DNA of 64,000 nucleotides. It comes from Escherichia phage vB_Eco_mar004NP2. The notes under the pieces are model-generated. The model was given only the letters and a program-made list of their open reading frames with translations, was not told the origin of the DNA and did no database searches. The stretch is taken from the sequence record NC_048205.1, one strand, 5' to 3'. The translations under genes and the position numbers were made by a program. Shown here piece after piece: positions 1 to 64,000 of the stretch (the stretch's first letter is position 1; each line of letters opens with the position of its first letter).

Positions 1-136
1 CCTTTAATGTTAGCTGGGGGAGTTACAGCGTATTTCACCCTTTTCTCCCCGATACTTATGTACTCAATTTACCCAATAACTATGTATCTAGTTAGGAAAA
101 GATTTATACATGCAGTAGATTAAGATAAAAAAGTAG

Positions 137-165
137 TTGACTTTTAGCCCTAGTTATTATATAAT
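137..165 (+). promoter_or_regulatory. sigma70-type promoter TTGACT-N17-TATAAT
   Basis: -35 at 137-142, -10 at 160-165, 17-bp spacer; followed by conserved ATATACATAAATT box; upstream of ATG 199. Confidence 0.5.
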
Positions 166-198
166 ATATACATAAATTAGTTAAGAGAGGTATATATT

Positions 199-630
199 AT
201 GTCTGATCGTTTCTACACTCAAATGGCGGAACATTTTCGTATACCACATTACGAGCTAAACATTGCACTCCGTGATCATGACTCTCCTGAGTACAAAAAG
301 CTCGAAAAGAAAGCGGAAAAATCTATTGATACAAAGGTAGGTGCATCTATGTCTAAGGGCAAAAAGTTAACTCGTCTTGATCTTAATAAAATTTTAACTG
401 AACTTTTGGGTACTGATATTGAAGGTGCTAAATTACCACTTCTTGTACTAGAGACTATGATTAAAAAGGTCAAAAATAAAGAATATAAGAAGGTAGAAGT
501 CCCAGAGGGCAGATTAAAGGCTCCTTATCAGGAAGCATTAACCGAGTGTTTGGGTGTAAATCTTGATCTGAGCACCGCAACCGTAAAAACTATGAAAAAC
601 TTCTTAGAGGCCATTAATAACTATGAGTAA
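199..630 (+). CDS. hypothetical early protein (143 aa)
   Basis: ORF with RBS GAGAGG upstream; downstream of strong promoter. Confidence 0.6.
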   Translation: MSDRFYTQMAEHFRIPHYELNIALRDHDSPEYKKLEKKAEKSIDTKVGASMSKGKKLTRLDLNKILTELLGTDIEGAKLPLLVLETMIKKVKNKEYKKVEVPEGRLKAPYQEALTECLGVNLDLSTATVKTMKNFLEAINNYE

Positions 631-913
631 ATTAGTCTATCTATTAAAAGGTTCCACCTGTAACCCGTGTAAACTTTTCGAGCCAGTATTTGATAAAGTA
701 GTCAGTGACTATAATTTGGAAATCCATAAAGAGACTGATAATACAGAATTAATGCAGAAATTTGGTGTGCGCCAAGTTCCTGTAGTAGTTCTGGCGGATC
801 GCTTACCTAATGGTCGAGTAGAAGCTAATCATATTCTGATTGGACGTCAGCTTCGTAAAGAAACTATGCACGAAGCTATTAAAAATTTCCTGGATGATAA
901 TCCAGAGGACTAA
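623..913 (+). CDS. thioredoxin-like small redox protein (CNPC motif)
   Basis: 96 aa; C-x-x-C (STCNPCK) followed by KFGVRQVPVVVL, resembling thioredoxin-fold layout; ATGA-type overlap with upstream ORF. Confidence 0.5.
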   Translation: MSKLVYLLKGSTCNPCKLFEPVFDKVVSDYNLEIHKETDNTELMQKFGVRQVPVVVLADRLPNGRVEANHILIGRQLRKETMHEAIKNFLDDNPED

Positions 914-920
914 TAAACAA

Positions 921-952
921 AGCCTGATCTTAGCTGATCAGGCTTTTATTTT
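921..952 (+). terminator. rho-independent terminator
   Basis: hairpin AGCCTGATC..GATCAGGCT followed by TTTTATTTT. Confidence 0.55.
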
Positions 953-954
953 AC

Positions 955-983
955 TTGCTTTTTGCTAAAAATTTTGGTATAAT
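955..983 (+). promoter_or_regulatory. sigma70-type promoter TTGCTT-N17-TATAAT
   Basis: -35 at 955-960, -10 at 978-983; followed by conserved TATAAATTGATGA box. Confidence 0.5.
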
Positions 984-1040
984 ACTTATATAAATTGATG
1001 AAAAGGCTATCTACACACTACAAGAAATAGGGGTATTCCA

Positions 1041-1418
1041 ATGAACTATGCATATCTAATTATTAATAATAACGTAGTTTGTGGTACTCGCGCCGTTGAG
1101 ATGGGTATTACAGAAGAAAAGTATAAGTCACTTCCAGAAAAGGAACAACAATATTATGTTGAAGAAGCTGCTTGGGAATATGCTGATGTTTATCCCGAAC
1201 AGCGTGAAGATCGCGTTACTATTGTTGTCTCTTTGGGGCTGGTTGGCTGTGATACCGAAGTTGATACAGACCTAGAGACTTTAGAAGAGTGGGGAGAATT
1301 AGACATTTCAGCTAAAAACTCTTTAATCCGTGAGGCTTTTTGGGAAGCAGTTGACTGCCATGTTGTCTTTGAGCCTAACGATGAGGAAGCTGAGAAGCAT
1401 ACTAACCACTGGGGATAA
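1041..1418 (+). CDS. hypothetical early protein (125 aa)
   Basis: ORF with RBS AGGGG; acidic protein. Confidence 0.6.
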   Translation: MNYAYLIINNNVVCGTRAVEMGITEEKYKSLPEKEQQYYVEEAAWEYADVYPEQREDRVTIVVSLGLVGCDTEVDTDLETLEEWGELDISAKNSLIREAFWEAVDCHVVFEPNDEEAEKHTNHWG

Positions 1419-1422
1419 TTAA

Positions 1423-1668
1423 ATGTTAGCGGAACAAGCAAAACGTTTAGCTAGGATAAATAGAGCTGCAATTCTTAAGAGCAGAAAGAAACCATATAAG
1501 TATGTTAAAAAGAGAATAGTTTCTTCTGTGGAGATTGGAGGTTCTTTTGTACAGTTTAATCGTGATGAAATTAGTTATGAAGCTATAAAAGCCCTCTATA
1601 AAGAGGGTTATACTCTCCAACTATCTAATGAGTATGGCACAACTATTTTAACTGTTATTTGGGAATAA
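1423..1668 (+). CDS. hypothetical protein (81 aa)
   Basis: ORF tightly packed between neighbours. Confidence 0.5.
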   Translation: MLAEQAKRLARINRAAILKSRKKPYKYVKKRIVSSVEIGGSFVQFNRDEISYEAIKALYKEGYTLQLSNEYGTTILTVIWE

Positions 1669-2534
1669 TTATGAAAAAAGAATTTAATGTACATAAAACT
1701 CTAGTAGTGCCAGATGATGCCAACTTGTTTTTCGTTGGTGATATTCATGGATGCAATGATTTGCTGGAAGATGCGTTGAAATTAGCTGGGTATAATAGCA
1801 AGAAAGATTGCGTAGTATGTGTTGGTGACTTAATTGACCGGGGCACACAAAACTTACAAGTTTTAGCTAAATTCTTATATAATCCACGTTTTTGTAGCGT
1901 TCGTGGAAATCATGACCAGTTTATGATTGTAGGAGATTGGGCTAACTGGATGTATAATGGAGGTATGTGGGCTATGAATGAGCTGGACGCAGATACCATT
2001 AAAAATATTGCCGAAGACATGGCTGAAAAACTTCCAGTATTTATGACTGTGCTGCATCGTGGCAAGAAGTATGGTGTTGTTCATGGTGGTGTACCTTTTA
2101 CATACAAAGAATGTGGTAACGAAGTAGAAACTCCAGTATGGGATAACCTTATTGCACAAGTAGAAGCAGCTAAGGAAGACCCACATGACCATCCTGGATA
2201 CCATGTTGAACCATATTTATGGGATCGAGATGTAATACAAGAAATAGGCTTCCATTTGTCCAAAAATGGTGAGGAACACCCGTATTTCCAGCGTTATTCT
2301 GGGTTTAAAGAAAAATACATGGTAGAAATACCTCCAGTTAGTGGGGTAGACTTTGTGTTTCATGGGCATACTGGAGTACCTTACCCTATTTTACACCAAA
2401 ATCGTGTTTACTTAGATACTGGCGGTGTTTTCAACGGGCAGTTGACGGTTGCGCAAGTTAATGATGAAACTGGCAAAATCACAACATTTACCACGCTTCG
2501 CGAAGATAGCTGTGGCATACAGAGGATTCTTTAA
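1659..2534 (+). CDS. Ser/Thr protein phosphatase (calcineurin-like metallophosphatase)
   Basis: motifs GDIHG, GDLIDRG, GNHD read in translation; 291 aa. Confidence 0.8.
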   Translation: MGIIMKKEFNVHKTLVVPDDANLFFVGDIHGCNDLLEDALKLAGYNSKKDCVVCVGDLIDRGTQNLQVLAKFLYNPRFCSVRGNHDQFMIVGDWANWMYNGGMWAMNELDADTIKNIAEDMAEKLPVFMTVLHRGKKYGVVHGGVPFTYKECGNEVETPVWDNLIAQVEAAKEDPHDHPGYHVEPYLWDRDVIQEIGFHLSKNGEEHPYFQRYSGFKEKYMVEIPPVSGVDFVFHGHTGVPYPILHQNRVYLDTGGVFNGQLTVAQVNDETGKITTFTTLREDSCGIQRIL

Positions 2535-3055
2535 TGAAAGTCTGCTTTTGGAGCGATCTACACTTAGGACATGCAAATATTACTAAATTCAGACCAATCT
2601 TCTCTACTATGGAAGAGCATGATGAATTTATTATGGATACTATTACATCCATGAAAGATAAGCGTACAGTATTTTATATTTTAGGGGATGCATTTGTATC
2701 TAGAAATGGTTTGGAGAAATTCGAAAAACTCTTTAGTAATGTTAGAACTACATTAGTTTTGGGGAACCACGACTTAGAACGAGAAGGGTTATCTTTCAAA
2801 GACTTAGTGGGAGTTGTAGATAACGTACAATCCCTAGTTAAGTATAAAAACTTTTGGCTTTCCCATGCTCCAGTACATCCAGAAGAGTTAAGGGGCAAGA
2901 AGAACTTACATGGGCATACTCACTTTGAGTTAATGGGGGACCCTCGTTATATTAACGTTTGTGTAGAGTATGCAAAATCACCAGTACGCCTGGAAGACAT
3001 CATGAATGGTAAGTACACTTCTCATGATAAAACTAGCTGGATGTTAAATGTCTAA
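2534..3055 (+). CDS. small metallophosphoesterase-like protein
   Basis: DLHLGH, GNHD, HGHTH motifs; 173 aa; start overlaps upstream stop. Confidence 0.55.
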   Translation: MKVCFWSDLHLGHANITKFRPIFSTMEEHDEFIMDTITSMKDKRTVFYILGDAFVSRNGLEKFEKLFSNVRTTLVLGNHDLEREGLSFKDLVGVVDNVQSLVKYKNFWLSHAPVHPEELRGKKNLHGHTHFELMGDPRYINVCVEYAKSPVRLEDIMNGKYTSHDKTSWMLNV

Positions 3056-3163
3056 GTATATAGCTGAGGTTATTATTAAACGAATTATACAGGCGATAGC
3101 AATACTTATAATCATTTGTATTGCTATTGGCACAGGATTAGGCATTTTAATTGAAAGTTTTAT

Positions 3164-3192
3164 TTGCTAAAATGCCTAAGTTTCTGTATAAT
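3164..3192 (+). promoter_or_regulatory. sigma70-type promoter TTGCTA-N17-TATAAT
   Basis: -35 at 3164-3169, -10 at 3187-3192; conserved TTTATAAATTGATGAGAAGG downstream box. Confidence 0.55.
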
Positions 3193-3222
3193 TACTTTAT
3201 AAATTGATGAGAAGGAATCAAA

Positions 3223-3654
3223 ATGAACAAAGTTGATAAAGCTCTAGTTTTCACAGCAGCAGATAAGTTTGAACAAGTTAAGGCAACTTTCCGAACCTTG
3301 TTCCAGTCTTACGTTCAGGATAAGTCTAATCCTATCTCTGAACGTTTGATGGTCTGGGAATGTCATGCATGCAATGCCTTATTAATTGCTGATTATCGTA
3401 GCGATATAGATAAAGATCTGTGCGAAATTCTTATCGCTGAGGAGGCAGAACGTTATCAGTTAATCTCTTTCCAAGATTTGGCAGAGCATATCATTCCCGA
3501 TGATCTTTGGGATAAATACTATGGTGATCCTGAAGATGAAGGAATGACTCCAGAAGCATGCATTGAGCTGATCTGCAAAGATCATCCTGAAATTGCAGAG
3601 AAATTTGAAAAAGTTTTTGCTTCTGAGTTCTCCGGCGTTGTTAACGATTGGTAA
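3223..3654 (+). CDS. hypothetical early protein (143 aa)
   Basis: ORF with RBS GAAGGA. Confidence 0.6.
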   Translation: MNKVDKALVFTAADKFEQVKATFRTLFQSYVQDKSNPISERLMVWECHACNALLIADYRSDIDKDLCEILIAEEAERYQLISFQDLAEHIIPDDLWDKYYGDPEDEGMTPEACIELICKDHPEIAEKFEKVFASEFSGVVNDW

Positions 3655-3671
3655 GTAATTAAAAAATTCAG

Positions 3672-3700
3672 TTGCTTTAAGCCTTAAAATTCTGTATAAT
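3672..3700 (+). promoter_or_regulatory. sigma70-type promoter TTGCTT-N17-TATAAT
   Basis: -35 at 3672-3677, -10 at 3695-3700; same downstream ATAAATTAATGAGAGAGG box. Confidence 0.55.
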
Positions 3701-3714
3701 AAGTTCATAAATTA

Positions 3715-3984
3715 ATGAGAGAGGAAATTCTAATGGAAAACATGACTAAAAATGAAATGGCTAACGTTCTGGCAATTCTCCTCGACATGCAGGGTTTTGA
3801 AGGCCAGCTCATGAAGATGTCTATTCCGGCAATGAAAAAGATGTACGATTCCCTGAATAAGAATGCTATGGCGTTCAACCTTGCAAAACAAGAAGCACGT
3901 TTTGCTAAAGAGCATCAGGCAACTGCCGAACGTCGTGCAGCATCTTTTGAGCGTGAAGTTAAGCAACTGAAAGGTAAGAAATAA
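3715..3984 (+). CDS. hypothetical protein (89 aa)
   Basis: ORF after promoter; basic C-terminus. Confidence 0.55.
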   Translation: MREEILMENMTKNEMANVLAILLDMQGFEGQLMKMSIPAMKKMYDSLNKNAMAFNLAKQEARFAKEHQATAERRAASFEREVKQLKGKK

Positions 3985-4148
3985 TGGAAAGAATATCCAT
4001 TTTTATGCTATCACTCCTTTTAGGAGTGTTAATATATAGTATAGTTTCTCTTCACACACGTTTAGCAGAACTAGACAATTCTATCCACGAGTTAAATGTG
4101 GAGTTGTGTAAACTAGTTCCAAACAATGAAAAATGTAAGGATATTTAA
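3984..4148 (+). CDS. small single-pass membrane protein (54 aa), not in ORF track
   Basis: ATG overlaps upstream stop (TAATG); hydrophobic N-terminal helix then helical tail; coupled to next ORF. Confidence 0.4.
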   Translation: MERISIFMLSLLLGVLIYSIVSLHTRLAELDNSIHELNVELCKLVPNNEKCKDI

Positions 4149-4429
4149 TGTTGATTGAAATTCTTATTGGGTTACTAGTTCTTACTACACTAGTAGCGAT
4201 TGGTGGAGTTATTGGGATTGTGAATGCACGAAAAAACATGGAAAGTATGCTTAGTACTAATGATGGACTACACCACCGTTTGCTAGAGCAAGAGCAAGAT
4301 ATTGAATTAGCACAAAGACGCTCGGATATTCTTAAGGAAAAACTAAATAGTATAGAAGCAATAGTTGGGAATAATAAATTACCGGCTAAAGTAATGCGTA
4401 CACAGATAATCACGGAGATTAAAAAATGA
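4148..4429 (+). CDS. small membrane protein with coiled-coil tail (93 aa)
   Basis: N-terminal TM helix LIEILIGLLVLTTLVAIGGVIGIV then charged helix. Confidence 0.55.
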   Translation: MLIEILIGLLVLTTLVAIGGVIGIVNARKNMESMLSTNDGLHHRLLEQEQDIELAQRRSDILKEKLNSIEAIVGNNKLPAKVMRTQIITEIKK

Positions 4430-4671
4430 TGATGTTTATTCTAGCATTTTATCTAATCGTGGTGGGAGTTCTAGTTACTAAGTACCATACATGGGCACCA
4501 AAGAATGTAGTTAAGGTAGCACTATTTGTTATTCCAGTCCCACTTATTATACTTTCTATGTTACTGGTGATGTTAATTGGTAAAGTGACGAAGACCGATA
4601 TTAAACGCATTGCTGATGAATTGCAACAGTCTTGTGATATGGTAGAGGATATTCTTAAAGATGAAGCTTAA
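4426..4671 (+). CDS. small two-TM membrane protein (81 aa)
   Basis: two hydrophobic segments; ATGA overlap with upstream gene. Confidence 0.55.
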   Translation: MMMFILAFYLIVVGVLVTKYHTWAPKNVVKVALFVIPVPLIILSMLLVMLIGKVTKTDIKRIADELQQSCDMVEDILKDEA

Positions 4672-4987
4672 TTTTAATGAATTAAATACCTTACATGAGA
4701 TACTACAGTTTGTGAATAATAATATTAGCATTCCAGATGACACGCTAGAAGTTCTCATGTTAATCGAGAAAAAGGTAGGAATTGAAATTGAGGATTCTTG
4801 GAAACCACTTTCTGTATTAACACCACTTAATATGAAAGTGATAGTTAAAAATATTGATACTGGTGAAGAGTGTGAAATGATTCGTAAAGAACTAGCTGAT
4901 AGCTATTCACCAAAGTCTGTAGTAATGTACCATGATGATACCGCTAAGACTCTACAGACAGCTAATTATGTATGGCGTCTCCCATGA
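4661..4987 (+). CDS. hypothetical protein (108 aa)
   Basis: ORF. Confidence 0.5.
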   Translation: MKLNFNELNTLHEILQFVNNNISIPDDTLEVLMLIEKKVGIEIEDSWKPLSVLTPLNMKVIVKNIDTGEECEMIRKELADSYSPKSVVMYHDDTAKTLQTANYVWRLP

Positions 4988-5130
4988 TTGATTTAGTACC
5001 AATTACTGCGGGGCTAATAGCACTATTAGTGCTCGCAGTTTTCATTATTGTGGAGCAGGCCAAAGTAATAAGGAGACTTAAAAACAATGGTAAAACGTCT
5101 TGTTTATCAGGCACCAAAGATTGTAACTGA
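4984..5130 (+). CDS. possible small membrane protein (48 aa), not in ORF track
   Basis: ATGA overlap with upstream stop; hydrophobic core; overlaps next ORF start in another frame, so uncertain. Confidence 0.25.
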   Translation: MIDLVPITAGLIALLVLAVFIIVEQAKVIRRLKNNGKTSCLSGTKDCN

Positions 5131-5287
5131 GTATTTTGTATTACTGCCTCAGATTGTATTTCTAACAGCATTATTTAATATACTTTTTCGACATCTAGGA
5201 ATAACGGAAAATATCTTCTACACTTCTGGGCTACTTCCTTTTATGTACGAAGGCATCATCGTGGCAATTAACGGAGTTCGTAAATGA
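5087..5287 (+). CDS. small membrane protein (66 aa)
   Basis: strong RBS AAGGAGA; hydrophobic segment. Confidence 0.5.
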   Translation: MVKRLVYQAPKIVTEYFVLLPQIVFLTALFNILFRHLGITENIFYTSGLLPFMYEGIIVAINGVRK

Positions 5288-5745
5288 CAGCACTACAACA
5301 ACTACAGAATTACTGGTTTGATAACCAATTTAACGATCTCTTCATCCAGTTGTTTGTCGAAACGAACGGACGCTTCAACTACCGATTCTTTAATAAGTTT
5401 CACGAAACAAAATTCTCGCATACAGAAATTAATGCAGCAATCCAAGACCTAACTGGTTCTAAAGTAATTCAGTATCGTGAAGTAGACTTCACACCAGATT
5501 GTTTTGGGTTTGAATTGTTTAAGAAAGCGTATAAATTTGGTAAGTTTGAGGATGCTCGTCAATGGGTTCATGATTTCTGGTACAACACCGATATTGTCCC
5601 TAGTCGCGTGCTGATTCTTAACTGGATTGCTAAGCAACATCCACCTAAAACGCAATCATCCTTCTTACCGACTGACACAGGAAACCTCTACCATGACAGA
5701 AAAGAAAAACCCATTATTGGAGCAGATGAAGGAGTGGGAGAGTAA
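5284..5745 (+). CDS. hypothetical protein (153 aa)
   Basis: ORF, ATGA overlap with upstream gene. Confidence 0.55.
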   Translation: MTALQQLQNYWFDNQFNDLFIQLFVETNGRFNYRFFNKFHETKFSHTEINAAIQDLTGSKVIQYREVDFTPDCFGFELFKKAYKFGKFEDARQWVHDFWYNTDIVPSRVLILNWIAKQHPPKTQSSFLPTDTGNLYHDRKEKPIIGADEGVGE

Positions 5746-6064
5746 TATTGAAACTGGTCTAATAGACGGTGAAGATATTGTCAACTCCATGCTAGAAGTA
5801 ACAGTAGATAATATTAATCCTATTTTGGCTGGAGAAACCTCAGATCTTATAGGACTCTCTAGCACATTTGATTCTTTGGCTAAATTAGCTTTAGACGATG
5901 AAGATATAACCAAAGAAGATCTCGCTACAGCTATGAATATGGCTATTAATGCTTACATCGGTAAACGTACTGATGAACTTGGTAAACAGATCAATAAGCG
6001 TGATGCTACGCTAGGTCTTATGGAAACGGCCACTATGTTAAGAAGTGGTAAACAACTTCATTAA
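5693..6064 (+). CDS. hypothetical protein (start trimmed to MTEKK)
   Basis: ORF track start 5627 overlaps upstream gene by >100 nt; internal ATG with AGGA upstream chosen. Confidence 0.45.
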   Translation: MTEKKNPLLEQMKEWESNIETGLIDGEDIVNSMLEVTVDNINPILAGETSDLIGLSSTFDSLAKLALDDEDITKEDLATAMNMAINAYIGKRTDELGKQINKRDATLGLMETATMLRSGKQLH

Positions 6065-6071
6065 TTTTAGG

Positions 6072-6104
6072 AGGCCAGGACTTAGTTGTTCTGGCCTTTT
6101 ATGT
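6072..6104 (+). terminator. rho-independent terminator
   Basis: hairpin GGCCAGGAC..TCTGGCC followed by TTTTATGTTTT. Confidence 0.55.
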
Positions 6105-6120
6105 TTTCAAGGAACTTCAA

Positions 6121-6324
6121 ATGCAAGTATATGTCCTTACTAGAGATATAAATGAGTATAATCAGGATGGTGAGTATTTTGTAAAAGTATTCGCTGAAAA
6201 GCCAAGTAAACAACAATTATTAGATGCGGGGGTACCCGAAGACCAGGCTAAGTGTATACTACAAGATAAAGAGTTTACCGGGGATGCTTACGAATGTTTC
6301 TACCTTAACTGTGAGACTATTTAA
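6121..6324 (+). CDS. hypothetical protein (67 aa)
   Basis: ORF after terminator. Confidence 0.45.
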   Translation: MQVYVLTRDINEYNQDGEYFVKVFAEKPSKQQLLDAGVPEDQAKCILQDKEFTGDAYECFYLNCETI

Positions 6325-6325
6325 T

Positions 6326-6772
6326 ATGAGAGAGAAAGTAAATGAATTATTAATCGAGGAAGCTAACAACTTTCCAATAAATAGGTTCATCAAATCGGAT
6401 GGATCTATTAATAGAACTAAAATTAAGCAGCTACATCCCGACTTCCAACAAGAAGCACTAAACCTTATATTTATCAAGAAAGCTGTTGCAGCTCATGGAG
6501 CTTTCTTCGGGTATGAGCGTGTAAATTATAAGACAATGCAACAGCAAGTTGAGATCTATTGTCCAGATCACGATGGTTATTACTGGCAAACTGCTAGATC
6601 TCATTTAGAAGGTCATGGATGTCGACTGTGCGCACACAAGGTTGTGCAGCGTGTCACGGATTATGGAACTTATACCGTACCAGCATGTTACCATAAATTT
6701 GTAATTGACGATAATCATATAGTTTGGTATAATAAGTTTTCAAAGCTAAGAATGGAGATAAGTAGTGAGTAG
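6326..6772 (+). CDS. zinc-ribbon protein with homing-endonuclease-type CxxH..GxGCxxC motif
   Basis: YERVNYKTMQQQVEIYCPDHDGYYWQTARSHLEGHGCRLCAHK; same motif class as ORFs at 24721-25394; start trimmed to ATG 6326. Confidence 0.45.
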   Translation: MREKVNELLIEEANNFPINRFIKSDGSINRTKIKQLHPDFQQEALNLIFIKKAVAAHGAFFGYERVNYKTMQQQVEIYCPDHDGYYWQTARSHLEGHGCRLCAHKVVQRVTDYGTYTVPACYHKFVIDDNHIVWYNKFSKLRMEISSE

Positions 6773-7055
6773 CTATATTGTATGGTCAAACCCACTAGCA
6801 GCACTTAGTAACAAACTATTTAAAACAACGTGGGGGTATAATGAAATAGACTTAGGTAGTCGCCCAATACCAAACAAACACCCCTTAGTTCCAGAGCTGT
6901 ATAAGGTAGTGATAAATGGCACGGAGTATTTGGTTGATAAATTTGACAGAAAACGTTTACTAGAGGGTATCTACGATAATTCTACATCGATAAATGAATT
7001 AGTAGAACATGCCCAAATATACGATAAGAGCTGGATGTTAATATGGAGATCATAG
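6765..7055 (+). CDS. hypothetical protein (96 aa)
   Basis: ORF. Confidence 0.5.
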   Translation: MSSYIVWSNPLAALSNKLFKTTWGYNEIDLGSRPIPNKHPLVPELYKVVINGTEYLVDKFDRKRLLEGIYDNSTSINELVEHAQIYDKSWMLIWRS

Positions 7056-7276
7056 TAATTATTTTAGCAGTTATGTTATTTATTGTAACATTTGTATCGT
7101 TTGCTATTATGCGCAGAGCTATAGAACTAGCGGAAGATATAACAAAATTACGCGGTGAGTTGGCTGCTCTTAAACTACAACGTGAAGCCCTCAAGCTATT
7201 TGTAGCTCAAGGTAGCGTAGAGCATACAGCAGAAGACTTCATCATATATCTCAAACGTTACATGGGAGTTAAATAA
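7043..7276 (+). CDS. small membrane protein with coiled coil (77 aa)
   Basis: N-terminal TM helix plus heptad-like helix. Confidence 0.5.
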   Translation: MEIIVIILAVMLFIVTFVSFAIMRRAIELAEDITKLRGELAALKLQREALKLFVAQGSVEHTAEDFIIYLKRYMGVK

Positions 7277-7461
7277 TGGAAACTCTTTTTCTTTTAATGC
7301 TCGTAGGTTCCTTGCTAGTTATATTAGCACTTCTACTGATCTGCAATATTCTTAATAATAAGAATCTAGAGCTAAAGTGTGAGAACCAAATCCTTAACCG
7401 TGAACTTAAACAATATAATCTAGCAGCCCATAAACTGTTAGACAAACTGGAGAATAAATAA
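7276..7461 (+). CDS. small membrane protein with coiled coil (61 aa)
   Basis: TM helix LFLLMLVGSLLVILALLLI plus helical tail; coupled start. Confidence 0.5.
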   Translation: METLFLLMLVGSLLVILALLLICNILNNKNLELKCENQILNRELKQYNLAAHKLLDKLENK

Positions 7462-8063
7462 TGTTTACACAACAACCTATTCAAGTAGTACCAGACCATG
7501 AACTGAACACATGGGATTATAGCCTTAAAGATTTAACTGCTACTGTACAATTCAAATCTATGAAGCTAACATTTGCACACACTGACCTTAGAGCCTGTAA
7601 AGATCTTGAAGGTAAGCTCGAAGATGCTCGTAGGATTTTTGGCACGGCTCGCATCCCGGCTGATAACCTGATTAATGCACTAATCGATGCGGGATACAAA
7701 CTCGTGAAGACTGAGGTGAACCGCCCCAATACTCCAGTGACTATTAGAGACCCGTGGCAGTCAGGGCCAAATACAATGTGGAACAGCCCTAAAATAACGT
7801 CGGATTTGCACAATGTTCCTTGTGGGGGTGTGGTAAGTAGTACGAAGTCATATAAGTTTGGTGAAGATTATGGGCCTTCTGTACAGTTAAAGCATACCCA
7901 AGAAGCTCTTGAATCTGACATGAAAAGCGTAGCGCCTGCGGATACTGAAGGTTTTAGAAGTCCCATCTATGTTACTCACTTTAATAATCTTAGACCTGGG
8001 AGTATAAATGATACTATCCTTGAGGCGTTGGGAGCTGCTCTTAATGAGAGTAAAAAGGATTAA
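7461..8063 (+). CDS. hypothetical protein (200 aa)
   Basis: ORF, ATGA-type coupling. Confidence 0.55.
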   Translation: MFTQQPIQVVPDHELNTWDYSLKDLTATVQFKSMKLTFAHTDLRACKDLEGKLEDARRIFGTARIPADNLINALIDAGYKLVKTEVNRPNTPVTIRDPWQSGPNTMWNSPKITSDLHNVPCGGVVSSTKSYKFGEDYGPSVQLKHTQEALESDMKSVAPADTEGFRSPIYVTHFNNLRPGSINDTILEALGAALNESKKD

Positions 8064-8143
8064 TAATTTCCTAATACATGAGCCTCTACGGAGGCTCTAA
8101 AATAAAAAGAAGGTCATCCAGACCTTAAAAACGGGAGATAATA

Positions 8144-9028
8144 ATGTATAACTTTAAAGATAAACTAAGACAAAATGCTGGTAAAACAAAACCTAAAGAG
8201 AATAATAATGTTCCTAATGCCAAAGTATTACCATTTCCAGAACTGTCTCAAGAAGAAAAAGATAAGTTAGCATTTATGTTTGATGCTCTTCTAGGGCTAA
8301 GTGGACGTTTATATTCCTCACTCAATATTAATGAGAAACGTCTAGTAGAGATGTTCTGTAAACGTTACCAAGTTACTTCAAAGGGCAATTCTTATAAAGA
8401 AGGTGAAAAAGCATTTACAGTCTTAAAGATTAGCGCATATGCACATCGTTTCTTAGTTTATGGATTGCAAATGGAATACTTCACCATCCCATCATTTAGC
8501 TCTTTCCATATCTTTGAAGATGAACGAATGAATATTGATGATCTCTATGGGGATACGTACAAATACTCAGGAAGTCCATTCCACGATGCATTAAGGAGCT
8601 ACCCTACTAGTTACTTACCAGTTAGGGCATCTCAAGGTAAAGCTAGCGTTTTTGCTGTTTACTCAGGATCTAAAGCATCGGATCTAGAAACTTATATATT
8701 TAAAGAGCGTAAATCTGTACTTCCAGATGAAGCATTGTATAGCAATCCATTGCTTCCAGAAAAAGAACCAGAGAAAATTGATGTAACCCCACCAATCCCA
8801 TCTGATTCTCAATATTTAATTTATGAGAAACAAGTTAAGTTATCCCTAGAAATTGGGTTAGTTACACCGCTTGCTGCAGCGTTCATAAATAGATACCTAG
8901 AAATCCCAGATGAGTTCCACCAACGTTATAATACGAATATTCAGATAACGGATGAATTAATTGCGTTAGCAAAAGATACACCTACTGACACTGAGGCGTA
9001 TCAAAAAGCATACCAAGAGTTATTATAA
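8144..9028 (+). CDS. hypothetical protein (294 aa)
   Basis: ORF with RBS GGGAGA. Confidence 0.6.
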   Translation: MYNFKDKLRQNAGKTKPKENNNVPNAKVLPFPELSQEEKDKLAFMFDALLGLSGRLYSSLNINEKRLVEMFCKRYQVTSKGNSYKEGEKAFTVLKISAYAHRFLVYGLQMEYFTIPSFSSFHIFEDERMNIDDLYGDTYKYSGSPFHDALRSYPTSYLPVRASQGKASVFAVYSGSKASDLETYIFKERKSVLPDEALYSNPLLPEKEPEKIDVTPPIPSDSQYLIYEKQVKLSLEIGLVTPLAAAFINRYLEIPDEFHQRYNTNIQITDELIALAKDTPTDTEAYQKAYQELL

Positions 9029-9561
9029 TATTCTGCATGTCTCGGTGCACAATACCTGTACCGAGACTCAAATACAAACTCTCGTTGACAGATAGCTAAA
9101 TGTATGTTATCATAACTCTATGAGTTAATAGAATTAACCATTTAGAGTTGCCACACAGAAGGTGTGGTGGTTCAGTAATTTAAAATTACTAACTTGTAGC
9201 GGAGGATACGGAGCGACAGGACAAGTTAATAAGTAATTTAATATAAATTGCTAGAAACATCACGAGACCTTCTGGCGGGGGCAAAGCTCTATATGAGAAC
9301 CCTGGGGGATCTTATATTTAAAATAAAAGTAAAACTTTTGACCATATAATTTACATTCAAGATGATACACCTGTTGCCGCTCATCTGCTAGGATGGCACA
9401 ACACTTTCTTCTAGACTCCTAAGTTTCTAGGAAAACTCTTACACTCTAGGGCAGTTTCTCTCCAACGTTACATATCCTAGGCCGGTTTAATACAGGGCGG
9501 TTATTGGGAGGGCGGTTATTTCTAGAAGACATTTTTCCAAAACACATTTCCAGAAATTACT

Positions 9562-10163
9562 GTCGGATTCGCACATTGTGTTTCTAGAAATTTATGGTCG
9601 GATTTGCACAATTGCCTAAGTTTTCATGGACACATAATCTCCTGAAAATGGCAGCATTATTTCGGGCCGAAGGCCCATGATTGCCTGAGTTTTTAGAGCC
9701 ACAAGAATTTTCACTTGTCAAGCTATTTTGCCACCTTTAGCAAATAAAATTTTACTTTATCTCCACTAATCTCAAATTAACCCAAATCTTCTCAACTCTT
9801 CCCCCAAAAACGCAGCAAATCAGGCGTTGCACGCCACCCATGCTGCTCCTCCAGTTTCTCCACTTATTTTCTCTCGCTCTCTCATCTTCTCCTCAAACCT
9901 ATACAATCACACACCCTCCAATCGAAGTCACAAAAATCTTGTCGGATTCGCACATCTTAATCCTAGAAAAACCGTGTCGGATTTGCACATATCCCACAGG
10001 ATTCGAACGCAGTTCGAGATTGCTGGAGTTTTTGGGAAAATTCATTGTCGGATTTGCACACTATAAAAATTTTTGGGGTCGGATTTGCACACTACCAAAA
10101 ATTGTCGGATTCGCACATACACGCCCGCGCGTAATCCATGGTGGCAAATGTCGGATTTGCACA
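9562..10163 (+). repeat. array of 8 direct 14-bp iterons GTCGGATT(C/T)GCACA
   Basis: copies at 9562, 9597, 9941, 9976, 10047, 10078, 10104, 10150, all same orientation, irregular spacing. Confidence 0.85.
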
Positions 10164-10189
10164 AAAGCGCAGGGCAATTGCCCTGCGCT
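10164..10189 (-). terminator. perfect GC-rich palindrome; likely terminator for the minus-strand cassette
   Basis: AGCGCAGGGCAATTGCCCTGCGCT, 11-bp stem; on minus strand followed by TTTTGTG. Confidence 0.45.
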
Positions 10190-10190
10190 A

Positions 10191-10400
10191 AATACGAATG
10201 ATAATGAGAATCATTCGTATTTAAAAAGCGGAATAAGAATGATAATAGTTCTCATTTAGAAAGTGAAATGAGAATCAATCTCATTTAAGAAAGGGAATGA
10301 GAACTATTCAAAAAATGAAATGATTCTCATTTAAAAAATGGAATGATTATCGGTTAGATAGTGAAATGCGAATGATAATGATTCTCATTTAAGAATGGAA
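10191..10400. repeat. cluster of short palindromes AATGAGA-N-TCTCATT (hairpin/operator-like)
   Basis: at least 5 palindromic units read directly; extra copies at 10727-10747 and 19721-19738. Confidence 0.75.
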
Positions 10401-10420
10401 GCGAGAAACACTATTATTTA

Positions 10421-10530
10421 AGTTACCCACAGACTTATTAACAGCACGATTTGATTTGACAGAATCCTAGCCATTTTGAGGCGTTATCAACAGACTTATC
10501 CACAGCTTATCCTACTGTATAAATATACAG
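10421..10530. repeat. left arm of ~110-bp inverted repeat with DnaA-box-like sites and 16-bp palindrome
   Basis: reverse complement of 14001-14110 aligns with identical blocks AGTTAYCCACA..TTATTAACAGCAC and ACTTATCCACAG..TTATCCTACTGTATAAATATACAG. Confidence 0.8.
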
Positions 10531-10788
10531 TATTCCTACGCAGTGAATAATTCTAATATAGCGTTAAAACGTCCTAAATCGCATTCTAACGCGCTTAATT
10601 TTGATGGGGATACTAAAACAAGGGCAAAATTGGAGGAGGCTTAAAAATTAGTTAGCTTGCTAACGATCACACAAGGCGACACGTAACACCCTAATCATTA
10701 GCAGGCTAACCATCACGGGCGCGGTTAAATGAGAATCACTCTCATTTGAGAATTGGGGGCACTCCCTGGTAGTTGCGCCCCGTTATTA

Positions 10789-10983
10789 TTAGTCTGGTAG
10801 TCGATGCGTGATCTTTTCCTCCTCCCCGTAGGAATCCACCAAATGCTGATAATAACCATCGTGATCATAAATCACTTTATCATACTCGCCACGCTCGACC
10901 GCTTGTCGGTTTTCCGGCGTATCGGGCACGTAAAAAACATCAACCATTGTACTGATTTTGGTTACAACAATTTTATTGCTCAT
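10789..10983 (-). CDS. hypothetical protein (start trimmed to MSNKIVV)
   Basis: ORF; RBS AGGGG before internal ATG. Confidence 0.45.
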   Translation of the reverse strand: MSNKIVVTKISTMVDVFYVPDTPENRQAVERGEYDKVIYDHDGYYQHLVDSYGEEEKITHRLPD

Positions 10984-11085
10984 AATAACCCCTAGTAAAT
11001 ATATTTTTGCCAATAGTGGCGAACGTTATCGCCACCAGCGGAATCATTTGCAGCCTCAACATTACCCGCGAAAATATATATAATC

Positions 11086-11430
11086 TCATTGCGCCACCTT
11101 TCGAAACGCTGTTTCAATACTATCCGCAGTGGATTGAATATACGCGCCTTTCATTATCAGGCGCTCGGTGCATATCTTGCGAAAAATATTAATAAAATCA
11201 TCTTCATTTTCTGCAATTAACGCCTCACCCATGACCTGAACGTCGCAAGATGCAAAGGTCAAAAATTGAAACGCTAGTTCACGGGCAACGACCGCATTGA
11301 TTTTATAATGCGCCTTGCCTTCATAAATATTAATAACGCCCTTATAAGCTGGGGAAAGCTGATTTAAGTAGTTTGCTAGTAATGCCGGACGGCAATTAGC
11401 AACAAAACGATTGCCTTCATAAATTACCAT
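11086..11430 (-). CDS. hypothetical protein (start trimmed to MVIYEG)
   Basis: ORF; RBS GGGGAG before ATG 11430; abuts upstream gene. Confidence 0.5.
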   Translation of the reverse strand: MVIYEGNRFVANCRPALLANYLNQLSPAYKGVINIYEGKAHYKINAVVARELAFQFLTFASCDVQVMGEALIAENEDDFINIFRKICTERLIMKGAYIQSTADSIETAFRKVAQ

Positions 11431-11431
11431 T

Positions 11432-11644
11432 TTATAGCACTCCCCGAAACGCAGCGTAAAAGGTGGCAAAATGTTTAACTGTTTCAGCTATCACGTTGCC
11501 CCGTTTATCGAATTTTTTCTCGGTAACACGGAAGGCGTTTTTATTTCGCGCTACATATTCAATTTTACAATCTTCCCGCTCGAACGTGTTAACGTCCACC
11601 AGCTTAAAGCCTTTTGAACGTGCAAGGGAAACGTTACGAATCAT
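11432..11644 (-). CDS. hypothetical protein (70 aa)
   Basis: ORF. Confidence 0.5.
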   Translation of the reverse strand: MIRNVSLARSKGFKLVDVNTFEREDCKIEYVARNKNAFRVTEKKFDKRGNVIAETVKHFATFYAAFRGVL

Positions 11645-11646
11645 TT

Positions 11647-11796
11647 TTATTCTCCTTTACTAGTCATGCAGCCCAGCAGATAAGAAAATACAGCGATACC
11701 CGCACCAATAATAACCGCGTGAACGCCGAAAGCTATTGCAAAAAGTGATAAAATAGCGCCCAAGATACCTGCTAGAATAGCTCGAAAAATAACCAT
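11647..11796 (-). CDS. small membrane protein (49 aa), not in ORF track
   Basis: perfect RBS AGGAGG 6 nt before ATG; hydrophobic throughout. Confidence 0.45.
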   Translation of the reverse strand: MVIFRAILAGILGAILSLFAIAFGVHAVIIGAGIAVFSYLLGCMTSKGE

Positions 11797-11845
11797 TTGT
11801 GATAGCCTCCTAGTTATCGGGGGATATTATATCCCCCGTTATTAA

Positions 11846-12109
11846 TTACATTAAAACAATTTTTGCAGCTTGTTTTTTGGTGCAATGTTCCGCCTTCAGG
11901 GTATCCAGCAAAAAGCCAGCCGTTTGCTGATCGATTTTATCGGCGTTATATAGTTCCTGAATGGTATTATAGGTTTTAGCAATACCGAACTCCTGCACCA
12001 TTTCATAGATGACAGCACGATTAGATACCCAGCCTTGCGCGGTAAACAGATGACTAGCAGAAGAATAAGCAACCATTTTAAGCCTCCAAATTTTTGGGAA
12101 AATTTTCAA
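11846..12109 (-). CDS. hypothetical protein (87 aa)
   Basis: ORF. Confidence 0.5.
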   Translation of the reverse strand: MKIFPKIWRLKMVAYSSASHLFTAQGWVSNRAVIYEMVQEFGIAKTYNTIQELYNADKIDQQTAGFLLDTLKAEHCTKKQAAKIVLM

Positions 12110-12182
12110 CCGTCCTTAAACGGTGTAAAGGCATTATAACAAAAAAGGCCACCAATTATGGCGACCTTTACAAAACTTTACA

Positions 12183-12677
12183 TTAAACTACTTGTAATGT
12201 TTCAATATTGAAACATCGTTTCAATTCGTCATGCAAAACAGCGTATTCATCCCATCGGGTACTATCAGGGATATAAACAAGCTGTTTTAGTCGGTTTGCG
12301 TATATTACCGCTTTATTTCCGATTATTTCAGCGCCACCATATTTAATAATTAATTTCATGACGGAATTAATAGGATCGCCGCCGTTTACATATGTGCCGG
12401 ATTTACTTAATTGATAATGATAAAGGCTTGCATATACATTATCATTCTCATACCATTCGCCCGTTTCCTCATCTTCATAGCCATCGCTACCAAAACGAGA
12501 AGCATTATCAACAGCCATTTCATGAGCGAAAGCGTCGAGATCCGTACCAGCAGGAACAAAATATTCCTCAGTATTCCCTTCACCGCAATAGCCAGTATGA
12601 CAATCGACCAAAATGATCATATCATGTTTAGCCTTGCTCACTTCCCCTAGCGAAAACCCATATTTTTCCTCAGCCAT
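12183..12677 (-). CDS. hypothetical acidic protein (164 aa)
   Basis: ORF with RBS AGGAGG; Asp/Glu-rich. Confidence 0.6.
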   Translation of the reverse strand: MAEEKYGFSLGEVSKAKHDMIILVDCHTGYCGEGNTEEYFVPAGTDLDAFAHEMAVDNASRFGSDGYEDEETGEWYENDNVYASLYHYQLSKSGTYVNGGDPINSVMKLIIKYGGAEIIGNKAVIYANRLKQLVYIPDSTRWDEYAVLHDELKRCFNIETLQVV

Positions 12678-12742
12678 TTATTAGCCTCCTATTAATTAAT
12701 AAGGGAATAGTAAAGCGGGGAAACAATCCCCGCTAAATATTA

Positions 12743-13735
12743 TTACTCGCTTTCGGTGCTAGTGGTAAAAGTAGAAATATCGATACCTTTCACCATTTCA
12801 TCAATCATTTCAGCGATGTTAAAACTTTGCACCATTTCTAGCATTGCCGCTTCCATAGCTGCGCCTGCTACCGCTTTCGCTTTCTGGTTATTCGGGGCGT
12901 ACTGGTCAACCGCTACGCTCAGCAGGTTAGCAATAACTACCCGACCAATCGGCGTATCAATATAACCTTTAATCATAAACGGCGCTTTTTTAGCCGCTAC
13001 TTTCGTGATTTGAGTCAATGCAATTTTGCCAGCTTCCAGTTTTGCAGCATTTACAACAGCGGATTTATTAGCGGCAACGATATTAGCGATCTTGGTCATG
13101 GTATTATTTCCTTTGTTTTCAGTAGTTTGAGTGTTAACGCTTTGAGTGTTAGAATTTACAGCATGTTTTTCCGTGTTGTCAATAGGCTGATCTTCCTCCT
13201 TCCAGAAAGAAAAGCCCGCGCTTTCAATATCCCCATCATATACATAAGGGTACACTTCCGACGGTAACAAAAAATTACCGTTATCATCAAAGGCCATTAC
13301 AGCCGCGAAACGATACCCGTCACAATCCGACCGATTCCAGCCAACTGATAAATAACGCCAAAATGAATCAAGAAAATTTTCAATATCATAAAGATCATTG
13401 GGGTTGGCTTCATAATTTTCTATTGAAAAAACTTCTAAGCCTGCCCCAGTATCATAGGCTTTTACTGTGCTACCTTTTACGATTATGAAATCAGTATCCG
13501 GCCCTCGACTAGTGAGCAATTGATAATCTTGATTATATAAAACAAGCGTTGCCCCTTGTTTATATAACGGTAGAAAACTATTCATATCATAGGCATCGAA
13601 ATCACCAAAAAAGTTTTGGTGAATAGTTTCAGCCTTGTTAATAAAATGTTTAATGCTGGTTGTTCTGCTACCGTCCAGCAGGTTACGCAGCGCACCTTTT
13701 AAGACGGTTGCGTTATCTGGTTTATATAGCCTCAT
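12743..13735 (-). CDS. hypothetical protein (330 aa)
   Basis: ORF with RBS GAGGGAGG; first gene of minus-strand cassette. Confidence 0.6.
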   Translation of the reverse strand: MRLYKPDNATVLKGALRNLLDGSRTTSIKHFINKAETIHQNFFGDFDAYDMNSFLPLYKQGATLVLYNQDYQLLTSRGPDTDFIIVKGSTVKAYDTGAGLEVFSIENYEANPNDLYDIENFLDSFWRYLSVGWNRSDCDGYRFAAVMAFDDNGNFLLPSEVYPYVYDGDIESAGFSFWKEEDQPIDNTEKHAVNSNTQSVNTQTTENKGNNTMTKIANIVAANKSAVVNAAKLEAGKIALTQITKVAAKKAPFMIKGYIDTPIGRVVIANLLSVAVDQYAPNNQKAKAVAGAAMEAAMLEMVQSFNIAEMIDEMVKGIDISTFTTSTESE

Positions 13736-14000
13736 TTGTTGGCCTCCCTCGTTAATCGGTGAGTGAATGATAAAGGCAATTTTCTAGCATAGGCAAATAT
13801 TATTTTACCTTTTTATTTTCCTTGCCTAGCGCCTAGTTTTATGCTAACCGCGCAGCGGTACAGTAAAGAGCAAAACACGGTGAAGCCACCAGGGCGACGG
13901 GTGAAGGCTTCACTTTAATATTACCCCACCGCATTTAGCTCGTTAGAAAGCGTTTTAGGCCGCCTAAAATTGATTGCAGTTGTTAACACTACCTTTTTAC

Positions 14001-14110
14001 CCTGTATATTTATACAGTAGGATAACATGTGGATAAGTCTGTGGATAAGTCCTTATATCGTCGCCTATCGTGTCAAATCATTTTGTGCTGTTAATAAACT
14101 TGTGGATAAC
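14001..14110. repeat. right arm of ~110-bp inverted repeat with DnaA boxes
   Basis: TGTGGATAA at 14027-14035, 14039-14047, 14100-14108; palindrome CTGTATATTTATACAG 14001-14016. Confidence 0.8.
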
Positions 14111-14392
14111 TTAAATGATAGTGGTTCTCACTTAGGACGATAGTTTCTTATAGTTATTATTTCTATCGGTTACGATTTCTTATAATTATTATTTCTCATT
14201 AATTTATAAGTATATTATATATCATGAAATAGTTAGTTGGCTAATGAGATTTTCCGTGATTAATAGTCTGCTAACAGTTCCGGCTGTTACAATCCACCAG
14301 CATGATTATCATCCTAGCAACTATTAGTCTGCTATCTTTCCGATGCATACTAACAAATAAAAGTCAATTAATTTATTTCATAAAATAAGTAG

Positions 14393-14425
14393 TTATCCAC
14401 TGGAAAATAAAAGTCAAGTGGATAA
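14393..14425. promoter_or_regulatory. inverted pair of DnaA boxes
   Basis: AGTTATCCAC..N17..GTGGATAACT, perfect 10-bp inverted repeat matching DnaA-box consensus TTATCCACA. Confidence 0.6.
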
Positions 14426-14826
14426 CTAGGAAAATTTCATTTTTGCTTTTGGGGATAAGTTATCAACAAGGCTAGAATGCGCCTAAAACGCCCTATAACG
14501 CGATGAAGTTTTTAGCCATGCCATTGCATTGCCTACCCTCGTTTATCGCTACCACGAGCTTTTTAGTTTTTGTCAAGTAGGGCAAGGCAAATATAAATGA
14601 AAAAATTACTTGCCAACCTGCTGGGTTTTATGGTATTCGCGCGCCCGTTTCCTTTAATTTTAGTGCGCCGCGCCCAGGTCGCCGCACGGTGTCCGGTGGC
14701 ATTTTGTCTTTACGTTTCTTTACAAAAATAAGGTTGCGCCATTTTTACTATTTGCTATTATTTATCTCGTAGGGCGGCAATGACGAACTACACGGCGGGA
14801 AGTTTACCGCCGCGCTCTTTAAAAAT

Positions 14827-15116
14827 TGGGTACATCTTAAAGTCTATCGGCGGTAAACTTATATTATAAGGAATCGCAGATATGAAACAAACTTTATTGA
14901 TCACTGGTAAACCAGCTAAAAAATTAGATGGTACTACTAAAAAATTGTTGACAATAGCCCAGCAATCCGTAAAATACCGATTTGCTCAGTACAAGAAAGG
15001 CCGCCAGCAGGGTTTAGAAATGATCTGGCGTAATATTATGATCGACCTGAAAGAAAATCATAAAAAACTGCAAAAAACAGTTTGACACCCTAGCCGATAG
15101 GCTTTAAGATGTACCC
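14827..15116. repeat. 24-bp inverted repeat pair flanking the 67-aa gene
   Basis: GGGTACATCTTAAAGTCTATCGGC (14827-14850) versus GCCGATAGGCTTTAAGATGTACCC (15093-15116), 1 mismatch. Confidence 0.7.
14882..15085 (+). CDS. small basic protein (67 aa)
   Basis: ORF with RBS AAGGAA; Lys-rich. Confidence 0.5.
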   Translation: MKQTLLITGKPAKKLDGTTKKLLTIAQQSVKYRFAQYKKGRQQGLEMIWRNIMIDLKENHKKLQKTV

Positions 15117-15315
15117 AGTTCGATGAGAGCGATAACTTGATACAATTTGACGGTTAGGTGATTCCCCATAAATCATCCTGCCCCCTAACTGGGATATAGC
15201 AGCCTGCGTGGAGTTCCTTAAATTGATTATAGCGGTGAGCGGATTGTTGCTTATTACCTGCTACTTTCTAGCAGGTAATGCGGAACAATCCCCTAAATAA
15301 CTTGGAGTTTATACT

Positions 15316-15567
15316 ATGCAAAACGTTATTACCGCGCCTAAAATTGGTCAATCCGTTTTTATTCCTTTCGTTACTAAAACGGATGAACTAACCGGAAAAG
15401 CCGAACGTATTAAAGGTGCGGCGCTTATGCCGTTTGATACAATCGACGCGGTATACGCTGAAAATGAACGTAGTAACAACGGCAAAACCGTTTTTAGCGT
15501 TCGCGTTAAATCCGGCGACGTTGTAAAGGTTGTACAGCGTAACGAAAAATGGGAAGCTGTAGCGTAA
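15316..15567 (+). CDS. hypothetical pre-early protein (83 aa)
   Basis: ORF with conserved upstream box ..CCCCTAAAT..GGAGTTT.. Confidence 0.55.
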   Translation: MQNVITAPKIGQSVFIPFVTKTDELTGKAERIKGAALMPFDTIDAVYAENERSNNGKTVFSVRVKSGDVVKVVQRNEKWEAVA

Positions 15568-15663
15568 TAGTGTTACTTTTATATCCCCCAGTAGTTCGGG
15601 GGATATAACGATTAACATTATGTTAATCTTATCCCTTAAATTAAACTAATAGGAGTTTTTACC

Positions 15664-16071
15664 ATGACTAACGTTAAAACCGCAAAATTTGCTTGGAATG
15701 AAGAAAACACTCAAAAAGCTGTTTCTATGTACCAGCAGTTAATTAATGAAAACGGTTTAGATTTCGCAAATAGCGACGGTTTAAAAGAGATTGCAAAAGC
15801 AGTGGGCGCGTCTTCTCCCGTGTCTGTTCGCTCAAAATTGACCAGCGCAAAAGCGTATCAGAAAAGCGATAAGCCTCGCAAAGTTGGCGGCGGTAGCTCA
15901 ATCCGCAAAGCTCACTATGTACGCGTTATCGCTAAACATGCTATTGATTCCGGCATTATTAAAGACGCCGACGATCTGGCAAGTCTGGAAAGTGCAAAAC
16001 TTGAAACGCTGGACGCCGTAGCGCAACTGTTAGGCGTTGCCGATGAAGTAAAACAGGCCGCAGGTGAATAA
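15664..16071 (+). CDS. hypothetical pre-early protein (135 aa)
   Basis: ORF with conserved upstream box. Confidence 0.6.
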   Translation: MTNVKTAKFAWNEENTQKAVSMYQQLINENGLDFANSDGLKEIAKAVGASSPVSVRSKLTSAKAYQKSDKPRKVGGGSSIRKAHYVRVIAKHAIDSGIIKDADDLASLESAKLETLDAVAQLLGVADEVKQAAGE

Positions 16072-16127
16072 ATTTAATTAGTGGGGAATATTCCCCACTA
16101 TAATTTCCCTTTGACTGGAGTTTTAAA

Positions 16128-16325
16128 ATGATCTTTTACCCCACTGAATCGTTAATTTTAGGCTTATTTATTATGGCGGCCTCGTTATTATTCGCTTATT
16201 TTCAAAATGATTTAGACTCATATTATTTTAAACGTAAGTCTAAATTGGCAAAGCGTTTAGGTCTGATTTGTTTTATTGCCGCCATTGCTTGTGGTGTTAG
16301 TTCTAGCCTTATGCCTTTAAATTAA
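16128..16325 (+). CDS. small membrane protein (65 aa)
   Basis: two hydrophobic segments; conserved upstream box. Confidence 0.5.
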   Translation: MIFYPTESLILGLFIMAASLLFAYFQNDLDSYYFKRKSKLAKRLGLICFIAAIACGVSSSLMPLN

Positions 16326-16422
16326 TGTTGCAAATTATAACGCCTATTATTCAAGGCGTTATATTTGGCAATATTTGCCAATAACAAACGTTTTTTAATC
16401 CCTTTAATGGAGTTTTATTAAT

Positions 16423-18087
16423 ATGATTATTTCCGCAGAAAAACAAACCGTTATCCTGAAAATGGCCGCTGACTTTAATTTCTATGGTAAACGTCTGCGC
16501 GCTACTAAACTGGAGGTCTGCGACGATATATCAAAAGCGGTCTACGATACAACAAAACACTCGACCGCTATCTGCGACTGGTTGGAAGCAAATAAACCAG
16601 CTAAACCGAAAGCGGCGAAAGTAGCAAAAGCCATTAAAAACGATGAGCGTCCAGAAGCGGCGGGGATTGTTTCTAGCACGGTTGAGCAATGGGAAGTAAA
16701 GCAGGGTAAACGCTTTATTATTACGTCGATTCAGAATAATACTTTCCCGCATAAAAACTTTTTAGCCTCATTGGAGCAATTTGCTAAATATATCGGCGCT
16801 GATTTGCTGGTTAGCAAGTTTATTTATAACAAAAACGGTTTTCAAAATGGCGAGGGTGCAGAAGGAATAAAATATGATTCCGCATTTGACAAATATATCT
16901 GCAATAAAAACGTGTTTTTAAATAACCGCCGTTTTGCTTTCATGGCTGAAATTAACGTTTTGCCAACCGCAGATTATCCGCTTTCTGGATTCGCTGAAAC
17001 TGCAACGGCGCTTAATCTGGAAGGTCTGGCAATTGGTCACGCTAAAATTACCGCTGAAAGCGTGCCAGCTTTAAAAGGTGAAGTAGTGCGCCGTATGTAC
17101 TCAACCGGAACGGCAACGCTCAAAAACTACATTCAGCAGAAAGCAGGACAAAAGGCCGAGGCGCTGCATAACTTCGGTGCGCTAATTGTCGAGTTCGACG
17201 AGGACGGGGAATTTTTTGTACGCCAGCTCGAAACGATGGACGAAAGCGGGGTATTTTATGATCTGAATGTGTGCGCTACTCCTGCCGGATGCTATGAGAC
17301 ATCGGGGCATGTTTTAGGCTTGCAATACGGCGATATTCACGCAGAAAAACTAGATGATGATTGTGCCGTTGCGTCATGGGCTGGCGAAAATAGCTTGCTT
17401 GATATTCTCAAGCCTAAATATCAGTTTATCCATGACGTGCATGATTTTACATCACGCAACCATCACAACCGCGCATCCGGTGTATTCCTAGCAAAACAAT
17501 ACGCCGCCGGACGTGATAAGGTATTAGATGATCTTATCGATACGGGGCGCGTGCTGGAATCAATGGAACGTGATTTCTCGCAAACAATCATTGTTGAATC
17601 TAATCACGATTTGGCGCTATCCCGTTGGCTTGATGATCGTAATGCTAACATTAAAGACGATCCAGCAAACGCGGAACTATATCACCGCCTAAATGCCGCG
17701 ATTTATGGAGCTATTGCAGAAAAAGACGATACTTTCAACGTGCTAGATTATGCGCTGCGCAAGGTTGCAGGTTGTGAGTTTAACGCCATTTTTCTAACTA
17801 CTGACCAATCTTTCAAGATTGCAGGCATTGAATGCGGCGTACACGGTCACAACGGCATTAACGGCAGCCGTGGCAATCCTAAACAATTTAAGAAATTGGG
17901 CAAATTAAACACCGGACACACTCACACCGCCAGCATTTATGGCGGCGTGTATACCGCTGGCGTAGCTGGTAGTCTGGACATGGGTTACAACGTTGGCGCG
18001 TCAAGCTGGACGCAAACGCATTTAATTACCTATGCAAACGGTCAGCGCACTTTGATTGACTTTAAAAACGGTAAATTCTTTGCGTAA
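16423..18087 (+). CDS. A1: A1-like pre-early protein (554 aa)
   Basis: size and position next to dmp-like gene as in T5 pre-early region; GDIH and GHNG motifs compatible with phosphoesterase-like fold (recalled, not searched). Confidence 0.6.
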   Translation: MIISAEKQTVILKMAADFNFYGKRLRATKLEVCDDISKAVYDTTKHSTAICDWLEANKPAKPKAAKVAKAIKNDERPEAAGIVSSTVEQWEVKQGKRFIITSIQNNTFPHKNFLASLEQFAKYIGADLLVSKFIYNKNGFQNGEGAEGIKYDSAFDKYICNKNVFLNNRRFAFMAEINVLPTADYPLSGFAETATALNLEGLAIGHAKITAESVPALKGEVVRRMYSTGTATLKNYIQQKAGQKAEALHNFGALIVEFDEDGEFFVRQLETMDESGVFYDLNVCATPAGCYETSGHVLGLQYGDIHAEKLDDDCAVASWAGENSLLDILKPKYQFIHDVHDFTSRNHHNRASGVFLAKQYAAGRDKVLDDLIDTGRVLESMERDFSQTIIVESNHDLALSRWLDDRNANIKDDPANAELYHRLNAAIYGAIAEKDDTFNVLDYALRKVAGCEFNAIFLTTDQSFKIAGIECGVHGHNGINGSRGNPKQFKKLGKLNTGHTHTASIYGGVYTAGVAGSLDMGYNVGASSWTQTHLITYANGQRTLIDFKNGKFFA

Positions 18088-18143
18088 ATAATTAATCCCC
18101 TAGCGGCTTGAAATATAGCCGCTATTACAGGAGCTAAATTAGA

Positions 18144-18401
18144 ATGAAAGTTACATTACCCAAAACGCTAGACGAAAAAGCATTTATTTCACCGGATGAA
18201 ATGGAATCCGATAAAGTTTACAGCTTCGGGCCTATTCTAGCCGCCAAAACTAATACTGATGGGATTATTACGGTCGATTATCGTGATAATGATATTGTAC
18301 CCTTTGACGATGATGGTGCTTTTTATGAGTGGCTAAGCGATAATAATTTACCCGTAAACGGTGAATTAACGCCGTACCAGATGCAGATTATTATCAAATA
18401 A
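18144..18401 (+). CDS. hypothetical pre-early protein (85 aa)
   Basis: ORF. Confidence 0.5.
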   Translation: MKVTLPKTLDEKAFISPDEMESDKVYSFGPILAAKTNTDGIITVDYRDNDIVPFDDDGAFYEWLSDNNLPVNGELTPYQMQIIIK

Positions 18402-18439
18402 ATTAAATCCATTATTAAACTAATTGGAGTTTTATAAAC

Positions 18440-18832
18440 ATGAAAAAGCAAAATATTCCATTTGACCGCGCTCAATCCTCAATTGTTCTGGTTTATTCTA
18501 ATGGTGAGCGTTACCACGTCGAGGCGGGGCACGTTATTGATGAATTGCTAGATTTCAATGACGCTTTGCAGGTTACAACATTTGCATATATGCAAGGCAA
18601 ACTAACTAGCCATATTAAAGCAAAAGGCGTTTATGTTGACACGGTGAAACAAGAAACGATTATCATCGACGCAGTAAAATCCGGTCTAACCTTTGCAGTT
18701 GTCGCGCCTTGCCCCGCTTGCCTTGATGATCAATTGATTTCTGCAAAAGTATATACTTGTGCGGGGATTCGTTCCCATGTATCAGGTGAGGATGTTAGTT
18801 TTATCGCCGATGCGTTGGCTTATGGTCTTTAA
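18440..18832 (+). CDS. hypothetical pre-early protein (130 aa), possibly A2-like by size
   Basis: ORF between A1-like and dmp-like genes; assignment positional only. Confidence 0.5.
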   Translation: MKKQNIPFDRAQSSIVLVYSNGERYHVEAGHVIDELLDFNDALQVTTFAYMQGKLTSHIKAKGVYVDTVKQETIIIDAVKSGLTFAVVAPCPACLDDQLISAKVYTCAGIRSHVSGEDVSFIADALAYGL

Positions 18833-18911
18833 TAGTTAATTTATTATTACCCGCTTATAAATAGCGGGTAATGCTGAATTAATCTAATCCCTTAAATGGA
18901 GAACGTAACAA

Positions 18912-19646
18912 ATGAATAAAGCTATCATGAATCTTTCCCGCAGCTTCCCGCATATTTCCCGCGTCATGATTTGGGATTTAGACGGCACTATCATTAATTC
19001 TTTCCATCGTGTAGCACCCTGCTTTGATAGCGAGGGCAATTTAGATTTAAATAAGTATAAAAATGAAGCGTGTAAACACCATTTAATAATGCAAGATACT
19101 TTATTGCCATTGGTTGAATATATGCGCCAGTGCATGAATGACGCAAATACTTTAAACATTATTTGCACCGCTCGACTGATGAGTAAGTCGGACTATTATT
19201 TCTTGCGTAAACAAGGGTTGCGCGGTCGTGGTAATAGTAATATCCGCGTATTTTCCCGCGATACACTACACAAATATTTTAAAGCTGATAAGGTTAGCGA
19301 AATATACCACAGCAAAGACGCAGTATATAAATCTTATTATTTTGAATTATTTAAACAGTTATATCCTAACGCTGATTTTACAATGATTGATGATCATAAA
19401 GGCGTGCTATCAGCGGCAGCGTCATACGGATTTAAAACGCTGGACGCACAAGCCGTTAATGATATTCTATCAATCGGCGTGGCATTGATAGGTGAAACCT
19501 TTATTGATGAATCTCTCGACGATGATAATGATTATCAATTCCTAGCTGACCGTTTAAAATTATGCTGGGAAGGTATGACCGAGGAAGAACGCGCAGAATA
19601 TAGTTGCAGTCCTCAACAATATATTGAGAAATTAAAAGTTGCCTAA
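18912..19646 (+). CDS. dmp: HAD-family 5'-deoxyribonucleotidase (dmp-like)
   Basis: N-terminal HAD motif I MIWDLDGTI; 244 aa. Confidence 0.7.
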   Translation: MNKAIMNLSRSFPHISRVMIWDLDGTIINSFHRVAPCFDSEGNLDLNKYKNEACKHHLIMQDTLLPLVEYMRQCMNDANTLNIICTARLMSKSDYYFLRKQGLRGRGNSNIRVFSRDTLHKYFKADKVSEIYHSKDAVYKSYYFELFKQLYPNADFTMIDDHKGVLSAAASYGFKTLDAQAVNDILSIGVALIGETFIDESLDDDNDYQFLADRLKLCWEGMTEEERAEYSCSPQQYIEKLKVA

Positions 19647-19798
19647 CAATTAAAGTTGAAATAGTCACGGTGTGTAATGATACCATGCCGTGACTATTAG
19701 CCTGCTAAGTACCGGGCGGTAATGAGACTCATTCTCATCTGGGGGGCCACTGGACACACCCACGCGTACGTAATCCAAAGAAATTGGCAAAAGTCAAA

Positions 19799-20044
19799 TT
19801 AGCGCATAGAAGGGTCATCAAACCTGTATTCTGGTCTGAACTCACGGAATCTCTTCCGCGACGCCCGAGATCCATCCGACCACTCCCGCTCAAACTCCGC
19901 ACGTTTCTCGTCAAACTTCCGCTCCCTTTCCGCAATCTCCCGCGTCACTCCCGCAATATATTTACGATGCTTATTGATTGCCGCAGTCGTCCCGAAAACT
20001 CCCGTGAGTATCCCGATAATAAAAGCAATTACAATACTAAACAT
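19799..20044 (-). CDS. small membrane protein with charged helical tail (81 aa)
   Basis: TM helix FSIVIAFIIGILTGVFGTTAA; 8-nt overlap with upstream ORF. Confidence 0.5.
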   Translation of the reverse strand: MFSIVIAFIIGILTGVFGTTAAINKHRKYIAGVTREIAERERKFDEKRAEFEREWSDGSRASRKRFREFRPEYRFDDPSMR

Positions 20045-20231
20045 CTAATTCCCTCTCAATTTGCAGAATACGGGTACTATCACAGCGTTGAAGCTCTACT
20101 AATTTTTCTAGTGCAAATTGTTGCTGCTTTACCTGGGCCTCTAGAGTTTTTAGGCGAACATACGCGGTATAAGAAACAATGAAAATTGCCCAGATTAATA
20201 TTACTATTAATGTAGCTGCCACTTCCATCAT
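20037..20231 (-). CDS. small membrane protein with coiled coil (64 aa)
   Basis: TM helix plus heptad-like tail; ATGA overlap with upstream ORF. Confidence 0.5.
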   Translation of the reverse strand: MMEVAATLIVILIWAIFIVSYTAYVRLKTLEAQVKQQQFALEKLVELQRCDSTRILQIERELDV

Positions 20232-20335
20232 TTACGTTTCTCCAGCAATAAAGTTTCAATTCTAGCTAAGTGATTATCTAAAATACATTGCCCAATAATC
20301 ACAATCCCTAATAGTGCAATAATTACCCATTCCAT
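20228..20335 (-). CDS. tiny membrane protein (35 aa), not in ORF track
   Basis: translated by hand; TAATG overlap with upstream ORF, ATGA with downstream. Confidence 0.35.
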   Translation of the reverse strand: MEWVIIALLGIVIIGQCILDNHLARIETLLLEKRK

Positions 20336-20463
20336 TAAATCCACCCCGCCATAGCTGCTAACCAAAAACCTACGAAAATAAAGAATAGGAGAGTTCCGAA
20401 CCCAAAACTATTTATCCAACTCTCATACACCTCTCCGCGTCTATTATTTCTTTTGTTTGACAT
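20335..20463 (-). CDS. tiny membrane protein (42 aa), not in ORF track
   Basis: translated by hand; RBS GGAG upstream; hydrophobic C-terminal half. Confidence 0.35.
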   Translation of the reverse strand: MSNKRNNRRGEVYESWINSFGFGTLLFFIFVGFWLAAMAGWI

Positions 20464-20630
20464 ATCTTTCGTGCTCCCATAAATGTGATATTTTAAAATA
20501 TGTGCATAACCAACCGTGCTTGTGGACTCCTAGAAGGACTTCTACTTTTCTTACATAGTGGTTTCTGCCAATATACCATCCAAGAAATAAAAAATTTAGT
20601 TTACTTGGATGTCTTTTTGTTTTATACTAA

Positions 20631-20897
20631 TTACAGGTAATTAGATTGCTCTAGTTTAAATTTACAATCACCATATTTAAGGTCAAACTGACTGAGATCC
20701 CACCACCCAAATTTAGTACGGAGCTGTACTACTGGAAAGCGATCTCCCTTAATACGAACTTTTTGAACCTTGAGACCGTAATATTCTTCTCCCGCACCAC
20801 CAAAAGATTTTACAAATCCCGTACAAAATGGTTTGGGAGCAGGTACACAACCAGATAATATAACTGTGGCAACTAGTGCAATTACAAACTTTTTCAT
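20631..20897 (-). CDS. llp: Llp-like lipoprotein (receptor-blocking, superinfection exclusion)
   Basis: signal peptide plus lipobox LSGC; 88 aa; divergent from receptor-binding protein gene, as in T5 llp/oad. Confidence 0.65.
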   Translation of the reverse strand: MKKFVIALVATVILSGCVPAPKPFCTGFVKSFGGAGEEYYGLKVQKVRIKGDRFPVVQLRTKFGWWDLSQFDLKYGDCKFKLEQSNYL

Positions 20898-20982
20898 ATT
20901 TATCTCTCCATTTCTAATTTATGAATTTATTATAGCAAAATAGAGGGATGAAAGCAAATACATTTTTATAATAGGAGATTAT

Positions 20983-22740
20983 ATGGGTTTTTTCGCTGGA
21001 AAGTATAGCGATGGTAAGACCGTACTATCTTTAAATACTGAATCTGGGGGTGACATTAATCGTCACTATAGTCCAAGTAATAATAGTATTTTTCATAGTG
21101 ATATGCCATTTGTTCTAGTTGAGGGTACTTATGAGGCAGGATTAGGTGATGCCGGGAATGGGTTTTTCGTATGTCAGATGCCTCCTGATATAGTAAATAT
21201 TAAATCTAATGATCCTGGTAGAGTTATACTAACTGCTATTGAGATTAATGGTACTCACAGAGCTTTTCTTAATGGTACTCAGAGTAAAGTTGGTCAAACT
21301 ATAGTTGCCACTCAAGCAGACCCCTTTAGATCTTTTGCTAGTGTTTCTCAAACCAGTGGATTTGCATTTGGTAATAGTCTAGCATCTGGAACTTATAATT
21401 ATAACCCATCGATAGGGCACGAAGAATCTATCTCTAGGAGTGGTACAGGTGGTACTACGTTACATAGTACCTACCATGGGATAGTTAGGCCTGGTGCGGG
21501 AGCTCCTGTAGGTGTTACTGTTGCAGAAGCCTTTGCACAATTAGGTTTTCCTACTAATAGTAGCACAGTACCTGTAGATGGGAATAACCCGTACTATTGG
21601 GATCCTGGATGGATGTCGCCTCTAGGAGCAGCACATAGAGGGCATGATTGGTTTTATGTTTGCAACTCTAATATACGTGGATACGGTGGGGTTAGACAAG
21701 GGCTCCCAGGTAATGTAAATACTATGTACCACGACGGTGGGAACAGATTTGTTTGTAGGGGATCTACTACTAATTTAGCTAACCAGTCGGGTGACTCTAC
21801 AATACTACAGGATTGGTATAATATAACCCCTACTAAGGTTATTTGGTATGTTCTTAATTTAAGGTACTCTAATGGTGGAATGAGTATTTCAGGCAACCCC
21901 TTTACTGGTTCTGATATTCTTATATCTCCTTCTAATTTCATAATTAAAGGGGTAAGTCTCCCTAATACCGGGTATAAATTTATAAATCAGAATGCTTTTG
22001 GTAACCTAGGTTACCGTCCTGATATGGAGTATATAGGAAATAACGCAGCGTATACCGGGGTTTTTGGGGATACCACGGCAAGGTGTGAACTTGTAGGGTC
22101 TAGTAATGGAGGATTATGGTCTCCTGTAGACTATGGTGGAGCTAAATCCCAAATTAGCATTTACAAATTCGGAGCTGGTAAGCAATGGTATGTAAACTCT
22201 AGGGATAATACTATCGGTAATGAACACGGGGTTGTTTGGGGACCATCAGCAGTTCCATTACGACTTTTTGGTGGAAATGTAGGTAGCTCTTACATGGGGG
22301 ATGATATTACTCCCAGCTACCCGGGAACAGGGGATAGATACGTTGGTTTATCAACTATTGGGCTAGGTATACCGGGTGGCAATGCTACAGTAATTCTTAC
22401 CACTGAAGTTATATCAGGTAACCTTAACTGTGCAGGTGTTCCTGCTAATACATGGAATAACGGTGTGTTTCAAGTGCAAGGAAGAAGAGCATATAGCTAT
22501 AGTAATGGAGATGCAATATTCCACCAGATTTTAACATTACCAGTAGGGTATTTAGTACCTTTTCATACTACATCTGCTTTTAGGTACACACCTAACAATG
22601 CCCTAAGTAGAAATAGTTTTATATATACTGCTAAAAATCTGGGGAATGGAAATGTAGAGTTAGGGGTAGTTATGCACGTAAGTTTAGGTAGTGCAGTTTT
22701 CCTACCGAGATTAAGAGTAACAGTTCAACGCCTTACCTAA
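20983..22740 (+). CDS. receptor-binding tail protein (pb5/Oad-like)
   Basis: 585 aa Gly/Asn/Ser-rich protein divergent from llp-like gene; first gene of late block. Confidence 0.6.
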
Positions 22741-22750
22741 AGGAGGAAAT

Positions 22751-23233
22751 ATGGCAAATGATGTATTAGTACCAGATCTTATGTCCCCTGAAGGGATGGA
22801 TGTAATTGAAGCATATTTACAGTGTGGCAGCGATGTGCCTTCTGCCGCACGTAGTCTTGGGATGTCCGAAATTGCTTTTCGAGATATTATGAATCGTAGT
22901 GAAGTTAAGAACTACTTAAATGATATTTTTATGGAGAGTGGTTTCCGTAACAGAGATCGTTTATTTGGTGTTCTGGATGAAGTTATCAAGCGTAAACTAG
23001 AGGAACTAGAAGAAACTGGCATGGGTTCTGACCAAGATATTATGGATATTCTCTGGAAAGCACATAAAATGAAAATGGAAGAAATGAAAATGATGGTAGA
23101 ACTGGAGAAAGTGAAGGCAGCAGCCCGTACTCCAGCTAACCAGACCAACATCCAGAATAATATTATTGCTGGAGCTGGGGATCAAAACTACATGGACTTA
23201 ATTACTTCCCTAGCTACTGGAGGTAAGAAGTAA
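22751..23233 (+). CDS. putative terminase small subunit (160 aa)
   Basis: immediately upstream of and coupled to terminase large subunit; positional. Confidence 0.4.
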
Positions 23234-24549
23234 TGGAAGTATCAAGACCTTACGTTAATACAGTAGATGTTATTGATTTCGGAATAGATAAACGTTTCTT
23301 TCGTCTACCTGTTTCGGGAATACTAGCACAAGAAGGTATTACACCTAATGGTCCTCAAATAGCGATTATTAATGCTCTAGAGGATCCTAGACATCGTTTT
23401 GTAACGGCGTGTGTATCACGCCGTGTAGGTAAATCCTTCATCGCATATACTCTTGGGTTCCTAAAATTGCTGGAACCTAATGTGAAGGTGTTAGTAGTTG
23501 CTCCTAACTATTCACTGGCCAACATCGGATGGTCTCAGATTCGTGGTCTTATTAAAAAATATGGCCTACAAACTGAACGTGAGAACGCTAAAGATAAGGA
23601 AATTGAGTTAGCTAATGGTTCTCTGTTTAAACTAGCTTCCGCTGCTCAGGCTGACTCCGCGGTTGGACGTTCATATGATTTTATCATCTTTGACGAGGCG
23701 GCAATTTCCGATGTGGGTGGTGATGCCTTCAGGGTTCAGCTGCGTCCTACTCTAGATAAACCTAATTCTAAGGCTCTATTTATTTCCACACCTCGTGGAG
23801 GTAACTGGTTTAAAGAGTTTTACGCCTACGGATTTGATGATACGTTGCCTAACTGGGTATCTATTCATGGTACATATCGTGATAACCCTCGTGCTGACCT
23901 GAATGATATAGAAGAAGCACGTCGTACGGTTAGTAAAAACTACTTCCGCCAGGAATATGAAGCTGACTTCTCTGTATTTGAAGGTCAGATTTTTGATACT
24001 TTCAATGCTATTGACCATGTTAAAGACCTTAAGGGTATGCGTCATTTCTTTAAAGATGATGAAGCATTCGAAACGTTGCTTGGTATCGACGTTGGTTATC
24101 GTGATCCTACAGCAGTTCTTACTATTAAGTATCATTACGATACGGATACTTACTATGTATTAGAAGAGTATCAGCAGGCGGAGAAAACTACAGCTCAGCA
24201 TGCTGCTTACATTCAGCACTGTATAGATCGTTATAAAGTTGATCGTATTTTTGTTGACTCCGCGGCAGCTCAGTTCCGTCAAGACTTAGCTTATGAGCAT
24301 GAAATTGCATCAGCTCCAGCTAAAAAATCTGTCCTAGATGGCCTAGCATGCCTGCAAGCACTGTTCCAACAGGGTAAGATTATTGTAGATGCCTCATGCT
24401 CCTCCTTAATTCATGCACTGCAGAACTATAAGTGGGACTTCCAAGAAGGTGAAGAGAAATTATCACGTGAAAAACCACGTCATGATGCTAATTCTCACCT
24501 TTGTGATGCGCTGCGCTATGGAATTTACTCTATTTCCCGTGGTAAATAA
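23233..24549 (+). CDS. terL: terminase large subunit
   Basis: 438 aa; Walker A-like SRRVGKS; position upstream of portal. Confidence 0.8.
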   Translation: MEVSRPYVNTVDVIDFGIDKRFFRLPVSGILAQEGITPNGPQIAIINALEDPRHRFVTACVSRRVGKSFIAYTLGFLKLLEPNVKVLVVAPNYSLANIGWSQIRGLIKKYGLQTERENAKDKEIELANGSLFKLASAAQADSAVGRSYDFIIFDEAAISDVGGDAFRVQLRPTLDKPNSKALFISTPRGGNWFKEFYAYGFDDTLPNWVSIHGTYRDNPRADLNDIEEARRTVSKNYFRQEYEADFSVFEGQIFDTFNAIDHVKDLKGMRHFFKDDEAFETLLGIDVGYRDPTAVLTIKYHYDTDTYYVLEEYQQAEKTTAQHAAYIQHCIDRYKVDRIFVDSAAAQFRQDLAYEHEIASAPAKKSVLDGLACLQALFQQGKIIVDASCSSLIHALQNYKWDFQEGEEKLSREKPRHDANSHLCDALRYGIYSISRGK

Positions 24550-24827
24550 ATAAGTATAGGATGGGATACTACTCAGTTGGTATCCCATTCCTGCATTTTA
24601 AAATCCCCTTTACAAATTCGATACGATTATGTATACTATATTCATTGATCGGGAGAACTTCTCCCATAATAGAACGTAAACAAGAAAAATTAATGCTCTA
24701 CATGGGGTGTAGGAGATTCTATGGGTCGACAAAAGCTAACAATAAAAGATATAAATATTAGATTAGCTGATCGTGGAATCCAAATTGTCGGTGAGTATGT
24801 AAACCAACGTACAAAAACAGTATTTAA

Positions 24828-25394
24828 ATGCCAGAGAGCACATGTTTGGGAAGCAACACACATTCTATACTCCATATGGGGAGAGGTTGTCCACACTGCT
24901 CCAATAATACAATATCGTTAGATGAAGTTAATAACAGAATATCTAATATAGGGTATACTCTGTTAAGCAGCTATACTAATGCTAAAACAAAACTACATCT
25001 ACGCTGCAATAAGGGGCATGACTGTTTACTTACCTTAGATGGATTGACTCAAGGTAAGAGATGTCCTTATTGTTCTCTTAAGTGGGAGAATGGCGGATTC
25101 CTCTATATCATGTCCTCCTCTAGTGGTACTAAAGTAGGCATAAGCTTATACCCTGAGAAACGGCTGAATGAAGTTAAAAGAGAATCTGGATTTTCTGACC
25201 TATACTTGTTCACCATGTATCATCTGCCAGATAGAGAGACTGCTTTAGATTTAGAAAAGGAAGTTCACAGAGAATATTATAATAAAAACTGTGGGTTTTC
25301 TAATTTTACAGGAAGCACGGAATTTTTTAATGTTGCTCCTGAGGATATAGTAATCTTTCTAAGTAGCTTTGGATTGGAGGATTATGGCCACTAA
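24828..25394 (+). CDS. homing-endonuclease-like protein (zinc ribbon plus GIY-YIG-like/T5orf172-type region)
   Basis: CPHCS..CPYCS zinc motifs; GFLYIMSSSSGTKVGIS resembles GIY-YIG-like core; upstream 24721-24921 fragment in another frame has the same motif. Confidence 0.5.
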   Translation: MPESTCLGSNTHSILHMGRGCPHCSNNTISLDEVNNRISNIGYTLLSSYTNAKTKLHLRCNKGHDCLLTLDGLTQGKRCPYCSLKWENGGFLYIMSSSSGTKVGISLYPEKRLNEVKRESGFSDLYLFTMYHLPDRETALDLEKEVHREYYNKNCGFSNFTGSTEFFNVAPEDIVIFLSSFGLEDYGH

Positions 25395-25821
25395 TACTAA
25401 GTACAAACGTGATGCCATTTCCATAATGAGGGATGGTATAAAATCTAGGTATAGTAAGGATGGTTGCTGTGCTATATGTGGTAGTAGTGAAGACCTAGAA
25501 CTTCACCATTATCATACTATATCTCAGCTAATAAAAAAATTTGCTAAAGAACTCCAGCTGGATTTCACTGATGAGAATATCGTCCTTTCAAATAGGGAAG
25601 CATTCTACAAGAAATATGAGCATGAGTTAGTTAGGGACGTGGTAACATTGTGCCAGCACCATCACCAATTATTACATAAGGTTTACACAAAAGAACCTCC
25701 TTTATTTTCTGCTAATAAGCAAAAAGCGTGGGTTCAAAAGCAGAAAGACAAATTACAGAATCCTCAAGAAAAGACACAAGTCAAGACTGAAACAAAATCA
25801 GGATTCGCAAGGTTCTTATAA
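25369..25821 (+). CDS. HNH endonuclease
   Basis: CAICGSSEDLELHH and LCQHHHQLLHK motifs. Confidence 0.7.
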   Translation: MDWRIMATNTKYKRDAISIMRDGIKSRYSKDGCCAICGSSEDLELHHYHTISQLIKKFAKELQLDFTDENIVLSNREAFYKKYEHELVRDVVTLCQHHHQLLHKVYTKEPPLFSANKQKAWVQKQKDKLQNPQEKTQVKTETKSGFARFL

Positions 25822-27032
25822 TGGGTTTAAAAAGCTGGATTACTGAAAAGTTAAATCCGGGTCAACGTATTATAAGAGACATGGAACCAGTTAGTCATCG
25901 CACTAACCGTAAGCCTTTTACCACTGGACAAGCCTACAGTAAAATTGAGATTCTCAATAGAACTGCTAATATGGTTATAGATAGTGCGGCGGAGTGTTCT
26001 TATACTGTCGGAGATAAATATAATATTGTTACGTACGCTAATGGCGTCAAAACAAAGACTCTAGACACTCTCTTAAATGTACGACCTAATCCATTCATGG
26101 ATATAAGCACATTCCGTAGACTTGTAGTCACTGACCTACTTTTTGAAGGTTGTGCATACATCTATTGGGATGGCACATCGCTTTACCATGTCCCGGCTGC
26201 TCTTATGCAGGTCGAGGCAGATGCCAATAAGTTTATCAAAAAGTTTATATTTAATAATCAGATAGACTATCGCGTAGATGAGATTATCTTTATAAAGGAT
26301 AACAGTTACGTGTGTGGCACAAATTCTCAAATTTCTGGACAATCTCGTGTTGCTACTGTTATTGATTCTCTTGAAAAGCGTTCTAAGATGCTTAACTTTA
26401 AAGAGAAATTCCTAGATAACGGAACCGTGATTGGTCTTATTCTTGAGACGGATGAAATCCTGAACAAGAAATTGCGTGAGCGTAAACAAGAAGAATTACA
26501 ACTCGATTATAATCCTAGTACTGGTCAGTCTTCTGTCCTGATTCTAGATGGTGGTATGAAAGCTAAACCGTACTCCCAAATATCCTCTTTTAAAGATCTA
26601 GACTTTAAGGAAGACATTGAAGGATTTAATAAATCTATCTGTCTAGCCTTTGGTGTTCCGCAAGTGTTGCTTGATGGGGGTAATAATGCGAACATTCGAC
26701 CAAACATCGAACTGTTCTATTATATGACTATCATTCCTATGCTGAACAAACTGACTAGTTCTCTTACTTTCTTTTTTGGTTATAAGATCACTCCGAATAC
26801 TAAGGAAGTCGCAGCATTAACACCAGATAAAGAAGCAGAGGCTAAACATTTAACCTCATTGGTTAATAATGGTATTATAACCGGTAACGAAGCTCGTTCA
26901 GAGCTGAACCTTGAACCTTTAGATGATGAGCAGATGAATAAGATCCGTATTCCTGCTAACGTCGCTGGTTCTGCAACAGGTGTATCTGGTCAAGAAGGTG
27001 GTAGACCCAAGAGTTCCACCGAGGGAGATTAA
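25821..27032 (+). CDS. portal protein
   Basis: 403 aa; between terminase and prohead protease. Confidence 0.7.
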   Translation: MGLKSWITEKLNPGQRIIRDMEPVSHRTNRKPFTTGQAYSKIEILNRTANMVIDSAAECSYTVGDKYNIVTYANGVKTKTLDTLLNVRPNPFMDISTFRRLVVTDLLFEGCAYIYWDGTSLYHVPAALMQVEADANKFIKKFIFNNQIDYRVDEIIFIKDNSYVCGTNSQISGQSRVATVIDSLEKRSKMLNFKEKFLDNGTVIGLILETDEILNKKLRERKQEELQLDYNPSTGQSSVLILDGGMKAKPYSQISSFKDLDFKEDIEGFNKSICLAFGVPQVLLDGGNNANIRPNIELFYYMTIIPMLNKLTSSLTFFFGYKITPNTKEVAALTPDKEAEAKHLTSLVNNGIITGNEARSELNLEPLDDEQMNKIRIPANVAGSATGVSGQEGGRPKSSTEGD

Positions 27033-27034
27033 GA

Positions 27035-27520
27035 ATGATTGATTATAGTGGTCTGAGGACCATTTTTGGTGAAAAACTGCCAGAATCTCATATCTTCTTT
27101 GCTACGGTTGCTGCGCATAAATATGTTCCTAGCTATGCTTTTCTGCGTAGAGAACTAGGGCTTTCATCTGCGCATACTAATCGTAAAGTATGGAAGAAAT
27201 TTGTAGAGGCTTATGGTAAAGCAATTCCTCCGGCTCCACCATTAACTCTTTCTAAAGATTTAACTGCGAGCATGTCAGTTGAAGAGGGAGCAGCATTAAC
27301 ACTTTCTGTTACTGCAACTGGGGGTACTGGTCCATATACTTATGCATGGACTAAAGATGGTTCTCCTATTCCTGGTGCTTCAGGAGCTACCTATACTAAG
27401 CCTACAGCAGCAGCTGAGGATGCCGGCTCTTATAAAGTAACTGTAACAGATAGTAAGCAAGTAAGTAAGGATTCTACTGCATGTGCTGTAACAGTTAATC
27501 CTACTGTTCCTGGAGGCTAA
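27035..27520 (+). CDS. capsid decoration protein with Ig-like domain (pb10-like)
   Basis: 161 aa; C-terminal Ig-like repeat TGGTGPYTYAWTKDGSPIPGASGATY. Confidence 0.6.
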   Translation: MIDYSGLRTIFGEKLPESHIFFATVAAHKYVPSYAFLRRELGLSSAHTNRKVWKKFVEAYGKAIPPAPPLTLSKDLTASMSVEEGAALTLSVTATGGTGPYTYAWTKDGSPIPGASGATYTKPTAAAEDAGSYKVTVTDSKQVSKDSTACAVTVNPTVPGG

Positions 27521-27523
27521 TAA

Positions 27524-28156
27524 ATGACACAAGCTGCTATTGACTATAACAAGTTAAAATCAGCACCGGTTCATTTAGATGCTTATATTAAATCTATTGA
27601 TAGCGAATCCAAAGAGGGTGTTGTAAAAATACGTGGATTCGCTAATACAATTAGTAAAGATCGCGCTGGTGATGTAATTCCTGCTTCTGCATGGAAAACA
27701 TCTAATGCACTTACTAACTACATGAAAAACCCGATTATTCTTTTCGGACACGATCATCGTCGTCCAATCGGTAAGTGTATTGATCTTAACCCCACTGAAA
27801 TGGGTCTCGAAATCGAATGCGAGATCTATGAAAGTTCTGACCCGGCTATCTTTTCACTAATTAAAAACGGTGTACTGAAAACTTTTAGTATCGGATTCCG
27901 CTGCCTAGATGCAGAGTGGGATGAAGCTACTGATATATTTATTATTAAAGATTTAGAACTATACGAAGTTTCGGTAGTTTCTGTACCTTGTAATCAGGAC
28001 TCAACATTCAATCTCGCTAAGAGCATGAATGGTCATGATTATACTGAATGGCGTAAATCTTTTACTGCAATAAGTTCTAAAGCTGTCCCAGCTCAAGAAC
28101 GTAATCTTTCTGAACTAGAAAAACTTGCGATAGCTTTAGGCTACGTTAAAGAATAA
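27524..28156 (+). CDS. prohead protease
   Basis: 210 aa immediately upstream of major capsid gene. Confidence 0.65.
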   Translation: MTQAAIDYNKLKSAPVHLDAYIKSIDSESKEGVVKIRGFANTISKDRAGDVIPASAWKTSNALTNYMKNPIILFGHDHRRPIGKCIDLNPTEMGLEIECEIYESSDPAIFSLIKNGVLKTFSIGFRCLDAEWDEATDIFIIKDLELYEVSVVSVPCNQDSTFNLAKSMNGHDYTEWRKSFTAISSKAVPAQERNLSELEKLAIALGYVKE

Positions 28157-28173
28157 CGGAGAATTATTTAAAA

Positions 28174-29550
28174 ATGACTATTGATATTAATAAGCTGAAA
28201 GAAGAACTTGGTCTGGGTGATCTGGCTAAATCTCTGGAAGGTCTGACCGCTGCTCAGAAAGCCCAGGAAGCTGAACGTATGCGTAAAGAGCAGGAAGAAA
28301 AAGAACTGGCTCGTATGAATGACCTGGTTTCTAAAGCAGTTGGCGAAGATCGTCAGAAACTGGAACAAGCTCTGGAACTGGTTAAGTCCCTGGATGAAAA
28401 ATCTAAGAAGAGCGCAGAACTGTTCGCACAGACTGTAGAAAAGCAGCAGGAAACCATTGTTGGTCTTCAGGATGAAATTAAATCTCTGCTAGCAGCTCGT
28501 GAAGGTCGTTCCTTCGTCGGTGATAGCGTAGCTAAAGCACTGTATGGTACTCAGGAAGCTTTTGAAGATGAAGTTGAAAAACTAGTTCTCCTGTCTTATA
28601 TGATGGAGAAGGACGTATTTGAAACTGAACATGGTAAAGCCCACGTTAAAGCTGTTAATACTTCTTCCTCTGTACAGGTTTCCAGTGAAAACTACGAAAC
28701 TATTTTCTCTACCCGTATCCTTCGTGACCTGCAGAAAGAGTTAGTAGTTGGTGCACTGTTCGATGAACTGCCAATGTCCAGCAAAATTCTTACTATGCTG
28801 GTTGAGCCTGAAGCTGGAAAAGCTACTTGGGTAGATGCTGGTTCCTACGGTACTGATGCTACTGTTGGTAACGAAGTTAAAGGTACTCTGACTGAAATTA
28901 GTTTTAAAACCTACAAACTGGCTGCTAAGTCCTTCATTACTGATGAAACTGAAGAAGATGCAATCTTCTCCCTGCTGCCGCTGCTGCGTAAGCGTCTGAT
29001 TGAAGCACATGCTGTTTCTATCGAAGAAGCTTTTATGACTGGTGATGGTACTGGTAAGCCGAAAGGTCTGTTGAAACTGGCTGAAGATGATGGTGCTAAA
29101 GTTACTACTGAAGCTAAAGCTGATGGTACTGTTCTGGTAACTGCTAAAACTATCTCTAAACTGCGTCGTAAACTGGGTCGTCATGGTCTGAAACTGAGCA
29201 AACTGGTACTGATAGTATCTATGGATGCTTACTACGATCTGCTGGAAGACGAAGAATGGCAGGATGTTGCACAGGTTGGTAACGATGCTGTTAAACTGCA
29301 AGGTCAGGTTGGTCGTATCTATGGTCTTCCGGTTGTAGTTTCTGAATACTTCCCAGCTAAAGCAGCAGATAAAGAGTTCGCAGTTATTGTTTATAAAGAT
29401 AACTTCGTAATGCCGCGTCAGCGTGCTGTTACTGTTGAACGTGAGCGCCAAGCTGGTAAACAGCGTGATGCGTACTACGTTACTCAGCGTGTTAACCTGC
29501 AACGTTACTTCGAAAACGGCGTTGTATCTGGTGCTTACGCTGCATCTTAA
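28174..29550 (+). CDS. major capsid protein precursor (pb8-like, with N-terminal scaffold domain)
   Basis: 458 aa; coiled-coil N-terminal ~150 aa; very optimal codon usage; followed by terminator. Confidence 0.85.
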   Translation: MTIDINKLKEELGLGDLAKSLEGLTAAQKAQEAERMRKEQEEKELARMNDLVSKAVGEDRQKLEQALELVKSLDEKSKKSAELFAQTVEKQQETIVGLQDEIKSLLAAREGRSFVGDSVAKALYGTQEAFEDEVEKLVLLSYMMEKDVFETEHGKAHVKAVNTSSSVQVSSENYETIFSTRILRDLQKELVVGALFDELPMSSKILTMLVEPEAGKATWVDAGSYGTDATVGNEVKGTLTEISFKTYKLAAKSFITDETEEDAIFSLLPLLRKRLIEAHAVSIEEAFMTGDGTGKPKGLLKLAEDDGAKVTTEAKADGTVLVTAKTISKLRRKLGRHGLKLSKLVLIVSMDAYYDLLEDEEWQDVAQVGNDAVKLQGQVGRIYGLPVVVSEYFPAKAADKEFAVIVYKDNFVMPRQRAVTVERERQAGKQRDAYYVTQRVNLQRYFENGVVSGAYAAS

Positions 29551-29562
29551 TACAGGCTTTTC

Positions 29563-29596
29563 AGCCGATAAGGAGAGCTTCGGCTCTCCTTTTTTA
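29563..29596 (+). terminator. rho-independent terminator
   Basis: AAGGAGAGC-TTCG-GCTCTCCTT then TTTTTTATT. Confidence 0.7.
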
Positions 29597-29609
29597 TTGG
29601 GAAAAATAA

Positions 29610-30122
29610 ATGCAAATCATCACAGCCGAAGATTATAGATTATATGGTGGTTTAAAACGACCTGAATTAGAATCTGGTGTAGAAATGATGATTACTGCTG
29701 CCAATGCGCTGATCACAAGCCTTCTAGGCATGGATGACGCTGATGCGGTAGACCAGTTAATCAATACAAAACCTACACGTAGGAAATATTTTCTGAGCTC
29801 ACCATCTGCTACCTCCGTAACTAAAGTGACGATTAACGATAATGAGATTGACCCAGAGCAGTATAGGCTATACTCTGACGGTATTATCCTTCTCAAATTT
29901 AATCCTCCAGAAGGTTATATGGATGTAGCATATACACAAGGTGGATTCAATCCAATACCTGAAGATCTCAAACTTGCAGCATGTATGTTAGTAGATCATT
30001 GGCACAAACAAGATTATCGCCAAGCTAAAACAATTGGTGGTGAAACAGTAACCTTCAATAGCACTAAGTCTGGTATTCCAGAGCATATTCGTACTATTAT
30101 TGAAGTATATAGGAGAGTATAA
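29610..30122 (+). CDS. head completion/adaptor protein (170 aa)
   Basis: position after capsid gene. Confidence 0.45.
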   Translation: MQIITAEDYRLYGGLKRPELESGVEMMITAANALITSLLGMDDADAVDQLINTKPTRRKYFLSSPSATSVTKVTINDNEIDPEQYRLYSDGIILLKFNPPEGYMDVAYTQGGFNPIPEDLKLAACMLVDHWHKQDYRQAKTIGGETVTFNSTKSGIPEHIRTIIEVYRRV

Positions 30123-30889
30123 TGTCTCTTTCCGATCTAGCTAAACAAATTATTAAAGAGCAGCTAGATACTGCAGGACGATCTGAAAATAATAAGAATA
30201 CTGTTGTATACTCTGTTGAAACAGGGCTAAAAGATCCTACCAGAGATGGTACTGTTGCTCAAGTATCTTTTAAGTTTTCAAAGCCTGTATCCCAAGATCT
30301 TCTTGATGTTAGAACAGCCTCTATACTAAAAGCTGTATCCTCTAGTTTAGATCTTTCGGGAGATTTAGGTGCTTTAGAGAATTTAATACAAGCAACCGCT
30401 GGTAAAAAATCTGCTGTAGGTAAAAAACGTTCTACAGGCAGAGTACAGGTAAACTTTGGGGATCCTAGAGACGTAGAGGATGGATACTCAGGTGCAATAA
30501 CAGGTGCTTCCGGACGTTTTGTATCAAATAGCAATATGAAGGTTATATTAGAGATAGTTGCTAAAGAGTACTTAATAAAGGATATGAAAAAGACAGGAGC
30601 GCCATTAAAATTTAGAACCGGTCGCTTTGCAAATTCTCTGAAAATTAAGGATGTTATACTTAGAGATGCAGAGACTAGTAAAGGCTCTCCTGAATTGAAC
30701 GTAACATATAATTATATGACTCGTCCATATTCTGTATTCAACCCTGCAGTATCTACGTATAGAAGATTATCTCTAAGACCTTATCCTGGCGCTAGAAATC
30801 CACAAAAACTTATTGGTGAGGCTATAGCAAAAGCTGCAAGAGACCTGATTCACTCTAGATATAAAATCAAGGTTAATCAAGGAACCTAA
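30122..30889 (+). CDS. head-tail connector protein (255 aa)
   Basis: position; coupled start. Confidence 0.4.
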   Translation: MSLSDLAKQIIKEQLDTAGRSENNKNTVVYSVETGLKDPTRDGTVAQVSFKFSKPVSQDLLDVRTASILKAVSSSLDLSGDLGALENLIQATAGKKSAVGKKRSTGRVQVNFGDPRDVEDGYSGAITGASGRFVSNSNMKVILEIVAKEYLIKDMKKTGAPLKFRTGRFANSLKIKDVILRDAETSKGSPELNVTYNYMTRPYSVFNPAVSTYRRLSLRPYPGARNPQKLIGEAIAKAARDLIHSRYKIKVNQGT

Positions 30890-30892
30890 TAA

Positions 30893-31378
30893 ATGGACCA
30901 TAGAACAAGTATTGCACAAGCTCTGGTTGACCGTATATCTAAACAGTTGGACGGTTCTCAACCTGACGAATATTTTAATAACCTATATGGAAACGTTTCT
31001 CGTCAAACTTATAAATTTGAGGAAATACGAGAGTTTCCTTATGTGGCAGTTCATATCGGAACTGAAACTGGGCAGTATCTTCCTTCAGGCCAACAGTGGA
31101 TGTTTTTAGAACTTCCAATCCTGGTGTATGATAAAGAGAAAACAGACATTCAAGAGCAACTTGAAAAACTCGTAGCGGATATAAAAACCGTTATTGACAC
31201 AGGTGGAAATTTAGAATATACTGTTAGTAAACCTAATGGATCGACCTTCCCATGTGAGGCAACTGATATGATCATTACATCAGTTAGTACAGATGAGGGT
31301 CTACTGGCCCCATATGGTTTAGCAGAAATAAATGTAACAGTGAGGTATCAGCCTCCACGTAGGTCACTTCGCAGATAA
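30893..31378 (+). CDS. tail completion/terminator protein (161 aa)
   Basis: position upstream of tail tube gene. Confidence 0.4.
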   Translation: MDHRTSIAQALVDRISKQLDGSQPDEYFNNLYGNVSRQTYKFEEIREFPYVAVHIGTETGQYLPSGQQWMFLELPILVYDKEKTDIQEQLEKLVADIKTVIDTGGNLEYTVSKPNGSTFPCEATDMIITSVSTDEGLLAPYGLAEINVTVRYQPPRRSLRR

Positions 31379-31404
31379 GTTACAGATTAGGAGAAAATAA
31401 TTAA

Positions 31405-32814
31405 ATGTCTTTACAACTATTACGTAATACTCGAATCTTCGTGTCTACGGTTAAGACTGGTCATAATAAGACCAACACGCAAGAGATTCTAGTTCAGGAT
31501 GATATTTCTTGGGGTCAGGACAGTAACTCAACAGATATTACTGTTAATGAAGCTGGTCCGCGTCCAACTCGTGGTTCTAAACGTTTTAATGACTCTTTAA
31601 ACGCGGCTGAGTGGAGTTTCTCTACTTATATCCTGCCATATAAAGATAAAACTACTAACAAACAGATTGTCCCTGACTATATGTTATGGCATGCTCTTTC
31701 TAGCGGTAAAGCTCTTAACCTAGAAGGTGATACAGGAGCACATAATAACGAAACCAATTTTATGGTTAACTTTAAAGATAACGCGTACCACGAACTGGCA
31801 ATGCTGCATATCTACATCCTGACTGACAAAGCATGGAGTTACATCGACTCTTGCCAGATCAACCAGGCAGAAGTTAACGTTGATATTGAGGATATTGGTC
31901 GTGTAACTTGGTCAGGTAATGGTAACCAGCTTATTCCTTTGGATGAGCAACCATTTGATCCTGATACTGTAGGTATTGATGATGAAACTTATATGACTAT
32001 TCAGAGTTCTTATATCAAGAACAAATTGACTATCCTGAAAATTAAGGATATGGATTCTGATAAGGCATATGATATCCCTATTACTGGAGGTACTTTCACC
32101 ATTAATAACAATATTACGTACCTAACCCCCAATATTATGTCCCGTGTAAATATTCCGATCGGTTCATTTACTGGTGCGTTTGAACTAACTGGTTCTCTGA
32201 CAGCTTACCTTAATGATAAAGCTCTAGGATCTATGGAGCTATATAAAGATCTAATTAAAACTCTTAAGGTAGTTAACAAGTTTGAAGTTGCACTTATCCT
32301 TGGTGGTGAATATGATGATGAACGTCCGGCAGCTGTGTTAGTTGCTAAACAGGCGCATGTTAATATTCCTACTATTGAGACTGATGATGTACTTGGTACT
32401 TCAGTAGAGTTTAAAGCTATCCCTACAGATCTGGATACTGGTGATGAAGGTTATCTTGGTTTTTCTAACAAGTATACTAAAACCACTGTGGCTAATCTGA
32501 TTGCTACAGGAGATGGCGCTAAAACTCCACCAAAACTAGTTGAATCAATCACAGTTAAATCAGCTGGTAATGTCACTTCAGTGGAGAATAGCAATACTCT
32601 ACAGATGTCTGTTGAAGTAACTCCGCCAGATGCTACTAATAGTGCTGTAACTTGGTCTATTTCTAGCGGTGATGCAGCTACAATTGATCCAGAATCTGGT
32701 CTATTAACTGCGGATACTACTAAGACTGGAGAAGTTACTGTGAAAGCTGTAGCTAAAGACGGTTCTGGTGTAGAAGGTACTAAGAGCATTACAGTTACTG
32801 GTTCTGGTGGCTAA
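31405..32814 (+). CDS. major tail tube protein with C-terminal Ig-like (Big_2-type) domain (pb6-like)
   Basis: 469 aa; C-terminal VTWSISSGDAATIDPESGLLTA..VTVKAVAKDGSG. Confidence 0.7.
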   Translation: MSLQLLRNTRIFVSTVKTGHNKTNTQEILVQDDISWGQDSNSTDITVNEAGPRPTRGSKRFNDSLNAAEWSFSTYILPYKDKTTNKQIVPDYMLWHALSSGKALNLEGDTGAHNNETNFMVNFKDNAYHELAMLHIYILTDKAWSYIDSCQINQAEVNVDIEDIGRVTWSGNGNQLIPLDEQPFDPDTVGIDDETYMTIQSSYIKNKLTILKIKDMDSDKAYDIPITGGTFTINNNITYLTPNIMSRVNIPIGSFTGAFELTGSLTAYLNDKALGSMELYKDLIKTLKVVNKFEVALILGGEYDDERPAAVLVAKQAHVNIPTIETDDVLGTSVEFKAIPTDLDTGDEGYLGFSNKYTKTTVANLIATGDGAKTPPKLVESITVKSAGNVTSVENSNTLQMSVEVTPPDATNSAVTWSISSGDAATIDPESGLLTADTTKTGEVTVKAVAKDGSGVEGTKSITVTGSGG

Positions 32815-32818
32815 TTAA

Positions 32819-33721
32819 ATGTACTACTCTCTAATGAGAGAGTCAAAAGTTATAGTTGAGTATGATGGTAGGGCATTTCATTTTGATGCCCTATCAAACT
32901 ATGATATACAGACTTCCTACGAGGAATTCAAGACTCTTCGTAGGACTGTTCATCGTAGAACTAACTATGCAGACTCTATTATAAATGCTCAAACCCCCTC
33001 TTCTATCTCTCTAGCAGTAAATTTCAGTAATACTCTTACGGAGGCTAACTTCTTTGAATGGTTAGGTTTTGATAGAAAAGGTAATACTTTCTTACTCCCA
33101 CTATATAGTAATAATATTGAACCTATTATGTTTAATATCTATATAGTAAATAAAGATAATAACTGTGTATATTTTGAAAACTGCTATGTATCTACAGTAG
33201 ATTTTTCTTTAGATAAGAACATACCAATTCTTAATGTTGGTATTGAGTCTGGGAAATTCTCAGAAGTATCTACCTATAGAGAAGCAGCTTCTATTATACA
33301 GGGTGAAGTAATGTCTTACAGCCCAGTAATAGCTTCTACTAATGGCAGCATCTTACCCGGTCTTATTTCTGCCTCTTTATCTTTCCAGCAGCAGTGCTCT
33401 TGGAGAGAGGATAAGAGTGTTTTTGATATAAATAAAATTTATAATAATAAAAGAGCCTATGTAACTGAAATGAATGCTTCGGCAACCCTTTCTTTGTATT
33501 ACTTAAAACGTTTTGCAGGGGATATGGTTTATAATATAGAACCGGAGACAGATGTACCTTTAAATATAAGAAATAATAATATTTCTATAGATTTTCCTTC
33601 AGCACGTATTACAAAACGCCTAGATTTCTCAGATGTGTATAGAGTTGAGTGGGATATTATACCTACTGCTTCCTCAGACCCAGTGAGAATAGATTTCTTT
33701 GGAGAAATTAAAAATGATTAA
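32819..33721 (+). CDS. tail structural protein (300 aa)
   Basis: position between tube and tape measure genes. Confidence 0.4.
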   Translation: MYYSLMRESKVIVEYDGRAFHFDALSNYDIQTSYEEFKTLRRTVHRRTNYADSIINAQTPSSISLAVNFSNTLTEANFFEWLGFDRKGNTFLLPLYSNNIEPIMFNIYIVNKDNNCVYFENCYVSTVDFSLDKNIPILNVGIESGKFSEVSTYREAASIIQGEVMSYSPVIASTNGSILPGLISASLSFQQQCSWREDKSVFDINKIYNNKRAYVTEMNASATLSLYYLKRFAGDMVYNIEPETDVPLNIRNNNISIDFPSARITKRLDFSDVYRVEWDIIPTASSDPVRIDFFGEIKND

Positions 33722-34118
33722 TTTAAAAGATATTACTCTTGATACTCGTACTATTACTCTTTCCTACCCAGGTATGCCGAACTTTAAACTAGAACTTAAC
33801 TATATGTCTCGTGCTACCTCTAAACGTGTTATTTCTTCTGCTAAACGCGATGAATGGGTTAATGGTACTTTGATTCAGGTACAGGATGATGATAAGTTCA
33901 TTGAAGCCTTCGTTGACGCAGCTATTAAAGGTTGGACCGGTTTGACTGTAGGTGACGTTGAAAAACTGATGCTGATTGAAACAGATGCTGATCCTGCTAC
34001 TGAAGTTCCTTTTAGCCGCGATAATGCTGTAATGCTCATGCAGAACTCTGCTGCGTTTGACTCTTGGATCAACCAGACAGTGTTCCACTTAGACACTTTT
34101 CGTAGCCCAAAAGCGTAA
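33699..34118 (+). CDS. tail assembly chaperone (139 aa)
   Basis: acidic small protein upstream of tape measure gene. Confidence 0.45.
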   Translation: MEKLKMINLKDITLDTRTITLSYPGMPNFKLELNYMSRATSKRVISSAKRDEWVNGTLIQVQDDDKFIEAFVDAAIKGWTGLTVGDVEKLMLIETDADPATEVPFSRDNAVMLMQNSAAFDSWINQTVFHLDTFRSPKA

Positions 34119-34179
34119 AGAACTCCTAGATGCTGTTGCTGATTTTGCAGATAAATGTATTAAAAGCTCAGCATCTAAA

Positions 34180-34548
34180 ATGACCAAACAACAATATTTA
34201 ATACTTTGTGAGTCAATGGGTATAGAACCTGATCCTAAGGCTATGCCTGTTGAGCTTGAAGATTTTCCACCTATTGTAGCTATTAGTATGAATATTTATA
34301 ATAGTCTAGTTGACTGTTTCATACCTGGTGACTTTCCTATCTTTATAGGTAAAGATAAAGCTGCTCTAGGTGTTTTATTTGATATTTATGGGATTACCGA
34401 TCCTATAGAAAAAGAATTTGTTCTACACATTATCAATATATTTGATGCTAAAGCTGTAGACGCTGCACGTAAACGTGCCGAGAAGCATAAACCGCAAAAC
34501 GGAAGAATACCTAACGTTAAGCCACATGCTAGATCTCGGGCGCGATAA
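34180..34548 (+). CDS. tail assembly protein/chaperone (122 aa)
   Basis: position. Confidence 0.4.
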   Translation: MTKQQYLILCESMGIEPDPKAMPVELEDFPPIVAISMNIYNSLVDCFIPGDFPIFIGKDKAALGVLFDIYGITDPIEKEFVLHIINIFDAKAVDAARKRAEKHKPQNGRIPNVKPHARSRAR

Positions 34549-34583
34549 AAGTTTCCTCCAATGGGCGTTCCACGATGAGGCTT

Positions 34584-34616
34584 GGCTCTGGGTGATTTGC
34601 CCAGAGCCTTTTTTAT
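34584..34616 (+). terminator. rho-independent terminator
   Basis: GGCTCTGGG-TGATTTG-CCCAGAGCC then TTTTTTATT. Confidence 0.7.
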
Positions 34617-34631
34617 TGGGAAAAATAAAAT

Positions 34632-37600
34632 ATGACTGATAAGCTAATACGAGAATTACTGATAGACGTTAAACAGAAGGGGGCAACTCGTACTGCAAAG
34701 TCTATTGAAAACGTATCTGATGCATTAGAGAATGCTGCTGCGGCTTCTGAGCTAACGAATGAACAGTTAGGTAAAATGCCCAAAACTCTATACTCCATTG
34801 AGAGAGCAGCAGACAGGGCAGCAAAAAGTCTTACTAAAATGCAAGCTAGTAGGGGTATGGCTGGTATCACTAAATCCATTGATGGTATTGGTGATAAGCT
34901 AGATTACCTGGCTATCCAACTTATTGAAGTAACAGATAAGCTAGAAATTGGATTCGACGGAGTTTCTAGATCTGTTAAAACAATGGGCAATGATGTTGCA
35001 GCTGCAACAGAGAAAGTTCAAGATAGATTGTATGACACCAATAGAGTTTTAGGCGGTACAACTAGAGGTTTTAATGACACTGCAGGTGCCGCTGGTAGAG
35101 CTTCTAGAGCTATTGGTAATACTTCTGGTTCGGCACGTGGGGCTACCCGTGATTTTGCAGCAATGGCTAAGATCGGTGGTAGTTTACCTATTATGTATGC
35201 AGCTCTTGCTTCCAACATCTTCGTTTTGCAATCTGCATTCGAACAACTTAAGTTAGGTGATCAGCTAAATCGTCTAGAAAAATTTGGTGTTATAGTAGGT
35301 ACTCAGACAGGTACTCCTGTTCAGTCTCTTGCTAGATCACTACAAGAAGCTGCCGGATATGCTATCTCCTTTGAAGAAGCAATGAGACAAGCATCCTCTG
35401 CTTCTGCGTACGGATTTGATGCTGAACAACTTAATAAATTTGGTCTAGTAGCTCGTCGTGCTGCTGCTGTTCTTGGCGTTGATATGACTGATGCACTTAA
35501 CCGTGTAATTAAGGGTGTATCTAAACAAGAAATCGAACTTCTGGATGAACTTGGTGTTACTATTCGTCTTAATGACGCATATGCTGATTACGTTAAACAG
35601 TTGAATGCTGCAAACACAGGTATAACATATAATATTAATAGCCTTACTACCTTCCAGAAACAGCAAGCGTATGCTAATGCTGTTATAGCAGAGTCTACTA
35701 AACGTTTTGGTTACTTAGATGAAGTTTTACGTGCTACTCCGTGGGAGCAGTTTGCCGCTAATGCTGATGCCGCACTGAGAAAGATTCAGCAGGCTGCTGC
35801 TAAGTATTTAGGGCCGGTAATTGATGCTATCAACACAGTATTTTATACTTCTCAGGCTTCTATATCTGCTGAAGCAGCTAGAGCTCAAGAAAAAACCAAT
35901 AGACAGATAGATCCTACCAACGTTGGTGCTGTTGCTTTAAGTTTGGCCGCTTCTGAAGAAGGCTATAATAAAGCTCTAGATATGTACAAGGAATCTCTTG
36001 ATAAGCGTAATAAGCTAAAATCCGAATTCGATAAACGAATGGAGCAAGCGGATTTCTATACAAGATTAGCCATACGTCAAGTTGGTGAAGGTATTCCTGT
36101 TGGTCTTGCTGCTGCTGGTGCTTCCGAAGCTAATAAAAAGTTCGTAGAAGAAACTGCGGCTATGGGTCTACAAGTAACCAGACTAGGTAAGGAAGTAGAA
36201 GATTCTACTGAAAACCTTAATGCTTGGAAGTCAGCCTATCAAGCTGCGGGTGCTGCTGCTGCAAAAGCTAATCCAGAGTTTCAGAAACAGATTAATCTAC
36301 AGAGAGATACTACTGATCCTGGTGCTGTATATGACTTTAACTCCACAGTATTAAAAGGACTAACTGAACAACAGAAAGCATATAATCAAACTAAGAAAAC
36401 TGCTAGTGACTTAGCTAATGATATACAGAACGTTGCTCAGAATACAGATACTGCTGCTAAAACTAGTGCTACTTTAGCAGATGCTATAAAAAACATAGAA
36501 TCTCTATCCTTAGGCACTGGTAAGAGTGCCGATGAGTATGTTAAAAACCTTAACCTGGGCTATAACACACTGTCTGAAATGAAAACTGCATCTCAGGCTC
36601 TATCTGAGTATGTTAAACTAACTGGTAATGAAACTAAAAATCAGTTAGCAGTTCAACAGAAAATAGCTGATGTGTACAACCAAACTAAGGATAAGGAAAA
36701 GGCTCAGGAAGCGGGTAGACGTTTAGAGTTGCAACAGTTAGAAGAGCAAGAAGCTGCTTTACGCCGTGTTCTTCAAACAAACCAGGGAAATAAAGCTGTT
36801 GAGAAAGAAATTGAAAAAATTCAGCTGGAGAAACTTAGACTTACCAATCAGGGTATGGAAGCCCAGAAGAAGGTCAAGGATTACACAGATAAAATTCTTG
36901 GTGTAGATCGTGAGATAGCTCTCCTGAATGACCGTACTATGACTACTACTCAATATAGATTAGCTCAGCTAAAACTAGAACTAACTGTAGAGAAAGAGAA
37001 GTACGAATGGTATACAAAACAAGCGGACAAACAGAAAGAGGCGGAACAGTCTAGACGTGCGCAAGCACAAATAAGCCGGGAGTTATGGGAAGCGGAGAAG
37101 CAGGCAACTGCCTCACATGTATCAGCTCTCATGGATGCACTAGAAGTCAGCCAAACACAAAGAAATGTTACTGGCCAAGCTCAGATTCTTACGGAAAGAT
37201 TATCTGTTTTGCAAGAACAGCTAGAACTATCTAAGGGCAATACCGAAGAAGAGATCAAGTATCGTAATGAGATCTATAAAACTGCTGCTGCTCTAGAGCA
37301 ACTTAGAAAGCAAAGAGAAGGCCAAATGCAGCAACAGGTAGGATCTTCTGTGGGTGCTGTGTACACTCCTACAACTGGACTATCTGGGGAAGACAAAGAT
37401 TTTGCAGATATGCAAAATAGAATGGCTTCTTATGATCAGGCAATCTCTAAGCTATCTGAATTAAATTCTGAAGCAACCGCTGTGGCTCAAAGTATGGGTA
37501 ACTTAACTAACGCTATGATTCAGTTCTCTCAGGGATCCTTAGATACTACCTCCTTGATTGCTTCTGGCATGCAAACTGTATCTTCTATGATTCAGTATAG

Positions 37601-38312
37601 TACTAGTCAACAGGTTAGTGCTATTGATGCAGCTATCGCAGCGGAGCAGAAACGTGATGGTAAATCAGAAGCATCTAAAGCTAAATTGAAGAAGCTAGAA
37701 GCTGAAAAGCTGAAGATTCAACAAGACGCAGCTAAGAAGCAGATTATCATCCAAACTGCGGTAGCAGTAATGCAAGCGGCAACAGCTGTACCGTACCCGT
37801 TCTCTATTCCTTTGATGGTGGCGGCAGGTTTAGCAGGTGCCTTAGCTCTTGCTCAAGCATCTTCTGCTTCTGGTATGTCAAGTATTGCTGATTCTGGAGC
37901 GGATACAACTAGTTACTTAACCTTAGGAGAGCGTCAGAAGAATATAGATGTGTCTATGTCTGCTAATGCTGGTGAATTATCTTATATCCGTGGTGATAAA
38001 GGCATAGGCGGTGCTAACTCTTTCGTTCCTCGTGCTGAGGGTGGTAATATGTACCCTGGGGTTAGCTATCAAATGGGTGAGCATGGTACAGAAGTAGTTA
38101 CCCCTATGGTTCCTATGAAAGCTACGCCTAATGATGAGCTAAAAACCTCATCTAACTCAACTTCAGGAAGACCTATCATCCTGAATATTAGTGCTATGGA
38201 TGCTGCAAGTTTTAGAGAGTTTGCTTCTAGTAATAGTAGTGCTCTAAGAGACGCAGTGGAATTAGCTCTGAATGAGAACGGTGCTAGTCTGAAAACATTA
38301 GGAAATTCTTAA
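34632..38312 (+). CDS. tape measure protein (pb2-like)
   Basis: 1226 aa, extensive coiled coil, hydrophobic Ala/Gly-rich segment near C-terminus. Confidence 0.9.
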   Translation: MTDKLIRELLIDVKQKGATRTAKSIENVSDALENAAAASELTNEQLGKMPKTLYSIERAADRAAKSLTKMQASRGMAGITKSIDGIGDKLDYLAIQLIEVTDKLEIGFDGVSRSVKTMGNDVAAATEKVQDRLYDTNRVLGGTTRGFNDTAGAAGRASRAIGNTSGSARGATRDFAAMAKIGGSLPIMYAALASNIFVLQSAFEQLKLGDQLNRLEKFGVIVGTQTGTPVQSLARSLQEAAGYAISFEEAMRQASSASAYGFDAEQLNKFGLVARRAAAVLGVDMTDALNRVIKGVSKQEIELLDELGVTIRLNDAYADYVKQLNAANTGITYNINSLTTFQKQQAYANAVIAESTKRFGYLDEVLRATPWEQFAANADAALRKIQQAAAKYLGPVIDAINTVFYTSQASISAEAARAQEKTNRQIDPTNVGAVALSLAASEEGYNKALDMYKESLDKRNKLKSEFDKRMEQADFYTRLAIRQVGEGIPVGLAAAGASEANKKFVEETAAMGLQVTRLGKEVEDSTENLNAWKSAYQAAGAAAAKANPEFQKQINLQRDTTDPGAVYDFNSTVLKGLTEQQKAYNQTKKTASDLANDIQNVAQNTDTAAKTSATLADAIKNIESLSLGTGKSADEYVKNLNLGYNTLSEMKTASQALSEYVKLTGNETKNQLAVQQKIADVYNQTKDKEKAQEAGRRLELQQLEEQEAALRRVLQTNQGNKAVEKEIEKIQLEKLRLTNQGMEAQKKVKDYTDKILGVDREIALLNDRTMTTTQYRLAQLKLELTVEKEKYEWYTKQADKQKEAEQSRRAQAQISRELWEAEKQATASHVSALMDALEVSQTQRNVTGQAQILTERLSVLQEQLELSKGNTEEEIKYRNEIYKTAAALEQLRKQREGQMQQQVGSSVGAVYTPTTGLSGEDKDFADMQNRMASYDQAISKLSELNSEATAVAQSMGNLTNAMIQFSQGSLDTTSLIASGMQTVSSMIQYSTSQQVSAIDAAIAAEQKRDGKSEASKAKLKKLEAEKLKIQQDAAKKQIIIQTAVAVMQAATAVPYPFSIPLMVAAGLAGALALAQASSASGMSSIADSGADTTSYLTLGERQKNIDVSMSANAGELSYIRGDKGIGGANSFVPRAEGGNMYPGVSYQMGEHGTEVVTPMVPMKATPNDELKTSSNSTSGRPIILNISAMDAASFREFASSNSSALRDAVELALNENGASLKTLGNS

Positions 38313-38316
38313 AACT

Positions 38317-38346
38317 GGAGGAGGACTTTGAGTCCTCCTTTTCTTT
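38317..38346 (+). terminator. rho-independent terminator
   Basis: GGAGGACT-TTG-AGTCCTCC then TTTTCTTT. Confidence 0.65.
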
Positions 38347-38421
38347 ATGGAAAAATAAAAATTTCTTGATAAAATTTTCTAATACTATTATAATATTGTT
38401 ATTAAAGAGGAGAAATTAACT

Positions 38422-39036
38422 ATGAGATTACCAGACCCATACACGAATCCAGAACTTTCAGGCTTAGGATTCGAAAGTGTTAACCTGATTGATAATGACC
38501 CAGTAATTCGTGATGAGTTACCAAATGGTAAAGTTAACGAAGTTAAGGTATCTGCTCAATACTGGGGTATAAATATTTCTTATCCAGAATTATTTCCAGA
38601 TGAATATAGTGTTCTAGATGCATTTATTCTAGAATACAAAAGGACTGGTGGTTATATAGATGTTATATTACCACAATACGAAGCTTTTAGAGTTAGAGGT
38701 AATACTAGCCTAGTAAATATACCTGCTGGACAGAAGGGTTCTAATATAACTATGGATACAAAAGGACTTCTCACAGGTATTCCAAAACCAGGGGATCTAT
38801 TTAAGCTATCTAACCATCCAAAAGTATATAAAATAACATCATTCAATAAATCAGGCAATACGTGGTCTATAAACTTATACCCTGATTTATTTATAACTAC
38901 TACTGGGGCTGAGAAACCAGTGTTTAACGGAATACTATTTAGAACAAAACTCATGAATGGTGATGCTTTCGGATCTACATTAAATAATAACGGAACATAT
39001 TCCGGCATCTCATTAAATTTACGGGAAAGTTTATGA
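38422..39036 (+). CDS. distal tail protein (Dit, pb9-like)
   Basis: 204 aa directly after tape measure gene. Confidence 0.6.
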   Translation: MRLPDPYTNPELSGLGFESVNLIDNDPVIRDELPNGKVNEVKVSAQYWGINISYPELFPDEYSVLDAFILEYKRTGGYIDVILPQYEAFRVRGNTSLVNIPAGQKGSNITMDTKGLLTGIPKPGDLFKLSNHPKVYKITSFNKSGNTWSINLYPDLFITTTGAEKPVFNGILFRTKLMNGDAFGSTLNNNGTYSGISLNLRESL

Positions 39037-41882
39037 AGAAAATACTAGATAGTGCTAGAAACTACTTAAAAAATAATAGCAGAATAAAAACTGCTAGTCT
39101 AATTTCCCTAGAATTACCTGGCTCTACTGGTACTAGTACTGCTTTTATTTATTTAACTGATTATTTTAGAGATGTACTATATAATGGTATTTTGTACCAG
39201 GCCGGTAAGGTTAAGTCCATTAGCACACATAAACAAAATAGAGATTTATCTATTGGCAGTCTATCTTTTACTATTACGGGTACAGCGCAGGATGAAGTAC
39301 TGAAATTAGTGCAGAATGGTGTGTCCTTTTTAGATAGAATAGTAACAATCCACCAAGCAATTATTACAGAGGATGGTTCTATTTTACCTGTAGACCCAGA
39401 CACAAATGGCCCTTTATTATACTTTAGAGGGAGAATTACCGGTGGGGGTATTAAGGACAACATTAGTACTTCTGGGGTTGGAACCTCCACAATTACTTGG
39501 AATTGTTCTAACCAATTCTATGACTTTGATAGGGTTAACGGTAGATTTACTGATGATGCTTCTCATAGAGGGCTTGAGGTTGTAGCAGGGCAATTAGTTC
39601 CATCTAACGGGGCTAAAAGACTTGAGTACCAAGAAGATTATGGGTTCTTTCATGCTAATAAAAGTATCTCTATTTTAGCAAAATATCAGGTACAGGAAGA
39701 GAGATACAAGCTAAAGTCTAAGAAAAAGCTATTTGGCCTATCTAGAAGCTATAGTCTTAAAAAGTATTATGAGACTGTTACTAAAGAAGTAGATATAGAT
39801 TTTAACCTTGCTGCTAAGTATATACCAGTAGTTTATGGTGTACAGAAAATACCAGGAATACCTATTTTTGCGGATACGGAACTACACAATCCTAATATAG
39901 TTTATGTAGTATACGCCTTTGCTGAAGGGGAGATAGACGGTTTTCTTGACTTTTCCTTCGGGGATAACCCTATGATTTGTATGGACTCTAATGATAGCTC
40001 TGCTAGAACCTGTTTCGGTGTTAAAAAAGTAGCAGGAGACACCATGCAAAGAATAGCATCAGGAATATCTTCTAGTAGTCCTTCTGTGCATGGTCAGGAA
40101 TATAAGTATAATGATGGTAATGGTGATATAAGGATTTGGACTTATCATGGAAAAGCTGATCAAACGGCTTCTGAAGTATTAGTAGACATAGCGAAAGAAC
40201 GTGGGTTCTACCTTCAGAATATGAATGGCAATGGACCGGAGTACTGGGATGCTAGGTATAAACTACTAGATACTGCATACGCAGTGGTGCGCTTCACTAT
40301 TAATGAAAATAGGACTGAGATTCCTGAAGTTAGTGCTGAAATTCAAGGTAAAAAAGTAAAAGTCTATCATTCTGATGGTAGAGTAACTGCTAATAGTACT
40401 AGTTTAAATGGTATTTGGCAAACACTTGACTACTTAACCTCCGATAGATACGGTGCTAATATTACCATTGATCAGTTCCCTCTTCAGCAATTAATACAGG
40501 AAGCAGCTATTTTAGATATTATAGATGAATCCTATCAGGTATCTTGGCAGCCATATTGGAGATACGTTGGGTGGACTGATCCACTAGCAGAAAATAGACA
40601 AATAGTACAAATGAATACTATTCTGGATACATCTGAATCAGTATTTAAAAATGTGCAAGGTTTATTAGAGTCCTACGGTGGGGCTATTAACAACTTATCT
40701 GGCCAGTACAGGATTACTGTAGAAAAATACTCTAATACTCCATTAGAGATTAATTTTCTAGATACTTACGGTGATTTGGAGCTATCAGATACTACTGGTA
40801 GAAATAAATTCAACTCAGTTCAAGCATCTATCGTAGATCCAGCCCTTAGCTGGAAAACTAATTCCATTACATTCTATAACTCCAAGTATAAGGAACAGGA
40901 CAAGAACCTAGACAAAAAATTACAATTATCTTTTGCAAATATAACTAACTACTATACTGCTAGAAGTTTTGCAGACAGAGAACTTAAGAAATCTAGGTAT
41001 TCTAGAACCCTCTCATTTTCTTTACCATATCAATTCATTGGTATTGAGCCTAATGATGCTATTGCATTTACATACGACCGTTACGGATGGGATAAGAAGT
41101 ACTTTTTAGTAGATGAAGTCGAAAACTCTAGGGAAGGAAAGATAAATGTTACTCTACAGGAGTATGGAAAAGATGTATTCATCAACTCTGATCAAGTAGA
41201 TAATAGTGGTAATGATATACCAGATATTAGTAACAACGTTCTTCCTCCTAGAGATTTTAAGTATACTCCTACACCCGGTGGCTTAGTTGGTTCTATAGGT
41301 AAAAATGGTGAGTTATCCTGGCTTCCGAGTCTAACCAATAATGTAGTTTATTACTCTATTGTGCACTCAGGCCATGCCGAACCTTACATAGTACAACAGT
41401 TAGAGACCAATCCTAACGAACGTATGATCCAAGAAATAATTGGGGAACCAGCAGGTCTGGCTATATTTGAGATAAGAGCAGTAGATATTAATGGTAGAAG
41501 AAGTTCCCCGGTGACTCTGTCTATAGAACTTAACTCTGCTAAAAACCTTAGTGTAGTATCTAATTTTAGGGTAACTAATACTGCTTCTGGAGATGTAACT
41601 GAGTTTGTTGGCCCAGATGTAAAACTAGCTTGGGATAGAATACCTGAAGAAGATATAATAGAGAGTATATTTTATACACTTGAAATACACGATTCGCAAA
41701 ATAGGATGTTAAGAAGTGTACGTATTGAAAATCAGTATACTTATGACTATTTATTAACATATAATAAGGCAGACTTTGCTCTCCAGAACAGCGGTGCTCT
41801 AGGTATAAATAGAAAATTGTATTTTCGTATTAGGGCTGAAGGGGATGATGGAGAACAGTCTGTGGAGTGGGCATCCATTTAA
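39033..41882 (+). CDS. baseplate hub/tail tip protein (pb3-like)
   Basis: 949 aa following Dit. Confidence 0.65.
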   Translation: MKKILDSARNYLKNNSRIKTASLISLELPGSTGTSTAFIYLTDYFRDVLYNGILYQAGKVKSISTHKQNRDLSIGSLSFTITGTAQDEVLKLVQNGVSFLDRIVTIHQAIITEDGSILPVDPDTNGPLLYFRGRITGGGIKDNISTSGVGTSTITWNCSNQFYDFDRVNGRFTDDASHRGLEVVAGQLVPSNGAKRLEYQEDYGFFHANKSISILAKYQVQEERYKLKSKKKLFGLSRSYSLKKYYETVTKEVDIDFNLAAKYIPVVYGVQKIPGIPIFADTELHNPNIVYVVYAFAEGEIDGFLDFSFGDNPMICMDSNDSSARTCFGVKKVAGDTMQRIASGISSSSPSVHGQEYKYNDGNGDIRIWTYHGKADQTASEVLVDIAKERGFYLQNMNGNGPEYWDARYKLLDTAYAVVRFTINENRTEIPEVSAEIQGKKVKVYHSDGRVTANSTSLNGIWQTLDYLTSDRYGANITIDQFPLQQLIQEAAILDIIDESYQVSWQPYWRYVGWTDPLAENRQIVQMNTILDTSESVFKNVQGLLESYGGAINNLSGQYRITVEKYSNTPLEINFLDTYGDLELSDTTGRNKFNSVQASIVDPALSWKTNSITFYNSKYKEQDKNLDKKLQLSFANITNYYTARSFADRELKKSRYSRTLSFSLPYQFIGIEPNDAIAFTYDRYGWDKKYFLVDEVENSREGKINVTLQEYGKDVFINSDQVDNSGNDIPDISNNVLPPRDFKYTPTPGGLVGSIGKNGELSWLPSLTNNVVYYSIVHSGHAEPYIVQQLETNPNERMIQEIIGEPAGLAIFEIRAVDINGRRSSPVTLSIELNSAKNLSVVSNFRVTNTASGDVTEFVGPDVKLAWDRIPEEDIIESIFYTLEIHDSQNRMLRSVRIENQYTYDYLLTYNKADFALQNSGALGINRKLYFRIRAEGDDGEQSVEWASI

Positions 41883-43939
41883 TGATTTCAAATAATGCAC
41901 CAGCCAAAATGGTCTTAAATAGTATAATGACTGGATATACTTTGGCTTATGTCCAGCACTCCATTTATACTGATTATGATGTTATTGGTAGATCTTTTTG
42001 GTTAAAAATAGGAGAAAGTATAGATAGACGTGATTACACCGGTATAGATACTTTCTTCGTAATGATTAATAATTTAACCCCCTCTACCTCCTATGAGATT
42101 CAGGGGGCTTTCTATGACTCAATTATTGACTCAGAGTTACTAGAAGCTAAGATTGGTATCAACCTCTCTAATGAAACTAACTTTAGAACAAAGGAAAAGC
42201 CAATAATTACTGCAGCAAGATCTGAATCAGAACCCGTTGACGTTGGTGTTGGTGCTCCAATAGTTGTTGTAGAGACTGCTGGTGAGGCTAGTTACTGCAC
42301 TATTGAATTAAAAAGTACTGCATCAGAAGATAGTGAATGGGTTAAATATTACATAGGAGCACTGGGACCTACTATCAAATTTGGTGGTGTTCCTGTTGGC
42401 AACTATAAGATCAGAATATCTGGTCAAGTTACTATGCCAGATGGTGTTACAGTTGACTCATCTGGCTATTATGAATATCCTAGCGTTTTCACTGTAGCTT
42501 ATAATTTCGTACCACCTACTGCACCTACTAACATTGACTTTAAAGCTGCACGAATCGCAGACGGTAAGGAACGATATGATGTTAGAATAGAGTGGGACTG
42601 GGAACGTGGTGCTGGTGCTAATGTCCGTGAATTTCTGGTTACTTATATAAACTCTGAAGAATATTCTAAGACTGGCTGGGCTAAAGCTCAAAAGATAAAC
42701 GTTGGTGCTGCCAGAGCCGCAACGATTATATCATTCCCATGGAAAGTTGAGCATACTTTTAAGGTATCATCAATTGCCTGGGGACCAAATAAGCAAGATA
42801 TAGCAGAATCAGCTCCTGTAACGTTTATACTTAATGAAGATACTCCTCTAGACAACAGCTTTGTCAATGAGACTGGTATTGATGTTAACTATGCCTTTAT
42901 TAAGGGCAGCATGAAAGATGGAGAAATCTGGAGACAGACATTCTTAATCGACGCAGCTACTGGTGCTATTAACATTGGTCTGCTAGATGAAGAAGGAAAA
43001 GCACCTATTTCTTTTGACCCTATAAACCGTGTTGTTAACGTTGATGGTAAAGTAATTACTAGAGATATTAATGCTGCGAACTTTATCATGACTAACTTAT
43101 CTGGTAAGGATAATCCAGCAATTTACACTCAAGGTAAATCTTGGGGTGATAATAACTCCGGTATTTGGATGGGTATGGATAATACTTCTGCCAAAGCTAA
43201 ACTAGACATTGGTAACGCCACACAATGGATACGTTATGATGGTGATGTGCTACGTATTTCTAGTGGAGTAGTTATTGGAACTCCTAATGGCGATGTAGAT
43301 CTGGGTACTGGTATGCAAGGTAAGCAAACAGTATTTGTTTATAAGTTAGCAACATCTCTACCTGCTAAACCACTAGAACAAGATTATCCGCCTCCTGGTT
43401 GGTCAAAAACTCCACCTAACCGTACAGATATGACACAAAATATCTATACCACTACAGGTACGCTTGATCCAGTTACTAATAGGTTATTAGAGGGTACTAG
43501 CTGGTCGGATGTAGTTCAGTGGAGTGGTACTGAAGGTACTATAGGGCATGATGGACAACGTGGTCCTGGGATGTATTCTGTAGGTATAGCAGGTTTAGGT
43601 GGTTGGGATGATGGACAAGCTAATTCCTTCTTTCAAAGTAACTTCGGTTCTCCACCAGTTAAATACGATGTATTAACTGAATTTAATAGTAATGCCCCCC
43701 AATCAGCATTTACAAGGCAATGGAATGGGTCTGGTTGGGTTAACCCTGCAATGGTTCTCCATGGAAACATGATTGTTAATGGGACGGTGACGGCAGATAA
43801 AATTGTAGCAGGAAATGCTTTCTTATCTCAGATCGGTGTTAACATCATTTATGATAGGAATGCTGCATTATCGGGAAACCCTGAGGCATACTACAAGATG
43901 AAGATAGACCTAAATAGTGGGTATATCCATATAAGGTAA
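41867..43939 (+). CDS. central tail fibre/straight fibre protein (pb4-like)
   Basis: 690 aa following hub gene. Confidence 0.55.
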   Translation: MGIHLMISNNAPAKMVLNSIMTGYTLAYVQHSIYTDYDVIGRSFWLKIGESIDRRDYTGIDTFFVMINNLTPSTSYEIQGAFYDSIIDSELLEAKIGINLSNETNFRTKEKPIITAARSESEPVDVGVGAPIVVVETAGEASYCTIELKSTASEDSEWVKYYIGALGPTIKFGGVPVGNYKIRISGQVTMPDGVTVDSSGYYEYPSVFTVAYNFVPPTAPTNIDFKAARIADGKERYDVRIEWDWERGAGANVREFLVTYINSEEYSKTGWAKAQKINVGAARAATIISFPWKVEHTFKVSSIAWGPNKQDIAESAPVTFILNEDTPLDNSFVNETGIDVNYAFIKGSMKDGEIWRQTFLIDAATGAINIGLLDEEGKAPISFDPINRVVNVDGKVITRDINAANFIMTNLSGKDNPAIYTQGKSWGDNNSGIWMGMDNTSAKAKLDIGNATQWIRYDGDVLRISSGVVIGTPNGDVDLGTGMQGKQTVFVYKLATSLPAKPLEQDYPPPGWSKTPPNRTDMTQNIYTTTGTLDPVTNRLLEGTSWSDVVQWSGTEGTIGHDGQRGPGMYSVGIAGLGGWDDGQANSFFQSNFGSPPVKYDVLTEFNSNAPQSAFTRQWNGSGWVNPAMVLHGNMIVNGTVTADKIVAGNAFLSQIGVNIIYDRNAALSGNPEAYYKMKIDLNSGYIHIR

Positions 43940-43945
43940 TAAATA

Positions 43946-44368
43946 ATGAGTACTGAAAATAGAGTTATAGACTTAGTAATAGATGAAAAAGTACCTTATG
44001 GTCTAATGATGCAATTCTTAGATGTTGATGATAGTACTTATCCACCTACAAATACCCCTGTTAACTTAACAGGGTATTCCCTAAGGGGTACTATAAAGGC
44101 GGGGCTTGATGAGAACGCGGAAACTTTGGCATCTTTTACTACTAAAATTATTGATGCTGCTCAAGGTGCTATAGCTATAAGTTTACCTGTAGAGGCGGTA
44201 GATAATATTGGTGAAAAAGCTACCAAAGAGAGAGATAAGTATAACCCTCGCCAACGTTTTGCAGGATACTATGATATAATTATGACACGAGATGTCATAG
44301 GATCAGCTATTAGCTCTTTTCGTATAATGGAGGGTAAAGTATTTATCAGTGATGGGGTAACTAGATAA
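43946..44368 (+). CDS. tail collar protein (140 aa)
   Basis: position. Confidence 0.4.
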
Positions 44369-46758
44369 TGGCAATAACTACTAAGATTATTGTACAACAA
44401 ATATTAAATATTGATGATACTAAAGCTACTGCTAGTAAATTTCCTAGATACACAGTAACTCTTGGAAATTCTATTAGCTCTATTACTGCTAATGAGTTAG
44501 TATCTTCTATAGAGGCTGCTGCTAAATCTGCTGCGGCTGCAAAAGATTCTGAAATAGCTGCTAAAACCTCAGAACTTAATGCTAAGAACTCTGAACAGAA
44601 AGCTGCTATTTCTGCTGGAGCTTCTGAAGCTTCTGCTACTCAGTCTGCTACCTCTGCTACTCAGTCTGCCACTTCTGCTACTAAATCCGCAGAATCAGCT
44701 GCAGCTGCAAAAACCTCTGAAACCAATGCTAAGTCTAGTGAAACAAAAGCTAAAACTAGCGAAACTAATGCAAAAGCTAGTGAAACAAAAGCTAAAACTA
44801 GCGAAACTAATGCAAAAGCTAGTGAGGATAAGGCAAAGGCTAGTGAAACCAACGCTGCTGCTTCCGCTGCTGCTGCAAAAATTAGCGAAACTAACGCTAA
44901 AATTAGTGAGACTAATGCTGCTGCGTCTGCTGCCGATTCTAAAGGTTTTAGGGATGAAGCAGAAACATTCGCTAGACAAGCTGCAACATCTGCATCCGCT
45001 GCTAAAGTATCCGAGACTAATGCAAAAGCTAGTGAGACTAAAGCCAAAGCTAGTGAGACTAAAGCCAAAGCTAGTGAGACTAACGCAGCTAGTTCCGCAA
45101 CTTCAGCTAGTCAGTCAGTAACTACTATTCAAGGCTTAAAATCAGATGTTGAGCAGCTAAAATCAGATACTCAGGCCATTAAAAACAGTGCTGTAACAGA
45201 GACAACAGCTATAAAGGCAGATGTTGCGCAGTTAAAAACAGACACACAAGGCATTAAGAATAGCGCGATAACAGAAACTACCACGCTAAAAAACCAAGCT
45301 GCTAATTCTGCAACTAGTGCTGCTAATTCTGCTACTGAAGCAGGAAAACAAGCTACTAATGCTGCTAATAGTGCTAATACTGCTAAAACTGAAGCCGATC
45401 GTTCAAAAACTGAGGCTGATAGATCAGAAGCTGCTGCTAATTCTACCCCCGACATTCAACCTCTTCCAGATGTATGGATACCGTTTAACGATTCTCTAGA
45501 TATGATCACCGGCTTTGCGCCAGGCTATAAAAAAATAACAGTCGGTGATGAGGAAATAACACTGCCCAGTGACAAGATTGTTAGCTTTACACGTGCATCA
45601 ACTGCGACATATATTAATAAATCAGGTGTATTAACTGTTGCGGGGATTGATGAACCTAGATTTGAAAAGGATGGTTTGCTCATTGAGGGGCAAAGAACTA
45701 ACTATCATCTTAACTCACTTACGCCATCTAAGTGGGGAGCTACAACAAGTGTAACTATAACAGAAAGTGGTGTTGATGAGTTTGGATTTACTTATGGGCG
45801 GTTTCAAATAAAGGACGAAAAAATTGGGACAAATACGGCAATGAATATCGCTGCGATTTCAGGAGGAAGAGGTGTCGATGTTACCGGAACTGAAAAGTAT
45901 GTTACAACATCATGTCGTGTAAAAAGCGATAGTGCTAATATACAATGTCGTATAAGATTTGAAAGATATGACGGATCCGCATATTTTTATCTAGCAGATG
46001 CATATCTTAATATAACAGATATGTCCATTAGAAAAACGGGAGTAGGGGCTGCAAGAATAACCGCCCGAGCGGAGAAAGAATCTAATGGATGGATTTATTT
46101 CGAGGTTACATATCAATCTGAAGCTATTGATAATATGGTTGGCTCTCAGATCCAAATTGCTCCACCTGTTTCACCTGGCACTTATTCTGGTGGAGAGTAC
46201 TTACAGGTAGCTACCCCTCAAGTTGAAGGCGGGGCGTGCGCTTCATCGTTTATTATTACAGAAGCGACTCCAGTAACACGGGCAAGCGATATGGTCACAT
46301 TACCAATAAAAAACAACCTTTACAATTTGCCGTTTACAGTACTTGTGGAAGCTCATAAAAACTGGAGTATAACGCCAAATGCAGCGCCACGTGTTTTTGA
46401 TACCAGCGGTCATCAAACCGGAGCGGCTATTATTCTTGCTTTCGGATCTGCCGAAGGCGATAATGATGGTTTCCCTTATTGCGATATAGGTAAATCAAAC
46501 AGAAGGGTTTACGAGAATGCAAAACTAAAAAAGATGATCATGGGAATGAGAGTAAAGAGTGATTACAATACTTGCTGTGTAAGTAATGCCAGAATATCAA
46601 GCGAAACAAAAACGGAATGGAGATACATACAATCAACGGCTACTATAAGGATTGGAGGACAAACAACTACGGGCGAACGTCATCTTTTCGGGCACGTTAG
46701 AAACTTTAGAATCTGGCATAAGGAACTAACTGATAGACAAATGAAGGAGTATGTATGA
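44368..46758 (+). CDS. L-shaped tail fibre protein A with N-terminal tandem repeats and C-terminal LamG-like domain
   Basis: 796 aa; SETNAKASETKAKT repeats; C-terminal RNFRIWHKELTDRQMKEY resembles LamG/ConA-like domain ending. Confidence 0.6.
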   Translation: MAITTKIIVQQILNIDDTKATASKFPRYTVTLGNSISSITANELVSSIEAAAKSAAAAKDSEIAAKTSELNAKNSEQKAAISAGASEASATQSATSATQSATSATKSAESAAAAKTSETNAKSSETKAKTSETNAKASETKAKTSETNAKASEDKAKASETNAAASAAAAKISETNAKISETNAAASAADSKGFRDEAETFARQAATSASAAKVSETNAKASETKAKASETKAKASETNAASSATSASQSVTTIQGLKSDVEQLKSDTQAIKNSAVTETTAIKADVAQLKTDTQGIKNSAITETTTLKNQAANSATSAANSATEAGKQATNAANSANTAKTEADRSKTEADRSEAAANSTPDIQPLPDVWIPFNDSLDMITGFAPGYKKITVGDEEITLPSDKIVSFTRASTATYINKSGVLTVAGIDEPRFEKDGLLIEGQRTNYHLNSLTPSKWGATTSVTITESGVDEFGFTYGRFQIKDEKIGTNTAMNIAAISGGRGVDVTGTEKYVTTSCRVKSDSANIQCRIRFERYDGSAYFYLADAYLNITDMSIRKTGVGAARITARAEKESNGWIYFEVTYQSEAIDNMVGSQIQIAPPVSPGTYSGGEYLQVATPQVEGGACASSFIITEATPVTRASDMVTLPIKNNLYNLPFTVLVEAHKNWSITPNAAPRVFDTSGHQTGAAIILAFGSAEGDNDGFPYCDIGKSNRRVYENAKLKKMIMGMRVKSDYNTCCVSNARISSETKTEWRYIQSTATIRIGGQTTTGERHLFGHVRNFRIWHKELTDRQMKEYV
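44560..45110 (+). repeat. tandem 21-nt (7-aa) coding repeats inside tail-fibre gene
   Basis: repeated GCTAGTGAAAC(A/T)AA(A/T)GC(T/A)AAA units. Confidence 0.8.
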
Positions 46759-47033
46759 GAGATATAATCCTAAAATTCACGGATAAATCAGCATATAAAG
46801 ATTTTCTCTTAAAAATAGAGTGGGATACTAATGAAAATTTGCAAAACCAAATAATGCTTGACGAAATTGGATATACTTATACTGAAATCTCTCCGCTAGG
46901 TGATGAGGAACCTAGATGCATCCGTAATGAAGGGTATTATATTAATGTAAGGATTCTTGATGAATCCTTTACTTACGAATCCTTCGAGCCTTTTATAGTT
47001 CAGCTAGAACAGCCTCTTAGAGTATGGGCATAA
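46755..47033 (+). CDS. hypothetical protein (92 aa)
   Basis: ORF coupled between the two fibre genes. Confidence 0.45.
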   Translation: MRDIILKFTDKSAYKDFLLKIEWDTNENLQNQIMLDEIGYTYTEISPLGDEEPRCIRNEGYYINVRILDESFTYESFEPFIVQLEQPLRVWA

Positions 47034-47042
47034 GGTTTTATA

Positions 47043-48812
47043 ATGGTAACTAAAACAGTAATTCCTACGGATATTACAAAACTTAAAAATGAGTCACTTA
47101 ATAAAAATAATAACCTGAGTGACTTAGCAGACCGTGCAGCAGCATGGCTAAATGTGCGTCCTATTGGATCTACCCCTCTTGCTGGAGATCCTGTTAGTGA
47201 CTATGATGCCGCAACTAAGCGTTGGGTGGAGAACAAACTTAATACTGGCACAGTAGGACCCACAATGAATGGTGTTATGAACTACGGGGTGGGGGATTTT
47301 CATCTTCGAGATAGCCGTGCGTATATTCAACCTTATGAGGTAGTTTCTGATGGGCAGCTTCTTAACAGGGCTGACTGGCCTGAACTTTGGGCGTATGCAC
47401 AAATGGTTGGAGCTATAGATGATTCAGTTTGGTTAGCAGATGTAGGACAACGTGGGAAATATTCTACGGGAGATGGTACCACTACTTTCCGCGTCCCAGA
47501 TCGTAATGGTGTGCAACTAAATTCAATCAAAGGGTTATTCGCTCGTGGTGACGGTGGGGGGGATGCTGGTCAAGCTGGTTCAATATCAGAAGCTGCAGCA
47601 CCCAATATTACTGGTAGTTTTCCTGGCGCTATTGCTGGTGCATATGAAGAAGCGCTTAATAGATATTCATCTAGATTTGGTCTTATTGGGGCGATTGGTG
47701 GTGAAAACGGCTTAGGTGCCGCTCCTGGAGGTGCATCTAAATCATTCGCCGTAGTTAATCCTGATAACCAATACGGATTTAGTTTTGATGCAAACTTAGC
47801 GGACCCTGTTTATGGGCGTTATGGAATAAAAGGTACTATTATTCCAAACAGCTTTATAGGTGTCTGGGTAATCCGTGCTTCTGGTGGGTTCGTGGCTGCA
47901 AAGACTTCGTGGAGTGTTATTAGTGGTGATGCTGTCAAACCTAATACTGGTACTACTGTTTATGGCGGGAGTGTACTATCTGAGTATAAAGTAGGTACTA
48001 GTAGTGAGGCTGTAAGTACACTACGAGCTAAAGCTACTATTGGTGGCACCTACTCTACTGAACTACTAATAGACAATAAATCTACCGGTAAATCGAATTC
48101 CGCCCAGCTTGTAGATAATGGGGATTTTGTAACGGATCGTTTTAAAGCTAGATTAGTTACTGGCATGGCGTGGTCTCAGACTGGCTGGGTACAAGGTACT
48201 CTTTCTCAGAACGAGGTCAATATAGGTAGTACATTTAACTTTAATAGTATATTGAGCGGTTCCCAGTCTTCTTCCGCAGGGTATAAGACATCTGCACATT
48301 TTGGATTAATTCATAATGACTTAGGCTCATTTGCAGATTCTTGTTGGCAGGTAGCGGGAGATGATGATAATAAATTTGGTGTGCGTTTAAAAATTCAGCC
48401 GAATAATAATAGTATTTATTTTTATTCTTGGTGGCCAGGTGCTTCAGCAACCTATACTTTGCAATTAAATGCTGTATCTGATTCTCGCTTAAAGCATGAT
48501 ATTAAGGCTATAGACGCAACTAAGTCCATCGAGGTATTAAAAGGATTAGAATTCCAATCCTTTGTATATAATAACGATGAAAAATCTCGTGTCCGACGTG
48601 GGGTTATTGCTCAGCAAGTAGAGACTATAGAACCACTTTATGTAAAAACTAGAAAATTTTATAATGATGACGGAATAGAGCAGGAGCAAAAGGAATTAGA
48701 TACAACTCCAATGCTTCTTGACACTATGCATGTTGTGCAAGATCTTATTAAACGGATTGAAGATCTAGAGAAAGAGCTTGAGCAATTAAAGGTACAATTA
48801 GTATCACAATAA
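47043..48812 (+). CDS. tail fibre protein B with C-terminal intramolecular chaperone (S74-type autoproteolytic domain)
   Basis: 589 aa; SDSRLKHDI motif and C-terminal coiled coil. Confidence 0.65.
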   Translation: MVTKTVIPTDITKLKNESLNKNNNLSDLADRAAAWLNVRPIGSTPLAGDPVSDYDAATKRWVENKLNTGTVGPTMNGVMNYGVGDFHLRDSRAYIQPYEVVSDGQLLNRADWPELWAYAQMVGAIDDSVWLADVGQRGKYSTGDGTTTFRVPDRNGVQLNSIKGLFARGDGGGDAGQAGSISEAAAPNITGSFPGAIAGAYEEALNRYSSRFGLIGAIGGENGLGAAPGGASKSFAVVNPDNQYGFSFDANLADPVYGRYGIKGTIIPNSFIGVWVIRASGGFVAAKTSWSVISGDAVKPNTGTTVYGGSVLSEYKVGTSSEAVSTLRAKATIGGTYSTELLIDNKSTGKSNSAQLVDNGDFVTDRFKARLVTGMAWSQTGWVQGTLSQNEVNIGSTFNFNSILSGSQSSSAGYKTSAHFGLIHNDLGSFADSCWQVAGDDDNKFGVRLKIQPNNNSIYFYSWWPGASATYTLQLNAVSDSRLKHDIKAIDATKSIEVLKGLEFQSFVYNNDEKSRVRRGVIAQQVETIEPLYVKTRKFYNDDGIEQEQKELDTTPMLLDTMHVVQDLIKRIEDLEKELEQLKVQLVSQ

Positions 48813-48817
48813 AAGAA

Positions 48818-48850
48818 AACCCCAGTGGACAAAATCCACTGGGGTTTATT
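48818..48850. terminator. bidirectional rho-independent terminator
   Basis: CCCCAGTGGA-CAAAAT-TCCACTGGGG with T-tract on plus and A-tract upstream. Confidence 0.75.
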
Positions 48851-48868
48851 ATTTATTTTATATGTAGA

Positions 48869-49315
48869 TTACTTACTTCCTGAACTTCCAAATCCTCCTT
48901 CTCCACGTACAGTCTCTTCTAACTCATCAACGATTTCAAAATTATGAGTTGAGTAATGTGGCAATACCACTAGCTGACAAAGTCTCTCGAAATTCTCCAG
49001 AGTTTGCATTTCAGAACCGTAATTATAGAGGTTCATCTTAATAGTACCACGATAGTCCGAGTCGATCACCCCTGCGGTGTTTGCAATCATCAAATAGCGC
49101 TTACCTAAAGAGCTACGAGGAACCACCAAACCGAACCAACCTCGCGGAATTTCTACCGCGACACCGGTGTCAATCATTAGGGATTTGCCTGGCGCAATAG
49201 CACGTAAATCTGCGGCAGGGTTTGTACCAAAGAATGCTCGCAGATCCATACCTGCGGCATCTTCGGAACCAATCTTAGGCATACAATCTGGATGAGTTAA
49301 TTTAATTTTAATCAT
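48869..49315 (-). CDS. dut: dUTPase
   Basis: 148 aa; motifs VPRSSLG and GVIDSDYRG. Confidence 0.85.
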   Translation of the reverse strand: MIKIKLTHPDCMPKIGSEDAAGMDLRAFFGTNPAADLRAIAPGKSLMIDTGVAVEIPRGWFGLVVPRSSLGKRYLMIANTAGVIDSDYRGTIKMNLYNYGSEMQTLENFERLCQLVVLPHYSTHNFEIVDELEETVRGEGGFGSSGSK

Positions 49316-50187
49316 TGTTCTGCAATCTCCAAAATATCTTTTGTAAACTTATCTAATACATCTTGACCTACAGCAGCAATAGCGTCCACACAGTAGGTAG
49401 GTAAATCAACTAAAATTAGGTTTCGATAAAGCAATTCTTCCGAAGCATTTAAATTCTGTATATATTTCTGTTTTCCAGGTAGTGGAAGCTGATCAATAAT
49501 ATCCAGAACGTTACCAAATTCACGAATAATATTATACCCGCGTTTTGCCCCAATACCTTCAACACCACGGATATTATCCCCTAAATCACCCATAATTGCT
49601 TTCAGAGAGATAAACTGCTCTACATCGTCAACATTATGGTGCTCATACATATCACGAAGATGATATTCACGACGTGTTGTAAAAGAGAAGCGAGAAACTT
49701 TATCAGTTAATAAAGTATCCCAGTCACCATCGGTAGAAATTAGCCAAACATGATCATATAGATGCCCAATCAGCTTAACAATATAAGCTGCCATATCATC
49801 TGCTTCTACACCACGAATAGTGAAGGTTGGGAATGTAGTTTCACATAGTTCGAAAGCATCTTTCAAATACTCGAAAAACTGCTCATCTAACGCTTTTTCC
49901 TCTTCCGTACGCTGAGAGTATTTCTCATCTCGATTCCCTTTATACTCTGGAAGATGCTCTAGGCGGAATGCAGACTTTCCTTTATCCCCTAAAACTATTG
50001 TAGTTCTAGCAGAATAAGATTTTGCTAGAGACTGAATAGTGGAAACATAACTTGAGGCAAATGGTTTTTTACTATTGTTATGTTTGAAGCGGAAGCCTAA
50101 GTTAGTTCCATCAACAATCATTAGGTTACGACGGGAAGCCATTTCAGCTTCCTCTTCTTCAATAAATTTTCCCCAGGATTTACTCAT
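49312..50187 (-). CDS. flap endonuclease/5'-3' exonuclease (D15-like)
   Basis: 291 aa; N-terminal LMIVDGTNLGFR PIN-like motif. Confidence 0.8.
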   Translation of the reverse strand: MSKSWGKFIEEEEAEMASRRNLMIVDGTNLGFRFKHNNSKKPFASSYVSTIQSLAKSYSARTTIVLGDKGKSAFRLEHLPEYKGNRDEKYSQRTEEEKALDEQFFEYLKDAFELCETTFPTFTIRGVEADDMAAYIVKLIGHLYDHVWLISTDGDWDTLLTDKVSRFSFTTRREYHLRDMYEHHNVDDVEQFISLKAIMGDLGDNIRGVEGIGAKRGYNIIREFGNVLDIIDQLPLPGKQKYIQNLNASEELLYRNLILVDLPTYCVDAIAAVGQDVLDKFTKDILEIAEQ

Positions 50188-50669
50188 TATTTAATTAAGT
50201 CCTCAACAGATGCATGATGTAGCCACGGTTCAAATAAACCAATTACGATTTCCATGTCTTTCTTATTTAACACCATATGGGTACGACTCATTAAGTTGTC
50301 AACCATCGGGTCTGCGCTATCCAAAGCTATTAACCACTGTCCTCTGTCTTTTTTGAATATTAATGCAGACTTGGAGTTCATCTGCTCACCTTCACGTGAG
50401 CATTGCTGCCACCACTTCTCTAGAGTGGATTCACCGACATTAAATAAATTACTTGATATATTATCATCTTTATACCACTTAACTTCGAAGCAGTATTTAC
50501 TAATGTGTCCGCTTTGTGGTGGAAGGTAGATGTCACCTTTCAGTCCGTGGCTCTGGCCAAAAGCACCAGAGCCAGGAACACGTTCCCACTCAAGACCTGT
50601 ACGCTCGCGTAGAATATCTCTTACCTGATATTCACCACGTTTACCTTTCTCTCTACTATCTACAGCCAT
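50187..50669 (-). CDS. hypothetical replication-module protein (160 aa)
   Basis: ORF coupled to neighbours. Confidence 0.55.
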   Translation of the reverse strand: MAVDSREKGKRGEYQVRDILRERTGLEWERVPGSGAFGQSHGLKGDIYLPPQSGHISKYCFEVKWYKDDNISSNLFNVGESTLEKWWQQCSREGEQMNSKSALIFKKDRGQWLIALDSADPMVDNLMSRTHMVLNKKDMEIVIGLFEPWLHHASVEDLIK

Positions 50670-50672
50670 GTT

Positions 50673-52511
50673 TTATTCTAAGTAGGAAAATCCTTCTGCA
50701 TCTTTTTTGACAGTAATCTTATGGGCCAATGGATGCGTATGCCCATGAGAAACAATGATAGAGTTTAGACTTTCTTCCTCATTTAATAATTCAACAAGGG
50801 TGTCAAGTCCTTTCGTATCAATAAAGCTAATTACTTCATCAAGGAATAGAAGATTAATATTAACTTTACTAATAGATGTTAGTAGCATTCGAATAGCTAA
50901 CAGAGTTGCTAGGTTGATTCGACTTTGCTGACCAGTAGAGCAGTTCTCCATACTGGTACGGTTTCCATCATTGAAGATTACTACTTGTAATTTTGTTTCA
51001 TCAAGTTCAAATCCAAGTGCGAACTTACCACCAGTCATAATGGAAAGGTATTTATTAATTAGTTCTTCAAATACTTTCACACTATGCTCTAGCTTATACC
51101 CTACCAGATTTTTCAATGCGGCGATCAGAATATCGAGATCAGCAACAGCTTCTGATACTTCATCCAGTTTGGAAGTAATCTCAGACATTTCTGCCTCAGC
51201 TTTCTCAATCTGTTCTAGTTTCGCTTTATATTTTGCATTGGCTAATTCAACATTTGCATTATGCTCTTTGGCAATTGCAACCTTAGAACGTCCATCAGCA
51301 ATTTCCTGTTCTAATTGTCGTATTTGCACCTGTAGGTTTTGCACATTGAGTTCTTCAAAAGAAGCATCACTCATTGAATTTTTGAACTCGTCTCTAGCTG
51401 CTACTGCTTTATCCAAAGCATCCTTTGCTCTAATATACGTAGTGTACTCAAGTTGTTCTTTCTTCAGCTGTTCTAGCTTGGTTTCAAGAGATTGCTTCTC
51501 TTTGAACAGAGGATCATATTCTGTTCTAGCCATATCCATTGCTTTTTGAGCAGCAGTTGTATCCAGGTGAGTACCACAAGTAGGACATTCAGTATTTGAA
51601 GCCTCTTGCTTGAACTTCTGATAACGTTTCTTGACTTCGCCCGCACGTGAGGTCACAATCGTTAGGTCACGCGTAACACTCGAGATCTCTTCATTTTGGT
51701 CGGTGGGCGCAGGCAAATTTTTGAAAGGCTCGAAAGATTGTTCGGCAACTTGTACAGCTTTGTCCAAATTACGCAATTTAGTAATATTAGCCTCTTGAGA
51801 CTTGGCTAATGCCGCCTTAATTTTCGATTCTGTAAGTTCTTGTGCTAATGGTTCTTCATCAAATTCTGGTACTTCGACTGGTTCTTGTAAGGTTCCCAAG
51901 TTATTCTTTCCATTAAGGATTTTTGTAATTACAGCCATTTGGCCCTGCAAATTATTTAAGGTATTTGCTATTTCTTTACGGTCAGCCTTAATAGTTTCTG
52001 ACATTTCTTTATACTGTTCTTGATTGAACAAGTTAACAAGAAAAGCCTTACGTGTTGCATCTGTTGCTTTGAGGAAGTCTAGATTGGAACCAACAGATTG
52101 ATAGATTAGTTTAGTGAATGTTTGGAAGTCACCACCCATAATCTCTTCAATCATCTTGTACGTTTGAGTTGCTGTGTGTCCACTGATATCTTCTCCATTC
52201 TTAATCAGTGTAACCTTAGCAGTTGATTTAACTACTTTATGCAATTCATACTCATCTTCATCTTTCGAGAAGTAAGCATGCATATCATACTCTTTCTTCG
52301 GAGAACCCCAAGAGAATAGGGCGTCCTTCTTGATACCACGTGAGTTCTTGTTATAAAACAATTCCTCAATAACAGTAGCAATAGTGGACTTCCCTAGACC
52401 GTTTCCTCCGATTAACTGAGTAACTGGATTCTTATCGAAATGAATTACGATGTCCCTACCGTAAGACATAACGTTACTAAATTTTAGTGTCTTAATTGTA
52501 ATCTTTGACAT
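50673..52511 (-). CDS. SbcC/Rad50-like ATPase
   Basis: Walker A GGNGLGKST, long coiled-coil middle, C-terminal D-loop LFLDEV; start trimmed to MSKITIKTLKF. Confidence 0.8.
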   Translation of the reverse strand: MSKITIKTLKFSNVMSYGRDIVIHFDKNPVTQLIGGNGLGKSTIATVIEELFYNKNSRGIKKDALFSWGSPKKEYDMHAYFSKDEDEYELHKVVKSTAKVTLIKNGEDISGHTATQTYKMIEEIMGGDFQTFTKLIYQSVGSNLDFLKATDATRKAFLVNLFNQEQYKEMSETIKADRKEIANTLNNLQGQMAVITKILNGKNNLGTLQEPVEVPEFDEEPLAQELTESKIKAALAKSQEANITKLRNLDKAVQVAEQSFEPFKNLPAPTDQNEEISSVTRDLTIVTSRAGEVKKRYQKFKQEASNTECPTCGTHLDTTAAQKAMDMARTEYDPLFKEKQSLETKLEQLKKEQLEYTTYIRAKDALDKAVAARDEFKNSMSDASFEELNVQNLQVQIRQLEQEIADGRSKVAIAKEHNANVELANAKYKAKLEQIEKAEAEMSEITSKLDEVSEAVADLDILIAALKNLVGYKLEHSVKVFEELINKYLSIMTGGKFALGFELDETKLQVVIFNDGNRTSMENCSTGQQSRINLATLLAIRMLLTSISKVNINLLFLDEVISFIDTKGLDTLVELLNEEESLNSIIVSHGHTHPLAHKITVKKDAEGFSYLE

Positions 52512-53469
52512 ATTTCGCAGCTCTAGCCAAGATTCTATCAATGTCGCCTTGAGACAGCTTCTCGACTTCACGGAAGTAAAGTTCAAGTTCCCCTAACATA
52601 TCAAGATCAACAAGATTTAACTTAGCGTCTTTAGTAACTCGATGGTTAATCTTCTTATCTAACAAATCAGAGTCTTTAATAGACTTTAATTGAACAACGT
52701 CACCAGTAACTTCATAGACTACACGATCATAATCACTAGGTTCCATCTCTTCACCTGCTCCGATTGTTTTACGAATCAGTTGTGGTAAATCACCTAGTTC
52801 AATCCATTCTACTTTTAATGTGTCGGTATCAATGATAAAGCAACCATTTGTACCTTTTGTGCGTTCTCTATGGAACGATGTAGTTAATGGAGATCCTGGG
52901 TAGAGAAGTCTAGTAGATCCGATAGTCTGGCTATTAGTATAAGAATGTAAATCGCCAGCAATTACAGTATCATAACAGTTGTACTTAGTTAGATCAATTT
53001 CTGGTTTTACATGTGGAGGGATTTCACCACGAACATGCGTGAAACATAGTTTTGATACAGGAGGTTTCCACTTAGATTTATGGATTTCGTCATATGGAAC
53101 AATATCAAATTCAGGGGAACGATATGGTTTGGTAATTACTTCCCACTTACCACTCGTTACTTTATTAATAACTCCTGCATAATGATATAGGCATGAAATA
53201 GTCTTAGTTATTAATTCATGATTACCTGTAAATACCATTCCTATATGATCTAGCCTAGACATAAATTTTTCTAGAAGTTCTACTTCTTCCGACGACGGGT
53301 CGGAATGATCAAATAAATCACCACCAATAATATGCAAATCACAGTTATGATTATGGAATATATCATTTAACCGTTCTCCTAGCATCAGGAAGCGACGCTT
53401 CTGCCATTCTTTGGGTATCTTATCTTGGCCCAGCTTAATATGATGATCAGCACTAAATAATATTCTCAT
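52492..53469 (-). CDS. SbcD/Mre11-like nuclease
   Basis: MRILFSADHH and GDLFD metallophosphatase motifs; 325 aa. Confidence 0.8.
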   Translation of the reverse strand: MRILFSADHHIKLGQDKIPKEWQKRRFLMLGERLNDIFHNHNCDLHIIGGDLFDHSDPSSEEVELLEKFMSRLDHIGMVFTGNHELITKTISCLYHYAGVINKVTSGKWEVITKPYRSPEFDIVPYDEIHKSKWKPPVSKLCFTHVRGEIPPHVKPEIDLTKYNCYDTVIAGDLHSYTNSQTIGSTRLLYPGSPLTTSFHRERTKGTNGCFIIDTDTLKVEWIELGDLPQLIRKTIGAGEEMEPSDYDRVVYEVTGDVVQLKSIKDSDLLDKKINHRVTKDAKLNLVDLDMLGELELYFREVEKLSQGDIDRILARAAKYVKDYN

Positions 53470-53477
53470 AAGTTAAA

Positions 53478-53497
53478 AAGAAAGGGGCCGAAGCCCC
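53478..53497 (-). terminator. terminator-like hairpin on minus strand
   Basis: AGGGGC-TTCG-GCCCCT followed on minus strand by TTCTTTTT. Confidence 0.5.
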
Positions 53498-53505
53498 TCT
53501 ATTTA

Positions 53506-54279
53506 TTAGTCGTCCAGATCGCTTGCAGCTTCTGTGTCAATACCTTTCTGGGAGCCTGCATTGCTATTACCAGATTTGGCATCATCATCTTTATTCTCAC
53601 GACCCTCCATGAAGGCTTGAATTGCTTCTTTCTGCTCTTCATAGGTAGGAACCGGATAGGTTTGTTCCAGAGAAGGAACTTTTTCGAACTTAATGATGTC
53701 GCCATCTTCATCACACATAGCTTCACCGATCAGATCTACATCTGCAGCATATTGCTTAGATTCTGCACTGTTAGGATCTTGCAGCTTAATCTGGAACTGC
53801 ATAGCAGCAATCTGCTGTACATCATACTCAGTATCGAAACCTTTACCTTTTTTCTCGATAGAAATATCAATATCAAACGGAGTTGCCAGATTCAACTGCT
53901 TCATGATAGACTGGATGCCTTTCAGAATAGTAGCCTTGACTTCCATTACTTTCAGTTTGTTATCAGAACGGTCGATAACAAAAGCGATATAGTTTTTCTT
54001 CGGTTTCAGCGGAACACGATTACCGTCTTTATCCAGCTCTTTCTCGAAGAAGCCCATCTCATGAACCGGATCAGCTTTACCACGAACAAAGCTCTCTTTG
54101 TCACGGTTAAAACGGAGACATTCAAAAGGAGCTACGTTACCCTCTTTATTAGTCAGCCAATAGACATAACGTGGAAGAACACCAGAAACGATACGGACAC
54201 GAGTGATACCGTTGTTGAACTTCAGGAATTCGATTTTATCGTTAGAACCGCCAGTAGTTTCGCCCCAAGACTTAGCCAT
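53506..54279 (-). CDS. hypothetical replication-associated protein (257 aa)
   Basis: ORF with acidic C-terminus. Confidence 0.6.
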   Translation of the reverse strand: MAKSWGETTGGSNDKIEFLKFNNGITRVRIVSGVLPRYVYWLTNKEGNVAPFECLRFNRDKESFVRGKADPVHEMGFFEKELDKDGNRVPLKPKKNYIAFVIDRSDNKLKVMEVKATILKGIQSIMKQLNLATPFDIDISIEKKGKGFDTEYDVQQIAAMQFQIKLQDPNSAESKQYAADVDLIGEAMCDEDGDIIKFEKVPSLEQTYPVPTYEEQKEAIQAFMEGRENKDDDAKSGNSNAGSQKGIDTEAASDLDD

Positions 54280-54556
54280 ATTTTATTTCCTCTTTAAAGA
54301 TTAATTTCGATTTGTTAATTGCGATTAGTGGGTTAGTGTCGATTACTAAACGTGGTATCCATACTGGAACATATTGTATGTTCAAACTAGGATCGTTTGT
54401 AAACTTGTATTCGGCATAATTTCGTAGACTTAAAATTCCTAGATATTCTGCCAGTTGTCTATTAGACAATTTATTTGGATTATCAACTATTGTTGACTCA
54501 TTCAAAATGAATGAGGAACCGACCAATAATTGGTGAGCATCAGGCTCTATGAGCAT
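54272..54556 (-). CDS. hypothetical protein (94 aa)
   Basis: ORF downstream of two promoters. Confidence 0.5.
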   Translation of the reverse strand: MLIEPDAHQLLVGSSFILNESTIVDNPNKLSNRQLAEYLGILSLRNYAEYKFTNDPSLNIQYVPVWIPRLVIDTNPLIAINKSKLIFKEEIKYG

Positions 54557-54663
54557 TCTTTTGAATAACTTAATAATTAGGTCGGAATTTCCTCTAGCTA
54601 GTAAGTATAGCTTTTCATAATCGAAGAATTTAATTTTTGTTTTCTCCTCGAATTTATGTATAT

Positions 54664-54693
54664 ATTATACTAGATTTCGAGAGAATTTAGCAA
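54664..54693 (-). promoter_or_regulatory. sigma70-type promoter TTGCTA-N18-TATAAT (minus strand)
   Basis: reverse complement read directly; contains conserved TATAATATATACATAAATT element. Confidence 0.5.
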
Positions 54694-54764
54694 CTAAAAT
54701 TTTTATTTTTCTGCTTCGGACTTTCTTATCAATCCGAAACTTTCTCTCTCAAATTTATGTATAT

Positions 54765-54793
54765 ATTATACATCATTTATGAGCTGTTGCCAA
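54765..54793 (-). promoter_or_regulatory. sigma70-type promoter TTGGCA-N17-TATAAT (minus strand)
   Basis: second copy of TATAATATATACATAAATT element; overlaps 3' end of helicase gene. Confidence 0.5.
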
Positions 54794-56129
54794 ATGCAAT
54801 TTTAGCTAATTGAACTGCTTTCTCAGGAGTCATGGTAATAGTTTTCCACCCATTGTTACGATATACTGCCATACGTCCAGAAGCCTGCCTTAGTCCAGTG
54901 CCACCTTTCATAATTAGATCTACAACAATAGGGTCGAGTTTACCATCGACAATACGTTGAACACGTCCTGCAAGCTGTTCAATGAGAGATTCATTATTAA
55001 TGAGGCTTCCCATTATTAAACAAGACAGCTCATTAAGGGAAATACCTTCAGAGAAGATACTTTGAGCTGCTGCAAGTACACAAGGCCCACCTTTTGCTAT
55101 ATCTTCCTGAATTTTTAATCGGTCATCCAAGTGAGTTGCCCCTATAATTTCATATGTTGTAACACCACGTTGTGCAAGAGCTTCTAGTACTGTTTGGATT
55201 AACTCTGTTCTATCACTTACAATGAGTACTTTATGTCCCATATTCACATATAAATGTGCTAGGTTTATAATAGTTTCTCGATATTCAGGATGATTATACA
55301 CATCATTAGCACGTAATGCCCACGGTACGTTTTGGTTTCCAGACAACTCAACTGGTACGGAGTACCTGTGGATTGTAGGTGCAACAGTATTATTAACCGG
55401 TGGGCTAAAGATCTTATATCCAAAGAAATCTTTGAACATAACTTGTAGACCATCTTTACGTTTTAATGTTCCAGATAGCCCAATCTTATAGCGAGCACAT
55501 GATATTTCTAGGAAGTTAGTGAAAGTTGTAGCCACACAATGGTGAACTTCATCAACTATAACAGTACCGAATACTTTAGAAAGATTATTCGCATGTTTAT
55601 TCACTGTTTGAATATTACTGACTACAATTGGTGGATCAATATTGTATTTCCCAGAACCTATAATACCTGGCTCAAATCCAAACCATTTACGAACTTCTGC
55701 TGCCCACATCTCACGAATAGATGTGTTAGTACAAATTACCAGAGTTTTCTGGCCAAATTTATACGCAAGTGCAAGGGCTAGGATAGTTTTGCCAAATCCA
55801 GGCTTACCATTAATAATACAGGTATCATCACACTCTTCATATATTGGGAGCTGGTCTTCTTCACGCAGCTTGAACTTAGGTTTTGGTATATCTACCGGAG
55901 CTAATGTGCGTTTATCGACTAATTCGTATTTTACTCCTTTAGCATCTAGTAAGTCCAGACGCGTAATAGGAATCCACTTAATCTCTTTGGCAACAACACC
56001 ACTATTCTTATACATAATAGGGTATTTACTAGTCATTGTCTCAATGTGATAAGTGGTTTGCTTACTACAATAATCCCAAAGTTCATCATCGGGCTTGAAA
56101 TAGGCTTTATTAGATATAACAACCTTCAT
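54777..56129 (-). CDS. superfamily 2 DNA helicase (DExH)
   Basis: Walker A GKPGFGKT, VIVDEVHH motif; 450 aa. Confidence 0.8.
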   Translation of the reverse strand: MKVVISNKAYFKPDDELWDYCSKQTTYHIETMTSKYPIMYKNSGVVAKEIKWIPITRLDLLDAKGVKYELVDKRTLAPVDIPKPKFKLREEDQLPIYEECDDTCIINGKPGFGKTILALALAYKFGQKTLVICTNTSIREMWAAEVRKWFGFEPGIIGSGKYNIDPPIVVSNIQTVNKHANNLSKVFGTVIVDEVHHCVATTFTNFLEISCARYKIGLSGTLKRKDGLQVMFKDFFGYKIFSPPVNNTVAPTIHRYSVPVELSGNQNVPWALRANDVYNHPEYRETIINLAHLYVNMGHKVLIVSDRTELIQTVLEALAQRGVTTYEIIGATHLDDRLKIQEDIAKGGPCVLAAAQSIFSEGISLNELSCLIMGSLINNESLIEQLAGRVQRIVDGKLDPIVVDLIMKGGTGLRQASGRMAVYRNNGWKTITMTPEKAVQLAKIAFGNSS

Positions 56130-56623
56130 AATTTTATTCTAAGTCTAGGAATTTCAGGCTCCTCTTGATGGACTTGATAAATAACAGGGCTATTATTTAC
56201 CAGAATATAGCTTATATAAGCTGGAACATAGGATAATACAAATGGATAAGGAACTTTAGCCACATAGCATTGGTATTTTCCATTATAAATTCTAGCTGAA
56301 TGCAAAACTTTAGAGGTGACAACATCATAGAACGTAGTTTTCTTCCAGTTAATAAGATTTCCATCAGAATCTATAAATTGGCTACGCTTTGACCCAACTA
56401 ATTGAGACAACATTGATATTCTACCTCTAATAGGGTAGAGCTTGTATGGTAATTCTTTCCGTTTCTCAAATAGAATAAGTCTACGTTGAGAAAACGTGCC
56501 AGGCAACTTCCTGTTATCTAGCACATATTTATTATATCTTGTTGTAATTACGGAATAATCACCTTCTTGCTCAATTGATACAAACGCCCGTAAAGCATAT
56601 ACGGGCAATTTGAAATTAAGCAC
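56126..56623 (-). CDS. hypothetical protein (165 aa)
   Basis: ORF coupled between polymerase and helicase. Confidence 0.5.
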   Translation of the reverse strand: MLNFKLPVYALRAFVSIEQEGDYSVITTRYNKYVLDNRKLPGTFSQRRLILFEKRKELPYKLYPIRGRISMLSQLVGSKRSQFIDSDGNLINWKKTTFYDVVTSKVLHSARIYNGKYQCYVAKVPYPFVLSYVPAYISYILVNNSPVIYQVHQEEPEIPRLRIKL

Positions 56624-59183
56624 CGAGAATCCTTCTCACGTTATCCAAATCTTTACATATAGCAATAAACTTATCATCCTTGTACTTGCTATGATCTGGA
56701 TGCTCTTTATCCATTGCAGCTAGTTTCTTATACTCGAACTCTGCATCAAGTAATACACCCTTGACATAACGAGTATATTCATCATCATCAATACAAGCGA
56801 TTGATGGGTGCTGTTTCTTCATCTTACCACAAGAATAGTCACGAGAACCTCCTGCTTCAGAATCTGAATCAATACCAATCGGACAGCCAGGAATACTAAT
56901 ACCACGGTCTTTCTGAATATTACGAATCAGGATTTCATTGTATTGGTCGATCAAGTCTTCACGAACAATAGCAACTACGGAGTCATGAACTAGCATAACA
57001 ATCTTCATCTCTTGTTCTAGGCCAAGAGAAATGATCTCATTATCTGCATCTACAGCACCTAAAAGGAGACTGTCGGAAGAAGCAGACTGAATGATTGCGT
57101 TAAATCCAGAACGGATTTCTTCACCCTGAACACCACGGTCTTCGGAATGGATATTATGCAGACGACGTTTACGACCAAAGTGACTATAGATAAATCCATG
57201 ATTCTTGATCTGGTCGTGACACTTATCAATCCAACGCTTAAGCTGCGGGAACTGACCGAAGTAAGTTTCGATATAGTCCTTCGCATCCGCAACAGTACAC
57301 TCTACAAACGGTTCACCTGTCTTAGCAGCCTGTTCCAGAAGAGCTTCGTTAACAGAATGAGCTACTTTAGCCGGGCCAGAACCATACAGAATACCAAAGG
57401 TGATTGCTTTAGCAGCCTGACGCAGAGCTGGGAATAACTTTTTAACATCACGAGGCTCGCATTGGAGTTTAAATACCATGTGTGCGATGTTAGAGTGGAA
57501 GTCAGGGTATTTATCAGGTTCATTTCTCATGTTGATAAATACTTGTTGCATATTTCTATCACCAGATAGAACAGCAGCATAATAAACTTCCGCAGTTGTT
57601 AAGTCCCATGCAATTACACGATACCCGGGAGGAGCTACTACACAACCCTTGATAATAGATTCATCACGAGGTAACTGTTGCAGGTTCAGTTTACCAGAAG
57701 AACTCAGACGACCAGAAGTAGTCATATGTTCATGGAAACCAGTACGAATGCAACCATCTGCATCAATACTCAGAAGAATCTTCTCAACATAAGTAGAGAT
57801 CAGCTTAGTCAGCTTACGAATCTCTAGTAGAGTCTTAGCAATTGGATGCTGCGTAGCCAGTTCATTCAGAGCTTCTGCATCTGTAGAGTCTGCCCCAGTA
57901 TCCGTCAATTTACCTGTTGGAGTTAAGCCAACATAATCAAACAGAAGAACACGCAGTTGCTTAACAGAGTTTGGGTTAAACGCCTCGTTCTGGTCTTTTT
58001 CTAGCTGAACGACTTCTGGATAAGTATACAGTTTCTCACGAGCCTTATTCAGATTATGGGTTAACTGGTACTGAGCTTCTTTTAAACGATCAATAGAAAT
58101 AGGTACACCACGATCCTCAACACGCTGGAGAAATACACAACCAGGCATTAGGACATCATAATACAGACTGCAAAGTTTTTCATTCTTCTCAATTTTTGGT
58201 AAGAAGAAGTTGTGCAAACGTATGGTGGCATCGGTATCTTTTGCAGCGTAAGGCCACATAATATCAAACGGAATTAAATCATAGGTGAAATCTTCTTTCT
58301 TGATTTTATGTGCTTTGCAGTAATCCTCCTTGAACTTATCTAGTTCAAAGTCATAGTCGCCCATATCGGTATACTTCATTGCTAGAGATTTCAAGCCATG
58401 AGTACCACGACGCTCATCTAGAACATAATGCTGCAACATGGTATCATGGAGCCTGCGTTCTTTATGTGCTTTATCAAAAGTAAGTCCCAGATGGTACTTA
58501 TAAAAGTGCATATCAAACTTCAAGTTGTGAAAAACAATAGTGTGGTTTTCACTATCCAGAATTTTCTGGAGATAATATACTGCAACCTCTGTGAGACAAT
58601 CAGAATCGATATATACACCCTGATACTCTTGGTGAGACATAGAAACACCAAGCAGATAACCATCTCGACAGTATAGTGCTGAGGTTTCGGAGTCGAATGC
58701 GACAGGTCCGATAACCATATTATACACCATCTTGATATATTCTTCCGCCTCGTCAGGGTCAGTAATAGGACGGTAATCACCAGCTTTTGCAATCTTCTCA
58801 CGACCATTGATAATATCGTGGATATTCTCTACTGTTGCATCGAAAACTGGTTTCATTTCAGGCTTAAAGTGTAACTGGGCGGGGCTGATACTCGCAATCC
58901 AGTTAGCATATCCATTATACTCTACACGTTTACCAGTATAGTCACCAATGCCTTTCTTACCTGCAAAGTACAGGAAAGGCTCGGCACCTACCAGTATAAC
59001 AAAATCATAATCATTCGGGTCAAATGGGTTTTCCGGAGTCCCGATAGTAATATGCTTTTTGAGCAAACGACCGGATAACTTCTCGTTACACATATGGAAT
59101 ACATCAACTTCCTCGCCGTATAGCTGGAAATGTTTATCATAACGAGTGTTATTTAGAGCTTTATCAACTACTGCGATTTTCAA
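56616..59183 (-). CDS. DNA polymerase, family A, with 3'-5' exonuclease domain
   Basis: 855 aa; motifs FDSETS and ITFGILYGSG; apparent TTG start with GGAGA RBS. Confidence 0.85.
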   Translation of the reverse strand: MKIAVVDKALNNTRYDKHFQLYGEEVDVFHMCNEKLSGRLLKKHITIGTPENPFDPNDYDFVILVGAEPFLYFAGKKGIGDYTGKRVEYNGYANWIASISPAQLHFKPEMKPVFDATVENIHDIINGREKIAKAGDYRPITDPDEAEEYIKMVYNMVIGPVAFDSETSALYCRDGYLLGVSMSHQEYQGVYIDSDCLTEVAVYYLQKILDSENHTIVFHNLKFDMHFYKYHLGLTFDKAHKERRLHDTMLQHYVLDERRGTHGLKSLAMKYTDMGDYDFELDKFKEDYCKAHKIKKEDFTYDLIPFDIMWPYAAKDTDATIRLHNFFLPKIEKNEKLCSLYYDVLMPGCVFLQRVEDRGVPISIDRLKEAQYQLTHNLNKAREKLYTYPEVVQLEKDQNEAFNPNSVKQLRVLLFDYVGLTPTGKLTDTGADSTDAEALNELATQHPIAKTLLEIRKLTKLISTYVEKILLSIDADGCIRTGFHEHMTTSGRLSSSGKLNLQQLPRDESIIKGCVVAPPGYRVIAWDLTTAEVYYAAVLSGDRNMQQVFINMRNEPDKYPDFHSNIAHMVFKLQCEPRDVKKLFPALRQAAKAITFGILYGSGPAKVAHSVNEALLEQAAKTGEPFVECTVADAKDYIETYFGQFPQLKRWIDKCHDQIKNHGFIYSHFGRKRRLHNIHSEDRGVQGEEIRSGFNAIIQSASSDSLLLGAVDADNEIISLGLEQEMKIVMLVHDSVVAIVREDLIDQYNEILIRNIQKDRGISIPGCPIGIDSDSEAGGSRDYSCGKMKKQHPSIACIDDDEYTRYVKGVLLDAEFEYKKLAAMDKEHPDHSKYKDDKFIAICKDLDNVRRILGA

Positions 59184-59276
59184 ATTTAATCTCCTCTTGG
59201 TAAGTAAGTATAACTTCAGTGTTTCTTCTCTAACTTACCAATATATTATATCAAAATATTGGGATAATAGCAAATA

Positions 59277-59606
59277 CTATTTATAGGTGTGAAGTAATTT
59301 ACGCATTTCATTGCGCTGCTTTTCTAGTACCCGAAATTCTTCATCTATACGCAGAAAAGCATCTAGCGCTTTCATAGATTGCTCAGTATTTTCTACAACA
59401 GCCCAATCATATGTTAGGTATACCTCTTGACCTGTATCTTTTACTTTAAAGTAAATATAAGATGCAGGTAATTTAGGATCACCAAATAAATGGAAATTCT
59501 TTCGTTTATTAAGGGACTCCAGTGTTGTAAACCGCTCTAGTTTAACCTCTTTGTGTGTTACACTATCATACACTGGAACATCCGCATAAATATATACATA
59601 TTCCAT
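59277..59606 (-). CDS. hypothetical protein (109 aa)
   Basis: ORF. Confidence 0.5.
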   Translation of the reverse strand: MEYVYIYADVPVYDSVTHKEVKLERFTTLESLNKRKNFHLFGDPKLPASYIYFKVKDTGQEVYLTYDWAVVENTEQSMKALDAFLRIDEEFRVLEKQRNEMRKLLHTYK

Positions 59607-59632
59607 AGTAGCTCCTCAGTTATTTAGGACTA

Positions 59633-60523
59633 TTATACCAAATCTTTAAGCGATTCAGCAACTAAAATTTCAATACGTTTTGCTAACATATCAATTTCAT
59701 CTTTGTTTAAATCACCTGGATCTTTGCCTTCAGGTAGGAGAAAGTTAGCAACTACAGGTGTTAAACGCGTTTTTGTACGAATTAGCTTAGCCAATGCTTG
59801 TGCAGCTTTATTACCAGAAGCATCATTATCTAGTAAGATAACAACAACTTTTACACCAGCAATAATATAAGGACTGAACTTATCTGCAATGTTATCCGAA
59901 GTAAACTGATGTGTACCAAAGCAGCAAGAAGCATAGTCTATACCATTATCCTCTAGGTTCAGCATATCAAAGATACCTTCAACTAGAATAAGAACTGGAG
60001 TATTATATCGTACAGGGAAAATCGGTGGTGAAACTTGTTTTGGTTTTACTAAGTATTTAGGAGGGGCAGAACTGTTTATAGAACGACCCAAAAATAGGAT
60101 ATTGCGTCCAACAGCATCTGTGATTGGGAATACAATTCTGCCTTCCCAGTCTGCTTGGTGTTGGAAAGCAAAATATTTCTTCAAGGTCTTAGAACTTATA
60201 CCTCGGAAATCACCTTCGAAAAGGTAAGCAGATTCAGGAATTGCAAGATTCGTAGATCCATTCCTAATCTCTGAAATCTTTTTACGTACCTGCGATAGTC
60301 TTGGAGACTGTCGGTACTGAGTCTCATTAAAATAATGGTAAATGCTCGGTATACCTTTACCGAAGCCACAACTCAAGCAGTGCATAATACCTGTTTCAGG
60401 GTCAATACGCAAACTTGGGTGTTTATCGTCATGATCTGGATTGAGACAACAGATGAGGATGTCCCCACCTGTGTCTTTATATTCAATGCCTTTCAGATCA
60501 AGTAGTTCTGTTATTCTACTCAT
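59633..60523 (-). CDS. DNA primase (zinc-binding plus TOPRIM)
   Basis: CCLNPDHDDKHPS..HCLSCG zinc motif; VILLDNDASG TOPRIM-like. Confidence 0.75.
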   Translation of the reverse strand: MSRITELLDLKGIEYKDTGGDILICCLNPDHDDKHPSLRIDPETGIMHCLSCGFGKGIPSIYHYFNETQYRQSPRLSQVRKKISEIRNGSTNLAIPESAYLFEGDFRGISSKTLKKYFAFQHQADWEGRIVFPITDAVGRNILFLGRSINSSAPPKYLVKPKQVSPPIFPVRYNTPVLILVEGIFDMLNLEDNGIDYASCCFGTHQFTSDNIADKFSPYIIAGVKVVVILLDNDASGNKAAQALAKLIRTKTRLTPVVANFLLPEGKDPGDLNKDEIDMLAKRIEILVAESLKDLV

Positions 60524-61992
60524 ATATCGCTGGCCTGTTCACCTGTTGAATTTTCAGCTTTGTCTTTCTTAGCACGTTTAGATTGAGCCGGCTTATCCTT
60601 CTCAATAGGGATAACGAACTCAGCTTCCATTTGAGATATATCTTCCATTGCTAGGTTGGTAGTGTTATCCATCCGCAGGGTTTCCCAGTTCATTTTAGGC
60701 ATAAACTTCACGCTATCAGAAGAACGAGTCTTAACGAAGTCAAACATAATAGCACCTTGACCATTATCAGCTTTTGCAGCATTAAGATTAGCAGCCATGT
60801 CTGCAGAATCAAGAATCCCCTTTGACATACGTGTTCTACCATCTTGATCGATCTGGTAAGGAGCTACACCAGCCACGTTATGTTTCTGGCAGATGGATTT
60901 GAAAGACGAGCTAACAACCATCTGTTCTTTCCAGTCATACATATCAATGGTTTTAGAGTCTGGAAGTCTGGTTTGGTTAATATAGTCCAGTAAAGCTACT
61001 GTAACTTTATCCCCATATCTAGCAACTAATTTATTTAATTCTACATCAACTGTTGTAATAGACAGCTCAGGGTCATAAACAATAATCATAGGAGTATGTA
61101 GCTCATACCCTTCTATTAGCTTACTCTCCATATCGTAGAAATCACTCATCTTAGCCATTGTGTACTGTTTAACGAAGTTGTCGAAAAGCTCTTCACCACC
61201 ATTAAACATTCTAGCTCTAGTTCTGGCTAATCTCAACAGAGCTGCACCTTCTAGAGTATTATTACGCATTGCTAGTGCTGATACACCAGCTAACATGGCT
61301 AGATTACGTCTAAATACTTCATGTTCTTTCATCTCAATTGAGAAGTATGGAGCAATATCTCCATTCAAATATTGCTGAACCTGTATGTTTGAACAGATAA
61401 TGGATTTACCAGTACCACGCCAACCACCAAGCAGTAACGTTTCTGTGCGAGCTAAACCAATTTGAGCGTCGAACTCATTACAAATACCAAGAGCGATTAA
61501 ATTCAGTTTGGTATCTTCTTCTCTCTGGAAAATACGCATGTTATCTGCGTTGAATACTTTTCCAGTATTCGTTACTTTCTCTTCTAATTTTAAGTGAAGG
61601 GAGGCAACTCGGTTGAGAATTTCTCCCTGATCCAGCATTGTTAAATCTTGAAGCACGTCTGTTTCTAGAAGCTTCAGGAATAAATCCTGTGTATATTCAG
61701 CCTCTAGGACTTCAAGTGCCTGTTCCATGCTCACTTCTGGAATTTGAGTGTTAGCTAAGACGACTAGAGCTTGAGAAAGGCGGGCGTTTCTATTAGCTTC
61801 AAGCATAAGTGCGTCAATGGACGGCATTGTGTTATATTTTTTATAATAATTCTGGACGGCTTGGTAAATTGAGGAGAAAGCGTCATTAAAATGATCTTTA
61901 TGCAGTTTTGAGAATGTTTCCAATGCTATTTGCTTCTGTTCGGAAGCTAGAAGCATCTTCAACACTACAGCTTGCACGTTAAACAAGGTCAT
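60520..61992 (-). CDS. replicative helicase/RecA-fold ATPase (DnaB-like)
   Basis: Walker A GGWRGTGKS; start trimmed to MTLFNV with RBS AAAGGAGA. Confidence 0.65.
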   Translation of the reverse strand: MTLFNVQAVVLKMLLASEQKQIALETFSKLHKDHFNDAFSSIYQAVQNYYKKYNTMPSIDALMLEANRNARLSQALVVLANTQIPEVSMEQALEVLEAEYTQDLFLKLLETDVLQDLTMLDQGEILNRVASLHLKLEEKVTNTGKVFNADNMRIFQREEDTKLNLIALGICNEFDAQIGLARTETLLLGGWRGTGKSIICSNIQVQQYLNGDIAPYFSIEMKEHEVFRRNLAMLAGVSALAMRNNTLEGAALLRLARTRARMFNGGEELFDNFVKQYTMAKMSDFYDMESKLIEGYELHTPMIIVYDPELSITTVDVELNKLVARYGDKVTVALLDYINQTRLPDSKTIDMYDWKEQMVVSSSFKSICQKHNVAGVAPYQIDQDGRTRMSKGILDSADMAANLNAAKADNGQGAIMFDFVKTRSSDSVKFMPKMNWETLRMDNTTNLAMEDISQMEAEFVIPIEKDKPAQSKRAKKDKAENSTGEQASDI

Positions 61993-62027
61993 TCTCCTTT
62001 GCACGCTTTCGTGCCTTCTAAATGCAA

Positions 62028-62058
62028 AAAGGGGAAGGAGCATAGCCCCCTCCCCTTA
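62028..62058 (-). terminator. terminator-like hairpin on minus strand
   Basis: GGGGAAGGAG..CCCCCTCCCC imperfect stem, followed on minus strand by TTTTTGC. Confidence 0.45.
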
Positions 62059-62074
62059 GGTTTAATTTACCAGA

Positions 62075-62842
62075 TTATTCAGCAGCCGCAGCTTTTGCAT
62101 CCAGTTTAGCACGCTTAGCGGCACCATCATAGTCCTTAGCAACCAGACCACGACGAGACAGCATAGATTTAACACCACGCTCAGACTTGCCAGTTTTCTC
62201 AGCGATCTCAGCAACAGTCATGTTAACCAGATCCAGACCCTCTAACAGATCTTCACGAGTTTTAGCACTTGAGGTTTCCTGTACCGGCATAGCCGCGATA
62301 CGACCTTCACGAAGCAGGCTCAGAGCTTTACCACGGATCTGCTTGATATTACGACCGAAGTGAGCAGCGATAGCTTCAATAGTAGCACCAGCAACAACCT
62401 GATTAACAAAATCAGTTTCTTCATCCGGAGTGAAGGAACGAACAGCAGCAGCTTTTTCGGTTGGCTTAACAGAAGCGGTCATTTCCAGACTCAGAATCTT
62501 ACCCTGTACCTGTTTAGCACCGAACTGACCACCAGCTACAGCAGCAGCGATTTCAGCATAGGTATACTGACCAGCATGAGCGTTCAGGAAATCAACCAGT
62601 TCAGCTTCCTGCTCAGGAGTCCACGGGGATTTCTGTACTTCGTTAGCTTTTTGTACTTCAAAACCTTCTTTACGCAGCTTAGAGCCAACAGAGCGAGCGG
62701 TAACGTCTTTGCCAGTTTCAGCAGCCAGTTCAGCAGCGATAGCAGCTACTTGTTCTTGAGAGATTACAGCAACACCCAGAGCAGTGGCTTTTGCTTTCAG
62801 AGACTCGGTTACACCTTCTACGTTCCAGTTCAGTTTAGACAT
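62075..62842 (-). CDS. putative DNA-binding protein, Ala/Lys-rich (255 aa)
   Basis: ORF; helix-rich; function positional guess. Confidence 0.5.
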   Translation of the reverse strand: MSKLNWNVEGVTESLKAKATALGVAVISQEQVAAIAAELAAETGKDVTARSVGSKLRKEGFEVQKANEVQKSPWTPEQEAELVDFLNAHAGQYTYAEIAAAVAGGQFGAKQVQGKILSLEMTASVKPTEKAAAVRSFTPDEETDFVNQVVAGATIEAIAAHFGRNIKQIRGKALSLLREGRIAAMPVQETSSAKTREDLLEGLDLVNMTVAEIAEKTGKSERGVKSMLSRRGLVAKDYDGAAKRAKLDAKAAAAE

Positions 62843-63617
62843 TATTATTTTTCTCCAATAGTTCTTTAATCGACAGGATTTCTATCCCATTCGTTTCGGC
62901 TTTCTTATAAGATGAGGAAGAACGTTTTGATTCATCCTCACAGATTAGGTATTTGACGTCTTTAGTAACTGATTTCTTAACCGTATACCCTAGACCTTCT
63001 AAATAGTTTGTTGCATCCGTTCGATTTGCAAAATCTTGCAAAGATCCGGTAATACATACCGCGATTCCATTTGGCTGGGCAACTAATTCATCTGTAATGA
63101 TGACGTCAGCTTTAGTGCCCTTAATACCAGTTGAAAATTTCCACGGTAGTTCGATAACATCCTTGCCTTGTGGGGAATTTAGCCAGGCTTTGTAATTTTC
63201 TCCAGCCTTGCCGTCAGCCTTCACATCATGGAAGCTAGTGCAATTTTGGGATAATTTCTTTGCTGCAACCTCTCCAATTAGAGGGATTCCTAAAGAACCG
63301 AGAACTGAACCAAAGTCAATGTCTCCGCGAACTTTAGTATTTAATTCGCTAATTAACTTAGCGGCAACCTTGCTACCCACGGCTCTAACCAAATCTTCTT
63401 CGGTTAGGTAAAATAGTTCTGAAATCTTCGTCAGCTCCAGCTTCTCAATAGTTTTTGGGCCAAAGCCCTTTAACTTCATTTTTGAACAGAAGTTCTCAAT
63501 TAACTTACTTGATTGCGCTGGACAGTTGGACTTATTCCGACAGAATAATTGTCCGTTGACAAGATCTAGCTTAGAACCACAAGAGGGACATTGTGTTGGA
63601 ATTTCGATTTTCATCAA
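62835..63617 (-). CDS. NAD-dependent DNA ligase, C-terminal subunit (zinc finger, HhH, BRCT-like)
   Basis: N-terminal CPSCGS..C..C zinc motif aligns with LigA zinc finger; 260 aa. Confidence 0.6.
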   Translation of the reverse strand: MMKIEIPTQCPSCGSKLDLVNGQLFCRNKSNCPAQSSKLIENFCSKMKLKGFGPKTIEKLELTKISELFYLTEEDLVRAVGSKVAAKLISELNTKVRGDIDFGSVLGSLGIPLIGEVAAKKLSQNCTSFHDVKADGKAGENYKAWLNSPQGKDVIELPWKFSTGIKGTKADVIITDELVAQPNGIAVCITGSLQDFANRTDATNYLEGLGYTVKKSVTKDVKYLICEDESKRSSSSYKKAETNGIEILSIKELLEKNNNV

Positions 63618-63644
63618 ATTTCTTCCTTATCAATTTATATAAAT

Positions 63645-63673
63645 ATTATAGCAAGTATTTAAGCATTTAGCAA
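63645..63673 (-). promoter_or_regulatory. sigma70-type promoter TTGCTA-N17-TATAAT (minus strand)
   Basis: reverse complement read directly; between the two ligase ORFs. Confidence 0.55.
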
Positions 63674-63774
63674 CTACAATTTTAACTAACTTTGCTTACC
63701 CTCGCCATAACTTTCTATCCCTCAACTGAATGATAATAGTATATACCTAAGCGGCGAAAATGTCAATAACCACT

Positions 63775-64000
63775 TTATAATTCCGATATGGTAGATGGGT
63801 AGCAAAGGGTTATGTATTAATCGTATACTCGCTCTACTATACACGGGATTACACCACCAGCACGAATCACTCGAATCTGGCAACCGATCTCTAGATCGAG
63901 AGAGTTAATATAATCAACGTTATTAAGAGTCGCCTTAACAATTGTAGCATCATCAATAATTACCGGTTCGAAATAGCCAACTGGAGTTACTTTACCAGAA
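63775..64000 (-). CDS. NAD-dependent DNA ligase, N-terminal subunit (3' end only; 5' end beyond window)
   Basis: hand translation gives OB-domain segment [37 protein letters not shown], then 22 unrelated residues and a stop. Confidence 0.5.

Follow-up and report, generated by a model that had tools for sequence, protein, structure and literature searches.

Organisation of the fibre locus

The window, that is, the whole stretch of 64,000 nucleotides of Escherichia phage vB_Eco_mar004NP2 (NC_048205.1) that was analysed, carries a group of fibre genes, all of them, with the domains described below, on the plus strand. The gene encoding the LtfC collar protein (43946..44368, 140 aa; Pfam LtfC PF23926, E 8.4e-15) is followed by the open reading frame of a first fibre, fibre A (44368..46758, 796 aa), a gene encoding a 92-aa protein (46755..47033) and the open reading frame of a second fibre, fibre B (47043..48812, 589 aa). 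A bidirectional intrinsic terminator (48817..48847, no strand assigned), with a stem of 13-14 pairs and T-runs on both strands, closes the operon against the convergent dut/exonuclease genes. A preliminary description had placed a two-fibre system at 45450-48812. Two fibre genes are present and both fibre ends fall inside that interval, but its left boundary lies within fibre A, at the end of the coiled-coil shaft and not at the gene start (44368), and the 92-aa gene between the fibres went unmentioned.

The locus is confirmed as real and ordinary, and it is already known, the same locus having been described for the near-identical phage Bas32 (IrisVonRoten). Its identity is 99.9% to Salmonella phage PMBT29, 99.8% to SPLA5b and 92.7% to IrisVonRoten. 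In Bas32, which infects O16-restored K-12, Gp22 serves as proximal fibre and has a lectin-like domain at its C-terminus, and Gp24 is a T-shaped distal fibre composed of a Gp12-like RBD1, a T5-like RBD2 and an IMC (PMC11990801, PMC8594841). Gene order and protein sizes agree (140/796/92/574-589 aa), and gp21-24 are 100, 93.5, 92.4 and 85.3% identical to the window proteins. LtfC is also 84% identical to that of DT57C, from whose cryo-EM structure its role, the anchoring of the lateral fibres to the tail tip, is taken (PMC10713586). The three genes of the interval are probably the last ones in a lateral-tail-fibre operon of the Bas32 type, belonging to a T5-like (Tequintavirus) phage, a judgement that covers the whole explanation developed below.

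Domains of fibre A

The first 40 residues of fibre A (44368..44487) are assigned by homology to DT57C LtfA as the N-terminal strands threading the LtfC ring. Residues 1-215 match residues 1-230 of LtfA (PDB 8hqz_d) with an E value of 1.5e-36, and the identity over residues 1-202 is 55%; in LtfA the trimerising helix begins at T40 (PMC10713586). Residues 41-360 (44488..45447) form, judging by repeats and composition, a heptad-repeat coiled-coil shaft rich in Ala, Ser, Thr and Lys (27, 16, 14 and 11% for A, S, T and K), encoded in part by 21-nt (7-aa) tandem repeats at 44623-45395. The length of this shaft varies among relatives, whose proteins range from 557 to 796 aa. The neck that follows (aa 361-437, 45448..45678) shows the strongest conservation within the C-terminal module: 116 close homologues are 80% identical there, at a mean column entropy of 0.41; its AF2 confidence is low in the monomer model.

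Homology and fold searches identified residues 438-639 (45679..46284) as a CBM4/22-like beta-sandwich resembling the RcGTA head-spike fibre. The homologous segment spans aa 405-654 (E 5.4e-9 with the single sequence and 2e-51 with the family profile; NCBIfam NF048003). The RcGTA protein, Rcc01080 (GhsB; PDB 6tb9; PMC7296036, PMC10218006), has been shown experimentally to bind capsular polysaccharide (PMC10218006). However, Rcc01080 is a monomeric 325-aa head decoration seated by its N-terminal peptide on a pentameric base, whereas the fibre A domain lies near the tip of a trimeric tail fibre, ahead of a LamG domain.

That last domain (aa ~645-796, 46300..46755) is a LamG/pentraxin-like beta-sandwich (Laminin_G_3, ConA-like) according to transitive Pfam homology, AF2 and Foldseek. 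The motif NFRIWHKELTDRQMKEY (aa 779-795, nt 46702-46752), which the preliminary description had read as a LamG-like signature, lies inside the only Pfam match of the region, to Laminin_G_3 (E 0.0011, aa 744-791, profile positions 103-149 of 151). Since this match scores 19.5 bits, under the Pfam cut-off of 27.6 bits, the LamG call is based on transitive homology and the monomer model. Laminin_G_3 is matched by 38 of 71 homologues, and the homologous segment of P0145 reaches 49.9 bits over the full profile. A first AF2 model had an overall pLDDT of 49.9 and was confident only at residues 90-256, while the model of the domain gave a pLDDT of 86.9 and a pTM of 0.80. Foldseek returned 137 PDB matches for it at E<=1e-3, headed by SAP/CRP, the LG domains of agrin, SHBG and Gas6, BoNT HcN, CBM40 and PAPP-A. 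The structure and profile check of this C-terminus, set beforehand by the preliminary description, found LamG homology, and for the C-terminal end of fibre A a fold of LamG type is supported at the level of sequence and model. Regarding nomenclature, the Bas32 paper calls the fibre A domain 'galectin-like', whereas in the fold searches performed here the last domain is nearest to pentraxin/LG and the preceding one to CBM4/22. No S74 domain was found in fibre A by the Pfam search.

Fibre B and its relation to DT57C and T5

Fibre B begins with a conserved peptide, MVTKTVIPTDITKLK (aa 1-20, 47043..47102), proposed as a docking peptide from its N-terminal conservation. Distal fibres that share no other relationship also start with it (KurtStettler gp24). 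It is present in 81 phage records, just 3' of the 92-aa homologue where both are listed, and represents one adaptor class among the five or more that occur at the N-termini of T-shaped fibres. The rest of the body falls into two regions, whose assignments as RBD1 and RBD2 are taken from PMC11990801. Residues 21-300 (47103..47942) comprise a conserved scaffold (entropy 0.2-0.5), interrupted at aa ~181-260 by the hypervariable insert published as 'Gp12-like RBD1', where entropy rises up to 2.55 with 14-40% gaps (aa 181-240). The profile search of the PDB did not reproduce the 'Gp12-like' label and only a weak Pfam Collar match (E 0.009) was obtained. The distal tip (aa 301-478, 47943..48476), the published 'T5-like RBD2', is moderately variable (entropy 1.0-1.6). 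It is identical to that of Bas32 Gp24, as is the IMC, and fibre B differs from Gp24 solely in carrying another RBD1 insert (aa ~150-268).

The C-terminal 13.0 kDa (aa 479-589, 48477..48812) is a Peptidase_S74 intramolecular chaperone (Pfam PF13884). The motif SDSRLKHDI (aa 479-487, nt 48477-48503), from which a self-cleaving chaperone had been proposed beforehand, opens the Pfam match (aa 479-531, E 3.4e-12; 46.9 bits, with the cut-off at 22 bits). S479, D480 and K484 are invariant among 26 homologues, and the family profile matches S16 6f45, MYRF 7dc3 and phi29 3gud, so that the domain call holds and the profile check of this C-terminus yielded S74 homology. Judged by these searches, neither NFRIWHKELTDRQMKEY nor SDSRLKHDI is a chance match. 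The scissile bond is predicted to be Val478|Ser479, with a Ser479/Lys484 dyad; T5 pb1 is cleaved at Thr1263|Ser1264, with Lys1269 (PMC4690869).

The preliminary description had also classified the pair as a DT57C-type branched fibre, in which fibre A would be LtfA and fibre B LtfB, each with one O-antigen-specific receptor domain. In both systems two fibre genes follow ltfC, the first fibre is anchored by its N-terminus, at the LtfA identity given above, and LtfB residues 206-528 align to fibre B with an identity of 57% (E 6e-119); a T-shaped receptor module with an S74 chaperone, homologous to fibre B, is present in DT57C and DT571/2 (PMC4728585, PMC10713586; PDB 8hqz). There, however, LtfA carries this module fused to the anchor, and the second copy, LtfB, docks via a phiEco32 gp14/gp15-type interface. 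Fibre A has lectin-type ends and no counterpart of LtfA aa 223-471 (the gp14-like dock) or of its S74 domain. The N-terminus of the single T-shaped fibre, MVTKTVIPTDITKLK, is unrelated to the gp15-like MSRPLMPKSG... of LtfB and belongs to a separate adaptor class, and the better match to fibre B is not LtfB but the distal half of LtfA (E 6e-135, residues 14-582 aligned to LtfA 526-1072). DT57C also has no 92-aa gene between its fibre genes. The DT57C-type classification is therefore already contradicted on three defining features and is very improbable. The analogy is only partly right: fibre A has just the collar-binding N-terminus in common with LtfA, and fibre B is the "T-shaped" dual-receptor-domain module also seen in the distal halves of LtfA and LtfB.

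In T5 the fibre is encoded at the same genome position, is likewise anchored by the collar and also ends in an S74 chaperone carrying a Ser...Lys(+5) dyad, cleavage being required in T5 to expose the glycan-binding tip (PMC4690869). The T5 fibre is a single polypeptide of 1396 aa, whereas the window encodes two polypeptides and a small protein, the first polypeptide with extra lectin-type domains.

The 92-aa protein and assembly of the fibre

The protein encoded between the fibres is acidic (11.1 kDa, pI 4.3). Its gene is translationally coupled to fibre A: the start overlaps the stop of fibre A (ATGA) and an AAGGAG lies upstream. It corresponds to phrog_1361, with function label unknown; no Pfam or PDB match was obtained and all 244 homologues are annotated 'hypothetical'. 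The Bas32 paper gives no explanation of gp23 (PMC11990801). Homologues are present in 204 phage records, and in 60 of 62 viral loci the gene immediately 5' of theirs encodes a LamG-ended fibre, which suggests an accessory of such fibres, either an assembly factor or a joint component. A distal fibre with the N-terminal MVTKTVIPTDITKLK peptide follows the 92-aa gene in only 11 of these loci, and 45, in lambdoid prophages, have the module and the 92-aa gene and lack the distal fibre.

The protein could be a physical adaptor bridging fibres A and B in the virion instead of a non-structural chaperone assembling the fibre A tip. The position of its gene between the fibre genes, 9 nt 5' of fibre B, and its divergence in step with the LamG end and the docking peptide agree with an adaptor. 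Nevertheless, the gene is kept in the 45 loci without a distal fibre, fibre A itself lacks an intramolecular chaperone, and the protein is absent from the virion proteomes reviewed, of which the SIA3lw gel covered only proteins above about 19 kDa. Moreover, its position, small size and translational coupling are like those of the classical genes for tail-fibre assembly, among them lambda tfa, T4 gp38 and P2 G. Hence, an adaptor is possible but somewhat doubtful.

The C-terminal module of fibre A is not restricted to T5-like phages. Side fibres of lambdoid E. coli prophages and of Queuovirinae, Drexlerviridae and Dhillonvirus phages (for example Lambda_ev203 and KurtStettler) carry it at 63-86% identity, also with the 92-aa gene 3', and the virulent siphoviruses share the docking peptide; their N-terminal anchors differ (lambda Stf-type PF08400, P2-type PF12571), and most lambdoid prophages, unlike this locus, have no distal fibre. 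Conservation of the LamG domain (entropy 0.57) and of the neck (0.41) extends over phages with different hosts, which is atypical for an O-antigen-specific site, and a structural role fits equally well. The module might even be a mere joint socket, holding the distal fibre together with the 92-aa protein and binding no receptor: its conservation contrasts with the hypervariable RBD1 of fibre B, and module, 92-aa gene and docking peptide travel together in Markadamsvirinae, Queuovirinae, Drexlerviridae and Dhillonvirus. This is unlikely, given that the side fibre of the 45 prophage loci has the module as its free end, that one of its domains is homologous to an experimentally capsule-binding protein, that CBM-like and LamG folds are both typical glycan binders and that variability is clearly higher in the CBM-like domain (entropy 0.94).

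The best explanation as a whole, and in our view a probable one, is a composite Bas32-type lateral fibre with A proximal and B distal. The first ~40 residues of fibre A would thread the LtfC collar, its ~320-residue heptad-repeat coiled coil would form the shaft, and each chain would end in the conserved neck and the two lectin-type beta-sandwiches, CBM4/22-like and LamG/pentraxin-like. With the 92-aa protein acting as an assembly factor or joint component, fibre B, the T-shaped subunit, may plug onto this tip through a conserved 16-residue N-terminal peptide, its body displaying the hypervariable insert (RBD1) and the distal tip (RBD2). The S74 chaperone would drive trimer folding and then cut itself off in front of Ser479, so that the tip is exposed as in T5 pb1. 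The assembled fibres could reversibly bind surface glycans and so speed up adsorption, and on hosts with a matching O-antigen they may give the phage passage through the O-antigen layer ahead of the binding of pb5 to the terminal receptor, which is BtuB in SPLA5b.

The preliminary suggestion of two polysaccharide specificities stands in part. Several glycan-binding sites are plausible and have been proposed for the 93%-identical Bas32 locus (PMC11990801), but fibre B has two variable regions and not one specificity, which may bring the candidate binding sites of the system to three or four. For SPLA5b, whose essential receptor is BtuB, the S. Typhimurium O-antigen is a barrier and the genes for O-antigen synthesis act as resistance factors (PMC10949491). 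Finally, both fibre types have been detected by mass spectrometry in virions of SIA3lw, whose locus has the same architecture.

Organization of the fibre locus and its relatives

The window belongs to a T5-like phage, and its fibre genes lie downstream of pb4 (41867-43939), whose product carries four PB4 Pfam domains. The collar gene ltfC (43946-44368, PF23926) is followed by three co-directional genes, which encode fibre A, the proximal lateral fibre (44368-46758, 796 aa), a protein of 92 aa (46755-47033), and fibre B, the distal T-shaped fibre (47043-48812, 589 aa). The start of the 92-aa ORF overlaps the fibre A stop codon as ATGA and is preceded by a Shine-Dalgarno sequence (AAGGAG), and 9 nt separate its stop codon from the start of fibre B. 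A strong bidirectional terminator at 48817-48847, consisting of a perfect, GC-rich hairpin (13-14 bp) that has T-runs on both strands, separates this late fibre operon from the convergent dUTPase (dut) and flap-endonuclease genes. The preliminary description placed a two-fibre system at 45450-48812. The two motifs on which it was based are indeed inside this interval, NFRIWHKELTDRQMKEY at aa 779-795 of fibre A and SDSRLKHDI at aa 479-487 of fibre B, but position 45450 corresponds to the end of the putative coiled-coil shaft of fibre A and not to a gene start. The interval also includes the 92-aa gene, which was not mentioned there.

The 4.4-kb fibre locus shows 99.9% identity to Salmonella phage PMBT29, 99.8% to SPLA5b, 99.1% to Escherichia phage vB_Eco_mar004NP2 (94% covered), and 92.7% at the nucleotide level to Escherichia phage IrisVonRoten (Bas32). 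Compared with ltfC of the window (43946-44368), its counterpart in the PMBT29 record (L001:3581-4001) lacks 2 nt (AG) and is thereby split into two annotated ORFs; ltfC of the window is intact and does not differ from that of Bas32. For the T5 reference sequence, a frameshift of this kind has been attributed to an error (PMC10713586). Moreover, the GenBank records MG065692 (Campylobacter phage C13) and OR847733 (Listeria phage LM 4-11-1) contain T5-like/coliphage fibre sequences nearly identical to this locus, and their Campylobacter and Listeria host labels are probably due to contamination or mislabelling.

Fibre A: anchor, shaft and C-terminal domains

Residues 1-215 of fibre A match the N-terminus of LtfA from phage DT57C (PDB 8hqz_d, E 1.5e-36). 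In the cryo-EM structure of DT57C, the matching part of LtfA threads through the LtfC ring, and the trimeric helix begins at T40. The following region (aa ~41-360) is rich in Ala, Ser, Thr, and Lys and contains 21-nt (heptad) tandem repeats at 44623-45395, features that indicate a probable coiled-coil shaft. The relatives of fibre A range from 557 to 796 aa and their nucleotide matches break at the shaft repeat arrays, which suggests shaft-length polymorphism through the gain and loss of repeats.

Beyond the shaft, the NCBIfam model NF048003 (GTA_spike_fiber) matched aa 438-639 with 58 bits (curated cut-off 36), and aa 405-654 are homologous to the head-spike fibre Rcc01080 of RcGTA (E 5.4e-9, or 2e-51 with the family profile), which has been shown experimentally to bind capsular polysaccharide (PMC10218006). 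The fibre A family profile also matched the Pseudomonas phage baseplate proteins E217 gp45 and Pa193 gp46 (~1e-22). Within this C-terminal module, the CBM-like domain is variable (entropy 0.94), whereas the neck (0.41) and the LamG-like domain (0.57) are conserved. We infer that a variable glycan site on fibre A would most likely lie in the CBM-like domain, and the neck and LamG-like domain may act as a socket, a lectin, or both.

The end of fibre A had been described as LamG-like from its sequence motif. The search of full-length fibre A against Pfam gave nothing at E ≤ 0.1, and the C-terminal piece matched Laminin_G_3 with 19.5 bits (E 0.0011) under relaxed thresholds, below the gathering cut-off of 27.6. 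This direct match is limited to the final third of the profile and corresponds to the motif itself. The signal appeared only in the C-terminal piece at relaxed thresholds, and transitive and structural tests were needed. A phmmer search with aa 617-796 against 1.84 billion cluster representatives retrieved 129 homologues, and Laminin_G_3 was matched at E ≤ 1e-3 by 38 of the 71 homologues examined. When these were trimmed to the segment homologous to the window, Laminin_G_3 was the top match in every case; the segment of one of them (P0145, E 2.4e-22 to the window) reached 49.9 bits over profile positions 8-151. The PDB structures retrieved with the family profile were likewise of the LamG, pentraxin, and toxin-HcN types (4qvs with 8.8e-22, arabinanase CBM, tetanus HcN, pentraxins, and pappalysin).

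Regarding the structure, a first AF2 run, on 436 aa with 18 sequences of ≥63% identity, had an overall pLDDT of 49.9, and its model gave in Foldseek two phage baseplate matches and CBM4, followed mostly by antibody noise. A second run, restricted to aa 617-796 (180 aa) and using 71 diverse homologues, reached a pLDDT of 86.9 and a pTM of 0.80, with 137 PDB matches at E ≤ 1e-3 in Foldseek. These included serum amyloid P (SAP) and CRP (TM 0.61-0.63), PAPP-A (0.64-0.68), the LG domains of agrin, SHBG, and Gas6, botulinum HcN, and the sialidase CBM40. The modelled end of fibre A is a two-sheet jelly-roll superposable on LG/pentraxin domains. Taken together, the Laminin_G_3 homologues, the family profile, and the AF2/Foldseek results show that the LamG assignment was correct at the fold and superfamily level. 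LamG, pentraxin, and galectin folds all belong to the ConA-like superfamily. Galectin was absent from the top 50 Foldseek matches, so "LamG/pentraxin-like" fits this domain better than the published term "galectin-like".

Fibre B and the comparison with DT57C and Bas32

Fibre B had been proposed to carry a chaperone of the self-cleaving type, and the presence of such a domain is borne out by the Pfam match to Peptidase_S74 (PF13884) at aa 479-531 (E 3.4e-12, 46.9 bits, gathering cut-off 22). The motif S-D-S-R-L-K at the start of the domain contains Ser479 and, five residues downstream, Lys484; both residues of this dyad, as well as Asp480, are invariant across 26 aligned homologues (54-87% identity). 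Furthermore, the fibre B family profile retrieved from the PDB the S74-type chaperones of phage S16 (6f45), MYRF (7dc3), and phi29 gp12 (3gud). In pb1 of T5, cleavage takes place between Thr1263 and Ser1264, with Lys1269 activating the serine, and the O-antigen-binding tip stays masked by the chaperone until the latter is released (PMC4690869). By analogy, fibre B would be cut at Val478|Ser479, with predicted products of 50.6 and 13.0 kDa.

The body of fibre B (aa 14-582) aligns with aa 526-1072 of DT57C LtfA (E 6e-135) and also with aa 206-528 of DT57C LtfB (57% identity). Because it aligns with both, it is the receptor module common to the distal halves of LtfA and LtfB. Column entropy over 115 homologues distinguished a conserved scaffold (aa 41-160, entropy 0.2-0.5), a hypervariable region with many indels (aa 181-260, entropy up to 2.55, gaps 14-40%), a conserved strip (aa 281-300), a moderately variable distal region (aa 301-480, entropy 1.0-1.6), and the conserved chaperone.

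The pairing of both fibres had been compared with that of DT57C. As in DT57C, the first fibre is tied to the LtfC collar through a T5-type N-terminus. However, aa 223-471 of DT57C LtfA are phiEco32-gp14-like and have been proposed as the dock for the gp15-like N-terminal 45 residues of LtfB, and both LtfA and LtfB end in S74 domains (PMC4728585). Fibre A lacks the gp14-like region, as it does not align with LtfA past aa 1-202 except for the low-complexity shaft. The N-terminus of fibre B (MVTKTVIPTDITKLK) does not align with that of LtfB (MSRPLMPKSGAMAPYV), and they represent separate adaptor classes. Unlike in DT57C, the S74 domain is present on fibre B only, with no S74 match in fibre A, and DT57C has no 92-aa gene. 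Consequently, the classification as a DT57C-type system had to be abandoned, and fibres A and B are not orthologues of LtfA and LtfB.

Three defining features of the DT57C type (gp14-like dock, gp15-like N-terminus, and S74 on both fibres) are absent. The proper reference is the Bas32 type. Bas32 presents the same order of ltfC, lectin-ended proximal fibre, 92-aa gene, and T-shaped fibre with an intramolecular chaperone (IMC) (PMC11990801). The protein identities of LtfC, fibre A, the 92-aa protein, and fibre B to Bas32 gp21-24 are 100, 93.5, 92.4, and 85.3%, respectively. Fibre B differs from Bas32 Gp24 solely at aa ~150-268 (window 47490-47850), that is, in RBD1. This insert looks like a swapped cassette, with identical flanks, RBD2, and chaperone; the exact fibre B of the window is also found in Escherichia phage vB_Eco_mar004NP2. 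Both the variability map and this difference match the published model of Gp24, in which a "T-shaped" fibre combines a Gp12-like RBD1, a T5-like RBD2, and an IMC (PMC11990801). In our searches, the only signal pointing to a Gp12-like RBD1 was a weak Collar match (E 0.009), and T4 gp12 and gp37 were not recovered from the PDB by the fibre B family profile. The system is thus already known from the literature and GenBank, and the residual novelty lies in the uncharacterised 92-aa protein and an apparently portable joint between both fibres.

Concerning function, the range of smooth (O-antigen-bearing) Escherichia and Salmonella strains accessible to a T5-like phage is determined by its lateral fibres, and for this reason the domain map matters for host-range prediction and therapeutic phage engineering. 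It separates the conserved scaffold from the exchangeable parts (RBD1 insert, RBD2, and CBM-like domain) and corrects the DT57C analogy. Mass spectrometry of SIA3lw, a phage with the same architecture, found both fibre types in virions. Of the Markadamsvirinae phages in the BASEL collection, only Bas32 forms plaques on K-12 whose O16 antigen has been restored (PMC8594841). For SPLA5b, BtuB was found essential by transposon sequencing and knockouts, the S. Typhimurium ST4/74 genes for LPS/O-antigen act as resistance factors, and plaques on ΔrfaL are clearer (PMC10949491), which implies that the fibres make no productive use of the ST4/74 O-antigen. The structural interpretation in the preliminary description was largely right, and its proposal of two distinct polysaccharide or O-antigen specificities is a reasonable hypothesis, for which there are up to four candidate sites (CBM-like domain, LamG, RBD1, and RBD2).

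The 92-aa protein and a possible joint between both fibres

The 92-aa protein (phrog_1361) is acidic (11.1 kDa, pI 4.3) and its gene is translationally coupled to fibre A. It had no match in Pfam, NCBIfam, or the PDB, profile search included. Among 5.8 billion proteins, 244 homologues were found, all from Escherichia, Salmonella, and Shigella phages and prophages and all annotated as "hypothetical"; the protein is present in 204 phage records of several families. A spurious ORF overlapping fibre A was ruled out by these homologues (33-93% identity), the fixed position of the gene, and the Shine-Dalgarno sequence with ATGA coupling.

Upstream of the gene, 60 of 62 IMG/VR loci have an ORF whose end carries the LamG signature (...GH[IV]RN[FL]R[IV]W...), the upstream ORF of the other two being unresolved by the ORF filter. 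A distal fibre was present downstream in 11 of the 62, and ten of these begin 13-16 nt after the 92-aa gene, with M-x-T-x-T-x-IP-x-DI-x-x-LK. Another 45 loci, lambdoid prophages, have no distal fibre and encode a 97-aa membrane protein after the 92-aa gene. These observations suggest that the LamG-ended fibre and the 92-aa protein form an obligate pair and that the distal fibre would be optional, its N-terminal peptide serving as the plug by which it is added.

This putative docking peptide, which appears in 81 phage records, is conserved on otherwise unrelated distal fibres. For example, 17 of the first 30 residues of KurtStettler gp24 match fibre B, and almost nothing matches beyond them. 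Among 120 T-shaped fibres, at least five N-terminal adaptor classes were distinguished: MPRLIFKNNF (n = 40), the MVTKTVIPTDITKLK class of fibre B itself (n = 26), the LtfB/phiEco32-gp15 type MSRELMPKSG (n = 10), direct LtfA-type fusions, and lambda Stf-type fusions.

Small tail-fibre assembly factors encoded downstream of their fibres are represented by lambda tfa, T4 gp38, and P2 G. As fibre A has no intramolecular chaperone, the 92-aa gene would most simply encode an assembly factor of this kind, although it may instead be a structural adaptor. In a broader reading, the conserved neck/LamG end, the 92-aa protein, and the 16-residue peptide of fibre B would form a portable plug-and-socket joint for swapping distal receptor fibres between unrelated phage families (Markadamsvirinae, Queuovirinae, Drexlerviridae, Dhillonvirus, lambdoid prophages, and perhaps Vequintavirinae), with the 92-aa protein as a new class of fibre-joint adaptor or chaperone and the LamG domain as both lectin and socket. 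We put this forward tentatively, as a speculative proposal that is rather unlikely to hold. If the joint were such a universal connector, it could provide a practical handle for receptor-fibre swaps between phage families.

In the Vequintavirus pangalan (gp174-gp175, L006:562-5333), a 1479-aa rV5-type tail fibre with a LamG-like signature end (IKDIRVWNSALTDTQL) precedes a 110-aa protein homologous to the 92-aa protein (33% identity), so the pairing of both elements reaches large myoviruses. Finally, the 97-aa hydrophobic protein of the lambdoid prophages (MDISPLLHALCAVAAQ...) is conserved. In Lambda_ev203 (L004:5292-5585) its gene is followed by sitABCD manganese-transporter cargo, and the 97-aa gene could be a moron or exclusion gene.

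Follow-up and report, generated by a model that had tools for sequence, protein, structure and literature searches.

Wang et al. (2005, as cited in PMC1684257) reported the split NAD+-dependent DNA ligase of phage T5 along with its genome, and two further papers list ligA and ligB subunits for T5 and phage Stitch (PMC3632103, PMC4319617). A LigN fragment that has the Ia, adenylation and OB domains only still forms the enzyme-adenylate (PMC1684257). Both the T5 annotation and the literature have included split ligases of the T5 type since 2005. They are annotated in hundreds of T5-like genomes and ortholog structures are present in the PDB, and the locus described here adds little that is new in this respect. 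PDB entries 9hu3 and 9i5i each contain a 339-aa chain named "DNA ligase (NAD(+))" and a 248-aa chain named "DNA ligase subunit B," which match the T5-type subunits end to end (E 3e-103 for A and 1e-80 for B). Residues 1-160 of the PDB chain B are 100% identical to the proteins of Providencia phages vB_PreS_PR1 and PSTCR5. Our literature search found no paper describing 9hu3 or 9i5i, and no biochemical data on the T5 ligase proteins themselves. Single-chain enzymes are represented by E. coli LigA (2owo, 671 aa) and by a full-length, unsplit phage LigA (phrog_3869), which includes g267 of Yersinia phage phiR1-37 and ORF 275 of the jumbo Vibrio phage pir03.

The window analyzed here, i.e., the whole stretch of 64,000 nt from Escherichia phage vB_Eco_mar004NP2 (NC_048205.1), very probably encodes a two-subunit NAD+-dependent DNA ligase of a T5-like phage (Demerecviridae), as judged from its sequence. 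The source is a Tequintavirus. Many genomes match the 2-kb ligase region at 98.4-98.9% identity, Salmonella phage SPLA5b at 98.9%, and 436 phage records hold at least 80% of the region in one piece with the arrangement unchanged. In near-identical Tequintavirus genomes the two open reading frames (ORFs) are labeled subunit A and subunit B of an NAD-dependent DNA ligase. The strand of the two pieces, which an earlier reading of the sequence alone had not given, is the minus strand, and the ORFs of the window follow the order ligA, ligB, D5, DnaB-like helicase and primase. The same order from ligA to primase is annotated in BB1, SPLA5b, T5, Klebsiella phage Roth37, Proteus phage 2, and the Vibrio phages Athena, D260 and 70E37-4. 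T5 itself is the closest described system: its ligA (T5.116, YP_006944) and ligB (T5.117, YP_006945; record NC_005859) are the same genes, with the same order on to the D6 helicase and the primase. The differences from T5 are at strain level only, and the window is without the HNH endonuclease gene hegJ between helicase and primase. The positions of the features are collected in Table 1.

Table 1. Positions of the ligase genes and their predicted expression signals in the window.
Feature	Position	Strand	Basis
ligA 3' end, ligase subunit A	63817..64000	-	Translation, PF03120, T5 annotation
Distal promoter (T5 P-K 28b)	63738..63766	-	TTGACA-17-TATACT; 11/12 consensus matches
Proximal promoter (T5 P-K 28a)	63645..63673	-	TTGCTA-17-TGcTATAAT, extended -10; 10/12 matches plus TG
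Shine-Dalgarno AAGGAAG	63622..63628	-	Read from sequence, 7 nt ahead of the ligB ATG
ligB, ligase subunit B, 259 aa	62835..63614	-	ORF list, phrog_3498, PDB and BRCT matches
D5 DNA-binding protein gene	62075..62842	-	ORF list; D5 annotation in BB1 and T5
Intrinsic terminator-like hairpin 3' of D5	62029..62057	-	Scan: 13-bp stem, then T run

Only the last 60 codons of ligA fall within the window, in a frame that is read from 63999 and ends at a TAA stop (63819-63817). Most of the gene lies beyond the window end, and its N-terminal 263 residues were studied in near-identical relatives only. In T5 and BB1 the complete protein has 323 aa, and the C-terminus of both proteins is identical to the fragment in the window. 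This fragment (63999..63820) matches the Pfam DNA ligase OB domain (DNA_ligase_OB, PF03120) at E 6e-18 over positions 14-71 of the 79 in the profile (64.9 bits, cut-off 32.9). Outside the window, the T5 and BB1 orthologs match the nucleotidyltransferase (NTase) domain PF01653 (E 2.7e-23). The KLDG adenylation motif aligns with K115-L-D-G of E. coli LigA in T5, BB1 and five other lineages. Domain Ia of E. coli LigA binds NMN through Y22, D32, Y35 and D36, which gives the enzyme its specificity for NAD+. A YY...SDEEYD block stands at the N-terminus of every A subunit aligned and pairs with YLYH...PDAEYD of E. coli LigA, although the phage domain Ia is about 25 residues shorter than that of E. 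coli. Subunit A consists of a shortened Ia domain, a nucleotidyltransferase domain with the KLDG lysine, and an OB fold. The sequence-only reading had ligA end just past the RAGGVIP segment of the OB fold with 22 unrelated residues. The OB fold segment is where it was placed, but the tail is only eight residues, CIVERVYD, and it is not unrelated: it is conserved in all relatives (P[CRK]I[VI][EG]...) and aligns with VIPQVVNVV of LigA.

The second gene, ligB, starts at an ATG (63614) with the N-terminal sequence MKIEIPTQCPSCGSKLDLVNGQLFCRNKSNCPAQ and stops at 62835. There is an in-frame TTG one codon 5' of this ATG; since Klebsiella phage Roth37 has TCA in place of the TTG, the start codon that is conserved is the ATG. 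The same earlier reading placed the beginning of the second ORF exactly at the zinc finger motif PTQCP; the zinc finger is at the N-terminus as stated, whereas the ORF starts five residues earlier. The Cys4 zinc finger comprises C9, C12, C25 and C31, which correspond to C408, C411, C426 and C432 of E. coli LigA and are invariant in all seven lineages aligned. The alignment with bacterial LigA that had been proposed as a check bears out the assignment, with E. coli residues 402-529 and 585-666 matched by LigB (residues 3-122 of LigB against 402-529 of 2owo, E 7.5e-11) and the OB profile matched by the ligA fragment. The putative helix-hairpin-helix (HhH) region is shortened, and the Pfam HHH_2 match (24.5 bits) is below the gathering cut-off of 27. 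A BRCT domain (PF00533) is found at residues 183-254 (E 8.9e-8, 32.7 bits, cut-off 21.3). T5 LigB and the LigB of the window share 97% amino acid identity. In PHROGs, the halves belong to two separate families, one per half, and match them end to end: A to phrog_3359 (E 7e-176) and B to phrog_3498 (E 5e-137). Together with the PDB matches, these profile matches exclude the absence of LigA homology, which had been named as grounds for rejecting a ligase at this locus.

Taken together, A and B have the domain order of E. coli LigA (Ia, NTase, OB, Zn, HhH, BRCT), with a putative HhH region, and its KLDG motif. E. coli LigA is one chain, whereas the phage enzyme is two chains and about 90 residues shorter in total, trimmed in the Ia domain, the NTase loops and the HhH region. 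The unsplit phage LigA of phrog_3869 is only about 27% identical, but the two phage subunits are collinear with its profile, A at positions 9-381 and B at 388-654. Like the enzyme of the window, the one in 9hu3 and 9i5i is built of two chains, and each chain has its ends at the corresponding points. Its source is another phage group within the family, and B of PSTCR5 is 55% identical to the LigB of the window. The B chain of 9hu3 is 11 residues shorter, with the deletion ahead of the BRCT domain. The earlier suggestion that the ligase is made as two polypeptides is well founded, considering the ligA/ligB annotation, the split throughout the family and the two-chain PDB entries.

By analogy with LigA, subunit A would react with NAD+ to adenylate itself, giving a lysyl-AMP intermediate, and subunit B would contribute the Zn, HhH and BRCT domains, i.e., the DNA-binding half of the clamp. 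The two proteins are likely to associate physically, as their shared PDB entries and their naming as subunits suggest. The complex may then encircle nicked DNA in the manner of the single-chain LigA clamp and seal the nick with NAD+, a role that the presence of both chains together in 9hu3 and 9i5i is consistent with. Such sealing would join Okazaki fragments and nicks in T5 replication. We infer this division of labor between A and B and their stoichiometry, as well as the transcription start sites given below. The split ligase would be a naturally occurring multidomain replication enzyme that acts in two pieces divided at a domain linker, and as such it is useful for ligase engineering and for the study of how the LigA clamp assembles on DNA.

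The two genes are separated by 202 nt in the window, counted from the ligA stop to the ligB ATG, and not by the approximately 150 bp first estimated. The spacer is base-for-base identical in the window, T5 and BB1, and 515 records cover at least 80% of it. A consensus promoter had been noticed within the split. A promoter-like site is indeed there, but it is not single: our scan found two. The T5 record (NC_005859) lists ligA, P-K 28b, P-K 28a, ligB and D5 in that order, and since the spacer is identical to that of T5, the two scanned sites are the annotated T5 early promoters P-K 28b and P-K 28a. The P28 promoters are reportedly among the strong T5 early promoters that the Bujard laboratory characterized in the 1980s. 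Transcription from the distal promoter would start near 63731, and from the proximal promoter near 63638, about 24 nt 5' of the ligB ATG. The spacer holds two predicted promoters, both annotated in T5 as early promoters, and is not debris. An 8-codon ORF (MARVSKVS) that follows P-K 28b was dropped as a candidate, as it is not conserved in Roth37. A pattern scan of the window for the proximal promoter motif gave hits no better than chance, and a 1-nt offset made it miss the site itself.

The promoter pair keeps its position beyond the T5-like group. The hexamers of P-K 28b are conserved in the Klebsiella, Proteus and Vibrio relatives, and in the proximal promoter TTGnTATAATATT is invariant in six lineages. 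The nearly sole invariant columns of the spacer alignment are ATTGAC, TATA[CA]T, TTGC and TTGnTATAATATT, and synonymous sites are saturated among the six lineages that have the promoter pair. In these lineages the distal -10 ends 122-126 nt and the proximal -10 ends 29-31 nt ahead of ligB. This layout is kept in the last 190 nt or so 5' of ligB, whatever the distance between ligA and ligB, which is 199-202 nt in the T5-like and Klebsiella phages, rises to 344 nt in Proteus phage 2 and, among the Vibrio phages, reaches 443 and 769 nt in two and 1048 nt in Athena. The longer gaps of the Proteus and Vibrio phages contain small ORFs, one of which (gp57 of Athena) is DprA-like (phrog_768); no match to a homing endonuclease was found among the gap ORFs of these phages. 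Because the spacing from the promoters to ligB is constant and the gap is variable, the extra genes entered 3' of the ligA stop and 5' of the promoter cassette. A promoter pair that keeps its position while the distance from ligA to ligB varies suggests that one transcription unit gives way to another at a conserved boundary between the two genes. We did not find this family-wide positional conservation of the ligB promoter pair stated elsewhere.

The start of D5 overlaps the end of ligB by 8 nt (ATGTCTAA), which places D5 in the transcription unit of ligB. The strong terminator-like hairpin 3' of D5 is probably the end of the ligB-D5 unit, and a terminator is annotated at the equivalent site past D5 in phage BB1. 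Our scan found no terminator-like site between ligA and ligB, and ligB is therefore probably also read from ligA transcripts. With these transcripts and its own promoters combined, the amount of LigB may differ from that of subunit A. In the scheme we propose, ligB and D5 would be transcribed from P-K 28b and P-K 28a as well as by read-through from ligA, with the unit ending at 62057..62029.

How the split arose can be addressed from the same layout. The first reading of the sequence had allowed for a split by an insertion or deletion, and an ancestral split through inserted DNA would be a reasonable origin. A more specific version is that the fission and the promoter pair are one ancient event, in which a promoter cassette entered ligA of an ancestral phage at the OB-to-Zn linker, and that all Demerecviridae have retained the arrangement because it gives B and D5 a level or timing of expression separate from that of the catalytic subunit A. 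We regard this as an unlikely account taken as a whole, and its causal and regulatory parts are speculation. If true, an ancestral promoter cassette created a transcription-unit boundary inside an enzyme, and the phage could tune nick sealing, which may matter as the packaged genome has site-specific nicks. The split may confer a regulatory advantage, or it may just be a fission that a flexible linker tolerates.

A related idea is that LigB has an extra role, e.g., in nick sensing or in recruitment to the replisome via its BRCT domain, with LigB made in excess from its own promoters and the ratio or timing of A and B setting the activity. The tandem promoters at a fixed distance from ligB in six lineages, while the rest of the spacer varies, would fit such a role, as would the translational coupling of ligB to D5, which the T5 annotation describes as a DNA-binding factor for replication and late transcription. 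However, the promoters may serve just D5 and the genes downstream, and B always adjoins A (it is next to A in every distant genome compared, from Klebsiella, Proteus and Vibrio phages), as expected for an obligate partner. We give this extra role little chance of being correct.

The point of the break is the same throughout the family. We aligned A plus B of T5, Klebsiella phage Roth37, Proteus phage 2 and the Vibrio phages Athena, D260 and 70E37-4 with E. coli LigA. Every genus of Demerecviridae sampled has its break in the linker that leads from the OB fold to the zinc finger, at residues 398-400 of E. coli LigA, and the phage enzyme lacks five or six of the residues that this linker has in E. 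coli LigA. Among the seven lineages compared, A terminates 7-9 residues past (A/S)GG(V/I)IP, and B, about 250-260 aa in size, begins 2-5 residues ahead of P-x-x-C-P. The presence of the same split in relatives had been proposed as a check, and over 430 near-identical genomes as well as distant genera do have the split: it occurs in Tequintavirus, in Klebsiella phages, in Novosibvirus (Proteus) and in three lineages of Ermolyevavirinae (Vibrio), with the distant relatives at 47-73% amino acid identity to T5. In place of the single polypeptide of LigA, the window has a stop at 63819-63817, the 202-nt spacer and a new start at 63614, a split architecture that is a known variation of the T5 group.

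Free-standing B subunits are the rule among database proteins as well. Among the best 120 matches to LigB in a collection of 5.8 billion proteins, all at 49% identity or more, 118 are 247-263 aa long and the other two are partial entries of 214 and 190 aa; no fused ligase is present among these 120, the longest being 263 aa. In the phage collection, the split ligases of Vibrio phages, at 44% identity, are followed directly by unsplit ligases of unrelated phages at less than 30%. The dN/dS ratio is 0.02-0.16 for both halves where synonymous sites are not saturated, and both halves of the ligase are under purifying selection.

These data bear on the possibility of a pseudogene, i.e., a once-intact ligA that was broken by mutation and whose pieces are both decaying. 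The stop after the OB fold and the non-coding DNA that separates the halves are what a broken gene would look like. Such decay is nevertheless extremely unlikely here: the break is common to every sampled lineage down to 47% amino acid identity, the low dN/dS ratios apply to both pieces, the catalytic and Zn-binding residues are all kept, ligB is equipped with a Shine-Dalgarno sequence, an ATG and promoters of its own, and a solved structure contains both chains. The conservation, the purifying selection and the free-standing relatives exclude a pseudogene and an assembly error alike.

Equally hard to credit is that the two ORFs are rejoined, whether by a group I intron, by a split intein (protein trans-splicing) or by translational bypassing. 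Introns, inteins and homing endonucleases are frequent in phage replication genes, and several HNH endonuclease genes lie near the ligase locus of T5. Rfam, however, gave no match at E values up to 1 in 62000-64000 and none at gathering score in the whole window. The ends of A and B cover the LigA linker save for the five or six residues mentioned above, which leaves no room for intein halves. Without an Rfam match and without such room, splicing or trans-splicing is very unlikely. The spacer, furthermore, ranges from 199 to 1048 nt, with unrelated ORFs inside it in other genera, and the PDB entries give two separate chains. A truly contiguous gene that only looks split through an error of assembly or sequencing, the other ground for rejection named at the outset, has a vanishingly small probability, as the 436 independent records share the identical arrangement and the spacer, at least 80% of it covered in 515 records, does not differ by a single base between T5, BB1 and the window.

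Two promoters stand in tandem ahead of ligB, the gene for subunit B of the two-gene NAD-dependent DNA ligase, and their positions are conserved in all six Demerecviridae lineages that we compared. The distal -10 element ends 122-126 nt ahead of the ligB start codon and the proximal extended -10 element ends 29-31 nt ahead of it. Across these same lineages ligA and ligB lie 199-1048 nt apart, and the additional small ORFs of the longer gaps are located upstream of the promoter cassette. In Vibrio phage Athena, a recombination-mediator gene of the DprA-like type, gp57 (phrog_768, E 6e-49), lies between ligA and ligB. A distant blastn search with the 202-nt spacer of the window returned 2-5 matching places per T5-like genome. 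These multiple matches fit the presence, elsewhere in the same genome, of early promoters that share sequence with P-K 28a and P-K 28b, the proximal and distal promoters annotated in the T5 spacer.

Intergenic spacers between ligA and ligB and a gene lying in one of them
Feature	Genome	Coordinates	Strand	Family
ligA-ligB spacer	window	63615-63816	-	
ligA-ligB spacer	Klebsiella phage Roth37 (L003)	2302-2500		
ligA-ligB spacer	Proteus phage 2 (L004)	2157-2500		
ligA-ligB spacer	Vibrio phage Athena (L005)	1453-2500		
ligA-ligB spacer	Vibrio phage D260 (L006)	1726-2494		
ligA-ligB spacer	Vibrio phage 70E37-4 (L007)	2052-2494		
gp57	Vibrio phage Athena (L005)	1784-2344		DprA-like, phrog_768

T5-like phages carry a tRNA cluster. 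The 64 kb contain neither tRNA genes nor any Rfam family at gathering score, so this cluster falls outside the window.

Downstream, the ligB stop and the start of D5, a DNA-binding protein gene, overlap by 8 nt (62835-62842, minus strand; ATGTCTAA), which suggests that the ligase B subunit and D5 are translationally coupled. D5 has a match to Sigma70_r4_2 (E 1.1e-6). Further along (59633-62043, minus strand), the gene for the DnaB-like helicase (D6) overlaps the primase gene by 4 nt, whereas in T5 the two are separated by the HNH endonuclease gene hegJ (T5.120); the window phage therefore lacks that homing endonuclease. The longest helicase ORF (507 aa) begins at ATG 62043, a start that falls within a terminator-like hairpin (62057..62029, minus strand), and annotated starts differ among relatives, with products of 488 aa (BB1), 502 aa (T5) and 507 aa (SPLA5b). 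The more plausible helicase start is a TTG near 61986 (minus strand; region 61986-62057), which is preceded by AAGGAG.
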